From Alphaproteobacteria bacterium (GTDB taxonomy: Bacteria; Pseudomonadota; Alphaproteobacteria; Rs-D84), in assembly GCA_017935245.1 (NCBI GenBank), contig JAGBHZ010000011.1:107286-171285 (forward strand): a stretch of 64,000 nt of DNA, given 5' to 3'. How positions within the stretch are numbered: position 1 is the first letter of the stretch; the number at the start of each line of letters is the position of its first letter. The translations under genes were made by a program, and so were the position numbers. Below are positions 1 through 64,000 of this stretch, one piece after another. The notes beneath the pieces are model-generated. The model made no database searches, was not told where the DNA came from, and saw only the letters and a program-made list of their open reading frames with translations.

Positions 1-1
1 T

Positions 2-313
2 ATTCAACAAAAGCGCGAAGAATTATATATTCAAGCATGTCATGTGTTGATGGAACACGATAAATACTGTCGCGACCACGAATGGCCTAAAAAGTGCAAA
101 GAAATGTTCAATGAATTACAGGGCAAAATGCTGATATATGCATCAAAGAAGATTTATAAACAATATTATGCATTAGATACTGAAATTTGTTCTGTTTATG
201 CTAAAATGAAATCCAAGAAACAACGTGAAGAAATGTCAAACCAGATAGCCGACAAGGTAGAGGCGTTTGCATCAGCAATGCGTAAAGAACTGGGTATAAA
301 AGGAGTGTTATAA
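2..313 (+). CDS. Partial CDS truncated at the 5' end by the window edge. Function unknown. Its stop overlaps the hsdR start (TAATG), which suggests translational coupling. It might be the C-terminus of an HsdS-like or other R-M-associated protein.
   Basis: The frame stays open back to position 2 with no upstream stop. The ATG at 44 is the first Met, and the ORF ends at 313, exactly where the hsdR ATG begins. I recognise no motif in it. Confidence 0.4.
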   Translation: MQQKREELYIQACHVLMEHDKYCRDHEWPKKCKEMFNELQGKMLIYASKKIYKQYYALDTEICSVYAKMKSKKQREEMSNQIADKVEAFASAMRKELGIKGVL

Positions 314-3300
314 TGGCCGGCGATAACCTGAAAGAAATCAATTTAGAAGCAGCAATAGAAGCATATTTGACATCTGATATGGGTGGATATGCCAAGGGTA
401 ATCCGGATAAATTTGACCGTAAATTGGCACTGGATAAAGATACGCTGATTGAATTTGTAAAGAACACTCAACCCAAGGAATGGGAACGCTATACCCAGAC
501 GTATCCAACAAATCCCGAAGAAGTATTTATCGACAGGGTGCACACAGTTATCAAGCAAGCGCCAAAGGGGTTATTGCAAATTCTGCGCACCGGATTCAAA
601 GACAGGGGAATTGAATTCAAGCTGTGTTATTTCAAGCCAGATAACAGCATGAATGAAGCGGATGTAGAACTGTATAACAAAAACATCCTGCATTGCACAC
701 GCCAGTTGCATTATTCGGTATCCAATGAAAACAGCATTGATATTGTTTTATTCTTGAACGGCATACCGGTTGTGTCAATGGAGCTAAAAAACCAATTCAC
801 AGGCCAAGACACATCAAACGCAATCGACCAATACAAATTTGACCGAAATTCCAAAGACACAATATTCGAATTCAAGAACAGGGTGTTTGTGCACTTTGCG
901 GTTGACCTGTATGAAGCGTACATGACAACAAAACTGGATGGTGTAAAGACATTTTTCTTGCCGTTCAATCAGGGTTCAAATGGTGCGGGCAATATCGGTG
1001 GCAAGGGCAATCCAGCAAATCCCGATGGCTTTACAACGTCTTATTTGTGGGAAAAAGTGTTATGTAAAGATATGCTGATGGAAATAATTCAAAAGTATCT
1101 GCACATCCAAATCACACGGAACAAAAAGACCAAGGCAATCGAAAAAGAAACGATGATATTCCCGCGCTATCACCAGTTGGACGTTGTTACAAAATTGGTA
1201 GATGACGTAAAACAAAATGGCGCAGGAAAAAGTTATTTGATTCAGCACAGTGCGGGTAGTGGCAAATCAAACTCTATTGCGTGGTTAGCATATCACCTAG
1301 CAAGCCTACATAACGACCAGAACGAGAAGATATTCAATTCGGTTATCGTTCTGACGGACAGGCGCGTTTTGGATTCACAGCTGCAGGATACGATTACACA
1401 ATTTGACCATACAACCGGCCTTGTTGAGCCAATCAAAGACGGTTCAAAACAGCTGCGCGATGCAATCAACGAAAAGAAAGCGATTATTATTTCAACTATC
1501 CAAAAGTTCCCGATTATTTACAAGGAATTGGTATCTGAAAACAGGTCTTTTGCCATTATCGCGGACGAGGGGCACAGCAGTCAATCCGGTAAGGCCGCAG
1601 CAAGTGTTATTCAGGGTTTAGGCGATACAGAAGAAGAAACACTGAACAAATTTGCCGAACAAGAAGCACAGACCGAAGAAAAAAAAGATGAAGAAATGGA
1701 CACCTTGGAAAACACACTAAAATCCCAAGGTCAGCATGACAATTTATCTTTCTTTGCATTTACAGCCACACCCAAAGCAAAGACACTGAACCGATTTGGG
1801 ACAAGGCAGCCGGATGGGTCATACAAGGCCTTTCACGTGTACTCAATGCAGCAGGCCATAGAAGAGGGATTTATCTTGGACGTATTGCAGAACTATACGA
1901 CATACAAAACATACTACAAATTGATAAAAAAGACAGTAGATGACCCGCAACTGGAATCGGCTAAGGGTGCAAAGGAAATAACAAAATTCCAAACCCTGCA
2001 TCCAACAAATATTTCACAAAAGACAACCATTATGCTGAATCATTTTGTGAATGTTACAGCATCTAAAATCAACGGGCGCGCAAAGGCTATGGTTGTTACA
2101 CCGTCCAGATTGCACGCAGTTCGTTATCTAAAAGAATTCAAAAAGCAGATAGAAAAGAACCAAATCAAGGGTGTAGATGTTCTGGTGGCGTTTTCTGGGG
2201 AATTGAAAGATGCACACGAAACATATACAGAAACTATGCTGAATGTCGATAAGAATGGTGCACATATCAAAGAGACACAGTTGCCGGAATACTTCAAAAA
2301 CGATTTCAACATCCTGATTGTAGCGGACAAGTATCAGACAGGATTTGATGAACCGTTGCTGCATACTATGTTTGTGGATAAGAAATTGAATGACGTAAAG
2401 GCAGTGCAGACATTATCCCGACTGAACCGCACAACCAAGGGCAAGACAGATACATTTGTGTTAGACTTTGTAAATGAACGCGAAGATATCAAAAACTCAT
2501 TCCAAAAGTATTTCCAGCAGACAATTCTTGAAAAGGAAATTGACCCGAATGAATTGTATAAGCTGCAAAGCGTTATAATGGAGGCGCAAATCTGTTATCC
2601 GAATGAAATTGAGCAGTTTGCAGACATCTATTATTCAGGTAAAGAAACAGAAAAAGACCTTGGTAAATTATCATCTATTCTGAAACCGGCCTTGGATAGA
2701 TATAATGTGAAAACACCAGAAGACCAAGATAAGTTTAGAAAAGCACTTGGCAACTTTATCAAAATGTACGACTTTATTATTCAGATTGTCAGACTGATGG
2801 ATAAAGATTTACAGAAGTTCTTTGTTTACGGTAAGTTCCTGCACAAATGTCTGAGAAAAGGCAAATCAGAACGTGTGGATTTATCAAACAAACTAGTTCT
2901 GGAATACATCAAACAAACCAAACAAGAAGAGGGTTCAATCGTACTGGAAGACAAAGTCGGGAAAGCTAAACCTGTAGTAGGCGGAACAGGCAGCAGTACC
3001 AAGAAAACAGAACCCCTGTCAGCCATTATCGAAAAGTTCAACGAGCGCTTTGGAACAAGTTTTTCTGGTGAAGATAAAGTGCTGGAACAGGTTATTGATG
3101 ATATGAGCAAAGACCCGTATCTTGTCATATCAGCACAAAACAAAGATAAAACTGCTTTCAATACCCAATTTGATACAAAGTTCACCGATGTAATGATGGA
3201 CAGACATGCCAAGAATGATGAATTTTTCAAAGAGCTTCTGTCCGACAAAGATAAACTGGATTTCTTGAAAGATATGCTGGTACAGGTTGCTTATAAAAGT

Positions 3301-3315
3301 TTGGGGAATAAATAA
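313..3315 (+). CDS. hsdR: Type I restriction enzyme R subunit (HsdR family endonuclease/helicase)
   Basis: 1000 aa. The N-terminus has a PD-(D/E)xK-like nuclease motif (VDIVLF...ELKN). Helicase motif I is AGSGKSNS and motif II is IADEGHSSQSG (DEAH-box-like). The length is typical for HsdR. No hsdM or hsdS lies downstream in the window. Confidence 0.8.
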   Translation: MAGDNLKEINLEAAIEAYLTSDMGGYAKGNPDKFDRKLALDKDTLIEFVKNTQPKEWERYTQTYPTNPEEVFIDRVHTVIKQAPKGLLQILRTGFKDRGIEFKLCYFKPDNSMNEADVELYNKNILHCTRQLHYSVSNENSIDIVLFLNGIPVVSMELKNQFTGQDTSNAIDQYKFDRNSKDTIFEFKNRVFVHFAVDLYEAYMTTKLDGVKTFFLPFNQGSNGAGNIGGKGNPANPDGFTTSYLWEKVLCKDMLMEIIQKYLHIQITRNKKTKAIEKETMIFPRYHQLDVVTKLVDDVKQNGAGKSYLIQHSAGSGKSNSIAWLAYHLASLHNDQNEKIFNSVIVLTDRRVLDSQLQDTITQFDHTTGLVEPIKDGSKQLRDAINEKKAIIISTIQKFPIIYKELVSENRSFAIIADEGHSSQSGKAAASVIQGLGDTEEETLNKFAEQEAQTEEKKDEEMDTLENTLKSQGQHDNLSFFAFTATPKAKTLNRFGTRQPDGSYKAFHVYSMQQAIEEGFILDVLQNYTTYKTYYKLIKKTVDDPQLESAKGAKEITKFQTLHPTNISQKTTIMLNHFVNVTASKINGRAKAMVVTPSRLHAVRYLKEFKKQIEKNQIKGVDVLVAFSGELKDAHETYTETMLNVDKNGAHIKETQLPEYFKNDFNILIVADKYQTGFDEPLLHTMFVDKKLNDVKAVQTLSRLNRTTKGKTDTFVLDFVNEREDIKNSFQKYFQQTILEKEIDPNELYKLQSVIMEAQICYPNEIEQFADIYYSGKETEKDLGKLSSILKPALDRYNVKTPEDQDKFRKALGNFIKMYDFIIQIVRLMDKDLQKFFVYGKFLHKCLRKGKSERVDLSNKLVLEYIKQTKQEEGSIVLEDKVGKAKPVVGGTGSSTKKTEPLSAIIEKFNERFGTSFSGEDKVLEQVIDDMSKDPYLVISAQNKDKTAFNTQFDTKFTDVMMDRHAKNDEFFKELLSDKDKLDFLKDMLVQVAYKSLGNK

Positions 3316-3380
3316 ATTGTCATAGTGCGGAATTGTTGCGCCACTGAAAGTTCTAATAATCGTAACCCAAGGAACGTTCA

Positions 3381-3566
3381 ATGGCAGTAAAAAGCAACTT
3401 ACATTACAGATGGAAAGACGATAATCTAATCGTGAAACGCAATGGCGGTAAAAATTTGACATTTCCAAAAGCGTTAGGCGCATTTCATAAAGGTGGTGAG
3501 ATAATTGTTATTTCATCACTTGGCAAGAAAATCCGGATTGATAAATTTGGTCATCGGCACTGGTAA
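3381..3566 (+). CDS. Small hypothetical protein, possibly with an AbrB/MazE-like swapped-hairpin fold
   Basis: 61-aa ORF with an AAGGAA ribosome-binding site 8 nt upstream. The pattern NGGKNLTFPKALGAFHKGGEIIVISSLGKKIRIDK loosely resembles SpoVT/AbrB-type antitoxins. No toxin partner is visible, and the 3' end overlaps the convergent Rep-like gene. Confidence 0.3.
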   Translation: MAVKSNLHYRWKDDNLIVKRNGGKNLTFPKALGAFHKGGEIIVISSLGKKIRIDKFGHRHW

Positions 3567-4333
3567 AAATTGCTGATGTATCTGAGCCGCACTTTTTCAA
3601 AAAACACAGTACCCACACCGCACACACACCCCAACATTTTTATCAGGGGTGTTTTTTGATATAATCTTTTTGAAATTTCAACAACGCATTTGGCAAGATT
3701 TACAATCGGTTGTTCTGATGCACTTGTTTCTTGCTCAGATTGTTTTGACAGTCGTTTTATCGGTCTTTTGTGTCTGGTCACCCCAAGTAAAGTGCCGGCC
3801 ATTTCAAGCATGTAAATCGATGTGATTTTGTTGTTTCTGATAAATTCTTTGATGTCATAGTGATATATATTGTCATCAGGGTTTATTTGCCGACAATCAT
3901 ATTCCACCATTAGCCTTTGTGGTTCATAATTGTTTATTTTGGCAAGATGTTTGGCGAATTGTTCGTTGGCATAGTCTAAAGCACATTGTATTTCTTCATC
4001 TGTATATAAATCACCGTTGTGTTTCCTTGCATCCAATAGAATATGACAGTGATATGGGGTGTATGGGTTTTTGTGATTTTCAAAAAACACTACAAAATCA
4101 ACCATTCTTCGCTGCCAATCGTTGGTATCTTTTGTTTTTCTTTTGGTTGTTTGTTTATACTTTTTGTAAATAATTCCTTTTTCGAAATCTAGCATAAACT
4201 GCCGCAGATATCTTTTTGTTGTATCTAAATTTGAACTCTTGATGCAGAATGGTAATTGTAATGACAACGAATGTGTATACCCCTGTTGCGCCAGCCATTC
4301 TGCTATTATTTTTTCATGATTGTTATTATTCAT
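3551..4333 (-). CDS. Putative rolling-circle replication initiator (HUH endonuclease, Rep_1-like), a mobile-element-type gene
   Basis: 260 aa. The motif NPYTPYHCHILLDA matches the HUH motif II of pC194/pUB110-type Rep proteins (PHFHVLIA). A Tyr-rich segment (NIYHYDIKEF) follows roughly 50 aa later. The gene sits between hsdR and tRNA-Val, which is an island-like context. Confidence 0.45.
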   Translation of the reverse strand: MNNNNHEKIIAEWLAQQGYTHSLSLQLPFCIKSSNLDTTKRYLRQFMLDFEKGIIYKKYKQTTKRKTKDTNDWQRRMVDFVVFFENHKNPYTPYHCHILLDARKHNGDLYTDEEIQCALDYANEQFAKHLAKINNYEPQRLMVEYDCRQINPDDNIYHYDIKEFIRNNKITSIYMLEMAGTLLGVTRHKRPIKRLSKQSEQETSASEQPIVNLAKCVVEISKRLYQKTPLIKMLGCVCGVGTVFFEKVRLRYISNFYQCR

Positions 4334-4809
4334 TTGTTCTTTCCTTACTTTGCTTTTGGGTATAAAAATCTATTTGCCGGTTGGCATTGGTAACGGTAAT
4401 TTGAGACCGCAGGATGAACCACACAATACCCAAACACCGGTTTTCGCCATCGTGCGCGCACCTGTACCGTGGAACAAACGCACAATTCGAAGACATATAA
4501 ACAATCAAAACTTTGATTCTTTGCATATCTCTGGCGCACTGAAAAGGCTATGCGTGCATTGTTTTGAAACTCTCTAAAGGCCACTTTTGAGCATTTTCGG
4601 TATTTTTCTATTTACAAACCGCTTTTTTCTGCTATTATAGCCTACGCAAACAGCAAGTTCAGATTCATTGAATTTGATTTGGAGCAATTTTGGAGCATGC
4701 TTTGTAGCATCTTTGGGCATTTCATAGCAGGAAATAGCAACAAAGATACAAACGCCAAAAAAGCCCAATATATTACAAATCTGAATAAAAGCTGTTAGTG
4801 TAAAGTTTT

Positions 4810-4886
4810 GGGTGGTTAGCTCAGTTGGTTAGAGCGTTACGTTGACATCGTAAAGGTCGTTGGTTCGAGTCCAATACCACCCACCA
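4810..4886 (+). tRNA. tRNA-Val (anticodon GAC)
   Basis: Full cloverleaf: acceptor GGGTGGT/ACCACCC, D-arm GCTCAGTTGGTTAGAGC, anticodon stem TTACG/CGTAA with loop TTGACAT, T-arm GGTTCGAGTCC, and an encoded CCA. Confidence 0.93.
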
Positions 4887-4894
4887 GAATAAAT

Positions 4895-4924
4895 AAAAAA
4901 AACCGGCAAAAGCCGGTTTTTTGT
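4895..4924 (+). terminator. Rho-independent terminator downstream of tRNA-Val
   Basis: Hairpin ACCGGC-aaaa-GCCGGT followed by TTTTTTG. Confidence 0.8.
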
Positions 4925-5090
4925 TTGGTCATAAAAGGGGCATGTATTTTTATCTTTACGCGGATAATGATGCGTGTACAGCCGGACAATTGTCATTTTT
5001 TTATAAATATTGCTTTTTATAAAATATTGTCTATAATTGACATCATGCGAATGTACAATTAATCTTGAAAACAAATTCAACGGGAATCTT

Positions 5091-5118
5091 TTGACGCCCC
5101 CGTTGGCGTCGTTTTTTT
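5091..5118 (+). terminator. Hairpin plus T-tract 20-30 nt upstream of the metG start. It could be a terminator or a leader attenuator.
   Basis: GACGCC-cccgtt-GGCGTC followed by TTTTTTT. No coding gene lies upstream on the + strand, so it may end a short leader transcript or act as an attenuator for metG. Confidence 0.45.
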
Positions 5119-5136
5119 AACCAAAGGCAACAAAGT

Positions 5137-7128
5137 ATGGCAAAAAAATATTTAATTACGTCTGCATTACCGTATGTAAATAACAACCTGCATATTGGAC
5201 ATCTGGTGGGGTGCTGGTTGCCATCCGATGTTTATGCACGTTTTTGCCGCGCACGGGGGCGTGATGTATTATATGTATGTGGGGCCGATGAACATGGCAC
5301 AACCAGCGAAATCGGTGCACAAAAAGAAAATATGCCAATCGAAGATTATGTTGATAAATATCGCGCGGCACATGAACAATCGGTGCGTGATTTTAATTTG
5401 TCTTTTGATATTTATGGACGCACACACACAAAAAAACACCATGATTTAATTCAATCGTTATTCACACGCCTGGAACAGGAAAATATGATTGTGGAAAAGT
5501 CTTCTTGGCAGCCATATTCAATTAATGAAAATATGTTCTTGGCCGATCGCTTTGTTATTGGCACATGCCCAAAATGCGGATATGACGGGGCATATGGTAA
5601 CGAGTGCGGAAAATGCGGGGCAACACTGGAACCAGAACAATTAATTAATCCGCACAGTGCGGTTGATGCAACATCACCGGTGGAAATGCGGGAAACAAAA
5701 CACCTGTATTTCCGTACCAGCGCAATGCAAGACAAATTACGTACATGGATTGATTCACGCAAAGGATGGTCAAAAACCGCACTGGCAATTGCAAACAAAT
5801 GGCTGGAAGAGGGGCTGCATGACAGTCCAATCACACGTGATTTAAAGTGGGGAATTCCAGTTAATAAACCCGGATATGAAAACAAGGTTTTCTATGTTTG
5901 GTTTGATGCCCCGTGGGGATACGTTTCAATTTCCCAGGCGGCAAATGAAAACTGGGCCGAATGGTGGCATGGTGGCGATGATGTTGTATATGCACAATTT
6001 ATGGCCAAAGATAACGTTTCGTTCCATTCAATATTTTTCCCCGCCCAAGAATTAGCCATGAACGATAACTGGAAAACAGTTGATATATTAAAAGGGTTTA
6101 ATTTCTTGAACTTTAATGGCGCCAAGATTTCTAAATCAACGGGCAATGGAATTTTCCTGAACGAAGCGATTAATGACGCGCCCGCCGATTGTTGGCGTTA
6201 TGCCCTGATGGCAAGTGCGCCCGAAACCGACGACACAGATTTCACGGTTGCACGTTTTGCAGATATAGTTAACAAAGATTTAAACGGAATGCTGGGGAAC
6301 TTTGTTTCGCGCGTATGTAAATTAACCGCGAAAAACTTTGGCAACAATGTTCCAAATGCGGGTGCGATGGATTCAGGTTTAGAATCACAGATTAATGAAA
6401 AATTGAACGAATTAACATCTGCACTGGACGCATGTGAATTCCGTGCGGCAATTACGGCGTTGCGTGGTCTGTATGCAATTGGAAATGAATACATGACCAA
6501 AATGGAACCGTGGGCACTGGTTAAAAATGGTGATATGGATGCGGCCGGGGCGGTGTTAAATACATGCATGCAATTAATTGATTTATATGCGCGTGTGTCG
6601 GCGCCTTTTATCCCAACGGCGGCAGAAAAAATGCAAAACGTATTTACAACAATCCATGATTTATCTTGGCCAGAAAAATTTGAACGCCGCGTGGCAGACG
6701 GTGCGGAATTTGTGGTGCCGGAAAACATGTTCAATCGTATTGATGAAGAGACGGTTGCACATTTAACCGAAAAATACGCACCCAAAAAGGAAGACAACAC
6801 ACCAAAACCGGTTGTTGCAAAAATCATATCGGTTGAAAATCATCCAACACGTGATGATTTGCATATTTTATCGGTTGATTGTGGTGCAACCAAACCCGTT
6901 CAAATTGTTTGTGCGGCACCAAATGTACGCATTGGATTAACAAGTGTTTTGGCGCCGGTTGGTTGTTTATTGCCGGGTGCAAAAAAACCAATCACACAAA
7001 GAACAGTTGCAAACACTGAATCATATGGTATGATGTGCGGCACCGCAGAATTAGGTATCGGCACAGACGATAAAAACATTATCGAATTGGGCGATGACGC
7101 AATTGTCGGTTCTGAATTTATTAAATAG
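5137..7128 (+). CDS. metG: Methionyl-tRNA synthetase with a C-terminal EMAP/tRNA-binding domain
   Basis: HIGH motif (NNNLHIGHLVG), KMSKS motif (KISKS), zinc knuckle CPKCG...CGKCG, and a C-terminal OB-fold tRNA-binding domain. 663 aa. Confidence 0.95.
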   Translation: MAKKYLITSALPYVNNNLHIGHLVGCWLPSDVYARFCRARGRDVLYVCGADEHGTTSEIGAQKENMPIEDYVDKYRAAHEQSVRDFNLSFDIYGRTHTKKHHDLIQSLFTRLEQENMIVEKSSWQPYSINENMFLADRFVIGTCPKCGYDGAYGNECGKCGATLEPEQLINPHSAVDATSPVEMRETKHLYFRTSAMQDKLRTWIDSRKGWSKTALAIANKWLEEGLHDSPITRDLKWGIPVNKPGYENKVFYVWFDAPWGYVSISQAANENWAEWWHGGDDVVYAQFMAKDNVSFHSIFFPAQELAMNDNWKTVDILKGFNFLNFNGAKISKSTGNGIFLNEAINDAPADCWRYALMASAPETDDTDFTVARFADIVNKDLNGMLGNFVSRVCKLTAKNFGNNVPNAGAMDSGLESQINEKLNELTSALDACEFRAAITALRGLYAIGNEYMTKMEPWALVKNGDMDAAGAVLNTCMQLIDLYARVSAPFIPTAAEKMQNVFTTIHDLSWPEKFERRVADGAEFVVPENMFNRIDEETVAHLTEKYAPKKEDNTPKPVVAKIISVENHPTRDDLHILSVDCGATKPVQIVCAAPNVRIGLTSVLAPVGCLLPGAKKPITQRTVANTESYGMMCGTAELGIGTDDKNIIELGDDAIVGSEFIK

Positions 7129-7144
7129 TGAAAGGAAGTAAAGT

Positions 7145-7465
7145 ATGAGTGATAAAAAATTAAGTGTATATATTAAAACAACACCTTCGTCGATGGGATT
7201 TTTACAGAAACTGGATGTTAATTGCGGGTTCTGTACGTACTGTATCGAAGAAGACCACCCGTTGTGTTTTCATGGGGGCTGTGCGGTTGTTGAATATATC
7301 ACAGACAGAATCGGCAAAGAAAATATTACACACGATGTGAACAACAAACAAAATCCGTCGGTTTCTATTATCGCAAAAAATATAGATTCACTGGGGCGCG
7401 CATACAAAACCGCAACCAAGGCCATTGAATACTGTACCGGTAAAAGTGATACAAAAACAAAATAA
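7145..7465 (+). CDS. Small Cys-rich hypothetical protein (CxxCxxC-x7-C-x4-C), squeezed between metG and queH
   Basis: 106-aa ORF starting 17 nt after the metG stop. Its own TAA stop is immediately followed by the queH ATG. Motif: CGFCTYCIEEDHPLCFHGGC. Confidence 0.55.
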   Translation: MSDKKLSVYIKTTPSSMGFLQKLDVNCGFCTYCIEEDHPLCFHGGCAVVEYITDRIGKENITHDVNNKQNPSVSIIAKNIDSLGRAYKTATKAIEYCTGKSDTKTK

Positions 7466-8011
7466 ATGAATAACGATAAATTGCGTGTTGTTTTATTGTC
7501 TTGCTGTGCGCCGTGTAGTGCGGGCGCAATCAAACAATTAAAAGACGGCGCAATTGAAAACGTTGATGATTTTATCGTTCTGTTTTTTAATCCAAATATT
7601 TTCCCAGAATCCGAATATACAAAACGCATGGCCGAACAAATAAAATACTGTGAATCCATTGGTGCGAAGTATGCCGTTCTGGAATACGATCATGACGGGT
7701 GGCGCGCGGCCGTGCGTGGATTCGAAGATGTGCCCGAACGTGGCGCACGGTGTTCATTGTGCTTTGAATATCGTTTCCGTCGCGCGGTGCGTTTTGCACG
7801 CGAAAATGGATACAATGCAATTGCAAGTGTGTTGGGTGTTTCACGACATAAAGACCAGTCCCAGGTTGACCGTGCGGCCCAAGGCGCATGTGATACCATT
7901 GAATATTTACCCATCAAATGGGATGAAAATCTGCGCATGCAAATAAATCGCAATTCTGATTTTTATCGCCAAAATTATTGCGGGTGTGAATTTAGTATCA
8001 GAAAGATTTAA
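7466..8011 (+). CDS. queH: Epoxyqueuosine reductase QueH (DUF208 family)
   Basis: N-terminal LLSCCAPCS signature and a conserved C-terminal CGCEFS. 181 aa. Confidence 0.8.
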   Translation: MNNDKLRVVLLSCCAPCSAGAIKQLKDGAIENVDDFIVLFFNPNIFPESEYTKRMAEQIKYCESIGAKYAVLEYDHDGWRAAVRGFEDVPERGARCSLCFEYRFRRAVRFARENGYNAIASVLGVSRHKDQSQVDRAAQGACDTIEYLPIKWDENLRMQINRNSDFYRQNYCGCEFSIRKI

Positions 8012-8039
8012 CATACCACTACCCCGTCGCGTTCGCGCC

Positions 8040-8067
8040 ACCCCTTTGCCAGCGAAAGGGGTTTTTA
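8040..8067 (+). terminator. Rho-independent terminator after queH
   Basis: CCCCTTT-gccagcg-AAAGGGG followed by TTTTT. Confidence 0.75.
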
Positions 8068-8144
8068 GTCAATAAATCATTATATTTGCGCTTAGCAAAA
8101 ATCCAGTCTATAATAGGTTTAATAAACATAAAAAAAGGCACATT

Positions 8145-9020
8145 ATGTCATCAATATTTGTTTTCCCCGGACAGGGCGCACAAAGCGTTGGTATGGGAAA
8201 GGAACTTTATGAAACAAATGCAGATGCACGGGCTGTGTTCGATGAAGTTGACACCGCATTGGGTGAAAAATTATCGGATATTATTTTTAATGGTCCGGTG
8301 GAAACACTGACATTAACGGCAAATGTTCAACCGGCAATTATGGCCACGTCCATTGCAATGTTGCGTGCGGCGCGCGCCAAATTACCAGAATATGTCGCGG
8401 GCCACAGTTTGGGCGAATATACCGCCCTGTGTGCGGCGGGCGCATTATCCGTTGGGGATGCGGCAAAATTGTTGCGCGTACGCGGAAACGCAATGCAAAG
8501 CGCGGTGCCGGTGGGCGCAGGGCTGACCGCGGTGATACTGGGGCTGGATATTGATGCGGTGCGCGAAATTTGCAAACAAACAGACTGTGATGTGGCAAAT
8601 GACAACAGTCCAGGCCAGGTTGTTATTTCCGGCATGCGTGATGTGGTTGAACACACAATGCAAATCGCCAAGGAACGCGGTGCAAAACGTGCAATGCCGT
8701 TGGCATTGTCTGTGCCGGTTCATTGTCGTGTGCAAACACCGGCCGCCGACGCAATGCGCGTGGCCTTGGATTTGGTTGAATTACAAAAACCAATCGTACC
8801 AATTATTTTGAATAAAACATGTGAACCAACAACCGATGTTGACGAAATCAAAGAAGCATTGGTGTATCAAATGACACACGGTGTACGTTGGCGCGAAAGT
8901 GTCTTGAACATGGGAAACATGGGCATCACAGAACAAATTGAGGTCGGACCAGGAAATGTTTTAACAGGACTGTGTTCGCGCATAACAGATAAAATAACCG
9001 CAAAGAAGTTGGAGATATAA
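8145..9020 (+). CDS. fabD: Malonyl-CoA:ACP transacylase
   Basis: FPGQGAQSVGMG and the GHSLGEY active-site serine motif. 291 aa. Confidence 0.95.
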   Translation: MSSIFVFPGQGAQSVGMGKELYETNADARAVFDEVDTALGEKLSDIIFNGPVETLTLTANVQPAIMATSIAMLRAARAKLPEYVAGHSLGEYTALCAAGALSVGDAAKLLRVRGNAMQSAVPVGAGLTAVILGLDIDAVREICKQTDCDVANDNSPGQVVISGMRDVVEHTMQIAKERGAKRAMPLALSVPVHCRVQTPAADAMRVALDLVELQKPIVPIILNKTCEPTTDVDEIKEALVYQMTHGVRWRESVLNMGNMGITEQIEVGPGNVLTGLCSRITDKITAKKLEI

Positions 9021-9022
9021 TT

Positions 9023-9751
9023 ATGTTTGATTTATCAGGACGCGTCGCATTAATTACAGGGGCCACCGGCGGTATCGGTGGCGCAATCGCACGTAAAATG
9101 AAGGAAGCCGGTGCAACCGTTGTTGTATCAGGGCGCAATGTGGCAAAAATGGATGCCGAATTTGGTGATGAATATATCAAAATTCCATGTGATTTGGCAG
9201 CCGAAGGTGGTGCGGTTGAATTGGTTATGAACACAATTGAACAGTGCGGCAAAATCGATATATTGATTAACAATGCCGGTATCACACGCGATACATTACT
9301 AATGCGTATGAGTGATGAACAATTTGATGAAGTTATTAATACAAACCTGCGGTCTTGCTTTAAAATGTGCCGTGCGGCAATTATGCCAATGATGAAAAAT
9401 CGATTTGGTCGTATTATTAATATGGCGTCAATCATTGGCACAATCGGTGGCCCGGGCCAGGCAAACTATGCCGCAAGTAAAGGTGGCATGATTGCAATGA
9501 CAAAATCCATCGCCGCCGAGGTTGCATCACGCGGCATTACCGCAAACGCAATCGCGCCGGGCTTTATCAAAACACCAATGACCGATGTTTTATCAGATGA
9601 ATTAAAGAAAACATATCTTAGCCAGATTCCGGCCGGTCGTTTTGGCGAACCAGAAGATATTGCAAATGCATGTGTTTTCTTGGCATCGGATGAGGCCGCA
9701 TATATCAACGGCCAAACATTACATGTAAATGGCGGCATGGGACGGTTCTAG
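9023..9751 (+). CDS. fabG: 3-oxoacyl-ACP reductase
   Basis: TGATGGIGGAIA Rossmann motif, NNAGITRD, and the YAASKGG catalytic Tyr/Lys. 242 aa. Confidence 0.95.
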   Translation: MFDLSGRVALITGATGGIGGAIARKMKEAGATVVVSGRNVAKMDAEFGDEYIKIPCDLAAEGGAVELVMNTIEQCGKIDILINNAGITRDTLLMRMSDEQFDEVINTNLRSCFKMCRAAIMPMMKNRFGRIINMASIIGTIGGPGQANYAASKGGMIAMTKSIAAEVASRGITANAIAPGFIKTPMTDVLSDELKKTYLSQIPAGRFGEPEDIANACVFLASDEAAYINGQTLHVNGGMGRF

Positions 9752-9754
9752 GCA

Positions 9755-11398
9755 ATGCAAAATTATGATGTAATTGTTATTGGTGGTGGACACGCCGGGG
9801 TAGAGGCCGCATCGGCATCCGCCCGACGTGGTGCAAAAACATTGCTGATGACAATGGCGGAAAGTGATTTGGGTGCTTTGTCATGCAACCCCAGTATTGG
9901 TGGCCCCGGCAAATCACAAATGGTGGCGGAAATGTCGGTACTGGGCGGGGTGATGGGACGTGCAGCCGACCGGGCGGGTATTCATTGGCGTACACTGAAC
10001 GCAACACATGGGGCGGCAACCCAGGCATTGCGCGCGCAGATTGACCGCAATTTATATCATGATGCAATTGTTGACATTTTATCAGAACATAAAAATCTGG
10101 ATATAAAGTACGAGGCGGTTTCTGATTTAGATATCAAAAAAAAGACCGTAAATAATGCGTATGCGGCAAAATCAATCGTGTTGACGACCGGAACATTTTT
10201 GCATGGCGTTGTTACACGCGGGGACGAAAAAATATCATCGGGGCGCCTGCAAGATGATGGCACATACCAGGCGGCGGATAAAAATATTTCCGACGTTCTG
10301 CGCGCGGCCGGATTTAAAATTTTAAGATTAAAGACGGGGACCCCTGCACGAATTTATCGTGATTCAATTAATTGGGATGCGTGCGAAATCCAAGAACCCG
10401 ACAGTCCGCATGACTGGTTCGATTTAGGGGATGAAAATAACAATTATCATTGCCCGTGCTATATCACACATACAAATGAAACAACACATAATGTAATTCG
10501 TGAAAATATAAAAAACGCGCCAATGTATAATGGCGACATTGTTGGTACCGGGCCGCGTTATTGCCCAAGCCTGGAAGACAAGGTTATGCGTTTCCCAGAA
10601 CATACATCGCATCATGTTTTCCTGGAACCAGAAGGCTACAACAGCGATATTATTTACCCAAACGGCATTTCGACCAGTTTTGGTCGCGACATCCAAGACA
10701 AATGGATTCGTACAATACCGGGCCTGGAAAACGCGCGTATTGCGCGGTATGGTTATGCAATTGAATATGACGCAATTGATGCACGTGCGCTAAACGATAA
10801 ATTACAAAGCAAAGATTTACCCTACATGTTCATGGCGGGGCAAATTAATGGTACAAGCGGATACGAAGAAGCCGCCGCCCAGGGTCTGGTTGCGGGGGCA
10901 AATGCGGCCGCATATGCGTTGGGAATTGATTACCTGGGACTTGACCGGACAAACGCGATGATTGGTGTATTGATTGACGATATTACAACATTGGGTGTGG
11001 ATGAACCATATCGTATGTTCACATCACGTGCGGAATATCGATTAAACCTGCGCGCGGATAATGCGATTGCACGGTTGGGGGAAATGGGTGTTAGATTGGG
11101 GTTATTATCGGCGGACACATATGAAAAATTATATGATAAAAAACGCGATATAATTGCCGAAAACGATAAATTCTATGCCGGATATATTGCGCGCAATGAA
11201 CGTGAAATTGCCGCGTACAAGCGTGATGCCAACATGAAAATTCCGACGGATTTTAAATATGACAATCTGCCGGGATTAACAAATGAATTAATCGAAAAAT
11301 TAAATACAGTGCGGCCGGAAAATATTGCGGACCTGGCGCGTATACCGGGTATGACACCGGCGGGTATTATGGTTGTATTACGGAAAATAAAAAATTAG
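9755..11398 (+). CDS. mnmG: tRNA uridine 5-carboxymethylaminomethyl modification enzyme MnmG/GidA (shortened, 547 aa)
   Basis: FAD-binding N-terminus (DVIVIGGGHAGVEAA), GPRYCPSLEDKVMRF, TSRAEYRL, and a C-terminal IPGMTPAGI. It is about 80 aa shorter than the E. coli protein. Confidence 0.85.
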   Translation: MQNYDVIVIGGGHAGVEAASASARRGAKTLLMTMAESDLGALSCNPSIGGPGKSQMVAEMSVLGGVMGRAADRAGIHWRTLNATHGAATQALRAQIDRNLYHDAIVDILSEHKNLDIKYEAVSDLDIKKKTVNNAYAAKSIVLTTGTFLHGVVTRGDEKISSGRLQDDGTYQAADKNISDVLRAAGFKILRLKTGTPARIYRDSINWDACEIQEPDSPHDWFDLGDENNNYHCPCYITHTNETTHNVIRENIKNAPMYNGDIVGTGPRYCPSLEDKVMRFPEHTSHHVFLEPEGYNSDIIYPNGISTSFGRDIQDKWIRTIPGLENARIARYGYAIEYDAIDARALNDKLQSKDLPYMFMAGQINGTSGYEEAAAQGLVAGANAAAYALGIDYLGLDRTNAMIGVLIDDITTLGVDEPYRMFTSRAEYRLNLRADNAIARLGEMGVRLGLLSADTYEKLYDKKRDIIAENDKFYAGYIARNEREIAAYKRDANMKIPTDFKYDNLPGLTNELIEKLNTVRPENIADLARIPGMTPAGIMVVLRKIKN

Positions 11399-12042
11399 TT
11401 TGTCTTGCGCGATGGACACCATTTTGCGACCGGGCATTTTTCACAGATTGGTCGCAGTGCCTTGCACACATATCGACCATGTAAAACCATCACATGATTA
11501 ACAATTGGATGGTATTTTTTTGGAATTTTTGTAAGTAATTTTTTTTCGACTTTTTCCGGCGTGTTGTCGGACGCGTCCACCCAACCATAACGATGTGCAT
11601 TGCGGAAAACATGCGTATCCACGCCGATGTTTGGTGCACCCCATAAAACATTACAAACAACATTTGCAGTTTTCTGACCAATACCCGGCAATTGCATTAA
11701 CGCATCACGGTTATGATATTTTTCTGGGAACGTGTCGGTTATATTTTCTGCAACCAATTTTCCCGCCAGTGCAATTATATTCTTTGCCTTGTTATTAAAG
11801 AACGAAATAACACGGATGTGTTCTTTTAACCCATCGATTCCCAACGCTAACATCTTATCTGCGGTCGGCGCCACACGAAATAGGGCGGGGGTAACTTCGT
11901 TCACTTTTTTATCTGTTGCCTGGGCGGATAAAATAACCGCCACCGCAAAGTTAAATTCATTAGTGTGATACAATTCCGACCGAATTGTCATATCAATCGT
12001 CGGTGGCACCAATTCAAAATATCTTTGCGGGGTCATGGACAT
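11395..12042 (-). CDS. nth: Endonuclease III (DNA glycosylase/AP lyase)
   Basis: HhH-GPD motif (LMQLPGIGQKTANVV) and a C-terminal 4Fe-4S cluster loop (CKALRPICEKCPVAKWC). 215 aa. Confidence 0.93.
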   Translation of the reverse strand: MSMTPQRYFELVPPTIDMTIRSELYHTNEFNFAVAVILSAQATDKKVNEVTPALFRVAPTADKMLALGIDGLKEHIRVISFFNNKAKNIIALAGKLVAENITDTFPEKYHNRDALMQLPGIGQKTANVVCNVLWGAPNIGVDTHVFRNAHRYGWVDASDNTPEKVEKKLLTKIPKKYHPIVNHVMVLHGRYVCKALRPICEKCPVAKWCPSRKTN

Positions 12043-12255
12043 TTATTTTTGCTTATATAATTTCGCCAAGATTTGTTCATTTTGCATTTTAACAATTCGC
12101 AGATTGTCTAAAATTGCGTATTCTTCCTTGTTTAAATGTAATTGACGAGAACATGTTCCAAAACTATTGCATTTGCCATTTACTGTTAACAAATCCCTGC
12201 AGATATTTCTGTGATTTTCTGGATAGAAATAGTGTTCACAATATTTGTCGGCCAT
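12043..12255 (-). CDS. Small Cys4 hypothetical protein (a single copy of the G[KR]C[KN] module)
   Basis: 70 aa with four Cys: YCEHY...ICRDL...NGKCNSFGTC. It is packed between the 137-aa gene and nth with gaps of 11 nt and 0 nt. Confidence 0.5.
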   Translation of the reverse strand: MADKYCEHYFYPENHRNICRDLLTVNGKCNSFGTCSRQLHLNKEEYAILDNLRIVKMQNEQILAKLYKQK

Positions 12256-12266
12256 ATTTTTTCCTT

Positions 12267-12680
12267 TTACTTCTGTTTATCTTTATCGCGATGAATAAAT
12301 TGCAACAAACGTGTTACCAATTCCATTTCTGCACTTAAATAGATTCCAAAACCACAGTCTTTTTCACCGGGCATATTTTCATGTAACTTGCATTTGCCGC
12401 CCGGTGTTTGATGCGGACAGTGTTTATCAATTTGACCACAATACAGACCATCTGGATATGTTTTTATTGGCTGTGCGGTTGTTGAAATCACGCGTGGTGC
12501 GCCACTGCGAATATAATACAGGTATTTAATCAGAAATCCCATATCTGGATTTTCAACAACAACCGAATCTGGACATTGTTCCACTTCATCCAATCGTTCG
12601 GTCAATTTGCACCGTCCATCGGACATTTTTTCCGGGCATTTTGTCCCAATATTACCGCAATACAAATATGGGTATTTCAT
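12267..12680 (-). CDS. Hypothetical protein with an internally duplicated Cys4 module
   Basis: 137 aa. It carries two tandem repeats, YLYCGNIGTKCPEKMSDGRCKL...C and GLYCGQIDKHCPHQTPGGKCKL...C. It starts 12 nt downstream of ileS on the minus strand. Confidence 0.55.
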   Translation of the reverse strand: MKYPYLYCGNIGTKCPEKMSDGRCKLTERLDEVEQCPDSVVVENPDMGFLIKYLYYIRSGAPRVISTTAQPIKTYPDGLYCGQIDKHCPHQTPGGKCKLHENMPGEKDCGFGIYLSAEMELVTRLLQFIHRDKDKQK

Positions 12681-12692
12681 ATATTAATCCCC

Positions 12693-15600
12693 CTATGCCT
12701 TTTTAACAGAAATATTCAGATTATATCCTTCGATTTCTGTTGAATATTCGCCGTCGCCTGCAACCATTTCGACAACCAGCGCTTCACGCATGATGCGTTT
12801 TTGATGCTGATTGATTGCATTCACAATTGCCGGATCGCCCGAATATGTTAAAACAATTCTGTCGGATACATCCAGGTTTGCCCCCTTGCGCGTGTCTTGG
12901 ATAAAACGCAGGGCGTCGTTCGCCAACCCTTCGGCAACCAGGTCCGCTGTAACATCTGTATTCAAAACAACAACGGCGGTGTTATCTGGCAATGCCGCAC
13001 CAGTTATTCCCGGTTTTACGTTCAGACGTTTTTCAAATTCATCCATCCCCAGTGTATATTCACCAACGATTAATTTATTATCATCAATCTGGTATTCGCC
13101 ACGTTTAACGGCCGGGATGATTTCTTTTAACGCACCACCCAGACGCGCACCAATTTTTGGCGTAATCAGGTAAATAAATGAATCTGCAACATCATCGATA
13201 TTTTCAATAAATTGAACTTCTTTTACGTTTAATTCATCACGGATGATGTCGGCATATTCGCTTAAATCCGTGCCGGCAATTGTCATGGATGCCAATGGCA
13301 AACGATTACGCAATTTATATTGTTCGCGCAATTGTTTTCCGGTTGATACAATCGATTGTACACGCCGCATTTCAGACAGGATTTTTTTATCAAACTTGTA
13401 CGCGGTCGGAAAATCTGTCAGATGTACAGATTCTGCCCCGGTTAAATTACGATAGATATAATCAGATACAAACGGCGCAAACGGTGCCAGTACGCGACAA
13501 ACCGTCGTCAGTACCGTGTACAGCGTATCAAATGCATCTTGTTCTTCGTCCCAGAAACGCGCGCGTCCGCGACGTATGTACCAGTTGTTCAAGATATCCA
13601 AGAAACGAACAATTTCTTTGATTGCGACGTCGGGTCTGTAATCTTCCAACGTAATTTGAACAACGTGCATCAATACATTTAGTTCCGCCATTATATAATC
13701 ATCCAATGCATTGGTCTTGGCGTATTGTTCGTTATTCTTTGCGACAATGTTGCCTGCATTTGCATAAAGCGTAAAGAAGTGATACGCATTCCACAGCGGT
13801 GTTAAAATTGTTTTTGTTGATTCTGCAAACACTTTGCCTTCTTTATCGACCGGCACTGGTTCTGTCTTCAAGAAATTAGACCCCAGAATAAACAATCGAA
13901 TTGCATCAGCGCTGTATTGTTCAATCTGTGCGCTTGGGTCCACATAATTGCGCAGTGATTTTGAAAACTTTTTCTTGTTTTCATCAACAATCATACCGTT
14001 AACAGATACCGCGCGAAACGCCGGCTTATCAAACAGTGCCGTTGCCAACACCATTAATGCATAGAACCAACCACGTGTTTGATCCTGGCCTTCGATAATA
14101 TAATCTGCGGGGAATGTTGCTTCGAATTTATCTTGGTTTTCAAACGGATAATGCAGTGATGCCCATGGCATAGAACCCGATTCAACCCAGCAATCCAGAA
14201 CATCTGGGATACGTGTCCAACCATCTTTTTCCAATTTATCCAACGTTGGACGATGCAGGTCATCGATTTTCACACCAAAGAATTCTTCGATTTCTGCGAT
14301 TGAACCAAATACTTTGAATTCGCCATCTTTTTCCCAGATTGGCAATGGCATCCCCCAGAAACGATTTCTGGAAATAGACCATGGACGCGCGTTTTCAATC
14401 CACATGCGGAAACGCTCACCGGCACTTGTCCAATTAACCAAATTGTTATTGGCAATTAATTTGTCTTTGATTTTTGGCACGTCAATATACCAAGAATCCG
14501 TCGCGCGTTGGATTAGTTTTTCTTTTGACCGGTCACCAAATGGATAACTGTGCTTGTACTGTTCTTTTTTAACCAGGCGGCCATTTGCTTTTAACCAATC
14601 CAGAATCTTTGGTGTTGCGGCAAAGATATTTTCACCCGCAAAATCCGTTACCGTTTCATCAAAATTGCCATACGTATCAACATTTAATAAAACCGGGAAT
14701 TTTGCATCAATGTTTTTTGCCGCCCAGAAGTCATCTGCCCCATACGCCGGTGCGATATGAACGATACCCGTACCATCGGAATCGGAAACATAGTCCGCCG
14801 GGATAACCTGGAACAATAATTCAGACCCGCCCGCATAGTATGGGAACAGCGGCGTATAATGCATACCGGCCAAATCTGCGCCCGTTACGCGCCCTATTTC
14901 GGTTGCATTTGCGAATTGTTTTTCATATGCCTTCAGACGGCTTTCTGCGACAACATAAACCGCGCCATCGGTGTCCGCCATACGCAGGTATGTCATACGT
15001 GGATTTACCGCCAGCGCAGAATTTGCCGGTAATGTCCATGGGGTTGTTGTCCATGCGATTGCACGGTCGCCGTTTTCCAGTTCAAACCAAACCGTTACCG
15101 CATCATCAACAATTTCGCGATAATCCTGGGATGCTTCGGAATTTGAAACAACCGTACCGTTCACCCAGTCGTATGGATTAACACTGTAATCTTTATACAA
15201 CAGACCCTTGTCATACAAAGACTTTAATGTCCACAACATGGATTCCATATAGTTTTTATCCATGGTTTTATAACCATAATTATCACCAATATCGACCCAG
15301 CGCCCCATACGTGCGATAAATTTTTCCCATTCTTTGGTGTATGTCATAACGTCTGTGCGACACATATCACAGAATGCGGCGATACCATCATCTGCCACGA
15401 TATTTTTTGCAGATTTTCCAACCTTTTTTTCGACCGAGTTTTCCGCCGGCAACCCATGGCAATCCCACCCCAGTTCGCGGTTAACATAACGCCCCGACAT
15501 TGTCTGGAAACGCGACACCATGTCTTTGACAACACTAACACCCAAATGCCCCCAGTGTGGCAAACCATTTCCAAACGGTGGCCCATCATAGAAAGAAAAC

Positions 15601-15722
15601 GGATGCCCCAGTTTTGTTTTTTCTAATGATTTATGGAAAATATCATTTTCACGCCAGTACGCCAATAATTCGTGTTCTAGTTCTGTGAAATTCGCACGTG
15701 GGTCTGTTTTTGGATATGACAT
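12693..15722 (-). CDS. ileS: Isoleucyl-tRNA synthetase, type 2 (eukaryote-like)
   Basis: FSFYDGPPFGNGLPHWGHL (HIGH region), KFSKS (KMSKS), about 1009 aa, and a type-2 architecture. The likely start is the internal Met (MSYPKTDP); the tracked ORF extends 20 codons further upstream. Confidence 0.93.
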   Translation of the reverse strand: MSYPKTDPRANFTELEHELLAYWRENDIFHKSLEKTKLGHPFSFYDGPPFGNGLPHWGHLGVSVVKDMVSRFQTMSGRYVNRELGWDCHGLPAENSVEKKVGKSAKNIVADDGIAAFCDMCRTDVMTYTKEWEKFIARMGRWVDIGDNYGYKTMDKNYMESMLWTLKSLYDKGLLYKDYSVNPYDWVNGTVVSNSEASQDYREIVDDAVTVWFELENGDRAIAWTTTPWTLPANSALAVNPRMTYLRMADTDGAVYVVAESRLKAYEKQFANATEIGRVTGADLAGMHYTPLFPYYAGGSELLFQVIPADYVSDSDGTGIVHIAPAYGADDFWAAKNIDAKFPVLLNVDTYGNFDETVTDFAGENIFAATPKILDWLKANGRLVKKEQYKHSYPFGDRSKEKLIQRATDSWYIDVPKIKDKLIANNNLVNWTSAGERFRMWIENARPWSISRNRFWGMPLPIWEKDGEFKVFGSIAEIEEFFGVKIDDLHRPTLDKLEKDGWTRIPDVLDCWVESGSMPWASLHYPFENQDKFEATFPADYIIEGQDQTRGWFYALMVLATALFDKPAFRAVSVNGMIVDENKKKFSKSLRNYVDPSAQIEQYSADAIRLFILGSNFLKTEPVPVDKEGKVFAESTKTILTPLWNAYHFFTLYANAGNIVAKNNEQYAKTNALDDYIMAELNVLMHVVQITLEDYRPDVAIKEIVRFLDILNNWYIRRGRARFWDEEQDAFDTLYTVLTTVCRVLAPFAPFVSDYIYRNLTGAESVHLTDFPTAYKFDKKILSEMRRVQSIVSTGKQLREQYKLRNRLPLASMTIAGTDLSEYADIIRDELNVKEVQFIENIDDVADSFIYLITPKIGARLGGALKEIIPAVKRGEYQIDDNKLIVGEYTLGMDEFEKRLNVKPGITGAALPDNTAVVVLNTDVTADLVAEGLANDALRFIQDTRKGANLDVSDRIVLTYSGDPAIVNAINQHQKRIMREALVVEMVAGDGEYSTEIEGYNLNISVKKA

Positions 15723-15846
15723 AACTATACTCCGTATTTTTATTATTAAAAAAAGGCGCCCATGCGCCCCAGCCACCGCCAAAGCGCAGTGTCAATTCAT
15801 TTAATAATAATTATTGTTGTCTTATTCATTATTGTTTTTTTATTTC

Positions 15847-15922
15847 TGGTGCCGGTGACAGGACTTGAACCTACGACCCCCTCATTACGAATGAGATGCT
15901 CTACCAGCTGAGCTACACCGGC
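15847..15922 (-). tRNA. tRNA-Thr (anticodon CGU)
   Basis: The reverse complement GCCGGTGTAGCTCAGCTGGTAGAGCA...CTCATTCGTAATGAG...GGTTCAAGTCC...CACCGGCACCA folds as a cloverleaf. The T-stem has two G-U pairs. Confidence 0.85.
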
Positions 15923-15971
15923 GTAACGCAACCGACTATAAAACATATTTATGATAATTTCCAGTATATTT

Positions 15972-16706
15972 TTATTTGTCGCCGTTTTTTGCATTAATCT
16001 GTTCTTTTCCAACCTTTATTACGCCGTTGGAATATGTGGGGGCGGATATCTTGTCAATTGTGGTCGCCCAATATGCCGCGCCATCGGTTAAACGCAACGC
16101 GTATAATTTTTTATCACCACCAACAACAAATGCAACATCATCTACGATTATAAATGGTGCCGCAACACTAATCCCGGTGCACCAAACCGACGTGCCCGAT
16201 GTGGAATTTATCTTGCAAAATGCGTCCCCCAGGCCACCTGCATATACATATTTATCGCGAACAATTACCGGCGCAACAATATCCAAAACGGACGCACCAC
16301 CGGTTAAATTACTGGGGCGGTAAACGTCGGCAATCCACATAATTTGACGATTTTTTGGATTTATTTTTACAACCTCGCCGGTGGTAAGGCCGGCATAAAC
16401 ATATGCGCCACTGCAAACAGGTTGTGAATTTCCCGCGACATAATTATCTGTGGCAAATCCACTAAACACCTTGCGCGGGCCATCCCAAATCGTATTTGAT
16501 GAATCCATTGTATATGGACATTCAATTTGTGGCATTGTATATGCGACATCTGATATTTTTTCAATATCTGTGTTTAAAATTGTTACATTTTCACCCTGGA
16601 ATATTGGTGTGCGAACACCCGGCAAAATTGGGTCATGTTTATCACATGACGCCAATAAAACCAATGATAAAAATGCAACAATTAGACGTTTCATATTTTT
16701 CACCAA
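15972..16706 (-). CDS. PQQ-like beta-propeller lipoprotein, BamB-like (shortened)
   Basis: Lipoprotein signal peptide (LSLVLLASC). Repeated YVYAGG...W and LYALRLTDGAAYW blades. It lies immediately downstream of the yfgM-like gene, matching the E. coli yfgM-bamB arrangement. Only 244 aa. Confidence 0.6.
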   Translation of the reverse strand: MVKNMKRLIVAFLSLVLLASCDKHDPILPGVRTPIFQGENVTILNTDIEKISDVAYTMPQIECPYTMDSSNTIWDGPRKVFSGFATDNYVAGNSQPVCSGAYVYAGLTTGEVVKINPKNRQIMWIADVYRPSNLTGGASVLDIVAPVIVRDKYVYAGGLGDAFCKINSTSGTSVWCTGISVAAPFIIVDDVAFVVGGDKKLYALRLTDGAAYWATTIDKISAPTYSNGVIKVGKEQINAKNGDK

Positions 16707-17357
16707 TTATTTTAATGTTGATGCCGCCCCCACGATTGCATCTGGCGCATCAGAATCATTAATAATCTTATCCAGCCATTTATTGGCAACCACGCGATTA
16801 CCATCCGCCAAATACTTTTGTGCGACGGTTAATGCGGCCGTATAATAAAATGGTGAATTTTTTGTATCCAGGTCAGATAAAAATTCTTGGACCCCATCGG
16901 CGGTCATTTCATCACCACGCGCATTTACAATATGCAGACGCGCCAAATCACGAAAATCACGCGTATTACCATCAGATGCCAGACGTTCCAGTTTTGTTAT
17001 ATCTTTGTCCAGTAAATACGCCTGGAACAATGCCAAATCAGCGGTTGCACCCGATGCATCATCGGCAAAGTGCGCCAGATTATTTGCATCCACACTGGCC
17101 AATGCGGTTTCATACGCTTCGGCGGTTTGCATTTTTTGTGCACGAATATGACGCACCCCGATTTGAAAACCAGTTGCAATAATCATTATAACCAGCGCAC
17201 CTGCAACCATATGACGATAATATTTCTTGATAAATTTCATCGTTTTTTCGTTGTTGACGTCTTCCCAAACCTCGCGATAAAGGGCGTCTTCGGCGTATTC
17301 TTGACGTGTTTTTTTCTTTGGGGCTACTTTTTGATTTCTTTGTAAAATTGATGCCAT
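16707..17357 (-). CDS. YfgM-like membrane-anchored TPR-like protein (UPF0070)
   Basis: Basic N-terminus, a single transmembrane helix (MVAGALVIMIIATGF), then a helical domain. Its position upstream of the BamB-like gene supports the call. Confidence 0.55.
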   Translation of the reverse strand: MASILQRNQKVAPKKKTRQEYAEDALYREVWEDVNNEKTMKFIKKYYRHMVAGALVIMIIATGFQIGVRHIRAQKMQTAEAYETALASVDANNLAHFADDASGATADLALFQAYLLDKDITKLERLASDGNTRDFRDLARLHIVNARGDEMTADGVQEFLSDLDTKNSPFYYTAALTVAQKYLADGNRVVANKWLDKIINDSDAPDAIVGAASTLK

Positions 17358-17412
17358 GTTGTTAATCTCCTGGGCTTGATAATTCTTATTTTCTTGCTAT
17401 ACTATAAAAGTT

Positions 17413-18324
17413 ATGAGAAAGGAAATCAAGAACGCTTTACCGGTTCAGGCAAATACTTCATTGGTTGCGGCCCGTGGGGTCAGTGATGAATCCGGCCTGG
17501 CGCAATATATTCAAACGGTGCAAAAAATTCCAATTCTGTCCGCCGAAGAAGAATATGAATATGCCACAAAATGGGTTAAAACACGTGATGCGTCCGCCGG
17601 GGAAAAATTGGTTGCATCCCATCTGCGGATGGTGGTGTCGGTGGCGTATGATTTTAAAAACTATGGCATTCCGGTTGGTGATTTAATCGCCAGTGGTAAT
17701 ATGGGATTAATGCAGGCACTGCAAAAATTTGACCCAGAAAAAGGTTTTCGATTTTCAACGTATGCAATGTTCTGGGTGCGGGCAGAAATATATGAAACAA
17801 TTCTTAATAATTGGTCAATTGTTAAAATTGGGACATCTGCAAATCAAAAACGTGTGTTCTTTAACCTGGCGCGGGCAAAACGTGCGCTGGGGATTATGGA
17901 CAACAATATGTCCGATGAACAAACAAAACAGGTTGCAGATTATCTGAACGTGCCTGAAAATGATGTAAAACGTATGGCAACGCGTGTTGGGGCACGGGAT
18001 TTATCACTGAACGCACCCGCACACAATAACGAAGACGGCACAACAGATATATTGTCCAATCTGGCCGATAATAAAACAAATATAGAAGAGGGACTGGAAC
18101 AACTGGAATTCCGGCGGCGTGGTTATGAATTATTGCGAAAGCATCTTGAAAAATTACCAGAACGCGACCGCGAAATATTAAAGGCACGACGTTTGTCTGA
18201 TCCGGTGGTTACACTGGAATCACTGTCCCAGAAATATGGAATTTCACGTGAACGTGTTCGACAAATCGAAGAACGGGCGTACAACAAATTACGCGACGCA
18301 ATTTTAAAAGACAGTCAGGGGTAA
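17413..18324 (+). CDS. rpoH: RNA polymerase sigma-32 (heat-shock sigma factor)
   Basis: Sigma-70 regions 2 and 4, the RpoH box (QKRVFFNLARAKR), and PILSAEEE. 303 aa. Confidence 0.9.
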   Translation: MRKEIKNALPVQANTSLVAARGVSDESGLAQYIQTVQKIPILSAEEEYEYATKWVKTRDASAGEKLVASHLRMVVSVAYDFKNYGIPVGDLIASGNMGLMQALQKFDPEKGFRFSTYAMFWVRAEIYETILNNWSIVKIGTSANQKRVFFNLARAKRALGIMDNNMSDEQTKQVADYLNVPENDVKRMATRVGARDLSLNAPAHNNEDGTTDILSNLADNKTNIEEGLEQLEFRRRGYELLRKHLEKLPERDREILKARRLSDPVVTLESLSQKYGISRERVRQIEERAYNKLRDAILKDSQG

Positions 18325-18330
18325 TAATTC

Positions 18331-19356
18331 ATGGGATTATTGGTTAAATTTTCGTTTGCAACACTGGCATTTTTTTCATGTATGACGGTGGCAAACGCGT
18401 TACAGTATAATGTCGGTGATTTTAATTTTAAACTGACCGGTTATGGGACCAGTGGCATAATTCAACCAGATTTTGAAACACCGGTTTTTATCGGTGATTG
18501 GCGCGTTCGTGGCCAGATGGATTTTTCACCAAATGAAACACATAAATTTGGGGCCGTGTATTCAATCGATGCCGCCGCAACCGATGATGGACGCGCATTT
18601 CGTGAAGCGTTTGGTTACTATGAATTACAAAATACTGGACGAATTGAAATCGGATTCACAGATTCTATTGCGCGGAAACTGGGGGTGGGGTTGCCGGATG
18701 TTGGTGGACTGCGTATAAATGACCGACCGATTTTCCATAAAAAAATCGTTCCAGATGGACCGGTTATTTCGGATACAACACTGACCACGGGGCGGCGCGC
18801 ATTGCGTACAAATATTGTATCTGCACCACGTTCGGGGGCACAATATGGGTTGTCGATTGCCGGTATTACAGATGATTATGATTTTGCCGTTGATATGGGA
18901 TTGAAAATTCGGCGGCCGTCTGGAAAATTAAAGCGCGCATTTTCATTTGGTACTTCTTTTATGGATAACCCACACGGGTTTAGTACCGATGTTTATGCGC
19001 CCGCGGTTACATCTGATTGGCGCGCCCAATTTACCGCCGGGATGAATATTCAATATAACAGTTGGATTTGGGGTACAACCGCACGTGTTATTTATGACGA
19101 AAATCCAATCGGCCCAATTTCAGATGGTATTGTTGCCGGCACCGGGGTCAGTTATGATTTAATGAAATACAGTGTGTCGCTGACCTATATGTTTTCAGAT
19201 ACAGGTGTATGGAATCGCGATGTAAAAGATTTTATGGACCATATGTTAATTGGTTCATTCCGATATAAATACAGTGAAAATGTCGATGGCTGGATATCGT
19301 TGGGTATAACATCGGAAACACCGTTTGTTTCGGCCGGTATGCGGATTACGTTCTAA
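18331..19356 (+). CDS. Outer-membrane beta-barrel protein (porin-like), hypothetical
   Basis: Signal peptide, alternating amphipathic beta-strand pattern, C-terminal ...GMRITF with a terminal Phe. 341 aa. Confidence 0.6.
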   Translation: MGLLVKFSFATLAFFSCMTVANALQYNVGDFNFKLTGYGTSGIIQPDFETPVFIGDWRVRGQMDFSPNETHKFGAVYSIDAAATDDGRAFREAFGYYELQNTGRIEIGFTDSIARKLGVGLPDVGGLRINDRPIFHKKIVPDGPVISDTTLTTGRRALRTNIVSAPRSGAQYGLSIAGITDDYDFAVDMGLKIRRPSGKLKRAFSFGTSFMDNPHGFSTDVYAPAVTSDWRAQFTAGMNIQYNSWIWGTTARVIYDENPIGPISDGIVAGTGVSYDLMKYSVSLTYMFSDTGVWNRDVKDFMDHMLIGSFRYKYSENVDGWISLGITSETPFVSAGMRITF

Positions 19357-19382
19357 AAAAAACGTGTGTACGTTTTTTTTAA
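19357..19382 (+). terminator. Rho-independent terminator after the porin-like gene
   Basis: AACGT-gtgt-ACGTT followed by TTTTTTTT. Confidence 0.6.
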
Positions 19383-19480
19383 AAAGAGCAAATGGCAAAG
19401 TTCAAAGTGCAATTATGGAAATATAACTTTGTATTTCGTATTTTTTGGTTTAGAATTAATTTGTTAAAAAAGGAGAAAAA

Positions 19481-20119
19481 ATGAAAAAGTTAGTTATATG
19501 TGGCGCAATGGCCGCGATGTTGGCGGCATGCACAACCGTTAATCCATACACCGGGCAATCCCAGGTTGCAAAATCTACATGGGGAACCGCAATCGGCGCA
19601 ACAACCGGCGCATTAATCGGCAGTCGTAACAGCAGCGAAGGCGCATTGGTCGGCGCATTGGCGGGTGCGGCCGTTGGTGGTGGGGTTGGATACTATTTGG
19701 ATGTTCAGGCGGCCGAATTACGCCAAGAATTGGCATCAACCGGTGTCCAGGTTGTTGAATCCGATGACAGTATTCGTCTGATTATGCCGGGCAATATCAC
19801 GTTCCGTACCGATTCTGCGGATATTAATTCTTCGTTTTATCCGGTACTGAATTCTGTGGCCAAGGTTTTAAAGAAATACAGCAATTCAACAGTCATGGTT
19901 TCCGGCCATACCGACAGTACAGGCAGCGCAGATTATAATCTGGCATTGTCAAAATCACGCGCACAATCGGTGGCGGCATATCTGCAGGGGCAGGGGGTTA
20001 AATCATCCCGGTTCGAAGTTCTGGGGATGGGGTCATCAAACCCAATTGCATCAAATGCGGATAGCGCGGGACGCGCACAAAACCGTCGTGTTGAAATTAA
20101 AATTATTCCAAATAAATAA
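19481..20119 (+). CDS. OmpA-family lipoprotein with a glycine-zipper region and a C-terminal peptidoglycan-binding domain
   Basis: Lipobox (MLAAC), Gly-zipper (GATTGALIGS...GALAGAAVGGGVGY), and an OmpA_C-like domain (TDSTGSADYNLALSKSRAQSV, NRRVEI). 212 aa. Confidence 0.85.
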   Translation: MKKLVICGAMAAMLAACTTVNPYTGQSQVAKSTWGTAIGATTGALIGSRNSSEGALVGALAGAAVGGGVGYYLDVQAAELRQELASTGVQVVESDDSIRLIMPGNITFRTDSADINSSFYPVLNSVAKVLKKYSNSTVMVSGHTDSTGSADYNLALSKSRAQSVAAYLQGQGVKSSRFEVLGMGSSNPIASNADSAGRAQNRRVEIKIIPNK

Positions 20120-20150
20120 ATATTCCCGCGTTATGCGGGATTTTTATTTT
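20120..20150 (+). terminator. Rho-independent terminator after the ompA-like gene
   Basis: TCCCGCG-ttat-GCGGGA followed by TTTTTATTTTT. Confidence 0.7.
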
Positions 20151-20193
20151 TATCACCTGTTTTTTTGGCAAAATTTATGATAAAATACGCATC

Positions 20194-22446
20194 ATGAGTA
20201 AAGATTCAAGATTTTTGCCCGAACGTATGTCGGGTGCACTGAAAAGTATGGCGTGGCGCGTGTTTGGCGCAACGCTGATGTTGTTGGGCGTATGTTTGTG
20301 TTGGGCACTGTTTTTTCATAACCCATACCTGGATGGATTTTCCACGGCCAGTACGTTTGGTACACAATCATGGCTGGGCCAGGTGGCCGGGTTTATGCGA
20401 TATGGTATTGGGTTTGTGCCAACACTGTTTGTTTTTATGTGTATGGTACGCGGTGGTTTGGCATTAATGATTAATTGGTCCGATGATGCAACACCAGAAT
20501 ACAATATTTTACGTGGTTTTATCGCAACCTTTGTTGGGGCGGCGGGGTTTGGTATGGTTATGCCGGGGGCAACGTTCGGGGGACTGGCCGGGGCAATTGC
20601 GGCAAATGATTTATCATTATTAATCGGCAGATGGGCAATACCGGTTGGAATATTGTGTATTGCGCTGTTTATATATATGGCGGCGTGTTTATTACATATT
20701 AAATGGGCACATGTACGCGCAATTGCAATGCGGGTATGGATTGCAATACGATGGATGTTGGCGGCATTTCATTTAACCAGCGCACCCGCAAAAACAGTTA
20801 TAGCAGAAACATCTGGGGCAGAAGATGAAATTGATTCCGAACCAGATTCAGACGAAGATGACACACCAAAAAAACGTACATCACGGAAACGCGCAACGCG
20901 CGCAATCAGTGCGCCGGCCACCGTTGCGGCGGCACGTCCCGCAATCGCGATGGGCGATTATCCATTACCAGATCCTAAATTCTTGGAAAAATCAAACTTT
21001 GGTAAATGTGTTGTAACCCCAGAACTGAAACAAAATGCAAAAAATATGGAAATTCATTTTGCAGAATATGGTGTTCGTGGACGTGTTGTCGGTATTAAAC
21101 CAGGGCCAATTGTTACACTTTATGAATTCGAACCAGATAGTGGTATGCGCATGGTTGATATTACCAAAACCGTCAAAGATATGACCCGTGCAATGGCAAC
21201 AGAAAATATACGTATCGCACATATTCCACGTACTAATTTTGTTGGCGTTGAAATGGTTAATTTAAACCGACAAACCGTCCGTTATCGTGGCTTGGTTGAT
21301 AATCCTTTGTTCACAGAATCAAAGTATAAAATACCACTGGCACTGGGGGTGGATATTGGCGGAAATTCAATGTACTTTGATTTGGCAAAAATGCCACATA
21401 TGTTAATTGCAGGACGTACAGGTTCGGGTAAATCTGTATTCGTGCAATCAATTATTACATCTATTGTTTATCATTTTACGCCGGATAAATGCAAACTGAT
21501 GATTATTGACCCAAAGGGGGTTGATTTCGGATTCTGGGATGAAATTCCACATCTGATTACGCCGATTGTAAAACTGGACCCGGCGGCGGCGGTTAATGCA
21601 TTAAAATGGGCCGTGCGCGAAATGGAAGAACGATATAAACAATTACAGGTCTTGAACGCACGTAATATCGAAAGTTATAATGAATTGGCCGCACAAAAGC
21701 GGGCGGCGGGTGAAAAATTGACTAAACAGGTCGCCGTTGGAACAGATGAAGAAACCGGTGAATTGTTATTCGAAACCCAGGAAATAGATTTGTCTGATAT
21801 GCCATATATCGTCATTATTATTGACGAGGTCGCAGATTTAATGAGCCTGGCCCGAAAAGAAGTTGAAGCATGTGTTCAACGTATCGCACAAAAAGCACGT
21901 GCGGCGGGTATCCACCTGGTGATGGCAACCCAGCGACCAGACGCAACCACAATTACCGGTGTTATCAAGGCGAATTTCCCAACACGTGTTTCGTTCCAAG
22001 CACGCAGCCGTATCGACAGTGCAACCACACTGGGCGAAGGGGGCGCAGAACAATTATTGGCATGCGGGGATATGCTGTTTAGCGAAGCAGGACGCGTACC
22101 AGTTCGTATCCATGGCGCATTTATTGCAGATGATGAATTAACACGTATTGGCAATTTCCTGCGGGCACAGGGCGAACCAGAATATGCATCTGGGGTTACA
22201 GAAAGCGAAGAAACGCCAGGTGGCACAATGCCCACACCATCCGCCGCCGAGGTTAAGGCAGAAAAAAATGCCGACCTTTATGAACAGGCAAAAGAAGTTG
22301 TTTTACGTGATAAAAAACCAACTATTTCATATGTCCAACGCAGATTGGGTGTTGGATATAACAAAGCCGCCGGTTTTATCGAGCGCATGGAACAAGAAGG
22401 GATTGTCAGTGCACCCGACGCCAGCGGAAAACGTCAAGTGTTATAA
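20194..22446 (+). CDS. ftsK: DNA translocase FtsK
   Basis: N-terminal transmembrane helices, an Ala/Asp-rich linker, Walker A (GRTGSGKSV), Walker B (IVIIIDEVADLM), and a C-terminal gamma winged-helix domain (ISYVQRRLGVGYNKAAGFIERMEQEGIV). 750 aa. Confidence 0.93.
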   Translation: MSKDSRFLPERMSGALKSMAWRVFGATLMLLGVCLCWALFFHNPYLDGFSTASTFGTQSWLGQVAGFMRYGIGFVPTLFVFMCMVRGGLALMINWSDDATPEYNILRGFIATFVGAAGFGMVMPGATFGGLAGAIAANDLSLLIGRWAIPVGILCIALFIYMAACLLHIKWAHVRAIAMRVWIAIRWMLAAFHLTSAPAKTVIAETSGAEDEIDSEPDSDEDDTPKKRTSRKRATRAISAPATVAAARPAIAMGDYPLPDPKFLEKSNFGKCVVTPELKQNAKNMEIHFAEYGVRGRVVGIKPGPIVTLYEFEPDSGMRMVDITKTVKDMTRAMATENIRIAHIPRTNFVGVEMVNLNRQTVRYRGLVDNPLFTESKYKIPLALGVDIGGNSMYFDLAKMPHMLIAGRTGSGKSVFVQSIITSIVYHFTPDKCKLMIIDPKGVDFGFWDEIPHLITPIVKLDPAAAVNALKWAVREMEERYKQLQVLNARNIESYNELAAQKRAAGEKLTKQVAVGTDEETGELLFETQEIDLSDMPYIVIIIDEVADLMSLARKEVEACVQRIAQKARAAGIHLVMATQRPDATTITGVIKANFPTRVSFQARSRIDSATTLGEGGAEQLLACGDMLFSEAGRVPVRIHGAFIADDELTRIGNFLRAQGEPEYASGVTESEETPGGTMPTPSAAEVKAEKNADLYEQAKEVVLRDKKPTISYVQRRLGVGYNKAAGFIERMEQEGIVSAPDASGKRQVL

Positions 22447-22450
22447 CGAT

Positions 22451-22478
22451 AAAAAAATCCCCAAATGGGGATTTTTTT
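22451..22478. terminator. Bidirectional rho-independent terminator between the convergent ftsK and rpsO
   Basis: AAAAAAATCCCC-aaat-GGGGATTTTTTT. Confidence 0.8.
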
Positions 22479-22749
22479 ATTTACGCAGACCTAATTTCTT
22501 AATCAGTTCTTCGTATTCGGCAACATCATTTTTCTTGATATATGCCAACAATTTTTTACGACGGTTAACCATCAACAACAAACCACGTTTAGAATGTTTG
22601 TCTTTGTGATTAGCCTTCATGTGTTCTGTCAAATTGCGAATACGCAAAGTCAAACCGGCAACCTGGGCCGCCGCAGAACCACCATTGTCTTTTTCAGTCG
22701 TTTTGAAATTTGCCACTACTTCGGCAATTTGTTCTTTTGTAACGGACAT
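22477..22749 (-). CDS. rpsO: 30S ribosomal protein S15
   Basis: MSVTKEQIAEVVANF...HKDKHSKRGLLLMVNRRKKLLAYIKK is clearly S15. The true start is the internal Met; the tracked ORF 22477..22914 over-extends into truB. Confidence 0.92.
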   Translation of the reverse strand: MSVTKEQIAEVVANFKTTEKDNGGSAAAQVAGLTLRIRNLTEHMKANHKDKHSKRGLLLMVNRRKKLLAYIKKNDVAEYEELIKKLGLRK

Positions 22750-22765
22750 TGTTTTTTCCTTTGTT

Positions 22766-23638
22766 TTAAATTGTTCTTTTTGGGCGCAATTCTCCATCCA
22801 CGACCATGCTAATCCCAATGAATTTATCACCAGAATATACACGACGCAGACCGTTCGCACCCCCCGTCGCGACAAAGCCGCCATTTTTATAAAAATTGAC
22901 CGCCGTGCCGTCAAGATTCACAACCGGAATGTCCCCCAGTCCTGAATCAATTGGTTCCAAGTATTTCTTGAAATCGCCCCCATTATTAACCAGATTTTCC
23001 AAAAAATCAAGTTTTACCGCATTTTTTATCGTAAAACCATTGGTTTGGGTGCGCCTTATCATATCAACCGTTGCAATACATCCACACATTTTTGCAATAT
23101 CACGGGCGATACTGCGCACGTATGTGCCACGACTGCAAATCACACGAAAATGCCAGGAATCATTGCGCGCGCCCAGAAATTCCAGTTCAAAAATTTCAAT
23201 TTCACGTGCCGGTATTTCGATTTTACGGCCGCGACGCGCCGCATCATATGCACGTACACCATCAACATGTACCGCCGAATAGAGTGGGGGCGTCTGCATA
23301 ATTTTTCCAATCAATTTTGGTATTACCGACACAACCATATCAACCGTTGGCACAATATCATCGCGCGCAATTTCGTGGCCGGTTATATCAAGGGTGTCTG
23401 TTTCAAATCCAAATTGACAGGAAAACAAATATTCTTTTTTATTTGAATTTATATCTTCGATAAAAGGAATCATTTTTGTGGCACTGCCAATCGCAATCGG
23501 CAATACACCCGACGCCATTGGGTCCAGTGTGCCAATATGCCCAAATTTTTTGGTTTCAAACATACGTGCAACGCGCCCGCCCGCCGTACGGGAAAACAAA
23601 CCTGATTCTTTGTCCAAGATTATAAATCCATCCGCCAT
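22766..23638 (-). CDS. truB: tRNA pseudouridine-55 synthase TruB
   Basis: GHIGTLDPMASGVLPIAIGSATK catalytic Asp motif, and the truB-rpsO gene order. 290 aa. Confidence 0.92.
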   Translation of the reverse strand: MADGFIILDKESGLFSRTAGGRVARMFETKKFGHIGTLDPMASGVLPIAIGSATKMIPFIEDINSNKKEYLFSCQFGFETDTLDITGHEIARDDIVPTVDMVVSVIPKLIGKIMQTPPLYSAVHVDGVRAYDAARRGRKIEIPAREIEIFELEFLGARNDSWHFRVICSRGTYVRSIARDIAKMCGCIATVDMIRRTQTNGFTIKNAVKLDFLENLVNNGGDFKKYLEPIDSGLGDIPVVNLDGTAVNFYKNGGFVATGGANGLRRVYSGDKFIGISMVVDGELRPKRTI

Positions 23639-23641
23639 TAT

Positions 23642-26155
23642 TTATTCCCCAAACAGATTTAATTGTGAACGCGGCACAGATGATATTATTGTGGATTTTT
23701 TTTCAGACTTATCTTGTTGCGAATTTGTACATTTGGGTATATCTGAATTATGTGATTCCAGACCCAATAACACGGATTCCGCACGCGCAATAACAGATGC
23801 CGGCATACCCGCCATACGCGCAACATGAATACCGTATGAACGGTTCGCAACACCGGGAACAATTTTATGCATAAACACAATCTCGTTATTATGTTCACGG
23901 ACGTCAATGGTCAGGCACGAAACATTATCCATCTGAATAGATGTTAATTCGTGATAATGTGTCGCAAACAGTGTTCGTGGCTGTAAATCGTTTAAAAATT
24001 CCAGAACCGCCTGGGCAATGGCCATGCCGTCATACGTTGCCGTGCCACGCCCAATTTCATCAAAGATAATAAATGATTTCTTTGTCGCACGATTTAGGAT
24101 GTTTGCAGTCTCGGCCATTTCAACCATAAATGTTGATTGCCCCGCCGCCAGATTATCAGATGCACCAACACGACTAAACAACTGGTCGCATATTCCAATG
24201 ATGGCACGCGTTGCCGGCACAAACGACCCCAGGTGTGCCATAACCACAATAATCGCATTTTGACGTAAATATGTCGATTTACCCGCCATATTTGGTCCCG
24301 TCAACAATGCAATCGCACGCGCGTTTAAATTACAATCATTTTTTACAAAATTATCACCGCGCGCACGCAGGACAGATTCAATCACCGGATGACGACCACC
24401 AATAATATCAAACGAACAATCATTTGTTATGGTTGGGCATGTCCAATTATATAAATCTGCGCAATAGGCAAGTGAACACCACACATCCATATCCGCCAGC
24501 AAATCCGACGTAGATAATAAATCATCGGCAATGCTGCGGATATCTTCGATTAAGTCTGATATAATTTGTGATTCTATGCCGGCAGATTTTTCGGCCGCAC
24601 TGCGCACATCGTTATCCAGGTCAATCAGGCGTGCCGTCGTAAATCGCATATTACCCGCCATCGTTTGACGATGAATAAATCCAGTCTCAGGCGACATCAT
24701 AACATCGGCACGGGTGGTTGGAACCTCTATAAAATACCCAAGAATATTATTATATTTTATCTTTAATGTATTAATGCCGGTTTTAGATACATATTCCGAT
24801 TGCAGGGCCGCAATTGTTTCCTTGGCACCGTTGGCCAGACGACGCATATTATCCAACCCAATATCAAATCCATCACGTATCACATTTCCATCACGAAAAA
24901 ATGTTGGTAATTCATCTGATAATGCATTTGATAACTTTAAACATAATTCATCATGTGTGCGAATTTGCGAAAATCGTGATGCCATGAAGGAATCCAAACG
25001 CGATGACATAAGTTTTGATTCTGGTAACTTTGATATAAAGTCGTAAATATTACGCATATCACGCGGTGTGCCACGACCAGACAACAAACGCGATAAACAA
25101 CGACCAACATCGGGGACCGATGTCAATATACGTTGCATCGACATCATAATATCCGGATTTGAAATCATATGCGCAATATGTGCATGACGCGAGTGAATTT
25201 CATCAATATCTGCCGATAAAGAACGTAAATAACCACGCAACTTTCGCGCCCCGGCCGCCGTCTTAGTGTTATCCAGAACATCAATCAACGACATGCCACC
25301 ATCATTTATTGGGGCATCGATTTCCAAACTTTTCCAGGTGGCAGAATCAATTAATAATTGCGCCCCGGATTTAAATATATGTGGCGCACGAAATGTTATT
25401 GGGGCATCACGTTGGGTATTAAACAAATATCCCGCCAATAAACATATCGCATTATCAATATTTGTTGAAATCGCATCCATACGAACAACACCACCAAATA
25501 CACGCGATACAATCTGGTCAATGTCTGTGCGATGATATAATTTTTCAAATACAGCCGTTGTTTTAAATATATCACGCAATTGCATTATTTTATCATGTTC
25601 GGCGGCGGCGGATGGATATATAACCTCGGCCGGGGTCAGGCGTACCAAATCATCAACAATATCGGTTGTTTTGCCAATAAAAAATTCACCTGTTGAAATA
25701 TCACAACCGGCAATATCAAAATCATCACCAGATAACGGAATTACAGACACCAAGAAATTAGAATTTTTCGGTGTTAATAAATTTTCATCGGTTAATGTTC
25801 CCGGGGTTAATACACGAACCACCTTGCGTTCAATAAACTTGTGGCCGCGGGCCTTGGCCTCGGCCGGGGTTTCCATTTGCTCAACCAATGCCACCGAAAA
25901 ACCGCCACGCACCAGGCGCCCAAAATAATTATCCGCCGCATGCCACGGAATACCACACATCGGAATCGCATCACCATCACCGTCGGTACCACGGGCCGTT
26001 AATACCAGACCAAGATTCGAACTGATTATTTTTGCATCTTCAAAAAAAGATTCATAAAAATCCCCCAGTCGAAACATTAATAACGCATCTGGGTTTTCGG
26101 CCTTCATATCAACATATTGTTGCATAACCGGGGTCAGTTTACTTTTTTCCGCCAC
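23642..26155 (-). CDS. mutS: DNA mismatch repair protein MutS
   Basis: N-terminal mismatch-binding region (TPVMQQY...GDFYE), Walker A (LLTGPNMAGKST), and an ABC signature. 837 aa. Confidence 0.93.
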   Translation of the reverse strand: MAEKSKLTPVMQQYVDMKAENPDALLMFRLGDFYESFFEDAKIISSNLGLVLTARGTDGDGDAIPMCGIPWHAADNYFGRLVRGGFSVALVEQMETPAEAKARGHKFIERKVVRVLTPGTLTDENLLTPKNSNFLVSVIPLSGDDFDIAGCDISTGEFFIGKTTDIVDDLVRLTPAEVIYPSAAAEHDKIMQLRDIFKTTAVFEKLYHRTDIDQIVSRVFGGVVRMDAISTNIDNAICLLAGYLFNTQRDAPITFRAPHIFKSGAQLLIDSATWKSLEIDAPINDGGMSLIDVLDNTKTAAGARKLRGYLRSLSADIDEIHSRHAHIAHMISNPDIMMSMQRILTSVPDVGRCLSRLLSGRGTPRDMRNIYDFISKLPESKLMSSRLDSFMASRFSQIRTHDELCLKLSNALSDELPTFFRDGNVIRDGFDIGLDNMRRLANGAKETIAALQSEYVSKTGINTLKIKYNNILGYFIEVPTTRADVMMSPETGFIHRQTMAGNMRFTTARLIDLDNDVRSAAEKSAGIESQIISDLIEDIRSIADDLLSTSDLLADMDVWCSLAYCADLYNWTCPTITNDCSFDIIGGRHPVIESVLRARGDNFVKNDCNLNARAIALLTGPNMAGKSTYLRQNAIIVVMAHLGSFVPATRAIIGICDQLFSRVGASDNLAAGQSTFMVEMAETANILNRATKKSFIIFDEIGRGTATYDGMAIAQAVLEFLNDLQPRTLFATHYHELTSIQMDNVSCLTIDVREHNNEIVFMHKIVPGVANRSYGIHVARMAGMPASVIARAESVLLGLESHNSDIPKCTNSQQDKSEKKSTIISSVPRSQLNLFGE

Positions 26156-26181
26156 GATAAATCCGTTTGATAATATTTTTA

Positions 26182-26376
26182 TTAATTTGATACTTTTAGT
26201 GTTTCAATTTTTAATTCGGCTTCTTTTAACAATTGTTCACAGTATGCCTTTAATTTCACACCATGTTCATATGCCGCAACAGATTCCGCCAATGGTAATT
26301 CGCCAGATTCCATTTTTTTTACCAATTCGGTTAATTGTTTATACGCTTCTTCGAACGTCAGTTTATTTTCATCCAT
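26182..26376 (-). CDS. xseB: Exodeoxyribonuclease VII small subunit
   Basis: 64 aa. Matches the XseB pattern (LTFEEAYKQLTELVKKMESGELPLAESVAAYEHGVKL). Confidence 0.8.
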   Translation of the reverse strand: MDENKLTFEEAYKQLTELVKKMESGELPLAESVAAYEHGVKLKAYCEQLLKEAELKIETLKVSN

Positions 26377-26436
26377 AATTTTACCCCATGTTTTTACATG
26401 GGATAAGATACAAAATCATTATTAAATTTGCAATTA

Positions 26437-26466
26437 AAAATCCGGCATTTGCCGGATTTTTTATTC
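26437..26466. terminator. Rho-independent (bidirectional-looking) terminator downstream of the TPR gene
   Basis: AAAAATCCGGC-attt-GCCGGATTTTTTATT. Confidence 0.75.
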
Positions 26467-27468
26467 AGATACAACAACCGGTTCGGTCGGTTGTGGATTA
26501 TTCATTTCTAATATCAATGCATCCAGGCGTGCAACCGTTTCCGCATCACCCAACGCCGCAGCAATTGTACGTGATGATTCCAGGTCAGAACGCGCCGCAT
26601 CCATGTTACCCAAGTTAACATTTAATGCCGCAGATTTTTCAAAATAATCCATCGCACGTGTTGACAGACTTTCACGTTCTTCCATTGTTGGTGCACCCTG
26701 AATCTGTTCAGAAATAACACGAACCGCAGATGAATAATCATTTATCGCATCGGCATAGTTACCCATCGCAGTGTACGCTTCGGCACGTTCGGCATAAACC
26801 GTTGGGTTAACAATCCCTTCGGGGCGGGCCAATGAATTTGTATAGTCGGCAACGGCACCTTCCCAGTTCTTTAACCACAGGTTTAATTGCCCACGTTTGG
26901 CATACAAATCACGCAATTGCAAAACATCGCTGGGGTTCTGGGTGTTTGATGCCATCGCATTATTAATATCGTTTAATGCCGCACCATAATCTTCTAGACG
27001 GGTGTTTAACAACGAACGATCATAAAATGCAACCGCGTTTTGTGGATCTTTTTCCAATGCTAAATCAAAATCTGCCATCGCATTGCGATAATCACCAGAT
27101 TGCATGTATGCTTCACCGCGCAAGATATATGTATCAATTGATGCGGCACCACTGTCAATTGCGGTTGTTAAATCTGCAATCGCTTCATCCATATTGCCGG
27201 ACAACAATTTTGTTTTGCCAGATTCAAAATAATCATTGGCCTGTAATAATGCTTCTTCGGAAATTTCAACATTTGATGGGGTATAAATTGCATTATGACT
27301 GCGCCCCAGGATGTAAAATGTTGCCGCAATAAAGAATAAAATTATAAACCAATATACATAAATCGACAGCGACCATGGATTCGCACATGGTTTCTTAGCA
27401 ACCGGCTTTGCCGCGATTTTCTGAACTTTTTTTGTATTTAATGTTTTTTTTGATGGTGTTTTTTTCAT
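26461..27468 (-). CDS. Membrane-anchored TPR-repeat protein, hypothetical
   Basis: Lys-rich N-terminus, one transmembrane helix (IYVYWFIILFFIAATFYIL), then several TPR repeats (e.g. GEAYMQSGDYRNAMADFDLALEKDPQNAVAFYDRS). 335 aa. Confidence 0.65.
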   Translation of the reverse strand: MKKTPSKKTLNTKKVQKIAAKPVAKKPCANPWSLSIYVYWFIILFFIAATFYILGRSHNAIYTPSNVEISEEALLQANDYFESGKTKLLSGNMDEAIADLTTAIDSGAASIDTYILRGEAYMQSGDYRNAMADFDLALEKDPQNAVAFYDRSLLNTRLEDYGAALNDINNAMASNTQNPSDVLQLRDLYAKRGQLNLWLKNWEGAVADYTNSLARPEGIVNPTVYAERAEAYTAMGNYADAINDYSSAVRVISEQIQGAPTMEERESLSTRAMDYFEKSAALNVNLGNMDAARSDLESSRTIAAALGDAETVARLDALILEMNNPQPTEPVVVSE

Positions 27469-27496
27469 AAAAATCTCCCTTCCGTTTAATGGAATA

Positions 27497-28192
27497 TTAG
27501 AGAGTTTTTATCATTTCGTCAATTGTTTTCTGAGAAATCTTTTTAATTTGTCCGGGCGTTAAATCCCCCAGGTCTATTTTTCCATATTTTATGCGATGTA
27601 ATTTTTTTACCGGACATCCGCACGCACGCATCACAATGCGGATTTCATTCTTTTTCCCTTCGGTTATTTCAATGCGCAAAATCCCTGGTTCTGGCCCAGT
27701 AATTTTCATTGGTGCATATCGCACACCATCAACCGTTATTCCACGACGCGCCAAATCCAGTTTTTTTGTATCACCAGAAACCGTCGCAATATAAACACGT
27801 GGAATTTTTGATGATGGTAACGTTAATCGGCGCGCCAAATCACCATCATTTGTTAACAATAACAAACCCGTCGTCTTGTAATCTAATCGACCAATATATT
27901 TTAGATGACGATATTGCGCCGGCAATACATCATATATCGTTTTGCGGTTTTCTGGATCATGTGCGGTTGTCATTGTATTAATCGGCTTATAAAATGCATA
28001 CAGTTCTGTATTTTTTTGCATACTTATTTTTTTACCATTTACCGTTACAACATCATTACAGTCAACAAAATTCACCGGACTATCAATTATCTTTCCATTT
28101 ATCGCAACCACGCCATCGGAAATTAATTTTTCCGCCGCGCGACGCGATGCGACACCTTTATCTGATAAAAACTTTGCAATACGTACCGTCAT
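27497..28192 (-). CDS. rRNA pseudouridine synthase, RsuA/RluB family
   Basis: N-terminal S4 domain (RIAKFLSDKGVASRRAAEKLI) and the catalytic RLDYKTTGLLLLTNDG motif. 231 aa. Confidence 0.85.
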   Translation of the reverse strand: MTVRIAKFLSDKGVASRRAAEKLISDGVVAINGKIIDSPVNFVDCNDVVTVNGKKISMQKNTELYAFYKPINTMTTAHDPENRKTIYDVLPAQYRHLKYIGRLDYKTTGLLLLTNDGDLARRLTLPSSKIPRVYIATVSGDTKKLDLARRGITVDGVRYAPMKITGPEPGILRIEITEGKKNEIRIVMRACGCPVKKLHRIKYGKIDLGDLTPGQIKKISQKTIDEMIKTL

Positions 28193-28194
28193 TT

Positions 28195-28848
28195 TTATTT
28201 AATTATCTTTGCCAATGCGACAATTGCCGCGGTTTCCGCACGCAGTATTGTTTTGCCCAACGAAACACCGCGCGCACCCGCCGCATCCAGCGCAATAAAT
28301 TCTTCGTCGGAAAATCCACCTTCGGGACCGACCAGGATTTTTTTTGTATCAAAATCATTTGACGCATCCGCACCATGGGCCGCGCGTTCGTCTGCAAAAA
28401 CAATATCCGATAAATCCAGGTCTGAAAATTTTACAGGTTCCAGTATTTTTGGTACAGAATTACGGTTTGATTGTTCGGCGGCCTCGGTCGCTATTTTTTG
28501 CATACGGTCCCAATTTATATGATGTGCAACCGTGCGTGCAGTTATAACCGGCACAAAACACACAATCCCCATCTGGGTCGCCATATTAATTAAATCATCG
28601 GTATGCTTAATAGGGGAAAACATTAATGTAATATCATTTGATGGGTCAATATGCGGGGTTTTGTCCCCAACAACCAGATTTTTATCATCATCTGATACGG
28701 TGGCAACAAATTCATTTCCACCACCAAAAACCAAACATTCGCGCGTACGCATAACACGCGTTAAATAATGTAATGTTTCACGCGACAACGGTATTTTAAT
28801 ACCAGCATCAATATTATCACCGACAAAAATTCTTGGAATATTTTTCAT
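28195..28848 (-). CDS. rsmE: 16S rRNA (uracil1498-N3)-methyltransferase RsmE
   Basis: PUA-like N-terminus, SPOUT C-terminus with LGPEGGFSDEE and ILRAETAAI. 217 aa. Confidence 0.8.
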   Translation of the reverse strand: MKNIPRIFVGDNIDAGIKIPLSRETLHYLTRVMRTRECLVFGGGNEFVATVSDDDKNLVVGDKTPHIDPSNDITLMFSPIKHTDDLINMATQMGIVCFVPVITARTVAHHINWDRMQKIATEAAEQSNRNSVPKILEPVKFSDLDLSDIVFADERAAHGADASNDFDTKKILVGPEGGFSDEEFIALDAAGARGVSLGKTILRAETAAIVALAKIIK

Positions 28849-28903
28849 AAATTTATATTTCCGTATTTATCCAATTGATTTTTTCTGATATAATCATAAC
28901 ACA

Positions 28904-31156
28904 ATGGCAAAGAAGTTCAACATCTTATCCGCATCCGGCAAAGGAAAAGGTCTGGGGATATTTAAATCGGGTTCATACAAAGAACACGAAAAGACCCCAA
29001 TGGCGCAAATATTTTGGCGCATTCGCTGGGGATGTGGTATTTGGATTGTGGCCGCGTTGGCGTTTGGCGTATCGTTTATAATTGAACATATTTGGCGATA
29101 TGGGTGGAGTCCCGCCAGCGAAATCTGGACCAAAACATATTTAATGAACATGCTGACCAGTGGTGGTATTTCTGTGTTGGCGGAAATTCCATCATGGGTA
29201 TGGCGTTGTGTATTTCGCACTGATTTGGCATGTATGGTACCGATTTTGCCAATTATTGCGTACTATTTTCTGGCCGATGGGACGTTTACAGATGAATTTA
29301 ACCCGCATGGCAAAGATAAATTTGATGAAAAATCTTCTAATAAAGCCACCGCCGCCGATATTAAAAAGATGGCACAAAATTTCAAAAACAGCGAAGGGCT
29401 GTTCAATGGTTTTATGATGGTGTTGGGGTATTTCAAAAACAAAGGCAAAAGTATGCCACTAATGTTTGATGAATGCCTGTCAACATTGTGTGTTGCGCCC
29501 CCGGGAACCGGTAAAACCGCCGGGGTTGTTATTCCAACAATATTGGATTGCGATACAGTTTCAATGATTATTAATGACCCGAAACCAGAACTGAAACAAA
29601 CAACCAGTGGTTATCGTTCGACCATTGGGCCGGTGTTTATTATGAACTGGGCCGGCCAAGATGACCCGGCACGCGGTATATATTATCCGTCATGGAATCC
29701 GCTATCGCCCGAACACGTGCCATTTAACCAAGAACAGCGCGATTTGTATATTGATTCAATTTGCAACACACTTATCCCAGACCGTTCAGGTTCGTCGGCC
29801 GATCCACACTGGACCATAACTGGGCGGGCGGCGCTGACTGGATTTGTACAATATATCGTGTCCAAGGTTGAACGGGCCAAGGCCGATGATTATTTCTATG
29901 CACGCCTGGCCAATGGTACATTTAACGCCGAAGATGCGGCCGTGTTGTCGGATTATTATTTATCAATGATGACGGATTCAAACGCATATGCTGCGCATGC
30001 AATGCTGCAACGTGGGGAATTAAACGCAATGAACTATGTCCATGTTGGAACATGGGTAAATATCCCGGATGCGTGGCGGGGCAAAGAAGCATCTTTCCCA
30101 ATGATTCTGGATTGGCTTACATCAAGTCAGATTGCAATTTCACAACAATTAGAAGAACGACGCAAGGCCGGCGACCAGATGGTTATGATGGCAGATCCAT
30201 TAAAGGAATTGTTCCAAAACGCCGTGGACGAAGCGCGCCAATACGCATATTCACACCGCGCCGTCCAAGAATTAACACAATTGGCAAATACCCCGGACAA
30301 GGAACGTGGTTCTATTATGTCAACGGCGTTATCGGGACTAACAATTTTCCGTAATGCGGCGGTACGTAATCGAACATCACATTCGGACTTTCATTTCTCA
30401 GACCTGCGCGGGATGCGCGACCCACGTGATGGAAAAATGAAACCGGTTACGGTCTATTTGTCTATTAATATGGTTGATGCCCAGGCACTTAATCCAATCA
30501 CCGCGATATTTATTGAATTAATGTCAAACTTTCTGTTGGCAAATGCACCGGGGGGCAACCACCAAGGACAAGAATTAGGGCCATGTCCTGTGTTATTCGT
30601 TTTAGACGAAATGCCAAAAATGCAAAAAATGCAGGCCGTTATCCAGGGACCCGACCTGGGGCGTGGACAAAAGATTTCATACCTGCTAATCGGCCAGGAT
30701 TTAAACCAGATTGCTGAAAAATATGGACACGAAGCCGCCGATACAATCATATCGACAACCGCTGCTAAAATTGTTTTACGTCAAAATGACCCAGGTACCG
30801 CCGACCGTTTTTCTAAAATGATGGGCATGAAAATGAAAAAAGAAAAAGGTGCCGACGGTAAAGAAGTTACCAAGGAATCATTGCTTTATACACCAATGGA
30901 TATTATGAAGTTGGAAGAGGGAAAACAACTGGTTATTATCCAGGGGCACTATAACCGCCCGATTGAGGCAGACCAAGAAAGATGGTTCTTGAACAAAACA
31001 CCGGTTCAAAAAGAACTGTTTAAAAAGGTTCAAATGGGCGAAGCACCACCATTACCAGAATTCTTGGTTGCGTCGCATCATCGTGCGCTGGGGTTCAGTG
31101 GGACACCACGAATATATTATCCCGCAACAAAAGAAATTAAAATTTTATCAGAATAA
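28904..31156 (+). CDS. virD4: Type IV secretion system coupling protein VirD4/TraG family
   Basis: N-terminal transmembrane helices, Walker A (VAPPGTGKTAGVVIPTIL), a Walker B region (VLFVLDEMPKMQ). 750 aa. No other vir gene lies nearby. Confidence 0.8.
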   Translation: MAKKFNILSASGKGKGLGIFKSGSYKEHEKTPMAQIFWRIRWGCGIWIVAALAFGVSFIIEHIWRYGWSPASEIWTKTYLMNMLTSGGISVLAEIPSWVWRCVFRTDLACMVPILPIIAYYFLADGTFTDEFNPHGKDKFDEKSSNKATAADIKKMAQNFKNSEGLFNGFMMVLGYFKNKGKSMPLMFDECLSTLCVAPPGTGKTAGVVIPTILDCDTVSMIINDPKPELKQTTSGYRSTIGPVFIMNWAGQDDPARGIYYPSWNPLSPEHVPFNQEQRDLYIDSICNTLIPDRSGSSADPHWTITGRAALTGFVQYIVSKVERAKADDYFYARLANGTFNAEDAAVLSDYYLSMMTDSNAYAAHAMLQRGELNAMNYVHVGTWVNIPDAWRGKEASFPMILDWLTSSQIAISQQLEERRKAGDQMVMMADPLKELFQNAVDEARQYAYSHRAVQELTQLANTPDKERGSIMSTALSGLTIFRNAAVRNRTSHSDFHFSDLRGMRDPRDGKMKPVTVYLSINMVDAQALNPITAIFIELMSNFLLANAPGGNHQGQELGPCPVLFVLDEMPKMQKMQAVIQGPDLGRGQKISYLLIGQDLNQIAEKYGHEAADTIISTTAAKIVLRQNDPGTADRFSKMMGMKMKKEKGADGKEVTKESLLYTPMDIMKLEEGKQLVIIQGHYNRPIEADQERWFLNKTPVQKELFKKVQMGEAPPLPEFLVASHHRALGFSGTPRIYYPATKEIKILSE

Positions 31157-31201
31157 AAACACCGGAAAATACCGGTGTTTTTATTACCCTTTTTTTCACA
31201 A

Positions 31202-33505
31202 TTATTTATCGCGGATTTGTGCATTGCATTTGTTTTCAACAGATTTAATTACCGCGTCTTGGATTTTTAATAAATCTGAATCTGACATGTTTTCACGTGG
31301 CTGGATGGTAATTGTAAATGCAATCGATTTTTTACCTTCCGACAAATCAAATGCATCAAATACAACCACGTCTGTTATGCGCGCGTCCGCAGATATCGCC
31401 GCGCCTGTTAATTTTTCCGCCGGCATATCCATATCCACAATAAACGCAAAATCACGTGTTATCGGCTGAAATTCAGATGGTGTGATATTTTTCCCAACGC
31501 GTCGTTGTGGCATGTTGTTAATATCATCAACAATCGCAACTACAACATTTGTTTTAATGCGTAATTTTTTCGCAATTGATGGATGAAGTTCACCAAATTC
31601 CGCCAATGTGCGTTTACCCTGAATAATTTTACCATAACGGTATGGATGTGCCCAGCGTGGTACATCATCGGTTGATATGGTATATTTCTGGCCGTTTAAC
31701 ATTGAAACAATATCTGATTTTACATCATATATATCCACATCACGCGTGCGCGACTGCCAATGTTTTGGGCCGGTGCGACCGGTGCGAACAATACATAATG
31801 ACGCGTGTTGCATACCCGGCGCATCACCATCAAATACCGTTCCCAATTCAAACAAATTTAAATCTGCAAATCCACGTTTTTCATTATTAGACACCGTTTC
31901 CAGCAATCCGCCCAACAGACCATTACGCGCTGTATCCATATCGGTTGTAATTGGATTTGCAATTTTAACAATTGGTTTATCTGATAGTAATTGTTCCGTT
32001 GTGCTGCAACCAAATGCATATGAACAGCATTCGTTCAATCCACACGACGCCAGATGACGCTTTAAATACAATTCATGATTATACTTTTTTTCAACATCAC
32101 CAATTGTATGTGTGGCCGCCAACGCTAATTTTTCATAACCATATATACGCAGTAAATCCGCCACAATCGTTTCAGGAATCTGAACATCAACACGACGCGA
32201 TGGTGGGGTTACCAACCAATTTTTACCCACAATTTCCAGCGTATAGCCCAATTTTTCCAAAATATCACGTTGGATATTTTCATCCATATCGGCGCCCGTC
32301 TTTTGTGCAAAATATTTCGGCGTATATTCTATTTTTGTATCGGTTAATTTATCCATGCCCGCCGAATATGCCGTTGTAATTTTACCACCACATGCGTCCA
32401 TTATTATATTCGCCGCATTCATCGCCGCCACGCCGGTTATTGTTGGGTCAATACCACGTTCATAGCGGTATGATGCGTCCGTTGACATACCGATTCTTTT
32501 CGCAGATTTTCGAACAGAGACCGGGTCAAAATACGCAGATTCCAAGATAATATTTTTGGTATCATCGGTTGTTGAACCACGCGCGCCACCAATAACACCC
32601 GCCAACGCCAAGATGCCCATATCGTCGGCAATAACCATATCCGTGTCCGTCAATTCATGTTCGCCACCGAACAGGTCTGTGAACTTTTCGCCAGATTTTG
32701 CCATACGAACAACGATATCGCCGTGAATTTGGTCCGCATCAAAACAATGCATAGGCTGGGCCATATCATAACAGATATAGTTTGTTGCATCGATTGCCGC
32801 GTTTTTCGGATTGATACCAATCGCGCGCAGACGTGATGCAATTTTTTCCGAACTGGGGGCGATTTTTACACCGCTGATTTCAATTAGTTTATATGTTGCA
32901 CATTTATCAGTTTTAATAACCGCGCGACGATTTCCCGCAATTGGCTTAAATTCTGTATCATGTGGCGCGATATATTTACCCGCATTGGATGCCGATAAAT
33001 CACGCGCAATACCACGCACCGATAAATAATCTGGACGGTTTGGTGTAATACCGGCATCAAATACCGTTTTTACATCCAAGACCGGCGCGCCAATTTTTGT
33101 ATCGTCTGGTAATTCAATAATACCACTGTGGTCGTCATTTATACCCAATTCTTTACCGGAACACATCATACCATCAGACATCACACCACGCAGTTTACCA
33201 GATGTTATTTCGTGTCCATCAATCACACACCCCGGCACCGCCAGCGCAGAAACCAGCCCCACACGTGCATTTGGCGCACCACAGACAACCTGGCGCAATG
33301 TGCCCGTTCCATCATCAACCATTAAAACATGCAAATGATCACTGTTTTCATGTGGTTTGCATTCAACAATACGCGCTGCAATTGGGGCGGTGGGGGTTGT
33401 TAAATCTTCAACCTCTAAACCAATTCGCGTCAATTCATCCGCGATTTGTTCGGGTGTTAAATCTGTATCTAAATATTCTTGTAACCAATCATATGTCCAT
33501 TTCAT
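31202..33505 (-). CDS. pheT: Phenylalanyl-tRNA synthetase beta subunit
   Basis: N-terminal MKWTYDWLQEY...; B3/4, B5 and FDX-ACB domain order. 767 aa. Follows pheS. Confidence 0.93.
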   Translation of the reverse strand: MKWTYDWLQEYLDTDLTPEQIADELTRIGLEVEDLTTPTAPIAARIVECKPHENSDHLHVLMVDDGTGTLRQVVCGAPNARVGLVSALAVPGCVIDGHEITSGKLRGVMSDGMMCSGKELGINDDHSGIIELPDDTKIGAPVLDVKTVFDAGITPNRPDYLSVRGIARDLSASNAGKYIAPHDTEFKPIAGNRRAVIKTDKCATYKLIEISGVKIAPSSEKIASRLRAIGINPKNAAIDATNYICYDMAQPMHCFDADQIHGDIVVRMAKSGEKFTDLFGGEHELTDTDMVIADDMGILALAGVIGGARGSTTDDTKNIILESAYFDPVSVRKSAKRIGMSTDASYRYERGIDPTITGVAAMNAANIIMDACGGKITTAYSAGMDKLTDTKIEYTPKYFAQKTGADMDENIQRDILEKLGYTLEIVGKNWLVTPPSRRVDVQIPETIVADLLRIYGYEKLALAATHTIGDVEKKYNHELYLKRHLASCGLNECCSYAFGCSTTEQLLSDKPIVKIANPITTDMDTARNGLLGGLLETVSNNEKRGFADLNLFELGTVFDGDAPGMQHASLCIVRTGRTGPKHWQSRTRDVDIYDVKSDIVSMLNGQKYTISTDDVPRWAHPYRYGKIIQGKRTLAEFGELHPSIAKKLRIKTNVVVAIVDDINNMPQRRVGKNITPSEFQPITRDFAFIVDMDMPAEKLTGAAISADARITDVVVFDAFDLSEGKKSIAFTITIQPRENMSDSDLLKIQDAVIKSVENKCNAQIRDK

Positions 33506-33520
33506 TTTTTTGCCCCCACA

Positions 33521-34468
33521 TTAGAATCCAGCACTTTTTAACCATCTGACGTCATTGCCACGAAAATCGCGCAAATCTGGCAATCCATATTTCAACATTG
33601 CCAATCTATCCCAACCAAATCCAAATGCAAAGCCCTGGTATTGGTCTGGGTTAATACCGCAATTACGCAAAACATTTGGATGAACCATACCCGCACCCAT
33701 AATTTCCAACCAGCGTCCGTTTTTCCATTTCAAGTCAACCTCTATCGATGGGTCGGTAAATGGGAAATACGACGGACGAATACGCAATTCAACCGCGTCC
33801 ATTTCAAAGAAGCGTTTTAAAAATGCACGAATATCACCAATTAAATCCGACATTGTGATATTTTTATTAACATATAACCCTTCGATTTGACCGAACATAG
33901 GCGCATGCGTTGCGTCCATTTCTTTGCGGTATGTGGCACCAATACCAAACATTTTTATCGGCGCGCCCGTTTTTTCCATAGTGCGAATTTGAATCGCAGA
34001 TGTCTGGGTACGCATAACATTACCATTTTCTAAAAAGAAGGAATCTTGCATATCACGGGCCGGATGATAGTCCGGTGTATTTAACGCGGTAAAGTTATGC
34101 CAATCATCTTCGATTTCAGGCCCGGTGTGGGGCGTATAACCAAATGATTGCAAAATTTCAGAAATTTCAATCAAACTTTGCGTCATTGGATGAAGTGTAC
34201 CACGATTTTCAGGCGATGTATTTAAGGAAACATCTAACTTCTGCTTTTTTAAGCCCGCCATCAATACCGCATTTTCAATTTCCGCCTGGCGCGTTTTAAA
34301 CAATTCGCGCAATGTCTGATTTTCCAGATTTAATGCCGCACGCGCATTGTTGTCCATATTCTTCATTTCTTTCAGGCGCGCGGTCATTGTACCGTTTTTA
34401 CCAAACGTTGCAGTATATAACGCCGATAATTCATCCAGTGTATTTATATTTTTTATTTGTTCATGCAT
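33521..34468 (-). CDS. pheS: Phenylalanyl-tRNA synthetase alpha subunit
   Basis: Class II motifs (FPFTDPSIEVDL, GFAFGFGWDRLAMLKYG). 315 aa. Confidence 0.93.
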   Translation of the reverse strand: MHEQIKNINTLDELSALYTATFGKNGTMTARLKEMKNMDNNARAALNLENQTLRELFKTRQAEIENAVLMAGLKKQKLDVSLNTSPENRGTLHPMTQSLIEISEILQSFGYTPHTGPEIEDDWHNFTALNTPDYHPARDMQDSFFLENGNVMRTQTSAIQIRTMEKTGAPIKMFGIGATYRKEMDATHAPMFGQIEGLYVNKNITMSDLIGDIRAFLKRFFEMDAVELRIRPSYFPFTDPSIEVDLKWKNGRWLEIMGAGMVHPNVLRNCGINPDQYQGFAFGFGWDRLAMLKYGLPDLRDFRGNDVRWLKSAGF

Positions 34469-34559
34469 AACTATTACCTTAATAAAACTTTTAACTATTA
34501 ATAAAGGCCGTCAATTGACGACCTTTATATTACAAAACAAATACCCCGCCGACAAGGGA

Positions 34560-34928
34560 TTATTTAGATTCCCCGGCGATAAATCGTTTTGCAGTATCAA
34601 CCAATTTAACAAAGTTTGCATCACCAGCGTATGCCACTTCGGCCAACACTTTTCTGTCTAATGCAATACCAGCCTTTTTCAAGCCGTTCATAAACTGGCT
34701 GTATGTCATACCGTTTTGACGTACCGCGGCATTAATGCGGACAATCCACAAACCACGAAATTCACGTTTTTTAACGCGACGATCGCGATATGCATACTGG
34801 CCCGCTTTTTCTGTTTTTTCACGGGCGGCACGATATGTTGAGTGATGACGGCCCAAGTAACCCTTGGCACGCGCCAAAATCTTGTTATGTTTCTGTTTAA
34901 CAGTTGTTCCACGTTTAACTCTTGCCAT
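34560..34928 (-). CDS. rplT: 50S ribosomal protein L20
   Basis: [24 protein letters not shown]...; 122 aa. Confidence 0.95.
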
Positions 34929-34943
34929 GACTAAACCCCTTTA

Positions 34944-35147
34944 TTATTTCAACCCATATGGCGCCAAGATTTTAGCCTGGCCGACCATGTTATCGTTCAA
35001 ATACTGTGGTTTAGAACCCGCGTTGTTTGCACGCGCAGATTTTTTACGCAACAGTTTCTTGTGGGCGTTACGCGCAACACGGATTTTACCGGTCGCAGTC
35101 ATAGACGCACGCTTTTTCAAGTATGACTTTGTCTTTAATTTTGGCAT
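34944..35147 (-). CDS. rpmI: 50S ribosomal protein L35
   Basis: MPKLKTKSYLKKRASMTATGKI...; 67 aa. No infC is adjacent. Confidence 0.92.
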   Translation of the reverse strand: MPKLKTKSYLKKRASMTATGKIRVARNAHKKLLRKKSARANNAGSKPQYLNDNMVGQAKILAPYGLK

Positions 35148-35266
35148 TTTATATCCTTTTATTTTTAGGTGTTTTTATAGTCTGGTGGCAATGCCTGCCA
35201 CTTTGACTGATGTGTATTTTGGCATATTTCTTTTAAAAATCAAGTTTTTATTGAATATCGGACTTT

Positions 35267-36109
35267 TTGCGTATAAACTGGACCACGATGAATCAAAACA
35301 AACTATCTTCCAGGGTATATACAATTAGTAAATCGGCCGCCGCGGCCGCGGTTTTGCCAATTGTTTTTATATACATTATGGTCGCAAAGCCAGATTATAA
35401 CAAAATGAACGGTATGGCACATGTTGTTTTGCCGGTTGCAAACGCAGTTGGAAATTTTGTTACATGGCCAATTCGCGCAATCGGTAATGCCGCAGATAAT
35501 ATCCGGGAAATGTCAAATCTGCGCGATGACAACGAAGAGTTAACGGTCAGATTGGAACAAGCACTTAGCAATAAACACGCATGTGATATTGCAATGGCCG
35601 AGAATAAAAAATTAAACAATGAATTAAATATGGTATCGGCACAACCGCGAAAAACAATTGTTGCAGATATTTTATTCGATAATGATGCATTACATCATTC
35701 GACATTTATTATAAATCGTGGCACAGATAACGGTATTAAACGCGGTATGGTGGTTGTTTCGATGACTAATCAATTAGTTGGTGTCATTATTGACGTAGGT
35801 GGTAATTTTGCACGTGTACGCGCACTGGATGATTCTGATACAAATATTGCCGTACGTATCGCCGGGTCCGAGGTTTATGGATTCTTGTCCGGAAACGGTA
35901 CAAATACCGCCCGTATTGGTTTTTTTAGCGACCCACAATTCCAGGCAACACCGGGACTGATATTAACCACCAGTAATATTAGTGGGGTTTTACCCAATGG
36001 TATTATTGTCGGGGAAATGATTAACGAAAAAGATGTTAAAATTCTTAACATGAAACAAATTAGTCGGGTTATGGTTTTGGAATTTGATAATCTGGGTGAA
36101 TACAGGTAA
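35267..36109 (+). CDS. mreC: Rod shape-determining protein MreC
   Basis: N-terminal transmembrane helix, a coiled-coil (NEELTVRLEQA...NNELN), a C-terminal beta-domain, and its position before mreD and mrdA. No mreB is upstream. Confidence 0.8.
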   Translation: MRINWTTMNQNKLSSRVYTISKSAAAAAVLPIVFIYIMVAKPDYNKMNGMAHVVLPVANAVGNFVTWPIRAIGNAADNIREMSNLRDDNEELTVRLEQALSNKHACDIAMAENKKLNNELNMVSAQPRKTIVADILFDNDALHHSTFIINRGTDNGIKRGMVVVSMTNQLVGVIIDVGGNFARVRALDDSDTNIAVRIAGSEVYGFLSGNGTNTARIGFFSDPQFQATPGLILTTSNISGVLPNGIIVGEMINEKDVKILNMKQISRVMVLEFDNLGEYR

Positions 36110-36561
36110 TGAAGGATAAAATTATAAATTTTCTTTATAAAGCGACACCATGGTTATCGGTTTTGATACTGTGGCGGCTGTCTGTATCTTTTTGGAACCC
36201 GGCTGGAATATTGGCAATTATTCCAATTTTTTACTGTTCTTTTGTACGACCGGTACCATGGTTTGCGCCATTTGCGTTATTATTTTGCTTTTTGATAGAT
36301 TACAAGTTTGGCACATTGGTATTTTGGACATCTTTGTATTGTTTTTTCTATGCACTTAATGGATTCCAAACATTTTTTGATGTAACAAAAATTGATAAAA
36401 ACGCAATTCATGTATTTATGATATTTTTGTTTGTTGGGTTGATAATACTGCTGATTCCAAATATAACATTTTACGGATTGCTAAAGACAATTTGGCTGTT
36501 TTTATGGATAACCGCACTGTATATTCCAATTACTGAATTATTAAAAAGGGTAACAAAATGA
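36109..36561 (+). CDS. mreD: Rod shape-determining protein MreD
   Basis: 150-aa polytopic membrane protein between mreC and mrdA, with start/stop overlaps. Confidence 0.65.
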   Translation: MKDKIINFLYKATPWLSVLILWRLSVSFWNPAGILAIIPIFYCSFVRPVPWFAPFALLFCFLIDYKFGTLVFWTSLYCFFYALNGFQTFFDVTKIDKNAIHVFMIFLFVGLIILLIPNITFYGLLKTIWLFLWITALYIPITELLKRVTK

Positions 36562-38336
36562 TTGATAAAGAAGTTGCCCGTACATTTGACCGACGCAGCG
36601 CACTGTTTTTAACCGGTGGGGCGGTTTTAACATCTGTTTTGGTGTTGCGTATGTTACAAATGCAATTATTTAATTATCGTGAATATACACAAAAAAGTGA
36701 AAATAATTCATATCGTACACAACTGGATATGGCGGTGCGTGGCCAGATTTTATCCGCAAATGGAACACCAATTTCACGCGATATTCCAATTTACCGTATA
36801 TATATTATTCCCGAAGAATCAAATGATATAGAAACACTTGTAACCACCGTTGCGGCGGATTTAAACCTGAAAGAAAAGGCGGTTAAAAATATTCGCAAAA
36901 AAATTAATAAACAACCTAAATTCCAACCGGTGTTGGTAAGCGAAAATACAGATTGGAAAAAACTAGCAAAAATTCAGGCTAAAAATTTACCGGGATTACA
37001 TGTAGAAAGTGGATATGGTCGCGCATATGAATTGGGCCCGGCGGGCGCCCAGATTTTTGGTTATGTCGGCGCACCAAGTAAATCTGTGGCAAATGCACCA
37101 TTTTTTACAACCGGTATAACGGGGCTGGAAAAACGTTTTGATGATGATTTGGCGGGCATACCGGGACAAACCGTTATGATTACAAATGCCGTTGGACGTG
37201 TTACCGGCGAAGATAAATCACAATTTATCCCGTCAATCCCAGGGGATAACATAAAGACAACAATCGATGATGAAATTCAAAGAAAGTTATACGATGCATT
37301 AACACAACATCGTTCGGGATGTGGTGTGGTTATGGATATAAAATCTGGTAATGTTTTATCAATGGTTTCAACCCCCAGTTTTGATCCAAATGTATTCAGA
37401 ACAAATGATGGTGATGAATATATAGATAATTTGTTGGAAGATTACGCAAAACCATTTATGAACAAGGCAATCGAGGGTCTGTATCCACCGGGTTCAACAT
37501 TTAAAATTGTTGTGGCGCTGGCGGGACTGGAATCGGGCGCAATTACCCCAAAAGAAAAGGTTTATTGTCCGGGACATTGGGACTATGGCGACAGAAGATA
37601 TCATTGCTGGGAAGACAAGGGACACGGAAACGTCGATTTATACGGCGCGTTAAAGCATTCTTGTGATATTTATTTTTATCAGATGGCACTGCGTATTGGT
37701 ATTGATGCGATTAAGGCAATGGCGATAAAACTGGGGTTCACAGAAAAATATATGGATGATATTTTGGCACGTGAAATGCCAGGGGTTATCCCAGATCGCA
37801 AGTGGAAGGAAAAACAAATTGGTTCCCGCTGGGTTCACGGGGATACAATTATTTCTGGTATCGGCCAGGGATTTATTTTGGCAAATTGCCTGCAACTGGC
37901 CACAATGATGGCGCGGGTTGCATCAAATAAAGTTGTTGTTCCACGTATAATTAACGATGGAAAAACACCACAGTTTAAAGGTCTTAGATTACATGATAAG
38001 AATATTAAACATGTGCTAAAAGGATTAGAACAGGTATTACAGACCGGTGGTACCGCCGCCGGCAGTGCCGTTAATGTCAAAGGGATGAAAATGGGTGGAA
38101 AAACCGGAACATCCCAGGTGCGCAGTATTTCAAAAAAAGAAAGATTAAGTGGTGTACTAACAAACGAACAACTAAAATGGAGTATGCGTAACCACGGCCT
38201 GTTTGTGGGATATGCGCCACTGGACGCGCCAAAATACGCCGTTTGTGTGGTTACCGAACATTCCGGGTCCAGTGGCCCCGCCGCACGAACCGCCGCAACA
38301 GTTATGCGTGAATTATTAAAAAGGGATGCAAAATAA
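36558..38336 (+). CDS. mrdA: Penicillin-binding protein 2 (elongation transpeptidase)
   Basis: STFK (SxxK), SGN-like and KTGT motifs, and an N-terminal membrane anchor. 592 aa. Confidence 0.92.
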   Translation: MIDKEVARTFDRRSALFLTGGAVLTSVLVLRMLQMQLFNYREYTQKSENNSYRTQLDMAVRGQILSANGTPISRDIPIYRIYIIPEESNDIETLVTTVAADLNLKEKAVKNIRKKINKQPKFQPVLVSENTDWKKLAKIQAKNLPGLHVESGYGRAYELGPAGAQIFGYVGAPSKSVANAPFFTTGITGLEKRFDDDLAGIPGQTVMITNAVGRVTGEDKSQFIPSIPGDNIKTTIDDEIQRKLYDALTQHRSGCGVVMDIKSGNVLSMVSTPSFDPNVFRTNDGDEYIDNLLEDYAKPFMNKAIEGLYPPGSTFKIVVALAGLESGAITPKEKVYCPGHWDYGDRRYHCWEDKGHGNVDLYGALKHSCDIYFYQMALRIGIDAIKAMAIKLGFTEKYMDDILAREMPGVIPDRKWKEKQIGSRWVHGDTIISGIGQGFILANCLQLATMMARVASNKVVVPRIINDGKTPQFKGLRLHDKNIKHVLKGLEQVLQTGGTAAGSAVNVKGMKMGGKTGTSQVRSISKKERLSGVLTNEQLKWSMRNHGLFVGYAPLDAPKYAVCVVTEHSGSSGPAARTAATVMRELLKRDAK

Positions 38337-39481
38337 TGGTAAAACAAACACGTGTGTCAAATGCATCTATGATGGGATTTTCTGAAAAACTGGCGCGGTT
38401 TTCGTGGGGGCTGTTTGTTCCAATGTGTATTGTTTTGGCAATATCCATTGTTGTGCTTTATTCGGCCGGTGGTGGGGCGTGGCGGCCGTTTGCATTATCA
38501 CAGTTATCTAAAATTATATTGGGATTTGCAGTGTTTTTTATTGCGGCATTTTCAAATATAAAAACATGGATTCGATCGGCCTATTTAATTTATGCGGTTG
38601 CATTAATTATGATTGTTTTGGTTACGTTTGTTGGACATACCGGTATGGGGGCACAACGTTGGCTAAATCTGGGGATTATTCATGTTCAGCCATCAGAATT
38701 AATTAAAATCGCATTGGTGTTGGCATTGGCACGTTATTTCGCATGGATGAATTCTGTGGAATTAGGAAAGTTTAAAAACTATCTGGTACCGGGATTAATG
38801 TTGTTGGTGCCGTTTGGTCTGATTGTTGCACAACCCGACCTGGGGACAGCATTATCATTGGGGATGATTACGGTTGGGGTATTTTACATTGTTGGCGCAA
38901 ATAAAAAATGGTTTATTATTGCGGCAATACTGGGGTTAATGGCCGCGCCGGTTATTTGGTATGGTGGGTTACATGATTATCAACGGGGGCGTATTATTAC
39001 TTTTATTAACCCAGACGCCGATGTCCAAGGGGCAGGTTATCAAATAAACCAGGCAAAAATAGCATTTGGTTCGGGCGGTATGCTGGGGAAGGGGTATATG
39101 AAGGGGTCCCAATCACAACAATCTTTTTTGCCCGAAAAACATACTGATTTTATATTTACTATGCTGGGCGAAGAATTTGGTTTTATGGGTGCATTTGGTC
39201 TATTGATGATTTATTCTTGGATAATTATCGTATTGTTTTGGGCCGCAAAAACATGTCGAAATAGATTTGGTCAATTAATTTGTTTTGGTTTTATGTTGAA
39301 CTTTTTTATTTATTATTTTATAAATATTGCCATGGTTTTAGGGTTAATGCCAACCGTTGGGGTGCCATTGCCATTAATGTCTTTTGGTGGCAGCAGTCTG
39401 CTTTCCCTTATGTTTGGATTCGGTTTGGCCCAGAACGCACATATTCACAAAGACCAACAATTATCGGCCAAGGGGAGTTAA
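38336..39481 (+). CDS. rodA: Peptidoglycan glycosyltransferase RodA (SEDS family)
   Basis: FtsW/RodA/SpoVE polytopic membrane protein (PEKHTDFIFTMLGEEFGFMGA). 381 aa. Follows mrdA. Confidence 0.92.
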   Translation: MVKQTRVSNASMMGFSEKLARFSWGLFVPMCIVLAISIVVLYSAGGGAWRPFALSQLSKIILGFAVFFIAAFSNIKTWIRSAYLIYAVALIMIVLVTFVGHTGMGAQRWLNLGIIHVQPSELIKIALVLALARYFAWMNSVELGKFKNYLVPGLMLLVPFGLIVAQPDLGTALSLGMITVGVFYIVGANKKWFIIAAILGLMAAPVIWYGGLHDYQRGRIITFINPDADVQGAGYQINQAKIAFGSGGMLGKGYMKGSQSQQSFLPEKHTDFIFTMLGEEFGFMGAFGLLMIYSWIIIVLFWAAKTCRNRFGQLICFGFMLNFFIYYFINIAMVLGLMPTVGVPLPLMSFGGSSLLSLMFGFGLAQNAHIHKDQQLSAKGS

Positions 39482-39484
39482 GAT

Positions 39485-41725
39485 ATGAATTTGCTTATCG
39501 TGGAATCACCATCAAAAGCGAAAACAATTGAAAAATATCTGGGTAAGGGATGGCGTGTTATCGCATCGGTTGGACATGTACGTGATTTAGTTCCAGAAAA
39601 CGGCAGTGTTGATACAGAAAATAATTTTAAAATGCGCTGGCAAATTATGCCGGGTAAAGAAAAACAAATTAAACTGATTACAGAAGAATTAAAAAAAGCA
39701 GATGCGGTTTATCTGGCAAGCGACCCGGACCGCGAAGGGGAAGCCATCGCATGGCATTTATTGGATATATTAAAATCTAAAAAATTATTAAAAGATAAGC
39801 CCGTTTATCGTGTCGCTTTTCATGAAATTACAAAAAAAGCAGTGTTGGCCGCAATCGAAAATCCACGCGAAATTGATACAGACCTGGTGGATGCATATAT
39901 GGTGCGACGTGCGCTGGATTATTTAATCGGTTTTGGTATTTCACCATTGTTGTGGCGGCGAAACCTGGGGAAATCTGCGGGGCGGGTGCAATCGGTGGCG
40001 GTTAAACTGGTTGTTGATCGCGAAAAAGAAATCGAAGATTTTAAACCGGTTGAATATTGGTCGGTTGATTCAGTTTGCAAAGTGCAAAGTGTAGAATTCA
40101 AAGCAAATTTGAACAAATTCGAAGGTCAAAAAATTGAAAAAATGACCATCGAAAATCAAAATATGGTTGATAATATCCTGGGGAAAATTGGTGAACCGGA
40201 AATTCGTGCCACGGTTATCGATATCGAAAAGAAAAAAACAACACGAAAACCCGCCGCACCGTTTACAACATCAACCCTGCAACAGGAAGCGGCACGAAAA
40301 CTGTATTTCGCATCAAAACGCACAATGAGTGCCGCCCAGCACCTTTATGAACAGGGGTTAATTACATATATGCGTACGGATGCAACAAACCTGAATGCGG
40401 ATGCGGTTGCAGAAATTAGAAACTATATCACAAATACATATGGTGAAAATTTTGTACCCAAAACACCAAATGTTTATGCAACAAAATCAAAAAATGCCCA
40501 GGAAGCACACGAAGCAATTCGTCCAACGCATTTTGATGCGCCGGCCAAGGGATTGACGGGGGATGAAGCAAAACTGTATGATTTAATTTGGAAACGCACA
40601 ATCGCATGCCAGATGTGTAACGCAGAATTTGATTCGGTTGCCGCAGATATTGAAACCGAAAATAAAATTGCAATCTTTCACGCAACCGGTTCAACACGCA
40701 CATTTGATGGTTTTATGAAGGTTTATACAGAAGACAAAGACGACGATGACGACAAAAAAGAATCTAAGTTACCACCAATGAATATTGGGGATGAAATTTT
40801 AATTTCTGAAATTATCCCCGAACAGCACTTTACCCAGGCGCCACCACGTTATACAGAAGCGTCGCTGGTAAAAAAATTGGAAGAGTTGGGAATTGGACGT
40901 CCATCAACATACGCAACAATTATGTCAACAATCGTTGATAGAAACTATGTTGAACAGGATAAACAACGTCGTTTTCATCCGACAAATGGGGGATGGGTTA
41001 TTGCGTCATATCTGAATAAATATTTTACTGATTTGGTTGATGTGAACTTTACCGCAAAAACAGAAGATACATTAGACGATGTTTCAAATGGCAAGGTGAA
41101 AAAATTAAATGCGTTGGAAAATTTCTGGCGGCCAACAAACGAAATGATAGAAGGGGCACGTGGTGTTAAAACATCTGAGATAATCGATGAAATTAACGAA
41201 TTTATGCATAATCATTTGTTTGCTGAAACGGGTGATGTATGCCCAGATTGTGGTAAAAAATTAGGTATTAAATTATCCAAGTTTGGTCCGTTTATTGGTT
41301 GTGAAAATTATCCAAATTGTAAATATACCAAACAATTAAATAAAAACGACAAACCAACAGACACCCCAGAATCCAGCGTACAGAAGAATATTTCAGATGC
41401 AATTGAATTAGGCGATGGTATCGAATTTCGTGTTGGAAAATTTGGTCCGTATGTAACAGATGGCGCAAAAAATGTCGCGGCAAAACAATATACACACGAA
41501 ACAATTACACTGGAAATTGCGCGCGAATTATTAGCAAACGCCGGTAAAAAATCAGAACCTGTTAAAATTGGTGAAAACCCAGAAACAAAAAAGATGATAT
41601 ACTTTTATCCATCGGGACGCTATGGACCATATATATCATCAAATCGTGTTAATGTTTCGGTCAAAGAAATGCCTGATTTGGAAACTGCAATTAAAATGAT
41701 TAATAATAAAACTAAAAAGAAGTAA
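39485..41725 (+). CDS. topA: DNA topoisomerase I (shortened)
   Basis: Toprim N-terminus (LLIVESPSKAKTIEKYLG), a TOP1A core (catalytic Tyr region YMRTDAT), and a single C-terminal zinc ribbon (CPDCGKK...CENYPNC). 746 aa. Confidence 0.93.
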   Translation: MNLLIVESPSKAKTIEKYLGKGWRVIASVGHVRDLVPENGSVDTENNFKMRWQIMPGKEKQIKLITEELKKADAVYLASDPDREGEAIAWHLLDILKSKKLLKDKPVYRVAFHEITKKAVLAAIENPREIDTDLVDAYMVRRALDYLIGFGISPLLWRRNLGKSAGRVQSVAVKLVVDREKEIEDFKPVEYWSVDSVCKVQSVEFKANLNKFEGQKIEKMTIENQNMVDNILGKIGEPEIRATVIDIEKKKTTRKPAAPFTTSTLQQEAARKLYFASKRTMSAAQHLYEQGLITYMRTDATNLNADAVAEIRNYITNTYGENFVPKTPNVYATKSKNAQEAHEAIRPTHFDAPAKGLTGDEAKLYDLIWKRTIACQMCNAEFDSVAADIETENKIAIFHATGSTRTFDGFMKVYTEDKDDDDDKKESKLPPMNIGDEILISEIIPEQHFTQAPPRYTEASLVKKLEELGIGRPSTYATIMSTIVDRNYVEQDKQRRFHPTNGGWVIASYLNKYFTDLVDVNFTAKTEDTLDDVSNGKVKKLNALENFWRPTNEMIEGARGVKTSEIIDEINEFMHNHLFAETGDVCPDCGKKLGIKLSKFGPFIGCENYPNCKYTKQLNKNDKPTDTPESSVQKNISDAIELGDGIEFRVGKFGPYVTDGAKNVAAKQYTHETITLEIARELLANAGKKSEPVKIGENPETKKMIYFYPSGRYGPYISSNRVNVSVKEMPDLETAIKMINNKTKKK

Positions 41726-43341
41726 TGGCAGATTTTAACCGCAATTTTACAGATGAAATTCGTGAACGGTTATCAATCGTTGATGTTGTTTCACGGCGTG
41801 TGCCATTGACCAAAAAGGGTCAAAATTATTGGGGTTGTTGTCCATTTCATAATGAAAAAACCCCCAGTTTTTCTGTTAACGAAGACAAAGGTTTTTTTCA
41901 CTGTTTTGGTTGTGGAAAGCATGGTGATATTTTTTCATTTGTTATGGAAACAGATCATATAGATTTTGTCGCCGCAATGCAGGAATTAGCAAATATGGCC
42001 GGCATAAAGTTACCAGAAAAAAATCCTCGACCGGCCGATGTTGTTTCCCGTGAAAAATCTTTGTTTCAAATTTGTGATGCGGCTGCAAATGAGTATCATG
42101 AAAAATTATTTTCAGACGAAGGGGCGCATGCCCTGGAATATGTGCGTGGACGTGGTTTTAGTGATGATATGATAAAAAAATATCGTATCGGTTATGCGCC
42201 AAAGAAAAACTTTATCGCAAATAAATTTGTAAATGAAAAACAGGAAAATTTAATTGCAACCGGCCTTTGTCGGCGTGGTGATTATGGATTATACGATTTC
42301 TTTCGCGATAAATTAATGTTCCCTATCTTTAATCCACGTGGTCAAATTGTTGCTTTTTCGGGGCGTTCGCTGGATGGGTCGGAACCAAAGTATATAAACA
42401 CCAGTGATACAGAAATTTTCCACAAAAGAAAAACTGTATTTGGGTTCAATTTTGCCCGTGATGCAATTTACAGAAATAACCGCAGTATCGTCGTCGAAGG
42501 ACAAATAGATGCAATAAAAATGCAGGTAAATGGTTTTGGTGAAACCGTTGCCCCACTGGGGACGGCATTAACCGAAGATCATATTGCATTACTTTGTAAA
42601 TCTAATCGAAATATTACATTTTGTTTCGATGGTGATAATGCCGGACAAAAGGCGGCTGCCCGCGCATGTGGTATTGTTATGCCATTTTTACGCGATAATT
42701 CAGATGTAAAATTTGCATTTGTTTCAGGTGGCAAGGATCCAGATGAAATACTAAGAAACAGTGGTACGGATGCAATGCGAAAAATTATTGATGATGCGGT
42801 ACCATTGGTTGATTTTTTATGGAATCTGGCAAATACAAACTTTGTAATATCAACACCGGGGGGACGGGTCCAGGCGGAAAAGTTCTTGAAAAACGAACTG
42901 GAAAAAATTACCGATAATGACCTGAAAAGCGAGATGATTAAAGAATACGAAAAAAGGAAATTTGAAAACTGGCGCAAATGGAAACGTGATAATAATATCG
43001 TTAATATAAAAATTCCCGATGTTGACGCGGTTACAAAAAATACGTTGGTGTATATTGTGAACACATATCCGGAAATGGTCGAACGCCATGGTGATTTCTT
43101 GGCAACACTTAACATTGATTTCGGTGGGGCGGCGGCCGAATTGGATTTATCTTTAAATGATTCTGAAAAATATATTGTGTCATTAAAATTACAGCGTTAT
43201 ATGCAGCGGCTAAATATTCAAAACAAAGAATTAACCGCCAGATTATTGTCGGGTGATGAAACTGCACGCGAAGAACTATCTAAAAATTCCGCAGAAATCA
43301 TGCGTACACAAGAAAAATTAGAACAATTAATTTCTTTGTAA
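41725..43341 (+). CDS. dnaG: DNA primase
   Basis: Zinc finger (CCPFHNEKTPSFSVNEDKGFFHCFGCGKHGD) and a Toprim domain (VVEGQIDAI, FDGDNAGQKAA). 538 aa. rpoD does not follow it. Confidence 0.93.
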   Translation: MADFNRNFTDEIRERLSIVDVVSRRVPLTKKGQNYWGCCPFHNEKTPSFSVNEDKGFFHCFGCGKHGDIFSFVMETDHIDFVAAMQELANMAGIKLPEKNPRPADVVSREKSLFQICDAAANEYHEKLFSDEGAHALEYVRGRGFSDDMIKKYRIGYAPKKNFIANKFVNEKQENLIATGLCRRGDYGLYDFFRDKLMFPIFNPRGQIVAFSGRSLDGSEPKYINTSDTEIFHKRKTVFGFNFARDAIYRNNRSIVVEGQIDAIKMQVNGFGETVAPLGTALTEDHIALLCKSNRNITFCFDGDNAGQKAAARACGIVMPFLRDNSDVKFAFVSGGKDPDEILRNSGTDAMRKIIDDAVPLVDFLWNLANTNFVISTPGGRVQAEKFLKNELEKITDNDLKSEMIKEYEKRKFENWRKWKRDNNIVNIKIPDVDAVTKNTLVYIVNTYPEMVERHGDFLATLNIDFGGAAAELDLSLNDSEKYIVSLKLQRYMQRLNIQNKELTARLLSGDETAREELSKNSAEIMRTQEKLEQLISL

Positions 43342-43383
43342 AATAATTCTTGATTGTGGTTATATTCATGAAATAATTTATAT

Positions 43384-43743
43384 ATGTCCATGCGATATAT
43401 ATATTTACTGCGCAATCCAGAAACCGGGCATATCATCAGATATGTTATTGGATATCACGCCATGGCAATGTCGATTGATGAATTGTTTTATTTAATGCGT
43501 GATAAAATGCCAATCGCAAAACCATATCGTTTCCAAATTGGTGTTAAAATTATCAAGGATGGTAAATCAACAATAAAATGGAATAAAAAAATATATACAA
43601 TAGGATGTGTTTATAACAATAAAATTTATAATCTTGATGGAAAAGTATATAATTTTACAGAAAATGATGTTGTTATTTCCCCGGCTTTTTTAAACATTTT
43701 TATTAAAAAGGCCGGGAATTTATTAAAAGAAAAATCAAAATAA
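43384..43743 (+). CDS. Hypothetical protein
   Basis: 119-aa ORF 42 nt after dnaG. No motif recognised. Confidence 0.4.
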   Translation: MSMRYIYLLRNPETGHIIRYVIGYHAMAMSIDELFYLMRDKMPIAKPYRFQIGVKIIKDGKSTIKWNKKIYTIGCVYNNKIYNLDGKVYNFTENDVVISPAFLNIFIKKAGNLLKEKSK

Positions 43744-44424
43744 CGAAAAATTATTTTTAAATGTTTCGTATGCAATATTACGAATTTCATCCGTTGACAG
43801 GCCCGCCATGCGTAAATATTGAATTTGGGCCGGTGTTTGCCGGTAAATTGACGCAGAATGTTCGGCCGATTTGGGTTCTGAACTTATGTATTGTGCCGGT
43901 AAAAATTCAATTTTTGCCGTTTCATCCGCAATTGCAGAAAATCCAACATCCGATATACAATCCGGACAATTCTTTGATATTTCGGCAGATCCAGATATTT
44001 TTGAATATGTATTTTTATGCGCAATTATTTTTGTATGCACCAAAATACCGGTATTTTTGTAAAAATGGCCGGCATTTATATCTAATTCCAACCGGTCAAA
44101 GTTTTCAACAAAAACGTGACCACGTAATTCAGAATTTTTCCCGGTGTTTTTGATAAAAATATTAAAAAAGGCCGGCTTTTTATTTTTTATATCAACCGAT
44201 AAAAATACCAGCTGATTTTCAACATTGATATCAATAAATAAATCATTTTTATCAATAATTTCACCAACGTAAATAATATGCACCGGCAGGTCATATTTTT
44301 TATCGATTTGGCCGGATTTTATCGTCGATAAGTCTGGGCAATATTTACCATCGCGGTACACAATCGTTTCCGCAGGAAATGTTTTTATATTGAATTCATT
44401 CCACATGTATGACATATTATCCAC
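43735..44424 (-). CDS. Short SufB/SufD-family (UPF0051) protein, an orphan with no sufBC nearby
   Basis: 229 aa. The C-terminus (KSAEHSASIYRQTPAQIQYLRMAGLSTDEIRNIAYETF) matches the conserved SufBD tail (C/HSHGATVG..LDEEQLFYLRSRGI..EEA). The beta-helix-like repeats are only about half the normal SufD length. Confidence 0.5.
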   Translation of the reverse strand: MDNMSYMWNEFNIKTFPAETIVYRDGKYCPDLSTIKSGQIDKKYDLPVHIIYVGEIIDKNDLFIDINVENQLVFLSVDIKNKKPAFFNIFIKNTGKNSELRGHVFVENFDRLELDINAGHFYKNTGILVHTKIIAHKNTYSKISGSAEISKNCPDCISDVGFSAIADETAKIEFLPAQYISSEPKSAEHSASIYRQTPAQIQYLRMAGLSTDEIRNIAYETFKNNFSLF

Positions 44425-44442
44425 ATTATAAAGGATTTAGAC

Positions 44443-45522
44443 ATGGGATTCAATTGTGGAATTGTTGGATTGCCAAATGTTGGTAAATCAACACTGTTTA
44501 ATGCGTTAACACAAAGTGCGGCCGCGGATGCACAGAACTATCCGTTTTGTACAATCGAACCAAACACGGGGCGTGTTGTTGTGCCAGATGCGACATTGCA
44601 TGAATTGGCACGCGTTGCAGGTTCACAAAAAATTATACCAACACAACTGGAAATCGTTGATATTGCAGGTTTGGTAAAGGGGGCGTCGGCCGGCGAAGGA
44701 TTGGGAAATAAATTCTTGGGCAATATTTTATCAACAGATGCGATTATTCATGTGGTTCGCTGCTTTGAAAATGATGATATTGTGCATGTTAATGGAAAAA
44801 TTGACCCGTTGGGCGATATTGAAACGATTGAAACGGAATTAATGCTGGCAGATATGGAAAACCTGGAAAAACAGATTAAAAACCTGGAAAAAAAGGCACG
44901 CGGGCTGGATAAAGATGCGGCAAAATTGCTGGCGGATGCAAATGCAATTAAATCCAATCTGGAAAAATCAATTCCGGCACGTGATGGTGATATTGATGCG
45001 GCGCCTTTTAATTTATTAACCGCACAACCGGTTATCTATGTTTGTAATGTCGAAGAAGCGGCCGCGGCATGTGGCAACAAATATTCCGATATGGTTCGTG
45101 AAAAATTTGGGTCGGTCGCCGACGTTTTGGTTATTTCATCAAAAATTGAAATGGAAATTTCACAAATTGTTGACGTGGACGAAAGAAAAATGTTCCTGGA
45201 TGATTTAGGATTGACTGAATCCGGCCTGGACCAGGTTATTAAGACCGGGTATAAAACATTAGGCCTGCAAACATATTACACAATCGGGCCCAAGGAAGCA
45301 CATGCATGGACCATCACCGTTGGTATGACCGCGCCCCAGGCGGCCGGAAAAATCCACACCGATTTTGAAAAAGGCTTTATCCGGGCCGAGGTTATTTCGC
45401 CCGCAGATTATATTGCCCTCGGTGGCGAGGTTGCCGTAAAAGAAGCGGGTAAAATGCGCCTGGTGGGGCGTGATTATGTCATGCAAAACGGCGACATTTG
45501 CCATTTCTTGTTTAATAATTAA
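44443..45522 (+). CDS. ychF: Ribosome-binding ATPase YchF (Obg family)
   Basis: G1 motif (GIVGLPNVGKST), a coiled-coil insert, and a C-terminal TGS domain. 359 aa. Confidence 0.93.
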   Translation: MGFNCGIVGLPNVGKSTLFNALTQSAAADAQNYPFCTIEPNTGRVVVPDATLHELARVAGSQKIIPTQLEIVDIAGLVKGASAGEGLGNKFLGNILSTDAIIHVVRCFENDDIVHVNGKIDPLGDIETIETELMLADMENLEKQIKNLEKKARGLDKDAAKLLADANAIKSNLEKSIPARDGDIDAAPFNLLTAQPVIYVCNVEEAAAACGNKYSDMVREKFGSVADVLVISSKIEMEISQIVDVDERKMFLDDLGLTESGLDQVIKTGYKTLGLQTYYTIGPKEAHAWTITVGMTAPQAAGKIHTDFEKGFIRAEVISPADYIALGGEVAVKEAGKMRLVGRDYVMQNGDICHFLFNN

Positions 45523-45549
45523 AAAAACGGCTTTTGCCGTTTTTTTTTC
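45521..45549 (+). terminator. Rho-independent terminator after ychF
   Basis: AAAAAAACGGC-tttt-GCCGTTTTTTTTT. Confidence 0.85.
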
Positions 45550-45578
45550 TTGCATTTATGTTTATGTGGGGTTATAAT
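45550..45578 (+). promoter_or_regulatory. Near-consensus sigma-70 promoter (TTGCAT, 17-bp spacer, TATAAT) driving a short non-coding transcript
   Basis: The -35 hexamer TTGCAT is at 45550-45555 and the -10 hexamer TATAAT is at 45573-45578, giving an exact 17-bp spacer. The nearest annotated genes are on the opposite strand or upstream. Confidence 0.55.
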
Positions 45579-45583
45579 TTAGA

Positions 45584-45706
45584 CGGAAACTGTAGCAAAT
45601 AACGAGGCGTTTATAAAAAAATATTTTTTGGGGACGCCTACAATGCAAGTTTATTGCAAGAGGCTACATCCTGTTTTTTTTAGAACCTTTTTAGGTTCTT
45701 TTTTTT
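45584..45706 (+). ncRNA. Putative small RNA of about 100-120 nt, running from the strong promoter to a hairpin terminator. Function unknown.
   Basis: Predicted transcription start about 6 nt after the -10 hexamer. It contains an internal GGCGT...ACGCC hairpin and a palindromic TTGCAA pair. It ends at AGAACC-ttttta-GGTTCT followed by TTTTTTT (45682-45706), with another T-tract at 45673-45680. I see no convincing ORF in it. Confidence 0.35.
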
Positions 45707-45794
45707 ATATATTATTTCTTGGTAAATATTATAAGATAATAAAAAACCCACCAATTGGCGGGGATTTTTATTTGGTCTTAATTCGAACTTAATC

Positions 45795-45929
45795 TTATTT
45801 TCTTTTGAAACCCTGTTTCGCTTTGAACTTAGGATTATCTGGATCGATTAAGATTACCTGCTTGCCACGACGGATTTGTTTTACGTTTCCGCGTTTCTTC
45901 CAAGCCTTTAATGAACTTAAAAATTTCAT
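45795..45929 (-). CDS. rpmJ: 50S ribosomal protein L36 (bL36), zinc-ligand-free variant. It is missing from the ORF track because it is under 60 aa.
   Basis: The minus-strand translation is MKFLSSLKAWKKRGNVKQIRRGKQVILIDPDNPKFKAKQGFKRK (44 aa). It matches the L36 pattern MKVxSSLK...RRG...VI...NP[KR][FH]K[AQ][KR]QG, but the Cys/His zinc ligands are replaced. A GU-containing hairpin plus T-tract terminator follows it on the minus strand at about 45741-45772. Confidence 0.7.
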   Translation of the reverse strand: MKFLSSLKAWKKRGNVKQIRRGKQVILIDPDNPKFKAKQGFKRK

Positions 45930-46016
45930 GTCTTAATCCTTTGGTACGGTGGGTATTATATACGCTTTTTGTGAAAAATCAAATATTAATATTATTTTTT
46001 GTTGTTTTTGTAGGGC

Positions 46017-46221
46017 CTGTTGAAATTGTTGAAAACAGTTATTCACTTTTTATCAACCGGTTTTTAACAATTATTTCCAGGTTTTCTGCGGGGTTGTGAT
46101 TGGTGTGTTGAAAAATACCCCTGTTAATTTAACAGTTAAAAAATACACAGTTTTCAACATAATTAACAATTTTTTTGGGGATGTTTTTATACTTGTTGAA
46201 AAATGTTGAAATTGGTATAAT
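46017..46221 (+). promoter_or_regulatory. virB3 upstream region with at least six GTTGAAA(A) motifs on both strands, a 15-bp palindrome, and an extended -10 promoter
   Basis: GTTGAAA occurs at about 46019, 46028, 46107, 46195 and 46205 on the + strand and at 46151-46158 (TTTTCAAC) on the minus strand. A CTGTTAA-t-TTAACAG palindrome sits at about 46121-46135. TGgTATAAT (46213-46221) gives an extended -10 about 25 nt before the virB3 ATG. The ribosome-binding site is AAGAGAG. Confidence 0.5.
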
Positions 46222-46246
46222 TCAAATACATAGGGGTACAAGAGAG

Positions 46247-46543
46247 ATGAAACAGCAAGTTTTAAAGGCTTTAGCAAATCCGTCGCGCATATTTTATGTG
46301 CCGTATTCACTGGCTGTGATTAATTTTTTTGTGCAATTTGTTATTTTTATGGTCGTTTTTGTCGCAGATTTGTTAATTCATGGTACTGATTCTATGGTTA
46401 ATCCGGCGTTTTTCTTGATTTCTGTTATAATTGTACACTCTATTTTGGCGATTTATTCCAAGCGTGATCCTCAAATTGGGCAAATTATCACAGCAAGAAT
46501 ACAATTAATGAAAAAAAAGATTCCAAACAGGTTGGCGGCGTAA
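46247..46543 (+). CDS. virB3: Type IV secretion system protein VirB3
   Basis: About 98 aa from the internal Met (MKQQVLKALANPSRIFYVPYSLAVINFFVQF), with two transmembrane helices. It sits directly upstream of virB4. The tracked ORF starts earlier, at 46175. Confidence 0.75.
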   Translation: MKQQVLKALANPSRIFYVPYSLAVINFFVQFVIFMVVFVADLLIHGTDSMVNPAFFLISVIIVHSILAIYSKRDPQIGQIITARIQLMKKKIPNRLAA

Positions 46544-46546
46544 GAA

Positions 46547-48967
46547 ATGAAAGAATTTTTTAGTTATTTTGCAGGAGGCGAATTTACAATCACTACGACA
46601 ATTTTAGTGATGATTGTTTTGGCGGTGTTTTTGGTAATGATGATGTATGTGCCGACACTGACCCGGCGGATTTTTCCGCGTTTTGGGTATGCAAAATATG
46701 CAAACTATTTACCGTTTAAAACCGTTTTTACAGATAATTCAATTGAATTGACGGATGGTTCTCTTATCCGGGCGTATCGGGTCCAGGGAATTCAGACCAG
46801 TATGCAAGATGATAAAACAAAAGAAAAATTCTTGGATTTGCGGACGCAATTGTTTAATCAAATTCGTGATCCAAATGTAACGCTGCGTTTCTATACGGTG
46901 CGTGATGCAATGGATGAAAATACAAACTATGAATTTGACCAGCCGACATTACAGCGTATCTATAACAAATGGAAAAGTCAGGGATTAAAGATATTTTTAA
47001 ATAACTACTATATCGTTATATCGGTTGCAGGGGCGGATGCACGCGCAAAATTAAATCAATATGGAAACTATGTTGAATCGATATTGGCGGCGTACAAGCC
47101 AAGTGTCTTGAAAAATAACGCACCGGATAATATGGCGCGATTCTTTGGGCGTATTTTATCCCCAATCAGTAAGCCACAGCCAAAAACATGCAATAATGAT
47201 ATTGCAAATATGGTTACGGTTGATGATGTTGAATTTATGCGCAATGGTATTATTCGTTATATCAGTGGTGGGGCACAATCGTTTGCGTCAATTGTATCGT
47301 TTAAAATTTCACCAGATTATTTAGATGAAGAATTTTATGATACGGTTTCTACAATCCAAACAGAAATGATTTCTATGAACGGGTTTGGTATTATGGGGGC
47401 GGCCGATGTTGAATCAACAATTCGTCAGCGTCGATCAACCGCCGATGAAAAGGTTCTGAAATCAACAGAAGAGCAAATTTATGCGGTTGAATCTGCGATG
47501 GATGAAAATATATCTGGTAACCAGACGTTGGTTAATTATTATCCAATGTTTGTTATATTTGGGGCAACCGTTGAAGATGTACAAAAATATGTCGGTGAAT
47601 TTAAAAAAATTGCCGCGTCCTTTGGAATTTCGCCGGTTGTTGAAACATTTGCCAGTAAGGTTGCATGGTTTTCATTAATACCAGGATTTAACGTCTTTCC
47701 ACGCAGTTTTAAGTTGTTATCAAAAACCGCCGCAATCAGTATTCCAATGTCCAGTACGCCACGCGGGGTCGAAAATTCAGATTGGGGTCCGGGGCCATTG
47801 GTTATTTTCCCAACCGCCCAAGGGACACCGTATCAATTCCAATTTCATGTTTCTGATAAACCGGCCGCCGTGGCACATACATTGACAATCGGGCCGACCG
47901 GTGGTGGTAAAACAACTTTGTTTTCGTTCCTTATTGCGCAAAGTTTGCGTTTCCCAAAATTAAAAGCATTTTTCTTTGACCGTAACAAAGGGGCCGAGAT
48001 TTTTACACTAGCGGTTGGGGGAAAATATATCACAATGCAAGGGAAAGAAAAAAATACAGACCCAATGGCGCATACATTTCAAACACATTTAAATCCACTA
48101 AAAATGCCGGACAGTGCCGCAAATCGTGCGTTTTTACGTCGGTGGTTTTCAATTATAACCGGACAAAATGACGCCGCGTCAATGGATGAAATTGCGCGTG
48201 CGGTTTCGGTTAATTTTGATTATTTGTCAGATAAAGACAGATTGTTAAAAAATTTATGGGAAAGTTGCTTTTCTTCATCTGGAAATATGAGACCGGCATT
48301 AAAAAAATGGGTCGATCCATTGCAATATGGGTACATGTTTAATGAAAATGAAGATACGCTGGATTTACAATCGCGTTTGACAACATTTGATTTTACAGAA
48401 ATTTTGCAGGATGAAACGTTGGCGCCGGCGGTAATTTCTTATATCTTGCATCGTATTAATACAACAACGGTTTCAGGGGGAAATCCGTCGTTAATTATGA
48501 TTGACGAAACCGCACCAATGCTTGAAAACAAGATGTTCCGTGATAATTTTGTGGCAGGCCTGCAAGAAGGGCGTAAAAATCGCCAGGCATATATGGCCGC
48601 ATTCCAACGTGCAAATGTTCTGGACAAGTTGGGAATTGGTGATGTGGTTCGTGGCCAGGCACAAACAGTTCTGTTTTTCCGTAACCCGGCGGCGGATGCA
48701 CGTGATTATGAACATTGGAATTTAAATCCGTTGGAAATGGCATTTATTCAAGGTAAAGCGTATCCAAACCTGAAAAGGGCGGTGTTGTTATCGCGCCCGG
48801 TTACCGGGGAATCGGTTGTTTTAAATACCGAGTTAGGAGGTCTGGGGAATATGTTGCGGTTATTTGAATCGGGGCGCCCATCGGTATTATTGGCCGAAGA
48901 ATTATATAAAATGTACGGCAGTAATTTTGTTAATGAATACCTTAAAAAGCAAGGGGCATTGGATTAA
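46547..48967 (+). CDS. virB4: Type IV secretion system ATPase VirB4
   Basis: 806 aa. Walker A is LTIGPTGGGKTTLFSF and Walker B is LIMIDETAPML. This is the CagE/TrbE/VirB4 architecture. Confidence 0.9.
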   Translation: MKEFFSYFAGGEFTITTTILVMIVLAVFLVMMMYVPTLTRRIFPRFGYAKYANYLPFKTVFTDNSIELTDGSLIRAYRVQGIQTSMQDDKTKEKFLDLRTQLFNQIRDPNVTLRFYTVRDAMDENTNYEFDQPTLQRIYNKWKSQGLKIFLNNYYIVISVAGADARAKLNQYGNYVESILAAYKPSVLKNNAPDNMARFFGRILSPISKPQPKTCNNDIANMVTVDDVEFMRNGIIRYISGGAQSFASIVSFKISPDYLDEEFYDTVSTIQTEMISMNGFGIMGAADVESTIRQRRSTADEKVLKSTEEQIYAVESAMDENISGNQTLVNYYPMFVIFGATVEDVQKYVGEFKKIAASFGISPVVETFASKVAWFSLIPGFNVFPRSFKLLSKTAAISIPMSSTPRGVENSDWGPGPLVIFPTAQGTPYQFQFHVSDKPAAVAHTLTIGPTGGGKTTLFSFLIAQSLRFPKLKAFFFDRNKGAEIFTLAVGGKYITMQGKEKNTDPMAHTFQTHLNPLKMPDSAANRAFLRRWFSIITGQNDAASMDEIARAVSVNFDYLSDKDRLLKNLWESCFSSSGNMRPALKKWVDPLQYGYMFNENEDTLDLQSRLTTFDFTEILQDETLAPAVISYILHRINTTTVSGGNPSLIMIDETAPMLENKMFRDNFVAGLQEGRKNRQAYMAAFQRANVLDKLGIGDVVRGQAQTVLFFRNPAADARDYEHWNLNPLEMAFIQGKAYPNLKRAVLLSRPVTGESVVLNTELGGLGNMLRLFESGRPSVLLAEELYKMYGSNFVNEYLKKQGALD

Positions 48968-49583
48968 GTCGGTGTTAAAACGTATTGGTATTTTGTCTGT
49001 TTTTCTGTGTTTGCCGGCGTTTGCCAATGATTGTGTGTCGTATAAAATGACACCAAAAATAACAATATCTGTACCAACATGGACCAAAGAGGTTGTTCAG
49101 CCCCTGGATGAAATGGATTTATGGCATGGTAATGTTATTGCAACAATGGTTGATAACTATGATATTGTTGCCGATATCACATCAATCGAAGATGGTTTTT
49201 GTGTTGGTATTAAACAGGTTGATGCAGAAATTGGGTATTCTAATTTCTTGGTCCAGGTTGATATAAGACATAAACCAAATACATGTTCTTATGATGCGGT
49301 GTTGGCGCATGAAGATCAACATATTCGCGAATATTTATCCGTTATTGATGATGCGCGCATGGGGTTGCATAATGCATTGTACAGTGCGGCGGATTCAGTT
49401 ATGCCGATTTTTGTAAAAGATTCATTGGATATTGATTTGGCAATTGAACAACTAAATGAAAAATTACAATCGCATCCAGAACTAATTTTGATAAAACAAA
49501 AAATTAAAAGCGAAGAAGAAATTCGTAATAAAAAAATAGATCAAAATGATATGGGTGAATCATTGAAAAAATGCTTGAATTAA
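48933..49583 (+). CDS. Predicted secreted HExxH zinc-metalloprotease-like protein (DUF922-like), overlapping the end of virB4
   Basis: Signal peptide (MNTLKSKGHWIKSVLKRIGILSVFLCLPAFA) and an HEDQH motif (AHEDQHIREY). The tracked ORF 48864..49583 begins inside virB4, so the true start is probably 48933 or close to it. Confidence 0.5.
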   Translation: MNTLKSKGHWIKSVLKRIGILSVFLCLPAFANDCVSYKMTPKITISVPTWTKEVVQPLDEMDLWHGNVIATMVDNYDIVADITSIEDGFCVGIKQVDAEIGYSNFLVQVDIRHKPNTCSYDAVLAHEDQHIREYLSVIDDARMGLHNALYSAADSVMPIFVKDSLDIDLAIEQLNEKLQSHPELILIKQKIKSEEEIRNKKIDQNDMGESLKKCLN

Positions 49584-49658
49584 AATTAGTTGATTTTTTA
49601 ATGTTTTTACCGCTATGATTGTTGTGTGTTCTTGGATTTCAATCGAAAAGGATTAAAT

Positions 49659-50546
49659 ATGAAGGGAATTATCTTGGCCGGGGGCAGTGGTACCCGCCTT
49701 TATCCGTTAACAAAAACAACATCAAAGCAATTGTTGCCGGTTTATGATAAACCGATGATTTATTATCCGTTATCAACACTGATGCAATTTGGTATCAAAG
49801 ATATTCTTATTATATCTACGCCGGTTGATACACCAAATATAGAAAAGTTATTCGGTGATGGTTCTAAGATTGGGTTGAATATTCAATATGCCGTTCAGCC
49901 AGAACCCAAAGGTATTGCACAAGCATTTACAATCGGGGCGGATTTTATCGGAAACGATGATGTGTGTTTAATATTGGGGGATAATATATTCTATATGGGT
50001 GGACAATTCCCAATGTTTGAGGCCGAGGTTAAAAAGAATACTGGAAAATGTGCAACTATATTTGCGTATCATGTTTCCGACCCGGAAAGATTTGGGGTTG
50101 TTGAATTTGATGAAAATTTAAAAGCGGTTTCAATCGAAGAAAAACCAAAAAATCCAAAATCAAACTATGCGTCGGTTGGACTGTATTTTTATCCAGGCGA
50201 CGTTGTTGAAAAGGCGCGCAACCTGACCCCGTCGGCGCGTGGCGAACTGGAAATTACAGACCTTAATAACATTTATCTGCGCGAAGGACGTATGTCGGTT
50301 GTGCCAATGCGGCGTGGTAACGCATGGTTGGATGCGGGAACCCCGGACAGTCTTATGGAATCGGGACAATTTGTTCAGATTATAGAGGCACGCCAGGGAT
50401 TAAAAATTGCATGTATCGAAGAAATTGCATATAAACAGGGATTTATTAACGATGAACAAATGCGGGCATTGATTGATGAATTGAAATCTGGGGCGTATAA
50501 AGATTATCTACAAAAAGTGTACGAGGAAAAACATGAACTTTATTAA
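49659..50546 (+). CDS. rmlA: Glucose-1-phosphate thymidylyltransferase
   Basis: MKGIILAGGSGTRLYPLT...; roughly 295 aa from the internal Met. Confidence 0.93.
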   Translation: MKGIILAGGSGTRLYPLTKTTSKQLLPVYDKPMIYYPLSTLMQFGIKDILIISTPVDTPNIEKLFGDGSKIGLNIQYAVQPEPKGIAQAFTIGADFIGNDDVCLILGDNIFYMGGQFPMFEAEVKKNTGKCATIFAYHVSDPERFGVVEFDENLKAVSIEEKPKNPKSNYASVGLYFYPGDVVEKARNLTPSARGELEITDLNNIYLREGRMSVVPMRRGNAWLDAGTPDSLMESGQFVQIIEARQGLKIACIEEIAYKQGFINDEQMRALIDELKSGAYKDYLQKVYEEKHELY

Positions 50547-51084
50547 AACCGAAATCGATGGTGTTGTTATCGTTGAACCACGTGTGTTTGAAGATGCACG
50601 CGGATATTTCTTTGAATCTTATAACGAGGCCGAATTTATCAAAAACGGTATAACCGCAAAGTTTGTCCAAGATAATCAATCAAAATCATCATATGGGGTG
50701 GTGCGTGGTCTGCATTGTCAATTGGGTGAACATGCCCAGGCAAAATTGGTGCGGGTGTTGTCGGGGCGCGTGCTGGATGTGGCGGTTGATATTAGAAAAA
50801 ATTCACCAACGTTTGGTAAATATGTTGCAGTTGAATTGTCGGACGAAAATAAACGGCAACTGTTTATTCCACGTGGATTCTTGCACGGTTTTTCAGTGTT
50901 AAGTGATACGGCGGTTTTTGCGTATAAATGTGATAATCTTTATGCGCCACAGGCTGAATTTGGTATTCGGTTTGATGATCCGGATATTGGAATCGACTGG
51001 ATGGTGCCACAGGATAAAATTATTACATCGGCCAAAGATAACATAGCCAAGGGGTTAAAAGATGTACCTGATAACGGGATGTAA
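50533..51084 (+). CDS. rmlC: dTDP-4-dehydrorhamnose 3,5-epimerase
   Basis: RmlC cupin fold (VIVEPRVFEDARGYFFESYN...RGLHCQ). 183 aa. Confidence 0.92.
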   Translation: MNFIKTEIDGVVIVEPRVFEDARGYFFESYNEAEFIKNGITAKFVQDNQSKSSYGVVRGLHCQLGEHAQAKLVRVLSGRVLDVAVDIRKNSPTFGKYVAVELSDENKRQLFIPRGFLHGFSVLSDTAVFAYKCDNLYAPQAEFGIRFDDPDIGIDWMVPQDKIITSAKDNIAKGLKDVPDNGM

Positions 51085-51883
51085 TGGGCAATTGGGGACC
51101 GAATTAAAAAAGCGTATTCCGGATGCAATTTGCGCAGATGTTGATATACTGGATATCACCGATGGCGCGGCGGTCCAAAAATTTGTGCGTGAAAATAATG
51201 TTGATTTAATTATTAACTGTGCGGCATATACCGCCGTAGATAGGGCCGAAGATGATATAGAATTGGCCACCAAGATAAATGTTGATGGGCCGCGTAACCT
51301 GGCAAAAACGGGCGCAAGAATAATACATATTTCCACAGATTATGTTTTTGATGGTATGGGGCACGTGCCGTATTCGCCCGATGATGAAACAAATCCGATA
51401 TCGGTATATGGTAAAACAAAGCGGGACGGGGAATTGGCGGTGCTTAACAACGCGTCGGTTGCGGTTGTTATTCGTACTGCGTGGCTGTACAGTCCGTATG
51501 GAAATAACTTTGTAAAAACTATGCGTCGTTTGGGTGCGGAAAAAGAATCAATAAATGTTGTTTCCGATCAGATTGGAACACCAACGTATGCAGGCGATTT
51601 GGCGGATGCAATTGTGCAAATTATTCCACAGATGACACGTGAAAACAGTGGCGTTTATCACTTTACCAATATGGGGGTGTGTTCGTGGTATGATTTTGCA
51701 AGTGAGATTATGGAAATGTCGGGGCTAAAATGCGCTGTAAATCCAATTAAATCAAGTGATTATCCAACGCGCGCCGTGCGACCGTTTTATAGCGTTTTGG
51801 ATAAATCAAAAATTCAAAAGGTTTTTAATATAAAAATTCAACATTGGAAAAAAGGTTTGGAAAAATGTCTAAAACAATTTTAA
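51062..51883 (+). CDS. rmlD: dTDP-4-dehydrorhamnose reductase
   Basis: ITGCNGQLG Rossmann N-terminus and a YGKTK catalytic motif. 273 aa. Confidence 0.9.
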   Translation: MYLITGCNGQLGTELKKRIPDAICADVDILDITDGAAVQKFVRENNVDLIINCAAYTAVDRAEDDIELATKINVDGPRNLAKTGARIIHISTDYVFDGMGHVPYSPDDETNPISVYGKTKRDGELAVLNNASVAVVIRTAWLYSPYGNNFVKTMRRLGAEKESINVVSDQIGTPTYAGDLADAIVQIIPQMTRENSGVYHFTNMGVCSWYDFASEIMEMSGLKCAVNPIKSSDYPTRAVRPFYSVLDKSKIQKVFNIKIQHWKKGLEKCLKQF

Positions 51884-52878
51884 TTACCGGTGGTGCGGGG
51901 TTTATTGGTTCAAACTTTGTGCCGTATTTTTGTGAAAAATATCCGGAATACAATATTATCAATCTGGATAAATTGACGTATGCGGGGAATCTGGATAATT
52001 TGCGTGAATGCGAAAGTATGCCAAATTATACCTTTGTTCGGGGGGATATTTGCGACGCAGATTTTATTGATAAATTGTTTGATGAAAATGATATTCGTGG
52101 CGTAATTCACTTTGCGGCGGAAAGTCATGTTGATAATTCGATAAAGGGGCCACGCGCATTTATTAACACAAATATTGTTGGAACATTTAATTTGTTGGAT
52201 GCGGCGCGTCGTCATTGGATGGATGGGCCGGGTGTGGTAAAACCGGGATACGAAGATGCGCGTTTCCATCATATTTCCACCGACGAGGTTTATGGCGCAC
52301 TGGGTGCAACGGGTATGTTCCGCGAAGATACACCATACGCACCAAACAGTCCATATTCCGCGTCCAAGGCGTCGTCTGATTTCTTGGTTCGTGCGTATCA
52401 TCACACGTTTGGTATGAATGTAACAACATCAAATTGTTCAAATAACTATGGTCCGAAACAGCATAATGAAAAACTGATACCGCATATTATTTCCAAGGCA
52501 TTGGCATTACAGCCATTACCAATCTATGGCAAGGGTGAAAATGTTCGTGATTGGTTATATGTCCTTGATCATTGCAAGGCGATTGATTTAATTTTCCATA
52601 ATGGAAAATCGGGTGAAACATATAATATTGGCGGCCGTAATGAACGCAATAATATCACAATTGTGAAAACGATTTGCGCAATCCTGGACGAAAAGAAACC
52701 ACGCAATGACGGCAAAAAATACGAAGAATTAATTACATTTGTTGCCGACCGTGCGGGTCATGATTTCAGATATGCGATTGATGCGACAAAACTGGAAACG
52801 GAATTGGCGTGGCGCGCAGATGAAACGTTTGATACAGGGATTGTCAAAACCGTTGAATGGTATTTAAATAAAATCTAA
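51865..52878 (+). CDS. rmlB: dTDP-glucose 4,6-dehydratase
   Basis: ILITGGAGFIGSNF, YSASKASSD (YxxxK), and HISTDEVYG. Roughly 337 aa from MSKT. Confidence 0.93.
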   Translation: MSKTILITGGAGFIGSNFVPYFCEKYPEYNIINLDKLTYAGNLDNLRECESMPNYTFVRGDICDADFIDKLFDENDIRGVIHFAAESHVDNSIKGPRAFINTNIVGTFNLLDAARRHWMDGPGVVKPGYEDARFHHISTDEVYGALGATGMFREDTPYAPNSPYSASKASSDFLVRAYHHTFGMNVTTSNCSNNYGPKQHNEKLIPHIISKALALQPLPIYGKGENVRDWLYVLDHCKAIDLIFHNGKSGETYNIGGRNERNNITIVKTICAILDEKKPRNDGKKYEELITFVADRAGHDFRYAIDATKLETELAWRADETFDTGIVKTVEWYLNKI

Positions 52879-52895
52879 TAGCATATCTAAAGTAA

Positions 52896-52972
52896 ATGGG
52901 GAAATCTTGTGTAGCGTTTGTACACTACGATTCCCCCATTTATTTTATCTATACTATTATCTTTTATTTAAC
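52896..52972. repeat. Intergenic hairpin repeat, copy 1. It sits at the convergent rmlB/OMP junction and is probably a bidirectional terminator or REP-like element.
   Basis: TAAATGGGGAAATC-ttgTGTAGCGTTTGTACACTACga-GATTCCCCCATTTA, followed by the conserved tail TTTATCTATACTATTATCTTTTATTT. It is paralogous to 61778..61860. Confidence 0.7.
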
Positions 52973-53014
52973 GCAGGGCAAGGGGATTGTTAATATTATT
53001 GCCGCTTATATATG

Positions 53015-53590
53015 TTAAAAATTATACCGGAATCCAATTGAAAATTCAGATAACGATTTAATTAATTCATTACTTAGTGCGGAATACTGATATTGTCCCA
53101 ATATGGATACAGAATCGTTTGGAAATGTGAACATTAAACCAATTCCAAATCGTGATGCGGTTTCGGTTTGCTTGTCGGATTCTTCGTATGTTATTAATCC
53201 ATTATTATATTTATATTCGGATGATATATTATAATTTGCAATTCCAAACGAAGTGAAAAAATCCATGTTTTTTACAATTTCATAATAACCAAAAATATCA
53301 AAACCAAATGATTGATATGAAATAATATTTTCCTGGGTCAGGGCAAGTGTTTCATGGATAAATTCATTTTCATTATCGGCAGATTGTGTGAAAAATAATT
53401 CCACGCCAAAGTTTGGACCAATGCGCATACCGGCATTAATTGTGGCGGTGTAATATTGTTCTTCTAGATCAATATCATTGTTATATGATGCGATATTTAA
53501 TCCGGCGTCCATCCCAATATATGGTGTAAAATTATCGGCAAAGGCATTTGTTGATAAAATAATCGGTAAAATAAATAAAATCTTTTTCAT
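53015..53590 (-). CDS. Small outer-membrane beta-barrel protein (OmpW/Omp25-like), hypothetical
   Basis: Signal peptide (ILSTNAFA), amphipathic beta-strands, and a C-terminal ...GFRYNF. 191 aa. Confidence 0.6.
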   Translation of the reverse strand: MKKILFILPIILSTNAFADNFTPYIGMDAGLNIASYNNDIDLEEQYYTATINAGMRIGPNFGVELFFTQSADNENEFIHETLALTQENIISYQSFGFDIFGYYEIVKNMDFFTSFGIANYNISSEYKYNNGLITYEESDKQTETASRFGIGLMFTFPNDSVSILGQYQYSALSNELIKSLSEFSIGFRYNF

Positions 53591-53685
53591 TATGCGCCCC
53601 TATATATTTTTATGATAAATATTTGTATATGGAAAGTAAATAAATAAAAAAAATCCACCACAATGGGTGAATTTTTTATTTTAAC

Positions 53686-53762
<77 letters not shown>

Positions 53763-53867
53763 TCACTGATTAAAAGCCTGTGTATTATATACTATTTCGG
53801 ATAATAGTCAAATAAAAAATTAAATATCATACAGATGATTTAAATCCCAGTCATTTCTTGAATTGTT

Positions 53868-54683
53868 ATGGGTTTATTGTTAAACTGGTATCGAAAATAC
53901 CAAGGATTTATTGTGATTAATAATAAAACTTTTAGAAAAATTTGGAAAAAATTCTGGAATCCAATACTGGGGTGTGGGTTATTACAGTGGGTAATCGCAA
54001 TTTTTATGTCAATTCCAATTTGGGTAACTTATTTCACATCGCGAAAGAAATATATTGGTTTGGATAATTTTAAAAAATATCGTAATAAACCGGCGATTTT
54101 TGTGTTTTGGCATGGGCGGTCTATGATGTTAAGTCCCATTATTCGTATGCGGGGAATGCGCGGTTATGCCGTTGCTAGTCGCCATAAAGATGGACGTATG
54201 ATGGCAAAATTACAACGTTTGTTTGGCCTGCGGGCAATTTATGGTTCGACATCAGATGGTGGAATTTCGGTACTGCGCCAGGGGGTGCGGGTTTTGCGTA
54301 ATAAAAAGTGTCCGATTTGTATGTCGCCAGATGGGCCGGGTGGGCCATCGATGCGTGTACAAGATGGGGCGTTATATTTTGCGAAAATGACCGGGGCACC
54401 GATTATCCCAGTTTGTTATTCGGCATCAAATGTGTTAATTCAGAAAAGGTGGGATCGGTATTTAGTCGTATTACCATTTTCAAAAATAGTTTGTAAAGTT
54501 GGAAAACCAGTCTTTGTTGATTCAAAAGCGTCGGCAGAAGAATTTGAAGATATAAGAAAAAATCTGGAAAATGTAATGGTAAAACAGGTGCGTGATTTAG
54601 ATGCAATGTTTGGTTTGTTTAAGGTTGAACAAGATATGACCGCAAATAGATTTAAAAAAGAAATGCGGGCCAAGAAAAATTAA
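53868..54683 (+). CDS. DUF374-family lysophospholipid-acyltransferase-like protein, usually linked to lpxK/waaA
   Basis: 271 aa with an N-terminal transmembrane helix. It lies upstream of lpxK, as in many alphaproteobacteria. Confidence 0.55.
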   Translation: MGLLLNWYRKYQGFIVINNKTFRKIWKKFWNPILGCGLLQWVIAIFMSIPIWVTYFTSRKKYIGLDNFKKYRNKPAIFVFWHGRSMMLSPIIRMRGMRGYAVASRHKDGRMMAKLQRLFGLRAIYGSTSDGGISVLRQGVRVLRNKKCPICMSPDGPGGPSMRVQDGALYFAKMTGAPIIPVCYSASNVLIQKRWDRYLVVLPFSKIVCKVGKPVFVDSKASAEEFEDIRKNLENVMVKQVRDLDAMFGLFKVEQDMTANRFKKEMRAKKN

Positions 54684-54693
54684 GGCTTAGATT

Positions 54694-55596
54694 ATGAAAA
54701 CACCAAAATGGTTTTTAAGAAAAAGTCCAATGGCATTAATTTTGTTGCCGGTATCATGGATTTATTATTTCTTTGGATGGGTTGTTTTTAAAATTCGTGC
54801 AATTCGACCACTGAAATCACGCCGAAAAATTATATGTGTTGGTAATATTCTGGCGGGGGGTGTTGGTAAAACACCAATTGTTCGTGAAATTGCAACAAAA
54901 TATGATGCGCCGGTTGTTATGCGCGGGTATAAAAAAAGTGAAAATACATCCAGCGTCGGGGACGAGGCACAAATGTTGTCGCGTGATGGTTTGGCGGTGC
55001 ATGTCGGGGATAGAAAAAGTAATATTGTTTTATTAAACAAGCAATCTGATGATACGCCGATTGTTATGGATGATGGATTTCAAAACTCTTCGATTAAAAA
55101 AGATATTTCGATACTGGTTTTTGATGAAGGGTTGGGGTATGGAAATGGATTTTTGTTGCCGGCGGGGCCATTGCGTGAACCACGGCGTGCGATTAATCGT
55201 GCAGATGCAATAATTGTTATAAAAAATAAAAATATTAAGAAAAAGTTTTCTTTGCCGGTTGGAATTCCACTTTTCTATGCGGAAAATAAAACAATATCAC
55301 CGTATGATGAAAATCAAAAAGTTGTTGCGTTTGCAGGTATTGGATACCCAAGAAAATTCTTTGGCGCGTTAAAAAATGTTGTGGCAACACGCGCGTTTCC
55401 AGACCACTGGGATTATACAGATGATGATTTAAATAAACTGTTTGCATTGGCAAAAAAACACAAGGCAAAATTAATCACAACAGAAAAAGACTGGGTTCGG
55501 TTGCCGGATGCGGTGCGTGAAAAAATTAAGTATGCAAAATTAGAAACACAAATAGATGATATGTTTTGGAAATGGATAAAGGATAAAATTAAATGA
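54694..55596 (+). CDS. lpxK: Tetraacyldisaccharide 4'-kinase
   Basis: P-loop (ICVGNILAGGVGKTPIV). 300 aa. Confidence 0.9.
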   Translation: MKTPKWFLRKSPMALILLPVSWIYYFFGWVVFKIRAIRPLKSRRKIICVGNILAGGVGKTPIVREIATKYDAPVVMRGYKKSENTSSVGDEAQMLSRDGLAVHVGDRKSNIVLLNKQSDDTPIVMDDGFQNSSIKKDISILVFDEGLGYGNGFLLPAGPLREPRRAINRADAIIVIKNKNIKKKFSLPVGIPLFYAENKTISPYDENQKVVAFAGIGYPRKFFGALKNVVATRAFPDHWDYTDDDLNKLFALAKKHKAKLITTEKDWVRLPDAVREKIKYAKLETQIDDMFWKWIKDKIK

Positions 55597-56528
55597 ATAC
55601 TGTTACAAAACCAATTGAAATTAATGGGCGGGGAATTCATTCGGGATTGGCCGTGCGTATGGTGATAAAGCCATCTGATAAACAGGGAATATATTTTAAG
55701 CGCGTTGATATACCAGATTCTGAATTAATTTTGGCGCGTTTTGATAATGTCGGTGAAACAAAAATGCGTAATACAACCGTTGGAAAAACAGATTCTGCGC
55801 ACGTTCAGACGATTGAACATTTAATGGCGGCGTTGTTTATGTGTGGTGTGGACAGTGCAATTATTGAAATAGATGGTAAAGAAACACCAATTCTGGATGG
55901 CAGTGCATTTGAATTCTATAACCTGGTCAAAGGTGCGGTGGAAACAAAAAATAAAATAAAAAAGATAGTTGTCAAAAATACAATTGTTGCCCACGCGCGC
56001 GAGGTTACACGTCAATTACCGTTATTGGTACGTTTGAAAATATGGTTCTTTAATAAAATATCGGGACGACGGGCGGATGGGTTTGTAAAAATCAGTCCGA
56101 ATAATGGAAAATCATTGGATGTTGTTGCGACATTGGTTTATCCAGAAAAAATAATAGGAAAACAATCTTTTGATTATTCGTTTGATGGGACAAAAAAATC
56201 AATTGATAATTTTGTGAAAAATATCGCACGGGCCCGTACATTTGGTAAATATTCAGAATGGGAATATTTAAAGGCGCATGGGATGGGACGCGGCGCGGAT
56301 GAAACAAATGTTATTGCGCTTAATGATTCAGGGGATGGGACGATTAATCAACTGAATTGGCCGGATGAATTTGTTCGCCATAAAATTATTGATGCAATTG
56401 GTGATATGTACACCGCCGGGGGGATGGTGTGTGGATGTCTGGAAAGTTATAAGGGAAGCCATGCGTTAAATAATATTGTGTTGAAAAAATTGTTTAGTAA
56501 TCCATCTAATTATGATATAGTTGAATAA
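55593..56528 (+). CDS. lpxC: UDP-3-O-acyl-N-acetylglucosamine deacetylase
   Basis: ISRARTFG-like (IARARTFG), EFVRHKIIDAIGDM and KGSHALNN. 311 aa. It overlaps the lpxK stop by 4 nt. Confidence 0.92.
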   Translation: MNTVTKPIEINGRGIHSGLAVRMVIKPSDKQGIYFKRVDIPDSELILARFDNVGETKMRNTTVGKTDSAHVQTIEHLMAALFMCGVDSAIIEIDGKETPILDGSAFEFYNLVKGAVETKNKIKKIVVKNTIVAHAREVTRQLPLLVRLKIWFFNKISGRRADGFVKISPNNGKSLDVVATLVYPEKIIGKQSFDYSFDGTKKSIDNFVKNIARARTFGKYSEWEYLKAHGMGRGADETNVIALNDSGDGTINQLNWPDEFVRHKIIDAIGDMYTAGGMVCGCLESYKGSHALNNIVLKKLFSNPSNYDIVE

Positions 56529-56542
56529 AAAGGGAAAAAGAG

Positions 56543-56917
56543 ATGAAAAAGATTATTGCGTTATTGTCTGTGGTTTTATTGGCCGCGTGTGGTGGATTAA
56601 TAAAAAATGAAAATGGTAGTCAATATCTGGTTCAATTAGATGCAGAACCAATTGGATGTACGTATCTGTATAAACTGGAATCAGAAGTGTCGGTTTATGA
56701 TGCGGATGATGCACGCAGATATATGGAAAATCGTATTGTTGACCAGGCGCGTCCTGGGAATGCATACTGGATTACCAGTCAACGTACACGCCCGAACGAG
56801 TGGGTGATTTTTGGCCCGGAACGTGCATTTATATTGGTGGCAAATGTTTATGATTGTCCAAATCCACAGCGTGTGCGGACCGCGCGTGATGGTGGGGTGG
56901 CAACGGTGTCTTATTAA
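56543..56917 (+). CDS. Small lipoprotein, hypothetical
   Basis: Lipobox (LLAACGG). 124 aa. It starts 14 nt after lpxC and is followed by a strong terminator. Confidence 0.6.
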   Translation: MKKIIALLSVVLLAACGGLIKNENGSQYLVQLDAEPIGCTYLYKLESEVSVYDADDARRYMENRIVDQARPGNAYWITSQRTRPNEWVIFGPERAFILVANVYDCPNPQRVRTARDGGVATVSY

Positions 56918-56946
56918 AAAAATCCCCATATGGGGATTTTTTTTTA
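56916..56946. terminator. Bidirectional-looking rho-independent terminator
   Basis: AAAAAAATCCCCA-ta-TGGGGATTTTTTTTT. Confidence 0.8.
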
Positions 56947-57098
56947 TAATGAGTAAAGCTCAAAATACAAAGTTCAAATGATGAATACATTAAATATTTT
57001 ATAAATTCCCTAATTGTGTTTTGAACCTTGGTTTTAGTGTTGCGGGGGTGGGGATTTTTGTGTTATAATTTTATCACAAGACTAGTCAGAGAGAGAAA

Positions 57099-58361
57099 TT
57101 GTTAAACCAAGTTGTATATGTTAATCATAAAAAATACGCAACCGGTCTGTTTTGGCAACCGATTGGTGCGGGCTTTGTTGCACGTAATTATGCCCGGAAT
57201 TTAGCGCGTTCAATCGATAAAAAATTAAATCTTTTTGTTGAATATCGTGGGATGATTGGTTTGGGGACGCGGCGCAATGGTGTGCGGGCCGGTATCCCAT
57301 CGATTGCCGCGGAAATTATGGAATCTTTGTCGGAATATACGTCGTTTCTGGGGGCGTTTGCAACCGATAAACGCTATGTTGTTGTGGCGGTTCGTAATGG
57401 CGTTATTTTAGAAGATAAAGTTTTTAATACCGAAGCAGATGCACGTGCAGAATATGTTAAATTATCAGAAATACCCGATTGGGGGGCATTAATCGCGCCC
57501 GGTGCATGGGGTATGCCACGTGCAATTGAACGTTTGTTATCAGATGTTGTGTCGCATGGTGTGCATGCAAACCTGCATACAATCAGTCGGGCGGGTTCAC
57601 GTATGACGTCTGTGTTGATGATTGCGTCGTTTGTGGTTATTTTGTTATATTTATTCCGTGAACCAATTGGTCAGATGTTGGCGCCACGTCCACAAATTGC
57701 AGAAATTAATCCAGAACTGGTTGCGGAATATAAAAAGCAAATCGAAGAAAAAAACAAAGAATTAGATGTGCAATTTGAAATTGAAAAACCGTTGCCACCC
57801 GAACCGATTGTGATGCCGTTTGAAAATTTACCAGACCCAATGGCGCGTGCAGAAATTTGCTATCAGGCGATTGGTTTTGTTATGCAGCCTGTTGTTGGGT
57901 GGAATCAGACAATTGCAACATGTGCACAAACATATGTTAGTGCAGAATTAAAGCGTGATTTTGGTACATTGACAGAATTTTATAACGTTGCGGGTGATTT
58001 AATGCCCGGGGCGTTGGTTGCCGAAGAATCAGAAAACCTGTTGATTGTTCAGGCGAATTTGCCGGCTGTTAAAACACAGTCGTCCCAGGATGAACGTGAT
58101 GCCCAGACGATTGTTCGTGATGTAACAAGTTTGTTTCAATCAATTGATGAAAATCTGGATATTCAAATCATTACAGATACATTAACAAATGGTGTTGATG
58201 TTGCAACGGTTGATGTTGTTGAAATTGCAGTGGCTTCTAAGTTAAAACCAATGCAATTTATGGAAATATTTAACGAATTTGGCGGTGTTTATATGACGGC
58301 CGTAACATGGGATGCGGTGCGTCGCATATGGAACTATGAGGTGATAATCTATGCAAAATAA
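57099..58361 (+). CDS. Bitopic inner-membrane protein of a type IVb pilus-like assembly module (BfpC/R64 PilO/GspL-like architecture)
   Basis: 420 aa. A cytoplasmic N-domain of about 165 aa is followed by a single transmembrane helix (MTSVLMIASFVVILLYLF) and a periplasmic domain of about 235 aa. It is the first gene of a four-gene cluster that ends with a GspE-family ATPase and a platform protein. Confidence 0.5.
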   Translation: MLNQVVYVNHKKYATGLFWQPIGAGFVARNYARNLARSIDKKLNLFVEYRGMIGLGTRRNGVRAGIPSIAAEIMESLSEYTSFLGAFATDKRYVVVAVRNGVILEDKVFNTEADARAEYVKLSEIPDWGALIAPGAWGMPRAIERLLSDVVSHGVHANLHTISRAGSRMTSVLMIASFVVILLYLFREPIGQMLAPRPQIAEINPELVAEYKKQIEEKNKELDVQFEIEKPLPPEPIVMPFENLPDPMARAEICYQAIGFVMQPVVGWNQTIATCAQTYVSAELKRDFGTLTEFYNVAGDLMPGALVAEESENLLIVQANLPAVKTQSSQDERDAQTIVRDVTSLFQSIDENLDIQIITDTLTNGVDVATVDVVEIAVASKLKPMQFMEIFNEFGGVYMTAVTWDAVRRIWNYEVIIYAK

Positions 58362-59025
58362 ATTTTTATGTGTTTTATTTGGAATGTTTGTTTTTGTGTT
58401 TGGTGCGCATGCCGCCGAAGAGGTTGATGTTGATATAACAGAAGATGTTTTGGTCGAAGATATGTCGGCCGATGCCGTTGCCGCGTACCAGGTCGAAGGG
58501 TCGTTGTTTCAACAAATTACCGACCTGGAACAGGAAAAGGTTTTAATGCAGTTGGAAAAAGAACGTGCGCAATTGGATTTGGAATTAGATAGATTGGCGG
58601 CGGAAAAAATTAAACTGCATATGGAAATTGATACACTGTCGGGACGTGCAGAACAACAACAACAGCAAATTGAAACAGAAAAAGCAAAATTAGAGGCCGA
58701 GGCAGCGCGTCTGGAACTGGAAAAAGAAAGAATACTGGCGACAGAGGTTGAACCAATGTCAACATCTTCGTCGTATTCAAATACAGCCAAAGAAGAAGTT
58801 GTTAATGATGTTGATTTATCAAAAAAATATAAACTGGTTAATGTTATTGGGGCCGGTGCGCAATTACAGGCAACCGTTGCGGATTTGTCCAGTGGGCAAA
58901 ATAAACGGGTTAGTGTAGGCAAGGTTTTAGATGGTTTTTCCGTTAAATCAATATCGTTGGAAGATGGTGTTACATTTGTTAAAGATGGAAAAACACAAAC
59001 ATTGAATGTTGGGACGGCAAATTAA
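58351..59025 (+). CDS. Periplasmic coiled-coil protein with a C-terminal beta-domain (PilP/BfpU/GspC-HR-like)
   Basis: Signal peptide (VLFGMFVFVFGAHAA), a long coiled-coil (LEKERAQLDLELDRLAAEKIKLHMEID...QQQQQIETEKAKLEAEAARLELEKE), and a C-terminal VIGAGAQLQATV...VLDGFSVKSISLEDGVTFVKDGKTQTL domain. It overlaps the upstream gene by 11 nt. Confidence 0.45.
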   Translation: MQNKFLCVLFGMFVFVFGAHAAEEVDVDITEDVLVEDMSADAVAAYQVEGSLFQQITDLEQEKVLMQLEKERAQLDLELDRLAAEKIKLHMEIDTLSGRAEQQQQQIETEKAKLEAEAARLELEKERILATEVEPMSTSSSYSNTAKEEVVNDVDLSKKYKLVNVIGAGAQLQATVADLSSGQNKRVSVGKVLDGFSVKSISLEDGVTFVKDGKTQTLNVGTAN

Positions 59026-59040
59026 TATACCGGGAATAAA

Positions 59041-60678
59041 ATGGCAGAAAAACAAAATAATATCGTTGGAAAAAATACAGATGTGATTAAATTGTCTGTG
59101 CCAATTGGTCTGGAAAATTCCGAGACCAAGGATATTATTGATTATCTGTTTTCAAATGGTAATCGTTTGTTGACGGCAACCGGTGCAGAATTTGAATTGC
59201 CACGTGATACCCAGGGAATTATCGCATATTTTTCAGGTGGGGAAATTATTATATCACGCACACATAAATATGATGGGCGTGTGTTGGCATTTGTTGATTT
59301 AATGAAAAAACGTGGTCGTGTTGTTCATGAACCGTTTTATTCAGATATGGGTTTGGTGTCGGCAATTTATAAAACATACGAAGCACGCCTGGGCGGGGGT
59401 GCGCGTTCGCGTATGGATTATGATAACCAAATGCAAAAAGATTTTGTCGATATTATTGCACGCGCCGCCGCACAAAAGGTGTCAGACGTTCATATCGAGG
59501 TTGCCGACCAAACAACAATTTATTTCCGTATCGATGGCAGTATGCAACCCGTTATGGAATATAATTCAGGGTGGGGGGAATCATTTGTGCGTGCCGCGTT
59601 TGCGTCTGCGGATATGTCAAATGCAAACTATGCCCAGAATGAATATCAGTCTGCACAAAAAGATGGGCGTACGCCACTGCGCGGGACAAAAGATTTATAT
59701 CTGCCGTCGGGAATTCTGAGTGTTCGTATGCAATTTAATCCAATTGCGTTCGGTTCCCGGTATGTGGTGATGCGATTGTTGTATGATAATCCATCCGAAG
59801 GTATTAAAACCGAACAAGAATTTGGACCATATGAGCAAAGATTATTGGCGCGTATGCGTTCGTTCCCAACAGGTTTGGTTATTGTCGCAGGTCCAACCAG
59901 TTCGGGAAAATCAACGACATTGGTTCGTAATATGTCGATGATGTTAAAAGAACGTAATTATGAAATAAATATGATTACGGTGGAAAATCCGGTTGAACAA
60001 AAAATATTTGGTGCGCGTCAGATGCCGGTTGTAAATACAACAAACGAAGAACAACGCGAAGATAAATATACAGAAGCGTTGGCGGCCGCGCTGCGAAGCG
60101 ATCCGGATACGCTGATGGTTGGGGAAATTCGTACGTTGGCGGCGGCAGAATTAACCGTGCGTGGTGCATTGTCGGGGCATAATGTTTGGACAACGCTGCA
60201 CGCGAATTCGGCATTGGCCGCGTTAACACGTTTATTAGATTTGGGAATTGAACCATTCAAGTTAAAAGAAGAAACGTTGATGCGTGGTCTGGTATCAATG
60301 CGTTTGTTTAAAAAACTGTGCCCGCATTGTCGCCAGAAGTTATCTGAAAATCCAAATCGTTCGGCGTATCGGCGTGTTATGGATGCATTTGGTGATATCG
60401 GCTTGAACCAGGTTTATATTCGTGGTCCGGGGTGTGAACACTGTAAAGGAACGGGAACATTGGGACGTATCAAGGCCGGCGAGATTATTATTACAAACAG
60501 TGAATTTTTAGGTTTGGCATTGTCTGGAAATACAGATGGGGCGGTGCGTTATTGGCTGGAAGAAATGGATGGACGCACATTAAAAGAAGCCGCAACATCA
60601 TTAATGTTACAAGGAATTATCGGTGTTGATGAATTAGAACGCTGGGTTGGACAATTGGATCAGCCGGGGGTGTATTGA
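59041..60678 (+). CDS. GspE/PilB-family secretion ATPase (type II secretion/type IV pilus assembly ATPase)
   Basis: 545 aa. N2 domain (VSDVHIE...IYFRIDG), Walker A (GPTSSGKSTTL), Asp box, His box, and a tetracysteine zinc motif (CPHCRQ...CEHCKG). Confidence 0.85.
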   Translation: MAEKQNNIVGKNTDVIKLSVPIGLENSETKDIIDYLFSNGNRLLTATGAEFELPRDTQGIIAYFSGGEIIISRTHKYDGRVLAFVDLMKKRGRVVHEPFYSDMGLVSAIYKTYEARLGGGARSRMDYDNQMQKDFVDIIARAAAQKVSDVHIEVADQTTIYFRIDGSMQPVMEYNSGWGESFVRAAFASADMSNANYAQNEYQSAQKDGRTPLRGTKDLYLPSGILSVRMQFNPIAFGSRYVVMRLLYDNPSEGIKTEQEFGPYEQRLLARMRSFPTGLVIVAGPTSSGKSTTLVRNMSMMLKERNYEINMITVENPVEQKIFGARQMPVVNTTNEEQREDKYTEALAAALRSDPDTLMVGEIRTLAAAELTVRGALSGHNVWTTLHANSALAALTRLLDLGIEPFKLKEETLMRGLVSMRLFKKLCPHCRQKLSENPNRSAYRRVMDAFGDIGLNQVYIRGPGCEHCKGTGTLGRIKAGEIIITNSEFLGLALSGNTDGAVRYWLEEMDGRTLKEAATSLMLQGIIGVDELERWVGQLDQPGVY

Positions 60679-60679
60679 T

Positions 60680-61750
60680 ATGAATAAACTGGAAATGTTA
60701 TATGCAAAACTGGTGTTCAGATTCAGTACGGAAAAACGTATGGCGATTTGTCGAAAACTGGCGTCGTTGTTGCGTAATGATTTTACGTTGATGGATGCGC
60801 TGGGGCGTTTGGAAATGATTGAATCAAAAGGTGGTAAAAAACCAAACGAACCATTTGCAATCGTTATGCGTCAGTGGCAAAAAAACCTGGAACGGGGGAT
60901 GAGTTTTTCAGACGCAACACGTGGGTGGGTGCCACCAAATGAAACACTGTTGGTAACCAGTGGTAATATTTCAAATTTGGTGTTGGCGCTGGAAAATGTT
61001 GGGCGTGTTGTTGATGGTACACAACGTATTTCACGTGCAATGCGCGGTGCAATTGCGTACCCGTTATTTTTATTAGCGTTAACGTTTGGTATTATTTTAA
61101 TGGTGGGAATTTATCTGGTGCCGCCATTGGCAGATGTGGCCGGTGATAATATTGTATGGCGTGGGTCGGCACGTTCTTTAATCGCTTTGTCGGATTTTTC
61201 AATCGCATATTGGCCGTGGATTGTTGGTGTCTTTGTTGGGCTAATATTAATTATGTGGCTAAGTTTGGCGAATTGGTCCGGAAAAGTACGCGCCATGTTT
61301 GACAAGTTGCCACCATGGAATATTTATAAAATTCATATGGGTGTTGGTTGGATGATGGCGTTATCGGCAATGGTTGGGTCGGGGGTTACAATCCCAGATG
61401 CAATGCGTATGTTGGCAGATAATGCAAATAAATATCTGCGGTCTATATTGGACAGTGCACTGCATTTTATCGCAAATGGGGATAACCTGGGGGTTGCATT
61501 AAATAAAACCGAACGTGAATTTCCAGATGCAGATATTGTTGGGGATTTAACAATATATGCCGATATGAACGGATTTGATGAAAATTTAAGTCATGTGGCG
61601 AATGATTACCTGGCGGAATCGGTTCGAAAGATGGAATCTATTTCTAATATTATGAACAGTTTGGGAATTTTGCTGGTGTCTGCGATAATTGCATGGGTGG
61701 TATTGGGCACGTTCCAGATGCAAGACCAGATTACAGCGGCCCTGTCATAA
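60680..61750 (+). CDS. GspF/PilC-family inner-membrane platform protein with a single T2SSF domain (BfpE/R64 PilR-like size)
   Basis: About 356 aa from MNKL. The tracked ORF starts at 60647, inside the ATPase end; a stop-TGA-t-ATG junction gives 60680. It has an N-terminal cytoplasmic helical domain and three or four transmembrane helices. Confidence 0.75.
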   Translation: MNKLEMLYAKLVFRFSTEKRMAICRKLASLLRNDFTLMDALGRLEMIESKGGKKPNEPFAIVMRQWQKNLERGMSFSDATRGWVPPNETLLVTSGNISNLVLALENVGRVVDGTQRISRAMRGAIAYPLFLLALTFGIILMVGIYLVPPLADVAGDNIVWRGSARSLIALSDFSIAYWPWIVGVFVGLILIMWLSLANWSGKVRAMFDKLPPWNIYKIHMGVGWMMALSAMVGSGVTIPDAMRMLADNANKYLRSILDSALHFIANGDNLGVALNKTEREFPDADIVGDLTIYADMNGFDENLSHVANDYLAESVRKMESISNIMNSLGILLVSAIIAWVVLGTFQMQDQITAALS

Positions 61751-61777
61751 AAAACAAATCTAATGGCATATTTTAAA

Positions 61778-61860
61778 CCGAATTGGGGGTATCTCATGTA
61801 GCGTCTGTACACTACGATACCCCCAATTCGTTTATCTATACCATTATCTTTATTTTTTTT
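61778..61860. repeat. Intergenic hairpin repeat, copy 2. It sits at the convergent junction after the platform gene.
   Basis: CGAATTGGGGGTATC-tcaTGTAGCGTCTGTACACTACga-GATACCCCCAATTCG, followed by TTTATCTATACCATTATCTTTATTTTTTTT. Same core and tail as copy 1, with stem bases co-varied. Confidence 0.7.
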
Positions 61861-61887
61861 TCCAACCACCAGGGGTAGGGCAATTTT

Positions 61888-62457
61888 TTACACCATAAAT
61901 GGCAGGTTTTCAAGTGTCCCCTCGGCCACGCGTACATTAACGTCAATCATCATAAAGATTGAATCAGGTGTGCGCTGAATTTGTTCGGAAAATATACCAG
62001 AATCCAAAAGGTGGCTGGTATTAACCGATAATTTTGTAATCAGGTGGTCGTCATCCAGCAATGTATAAATCGGACCGATATCGCGTGGTGTGTTTGCGCC
62101 GATTTCATGTTCATTTTGTGGACAGCGCAGACCATCCATAATTGTTTTAACACGGTTATCAATGTCCGAACGTGGAACACCAACAATTTCAGGGTGTAAC
62201 ATTTGGATATCCAGTTCTGCAATCAATTTTAGATTTGGTGTAATAATTGGATTCCAATCAATACCACCAATATGGCGGGTGGTAATCGGACTTTTGGTTG
62301 GGTTGGGAACCATGTATTGTGTCAAATTGTTCCATGGACTGTGTTCAACCAATTTTTTTAATTGTGGATGAAACTGCATCCGGATGTCGGCGATGTGTTG
62401 TGCGCGCTTTTTTGGATTAATTAAAATATCCCCAAAATAAAGTAATTTGAATTTCAT
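61888..62457 (-). CDS. Hypothetical protein
   Basis: 189-aa ORF starting 2 nt after the upstream 90-aa gene. No motif recognised. Confidence 0.45.
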   Translation of the reverse strand: MKFKLLYFGDILINPKKRAQHIADIRMQFHPQLKKLVEHSPWNNLTQYMVPNPTKSPITTRHIGGIDWNPIITPNLKLIAELDIQMLHPEIVGVPRSDIDNRVKTIMDGLRCPQNEHEIGANTPRDIGPIYTLLDDDHLITKLSVNTSHLLDSGIFSEQIQRTPDSIFMMIDVNVRVAEGTLENLPFMV

Positions 62458-62458
62458 A

Positions 62459-62731
62459 TTATTTGCCTTTGTCTAAGATTTCTTTGAACATTTCAATCCC
62501 CAACGGGTGCAGGCGTAATACACGACGGTGATTCCATTTTGCGTCATAAATCAATTGTGTTGGGTTGTTGTATTTTGTTTTTATTTGTGTTTTTTTACGA
62601 AATTCAGAATCCATTGTCTTTTTAACGGTTTCCAAGTCATAAGTGGTACCGTATAATTCACTTAATTTTTTAACCAATGCGGATGCATTTAAAAAATCTT
62701 CTTTTGTAAATCTTGGTGTTGTGTTTGCCAT
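62459..62731 (-). CDS. Hypothetical small protein
   Basis: 90-aa ORF, first gene of a two-gene minus-strand pair. No motif recognised. Confidence 0.4.
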   Translation of the reverse strand: MANTTPRFTKEDFLNASALVKKLSELYGTTYDLETVKKTMDSEFRKKTQIKTKYNNPTQLIYDAKWNHRRVLRLHPLGIEMFKEILDKGK

Positions 62732-62807
62732 GTTTTTATCCCTTTTTTCTTGATAATTATAGCAGAAATTGCTATGTTTTACACTGAAAAAAACGAAAGG
62801 ATTATTT

Positions 62808-64000
62808 ATGTCTGTTAATAATGAATATACCGGTGATTCGATTAAGGTTTTAAAGGGCTTAGAAGCGGTTAAAAAACGCCCAGGGATGTATATCGGCGAC
62901 GTAGGCGAGGGTGGTTCCGGTCTGCATCATATGATTTATGAAGTTGTTAATAACTCTATTGACGAAGCAATGGCGGGTTATGCCGATACAGTCTATGTTT
63001 CATTAAACCCAGATGGCAGTGCCACAATTCGTGATAATGGCCGCGGTATGCCATTTGACATTAATCATGAAACGGGTCGCAGTGCGTTGGAACTGATTAT
63101 GTGTGAATTGCACGCGGGTGGTAAATTTGATAACGAAAGCAATGGTGCGTACAAGGTATCCGGTGGTTTGCACGGGGTTGGTGTGTCGGTGGTTAACGCG
63201 TTGTCCACATGGTTAGAGGTGCGTGTATGGCGTGGCGACAAAGAAGCGTTTATGTCGTTTGCCGATGGGGTGCCAACGTGTGATTTAAAAATAGTCGAAA
63301 ATAAATCTGGAAACGCCCACGGGACAGAGGTTACATTTAAACCATCACCAGAAACATTTACGGGGACTGAATTTAGTTTTGATACGCTTGAAACATGGTT
63401 GCGTGAACAATCGTTCCTTAATGCAAATGTACGTATTATTCTGGAAGATTTGCGTGGCGGTGAAAAGAAGGAACGTGAATTCCATTCTGTGGATGGGTTA
63501 AAAGGATTTGCAACGTATTTGGATAAGTCCAAGGAATTGTTGAACAAAGAACCAATTCAGATGATTAAACAATCTGATGATAATTATATTGAAATTGTTC
63601 TGCAATGGACGACGGCATATACAGAAACATCGTTATGCTTTACAAACAATATTCCAAACCGTGATGGTGGTACACATCTGGCGGGGTTCCGTGCGGGTCT
63701 GACACGTGCAATTAACAAATATATCGGTGAAAAGGGGACAAAAAAAGACATTAACCTGTCGGGGGAAGATTTCCGCGAAGGGTTAACTAGTATTATCAGT
63801 GTTAAAATCCCAGATCCAAAATTTGGTTCCCAGACCAAAGACAAACTGGTATCAAGCGAGGTTCGTCCAATCGTTGAAAGTACAGTATCTGAAATGCTGT
63901 ATGAATTCTTGGATGAAAATCCGGCGATTGCCAAAACAATTATTGATAAAATTATAGAGGCCGCCACCGCCCGCGAAGCCGCCCGCAAGGCACGTGAATT
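62808..64000 (+). CDS. gyrB: DNA gyrase subunit B (N-terminal about 397 aa; the 3' end runs past the window)
   Basis: GHKL ATPase motifs (LHHMIYEVVNNSIDEA, DNGRGMP, GGLHGVGVSVVNALS) and the transducer domain. The frame is open to the window edge. It is absent from the ORF track because it has no stop. Confidence 0.93.
   Translation, partial: MSVNNEYTGDSIKVLKGLEAVKKRPGMYIGDVGEGGSGLHHMIYEVVNNSIDEAMAGYADTVYVSLNPDGSATIRDNGRGMPFDINHETGRSALELIMCELHAGGKFDNESNGAYKVSGGLHGVGVSVVNALSTWLEVRVWRGDKEAFMSFADGVPTCDLKIVENKSGNAHGTEVTFKPSPETFTGTEFSFDTLETWLREQSFLNANVRIILEDLRGGEKKEREFHSVDGLKGFATYLDKSKELLNKEPIQMIKQSDDNYIEIVLQWTTAYTETSLCFTNNIPNRDGGTHLAGFRAGLTRAINKYIGEKGTKKDINLSGEDFREGLTSIISVKIPDPKFGSQTKDKLVSSEVRPIVESTVSEMLYEFLDENPAIAKTIIDKIIEAATAREAARKARE

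Follow-up and report, generated by a model that had tools for sequence, protein, structure and literature searches.

Imperfect palindromes abutting stop codons form a repeat family restricted to small-genome gut Alphaproteobacteria

Introduction

Among described systems, the closest in appearance are the REP and BIME sequences of enterobacteria and the REPINs of Pseudomonas. Like the element described here, they are extragenic imperfect palindromes at gene 3' ends or between cistrons, occur in mosaics or in tandem, and are transcribed with the upstream gene. REP and BIME sequences reportedly stabilise upstream mRNA and attenuate transcription, and the REPs of E. coli that lie near stop codons are said to affect translation termination. 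The present element differs in being conserved at the apex rather than at the foot, in lacking a unit of 5' GTAG plus palindrome, in its length of ~105 nt, and in its low copy number. In contrast to REPs and REPINs, no RAYT transposase was found near it, and its copies are orthologously conserved across species.

Other families offer partial parallels. BOX elements of Streptococcus pneumoniae are modular intergenic repeats whose first and last modules pair around a variable number of internal units, comparable to the full unit plus half units described below; they belong to an unrelated lineage, and the likeness concerns this modular layout. We know of no report of stop-codon coupling for BOX elements. 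Correia/NEMIS elements of Neisseria, ERIC of Yersinia, and the Rickettsia palindromic elements are palindromic repeats of 100-150 bp from genomes that are small or host-associated; they become part of co-transcribed mRNAs, their effects depend on orientation, and in some cases they lengthen or otherwise change coding ends. Their terminal inverted repeats come with a target duplication (TA for Correia), and they are numerous, whereas the Enterousia element has no target duplication, few copies, and an obligatory terminator position.

Ordinary bidirectional intrinsic terminators resemble the element in abutting the stop codon, in the succession of A-tract, hairpin, and T-tract, and in being interchangeable with it at orthologous sites. 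Unlike them, the element has a stem of ~45 bp with conserved internal mismatches, an invariant 26-nt apex, a fixed orientation, and tandem arrays.

Genomes of the order Rs-D84, the source of the DNA analyzed here, are 0.75-1.0 Mb in size (PMC12306168). In the literature on the repeats of this lineage and on the core sequence of the element we found no description of it. Here we describe a previously undescribed family of ~105-nt palindromic repeats, restricted to small-genome gut Alphaproteobacteria of the Candidatus Enterousia group.

Results

Two elements between convergent genes

The window, as we call the whole 64-kb stretch that was analyzed, contains the 21-nt core TGTAGCGT[T/C]TGTACACTACGA twice on the + strand, at 52910-52930 and 61797-61817. 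No other match exists in the window even with 3 mismatches allowed, when the number expected by chance is 0. The first-pass annotation had quoted this core without one T, while correctly placing it in both copies. It had also described the enclosing stems and a near-identical tail 3' of both copies, all of which we recovered; of the stems, TAAATGGGGAAATC/GATTCCCCCATTTA contains one A.C mismatch and CGAATTGGGGGTATC/GATACCCCCAATTCG is perfect. The two copies are real, but the ~80 bp originally assigned to them fell short by ~30 nt on the left, where AAATAAAATCTAAT(A/G)GCATAT pairs with ATCTATAC(T/C)ATTATCTTTTATTT on the right, giving a single imperfect hairpin of ~105 nt per copy.

Copy 1 is a full element of subtype B that occupies 52866..52969 (+, 104 nt), as delimited by sequence, folds, core search, and covariance model. 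It consists of the left arm (52866-52906), a 3-nt bulge (52907-52909), the core, the right stem (52931-52942), and a T-rich tail (52943-52969). Copy 2, also a full element of subtype B, occupies 61751..61861 (+, 111 nt; sequence, folds, and covariance model), with the left arm at 61751-61793, the bulge TCA at 61794-61796, and the right stem and T-rich tail at 61818-61830 and 61831-61861, respectively. The covariance model has only two matches in the window, 52862-52976 (112.7 bits) and 61747-61863 (109.8 bits); no further copies or other subtypes were found in the 64 kb. The + strands of copies 1 and 2 fold with -31 and -37 kcal/mol (z = -3.7 and -8.1 versus shuffled sequences). In both, the minus strand is the better folder, with -42 and -53.5 kcal/mol (z = -8.9 and -10.1).

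The placement of both copies between convergent ORFs, noted at first pass, agrees with the ORF list and Pfam. Copy 1 lies between an rfbB-like dehydratase gene (51844-52878, +; Pfam GDP_Man_Dehyd/Epimerase) and a gene for an outer-membrane beta-barrel protein, OMP (53015-53590, -). Copy 2 lies between a T2SSF gene (60647-61750, +) and a 189-aa ORF without a Pfam match, orf189 (61888-62457, -). In the ORF list, the rfbB-like stop codon (52876-52878, +) falls within the left arm of copy 1, which encodes the C-terminal ...L-N-K-I-stop of the protein; copy 2 starts 1 nt past the T2SSF stop codon (61748-61750). The spacer between copy 1 and the OMP stop (52970..53014, +) holds a recurrent GCAAGGGG module (52978-52985), and its GGGGATTGTT... 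resembles the 3' half of an ordinary terminator found at the same site in locus L104. From copy 2 to the orf189 stop (61862..61887, +) there is a remnant of an ordinary bidirectional terminator, CCAACCACCAGGGGTAGGGCAATTTTTT, recognized from the orthologous spacer of locus L110. Since each copy is the sole substantial hairpin separating its convergent gene pair, it is most likely the structure that terminates or protects the transcripts of both genes.

The proteins flanking copy 1 are unrelated to those flanking copy 2, and therefore the two copies are not a segmental duplication.

Some further features of the neighbourhood were noted. Four ORFs at 49626-52878 are collinear with the rmlA-rmlC-rmlD-rmlB dTDP-rhamnose cluster called in orthologous loci, and this order is kept in every orthologous locus examined. 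A tRNA-Met gene, 53686-53762(-), is located just upstream of the OMP gene facing copy 1; further tRNA genes of the window are tRNA-Val 4810-4886(+) and tRNA-Thr 15847-15922(-). The adjacent ORFs 61888-62457(-) and 62459-62731(-), of 189 and 90 aa, have no Pfam match. The former is kept between T2SSF and gyrB in loci L110-L112; of these, only L110 and L111 have a called ORF of 90-93 aa next to it.

Distribution of the family

A scan for the exact core in 185,579 species, each represented by a single genome, gave 102 stretches from 48 assemblies, all species-level MAGs, with 1-8 exact-core copies each. All of these MAGs are labelled Candidatus Enterousia or uncultured Alphaproteobacteria and come from animal guts, except for one labelled only 'bacterium'. 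With copies found by allowing up to 5 substitutions, the family comprises ~170 copies in the 48 MAGs. Thus, the dispersed family suspected from the two window copies is real. The core had no match in viral contigs. The proteins flanking the window copies are 86-95% identical to proteins in the loci that carry the element. Across 706 kb of such element-centred DNA, the R1 covariance model recovers ~130 copies on the sense strand.

Comparison with Rfam yielded only tRNAs at the gathering threshold in the window; at permissive thresholds, the best sub-threshold match at the element scored 31 bits against a cut-off of 211. Several other identities were rejected. An integron attC site, with its R''/L''-L'/R' boxes GTTRRRY and integrase, does not agree with the termini AAATAAAATC.../...TCTTTTATTT or with the housekeeping genes that neighbour the element. 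A retron, a CRISPR-like array, and a tRNA-like element were ruled out on sequence grounds, and the known consensus motifs of IHF, CsrA, NtcA, and dif-type sites do not fit the core.

Anatomy, covariation, and the apex

We describe elements in the + orientation of the window, called plus. From left to right, a full unit consists of AAAT(A/T)AAATCTAATGGCATATCTAAAG, a variable G-rich stem, ATC-TCA, the core, GAT, a variable C-rich stem, and CTTTATCTATACCATTATCTTT(T/A)ATTT. At least four subtypes (A to D) can be distinguished by their arms and inner stem, while the apex is common to all. Elements often form tandem arrays, in which a full unit comes first and 'half' units come after it. A half unit has a linker that carries a CC..GCAAGGGG mini-hairpin, then a short stem and the core, and ends with the right arm and its tail. 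Past the tail, 56 of 149 copies have a CAAGG-like module.

The consensus structure, built on 67 full copies, has 35 pairs, of which 22 show changes on both sides. Hence the compensatory stem changes first proposed from two copies are borne out in further ones. The proportion of paired cells is 96.1%, versus 79.3% when partners are shuffled and 35-46% when the partner column is slid.

The 26-nt apex (TCTCA-TGTAGCGTYTGTACACTACGA) is almost invariant in ~170 copies, whereas the pair that closes it varies from T-A to G-C, C-G, or A-T. The apex, an imperfect inverted repeat of 18 bp with the palindrome TGTACA inside it, could in principle be a signal at the DNA level placed in terminator loops: a DNA-uptake sequence, or the operator or roadblock site of a dimeric protein that binds GTAGYGT-N4-ACRCTAC. 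Terminators are known to harbour uptake sequences, the signals of Neisseria and Haemophilus forming terminator inverted repeats, and the present genomes encode machinery of the T2SS/type IV pilus type. On the other hand, known uptake sequences occur about once per kb, coding regions included, while the window has 2 copies in 64 kb and each ~0.9-Mb genome has from a few to tens. Moreover, all informative copies except one have the core in the same orientation with respect to the arms (at least 165 versus 1), and this strictness, together with the strict orientation relative to the gene, is unlike a symmetric double-stranded site. We consider a DNA-level signal very improbable.

The exceptional copy, at 5713-5818 of locus L026, is the only one with the core inverted relative to the arms; its arms still obey the stop-codon rule described below, for a gene on the opposite strand. 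Other variants were also observed. In some tandem arrays of ~101 bp, a second recurrent module, CGCTAATCACGAAC(N)TGTGTTTTTTGTT, takes the place of the usual left arm between array units (loci L002, L006, L049, L051, L086, and L096). An extended -10-like sequence, TTGTGATATAAT, recurs downstream of arrays (e.g., in loci L001, L014, L027, L033, L045, L046, and L056), and TTGCAA-N16-TAAAAT is present after rpoA. Both are probably promoters of this lineage for the next gene.

Coupling to stop codons

The placement between convergent genes, noted at first pass for both window copies, is no rule for the family: among 134 classifiable copies, 72 are in convergent and 56 in co-directional contexts, and some are located inside the rpsM-rpsK-rpoA cluster. 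The constant feature is not convergence but the presence of a same-strand gene whose stop codon the element abuts, in a fixed orientation. In 92 of 137 cases, a long plus-strand ORF ends 26-48 nt before the core, that is, at or within the first ~14 nt of the left arm. In this respect the element is placed like an intrinsic terminator, directly past a gene or operon end. Nearly all remaining stops are 109-154 nt from the core and correspond to second units of tandem arrays. Orientation relative to the abutting gene is 128:6 overall and 56:5 in co-directional contexts.

The left end often provides the stop codon itself, TTAAATAAAATCTAA being translated as ...LNKI-stop. This ending is present in the rfbB-like gene of the window and in T2SSF of another lineage, and in both the native C-terminus has been replaced. 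Of 120 rfbB homologues, 18 end in WYLNKI and the rest in WYL[KQNE].

The abutting genes form 28 clusters, of which a few are spurious, being ORFs that run through arrays. Orthologous housekeeping genes from many species make up the large clusters, such as efp, dnaN, rpoA, secB, and dnaA; further large ones encode an aminoacyl-tRNA synthetase, a secretin, an autotransporter, and an AMP-binding enzyme. Additional large clusters are presumably rpsK, rpsM, a thioredoxin-reductase-like gene, and a YebC-like gene, judging from C-terminal sequences only. In locus L044, elements follow rpsM, rpsK, and rpoA, and ~50 nt separate the first element from the rpsK start codon. Subtypes may differ at a given site: after efp, type A is present in 9 loci and type B in 3.

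Elements and ordinary terminators at orthologous sites

Ordinary terminators of the window, which are short GC hairpins flanked by A- and T-runs, start -1 to +6 nt from stop codons. Stop-codon abutment is thus the plain terminator position in these compact genomes. A side observation concerns two such bidirectional terminators, 22450-22483 and 56915-56948, which are 91% identical over 34 nt (TAAAAAAATCCCCAAATGGGGATTTTTTT) and may represent a second, smaller family of related terminators.

Orthologous spacers allow a direct comparison. In loci L103, L104, and L105, with rfbB 93-98% identical to that of the window and synteny kept, the rfbB-OMP spacer of 34-50 nt contains a short GC hairpin and a T-run instead of the element, while the window spacer has a full element and 136 nt. 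An ordinary terminator also directly follows the rfbB stop in L107-L109 (rfbB 93-97% identical) and L065 (86%), where, unlike in L103-L105, the neighbouring gene differs or the spacer is not aligned. The more distant L106 (rfbB 90% identical) has a degenerate element at the rfbB-OMP site. This short derivative (3512-3597) has a variant core, TGCAGCATTTGTACACTGTG, and has lost most of the tail; one apical pair is compensated from T-A to C-G.

The T2SSF-orf189 spacer provides a similar series. In L110 it contains only AAAAATCCCCCATTAGGGGGATTTTTT followed by the same ACACCATAA as in the window; in L111, an ordinary hairpin flanked by element-like AAATAAATCTAAT; in the window, the type B element, then the 3' half of the L110 terminator and the identical ACACCATAA; and in L112, a type A element with a small GC hairpin and a T-run. 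In these two spacer series, elements thus appear at ordinary terminators and displace them in part. The suggestion of a bidirectional terminator made at first pass gains from this exact correspondence of position; the activity of the element, either transcription termination or mRNA stabilisation, we infer from that position.

Several observations count against a simple terminator. A scan with a terminator consensus calls neither window copy, and the long hairpin ends in TTTTATTT with its GC-rich segment ~27 nt upstream of the T-run. An efficient terminator between rpsM and rpsK, ~50 nt from the next start codon, would be harmful. In ~29% of arrays, an ordinary GC hairpin with a T-run is still present within 90 nt downstream, and there the element is a 3'-UTR insert rather than a terminator.

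Sequence constraint

Orthologous elements have identities of 0.77-0.96, versus 0.51-0.63 at four-fold degenerate sites of the upstream gene. Hence the element is kept far more constant than neutral DNA. Subtype D is essentially a single-locus type, with 8 of its 9 copies following rpoA and one half unit in an array of L073. In 8 species the rpoA-linked element shows no variation outside a single helix segment, in which GAGT/ACTC is replaced by GGCT/AGCC through a double compensatory change, while the DNA just beyond it varies freely. Invariance, a compensated helix, and a free flank together argue for function and not only for recent spread.

Strand asymmetry

The antisense (minus) strand folds better than the sense strand in 91 of 107 copies, with means of -43.8 versus -35.2 kcal/mol. 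This is because the conserved non-Watson-Crick positions, which are C.A and tandem U.C/C.U in the sense RNA, become G.U and tandem G.A/A.G in the antisense one. G.U cells number 182 on the antisense strand versus 43 on the sense strand, although part of this excess may reflect the selection of full copies by minus-strand energy. In the rpoA element, both evolutionary intermediates are G.U on the antisense strand. A function of the sense RNA does not predict mismatches that favour the antisense strand. Possibly the sense RNA is recognized by means of these mismatches, or else the element is a directional barrier that blocks antisense or convergent transcription more strongly.

The same asymmetry would be expected of a small-RNA gene on the window minus strand, encoding a structured RNA of ~105 nt that ends in UUUUAUUU and is antisense to the 3' end of the neighbouring gene. 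The folding preference, the confinement of G.U wobbles and tandem G.A/A.G pairs to the minus strand, the G.U intermediates at rpoA, and the U-run that comes after the hairpin all agree with this model. It fails to explain the strict coupling to a sense-strand stop codon, and the arm needed for a complete minus-strand hairpin is missing from the half units of arrays. In addition, no promoter-like site was seen upstream on the minus strand of either window copy, the upstream region varies among copies, and there is no Rfam match. An antisense small RNA thus seems to us distinctly improbable, if slightly less so than a DNA-level signal.

Mobility

Gain and loss at orthologous sites, replaced coding ends, arrays, and chimeras show that copies move or get copied. 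Insertion polymorphism of the kind expected of a MITE is present, as the rfbB and T2SSF spacers may be filled or empty between flanking proteins that are 80-98% identical. Other signs of a mobile element are lacking. Target-site duplications of k>=3 were observed in 1 of 65 cases, versus 2.3 expected from permuted partners. A tblastn search for Y1-transposase-like sequence in 770 kb of element-centred DNA gave only noise with IS200 TnpA and E. coli RAYT sequences as queries, a weak negative. A within-genome search of the loci found no multi-copy protein gene near elements, and no parent autonomous IS with the same ends was seen in them. The REP/BIME/REPIN type, defined by a 20-40 nt palindrome with 5' GTAG in hundreds of copies, does not accommodate a ~105-nt element with apical conservation and 1-8 exact-core copies per genome. 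The REP/MITE-like identity proposed at first pass is not supported: there is no target-site duplication, no transposase was seen, and copy number is low.

The family could still be a selfish non-autonomous mobile element of a MITE/REPIN-like kind that aims at terminator regions and is tolerated there, its hairpin serving its own mobilisation as single-stranded DNA and not the host. Such an origin would account for presence and absence at orthologous sites of close relatives, for the different subtypes after efp, for native coding 3' ends swapped for LNKI-stop in the rfbB and T2SSF lineages, for tandem arrays, half units, and chimeric copies, for the flipped core in L026, and for the fact that the better-folding strand is not the sense transcript. 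Besides the negative results listed above and the low number of exact-core copies per genome, it has against it the persistence of copies at the same housekeeping gene ends in many species, at a level far above synonymous-site conservation. We regard a selfish element as rather unlikely; this reading and that of a terminator module are compatible, not exclusive. The simplest inference on the mode of spread is recombination at the A/T tracts and the shared core.

Discussion

With modest confidence, slightly favouring this reading over its negation, we propose that the family is an elaborated, recombining module that forms a terminator or an mRNA 3'-end hairpin and whose apex binds a putative factor. 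Transcription of a gene would include, at the 3' end, the element that abuts its stop codon. The two ends of the element, A-rich on the left and T-rich on the right, pair in the manner of an ordinary bidirectional terminator and enclose a GC-rich stem that is free to covary and is capped by the invariant apex. Copies would reach new gene ends, or swap subtypes at old ones, via recombination or insertion at terminator A/T tracts, and would amplify locally into tandem arrays.

The combination of a freely covarying stem with an invariant apex points to a putative trans-acting partner, for which the apex is most likely the recognition site. In this respect the guess made at first pass, that the element is possibly bound by a protein, is in line with the invariance of the apex, the factor itself remaining putative. 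Termination has no need of such invariance. One may go further and suppose that a dedicated RNA- or single-strand-binding factor docks at the apex and that the elements constitute a regulon of factor-dependent termination, antitermination, or mRNA fate; we give this extension only a minor share of probability, similar to that of the selfish element. If it were true, the regulon would span a few dozen housekeeping gene ends (efp, dnaN, dnaA, rpoA, rpsM, rpsK, secB, and secretion genes) in an order of bacteria whose genomes measure ~0.9 Mb. The conserved mismatches would then give sense and antisense transcription different strength, making the element a directional insulator.

If the terminator or 3'-end module is the right reading, the family would be a well-defined case of a genome-reduced, uncultured gut lineage swapping part of its terminators for a single constrained sequence family. 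The covariance model is a ready means of locating where genes end in MAGs of this lineage. Annotation pipelines will mis-call the spurious ORFs and altered C-termini (LNKI) that arise from the arrays. For instance, open frames through the arrays in loci L018, L062, L027, and L029 translate the core as ...CNVCTLHH...; such spurious ORFs have at least 60 aa, and gene callers may annotate them.
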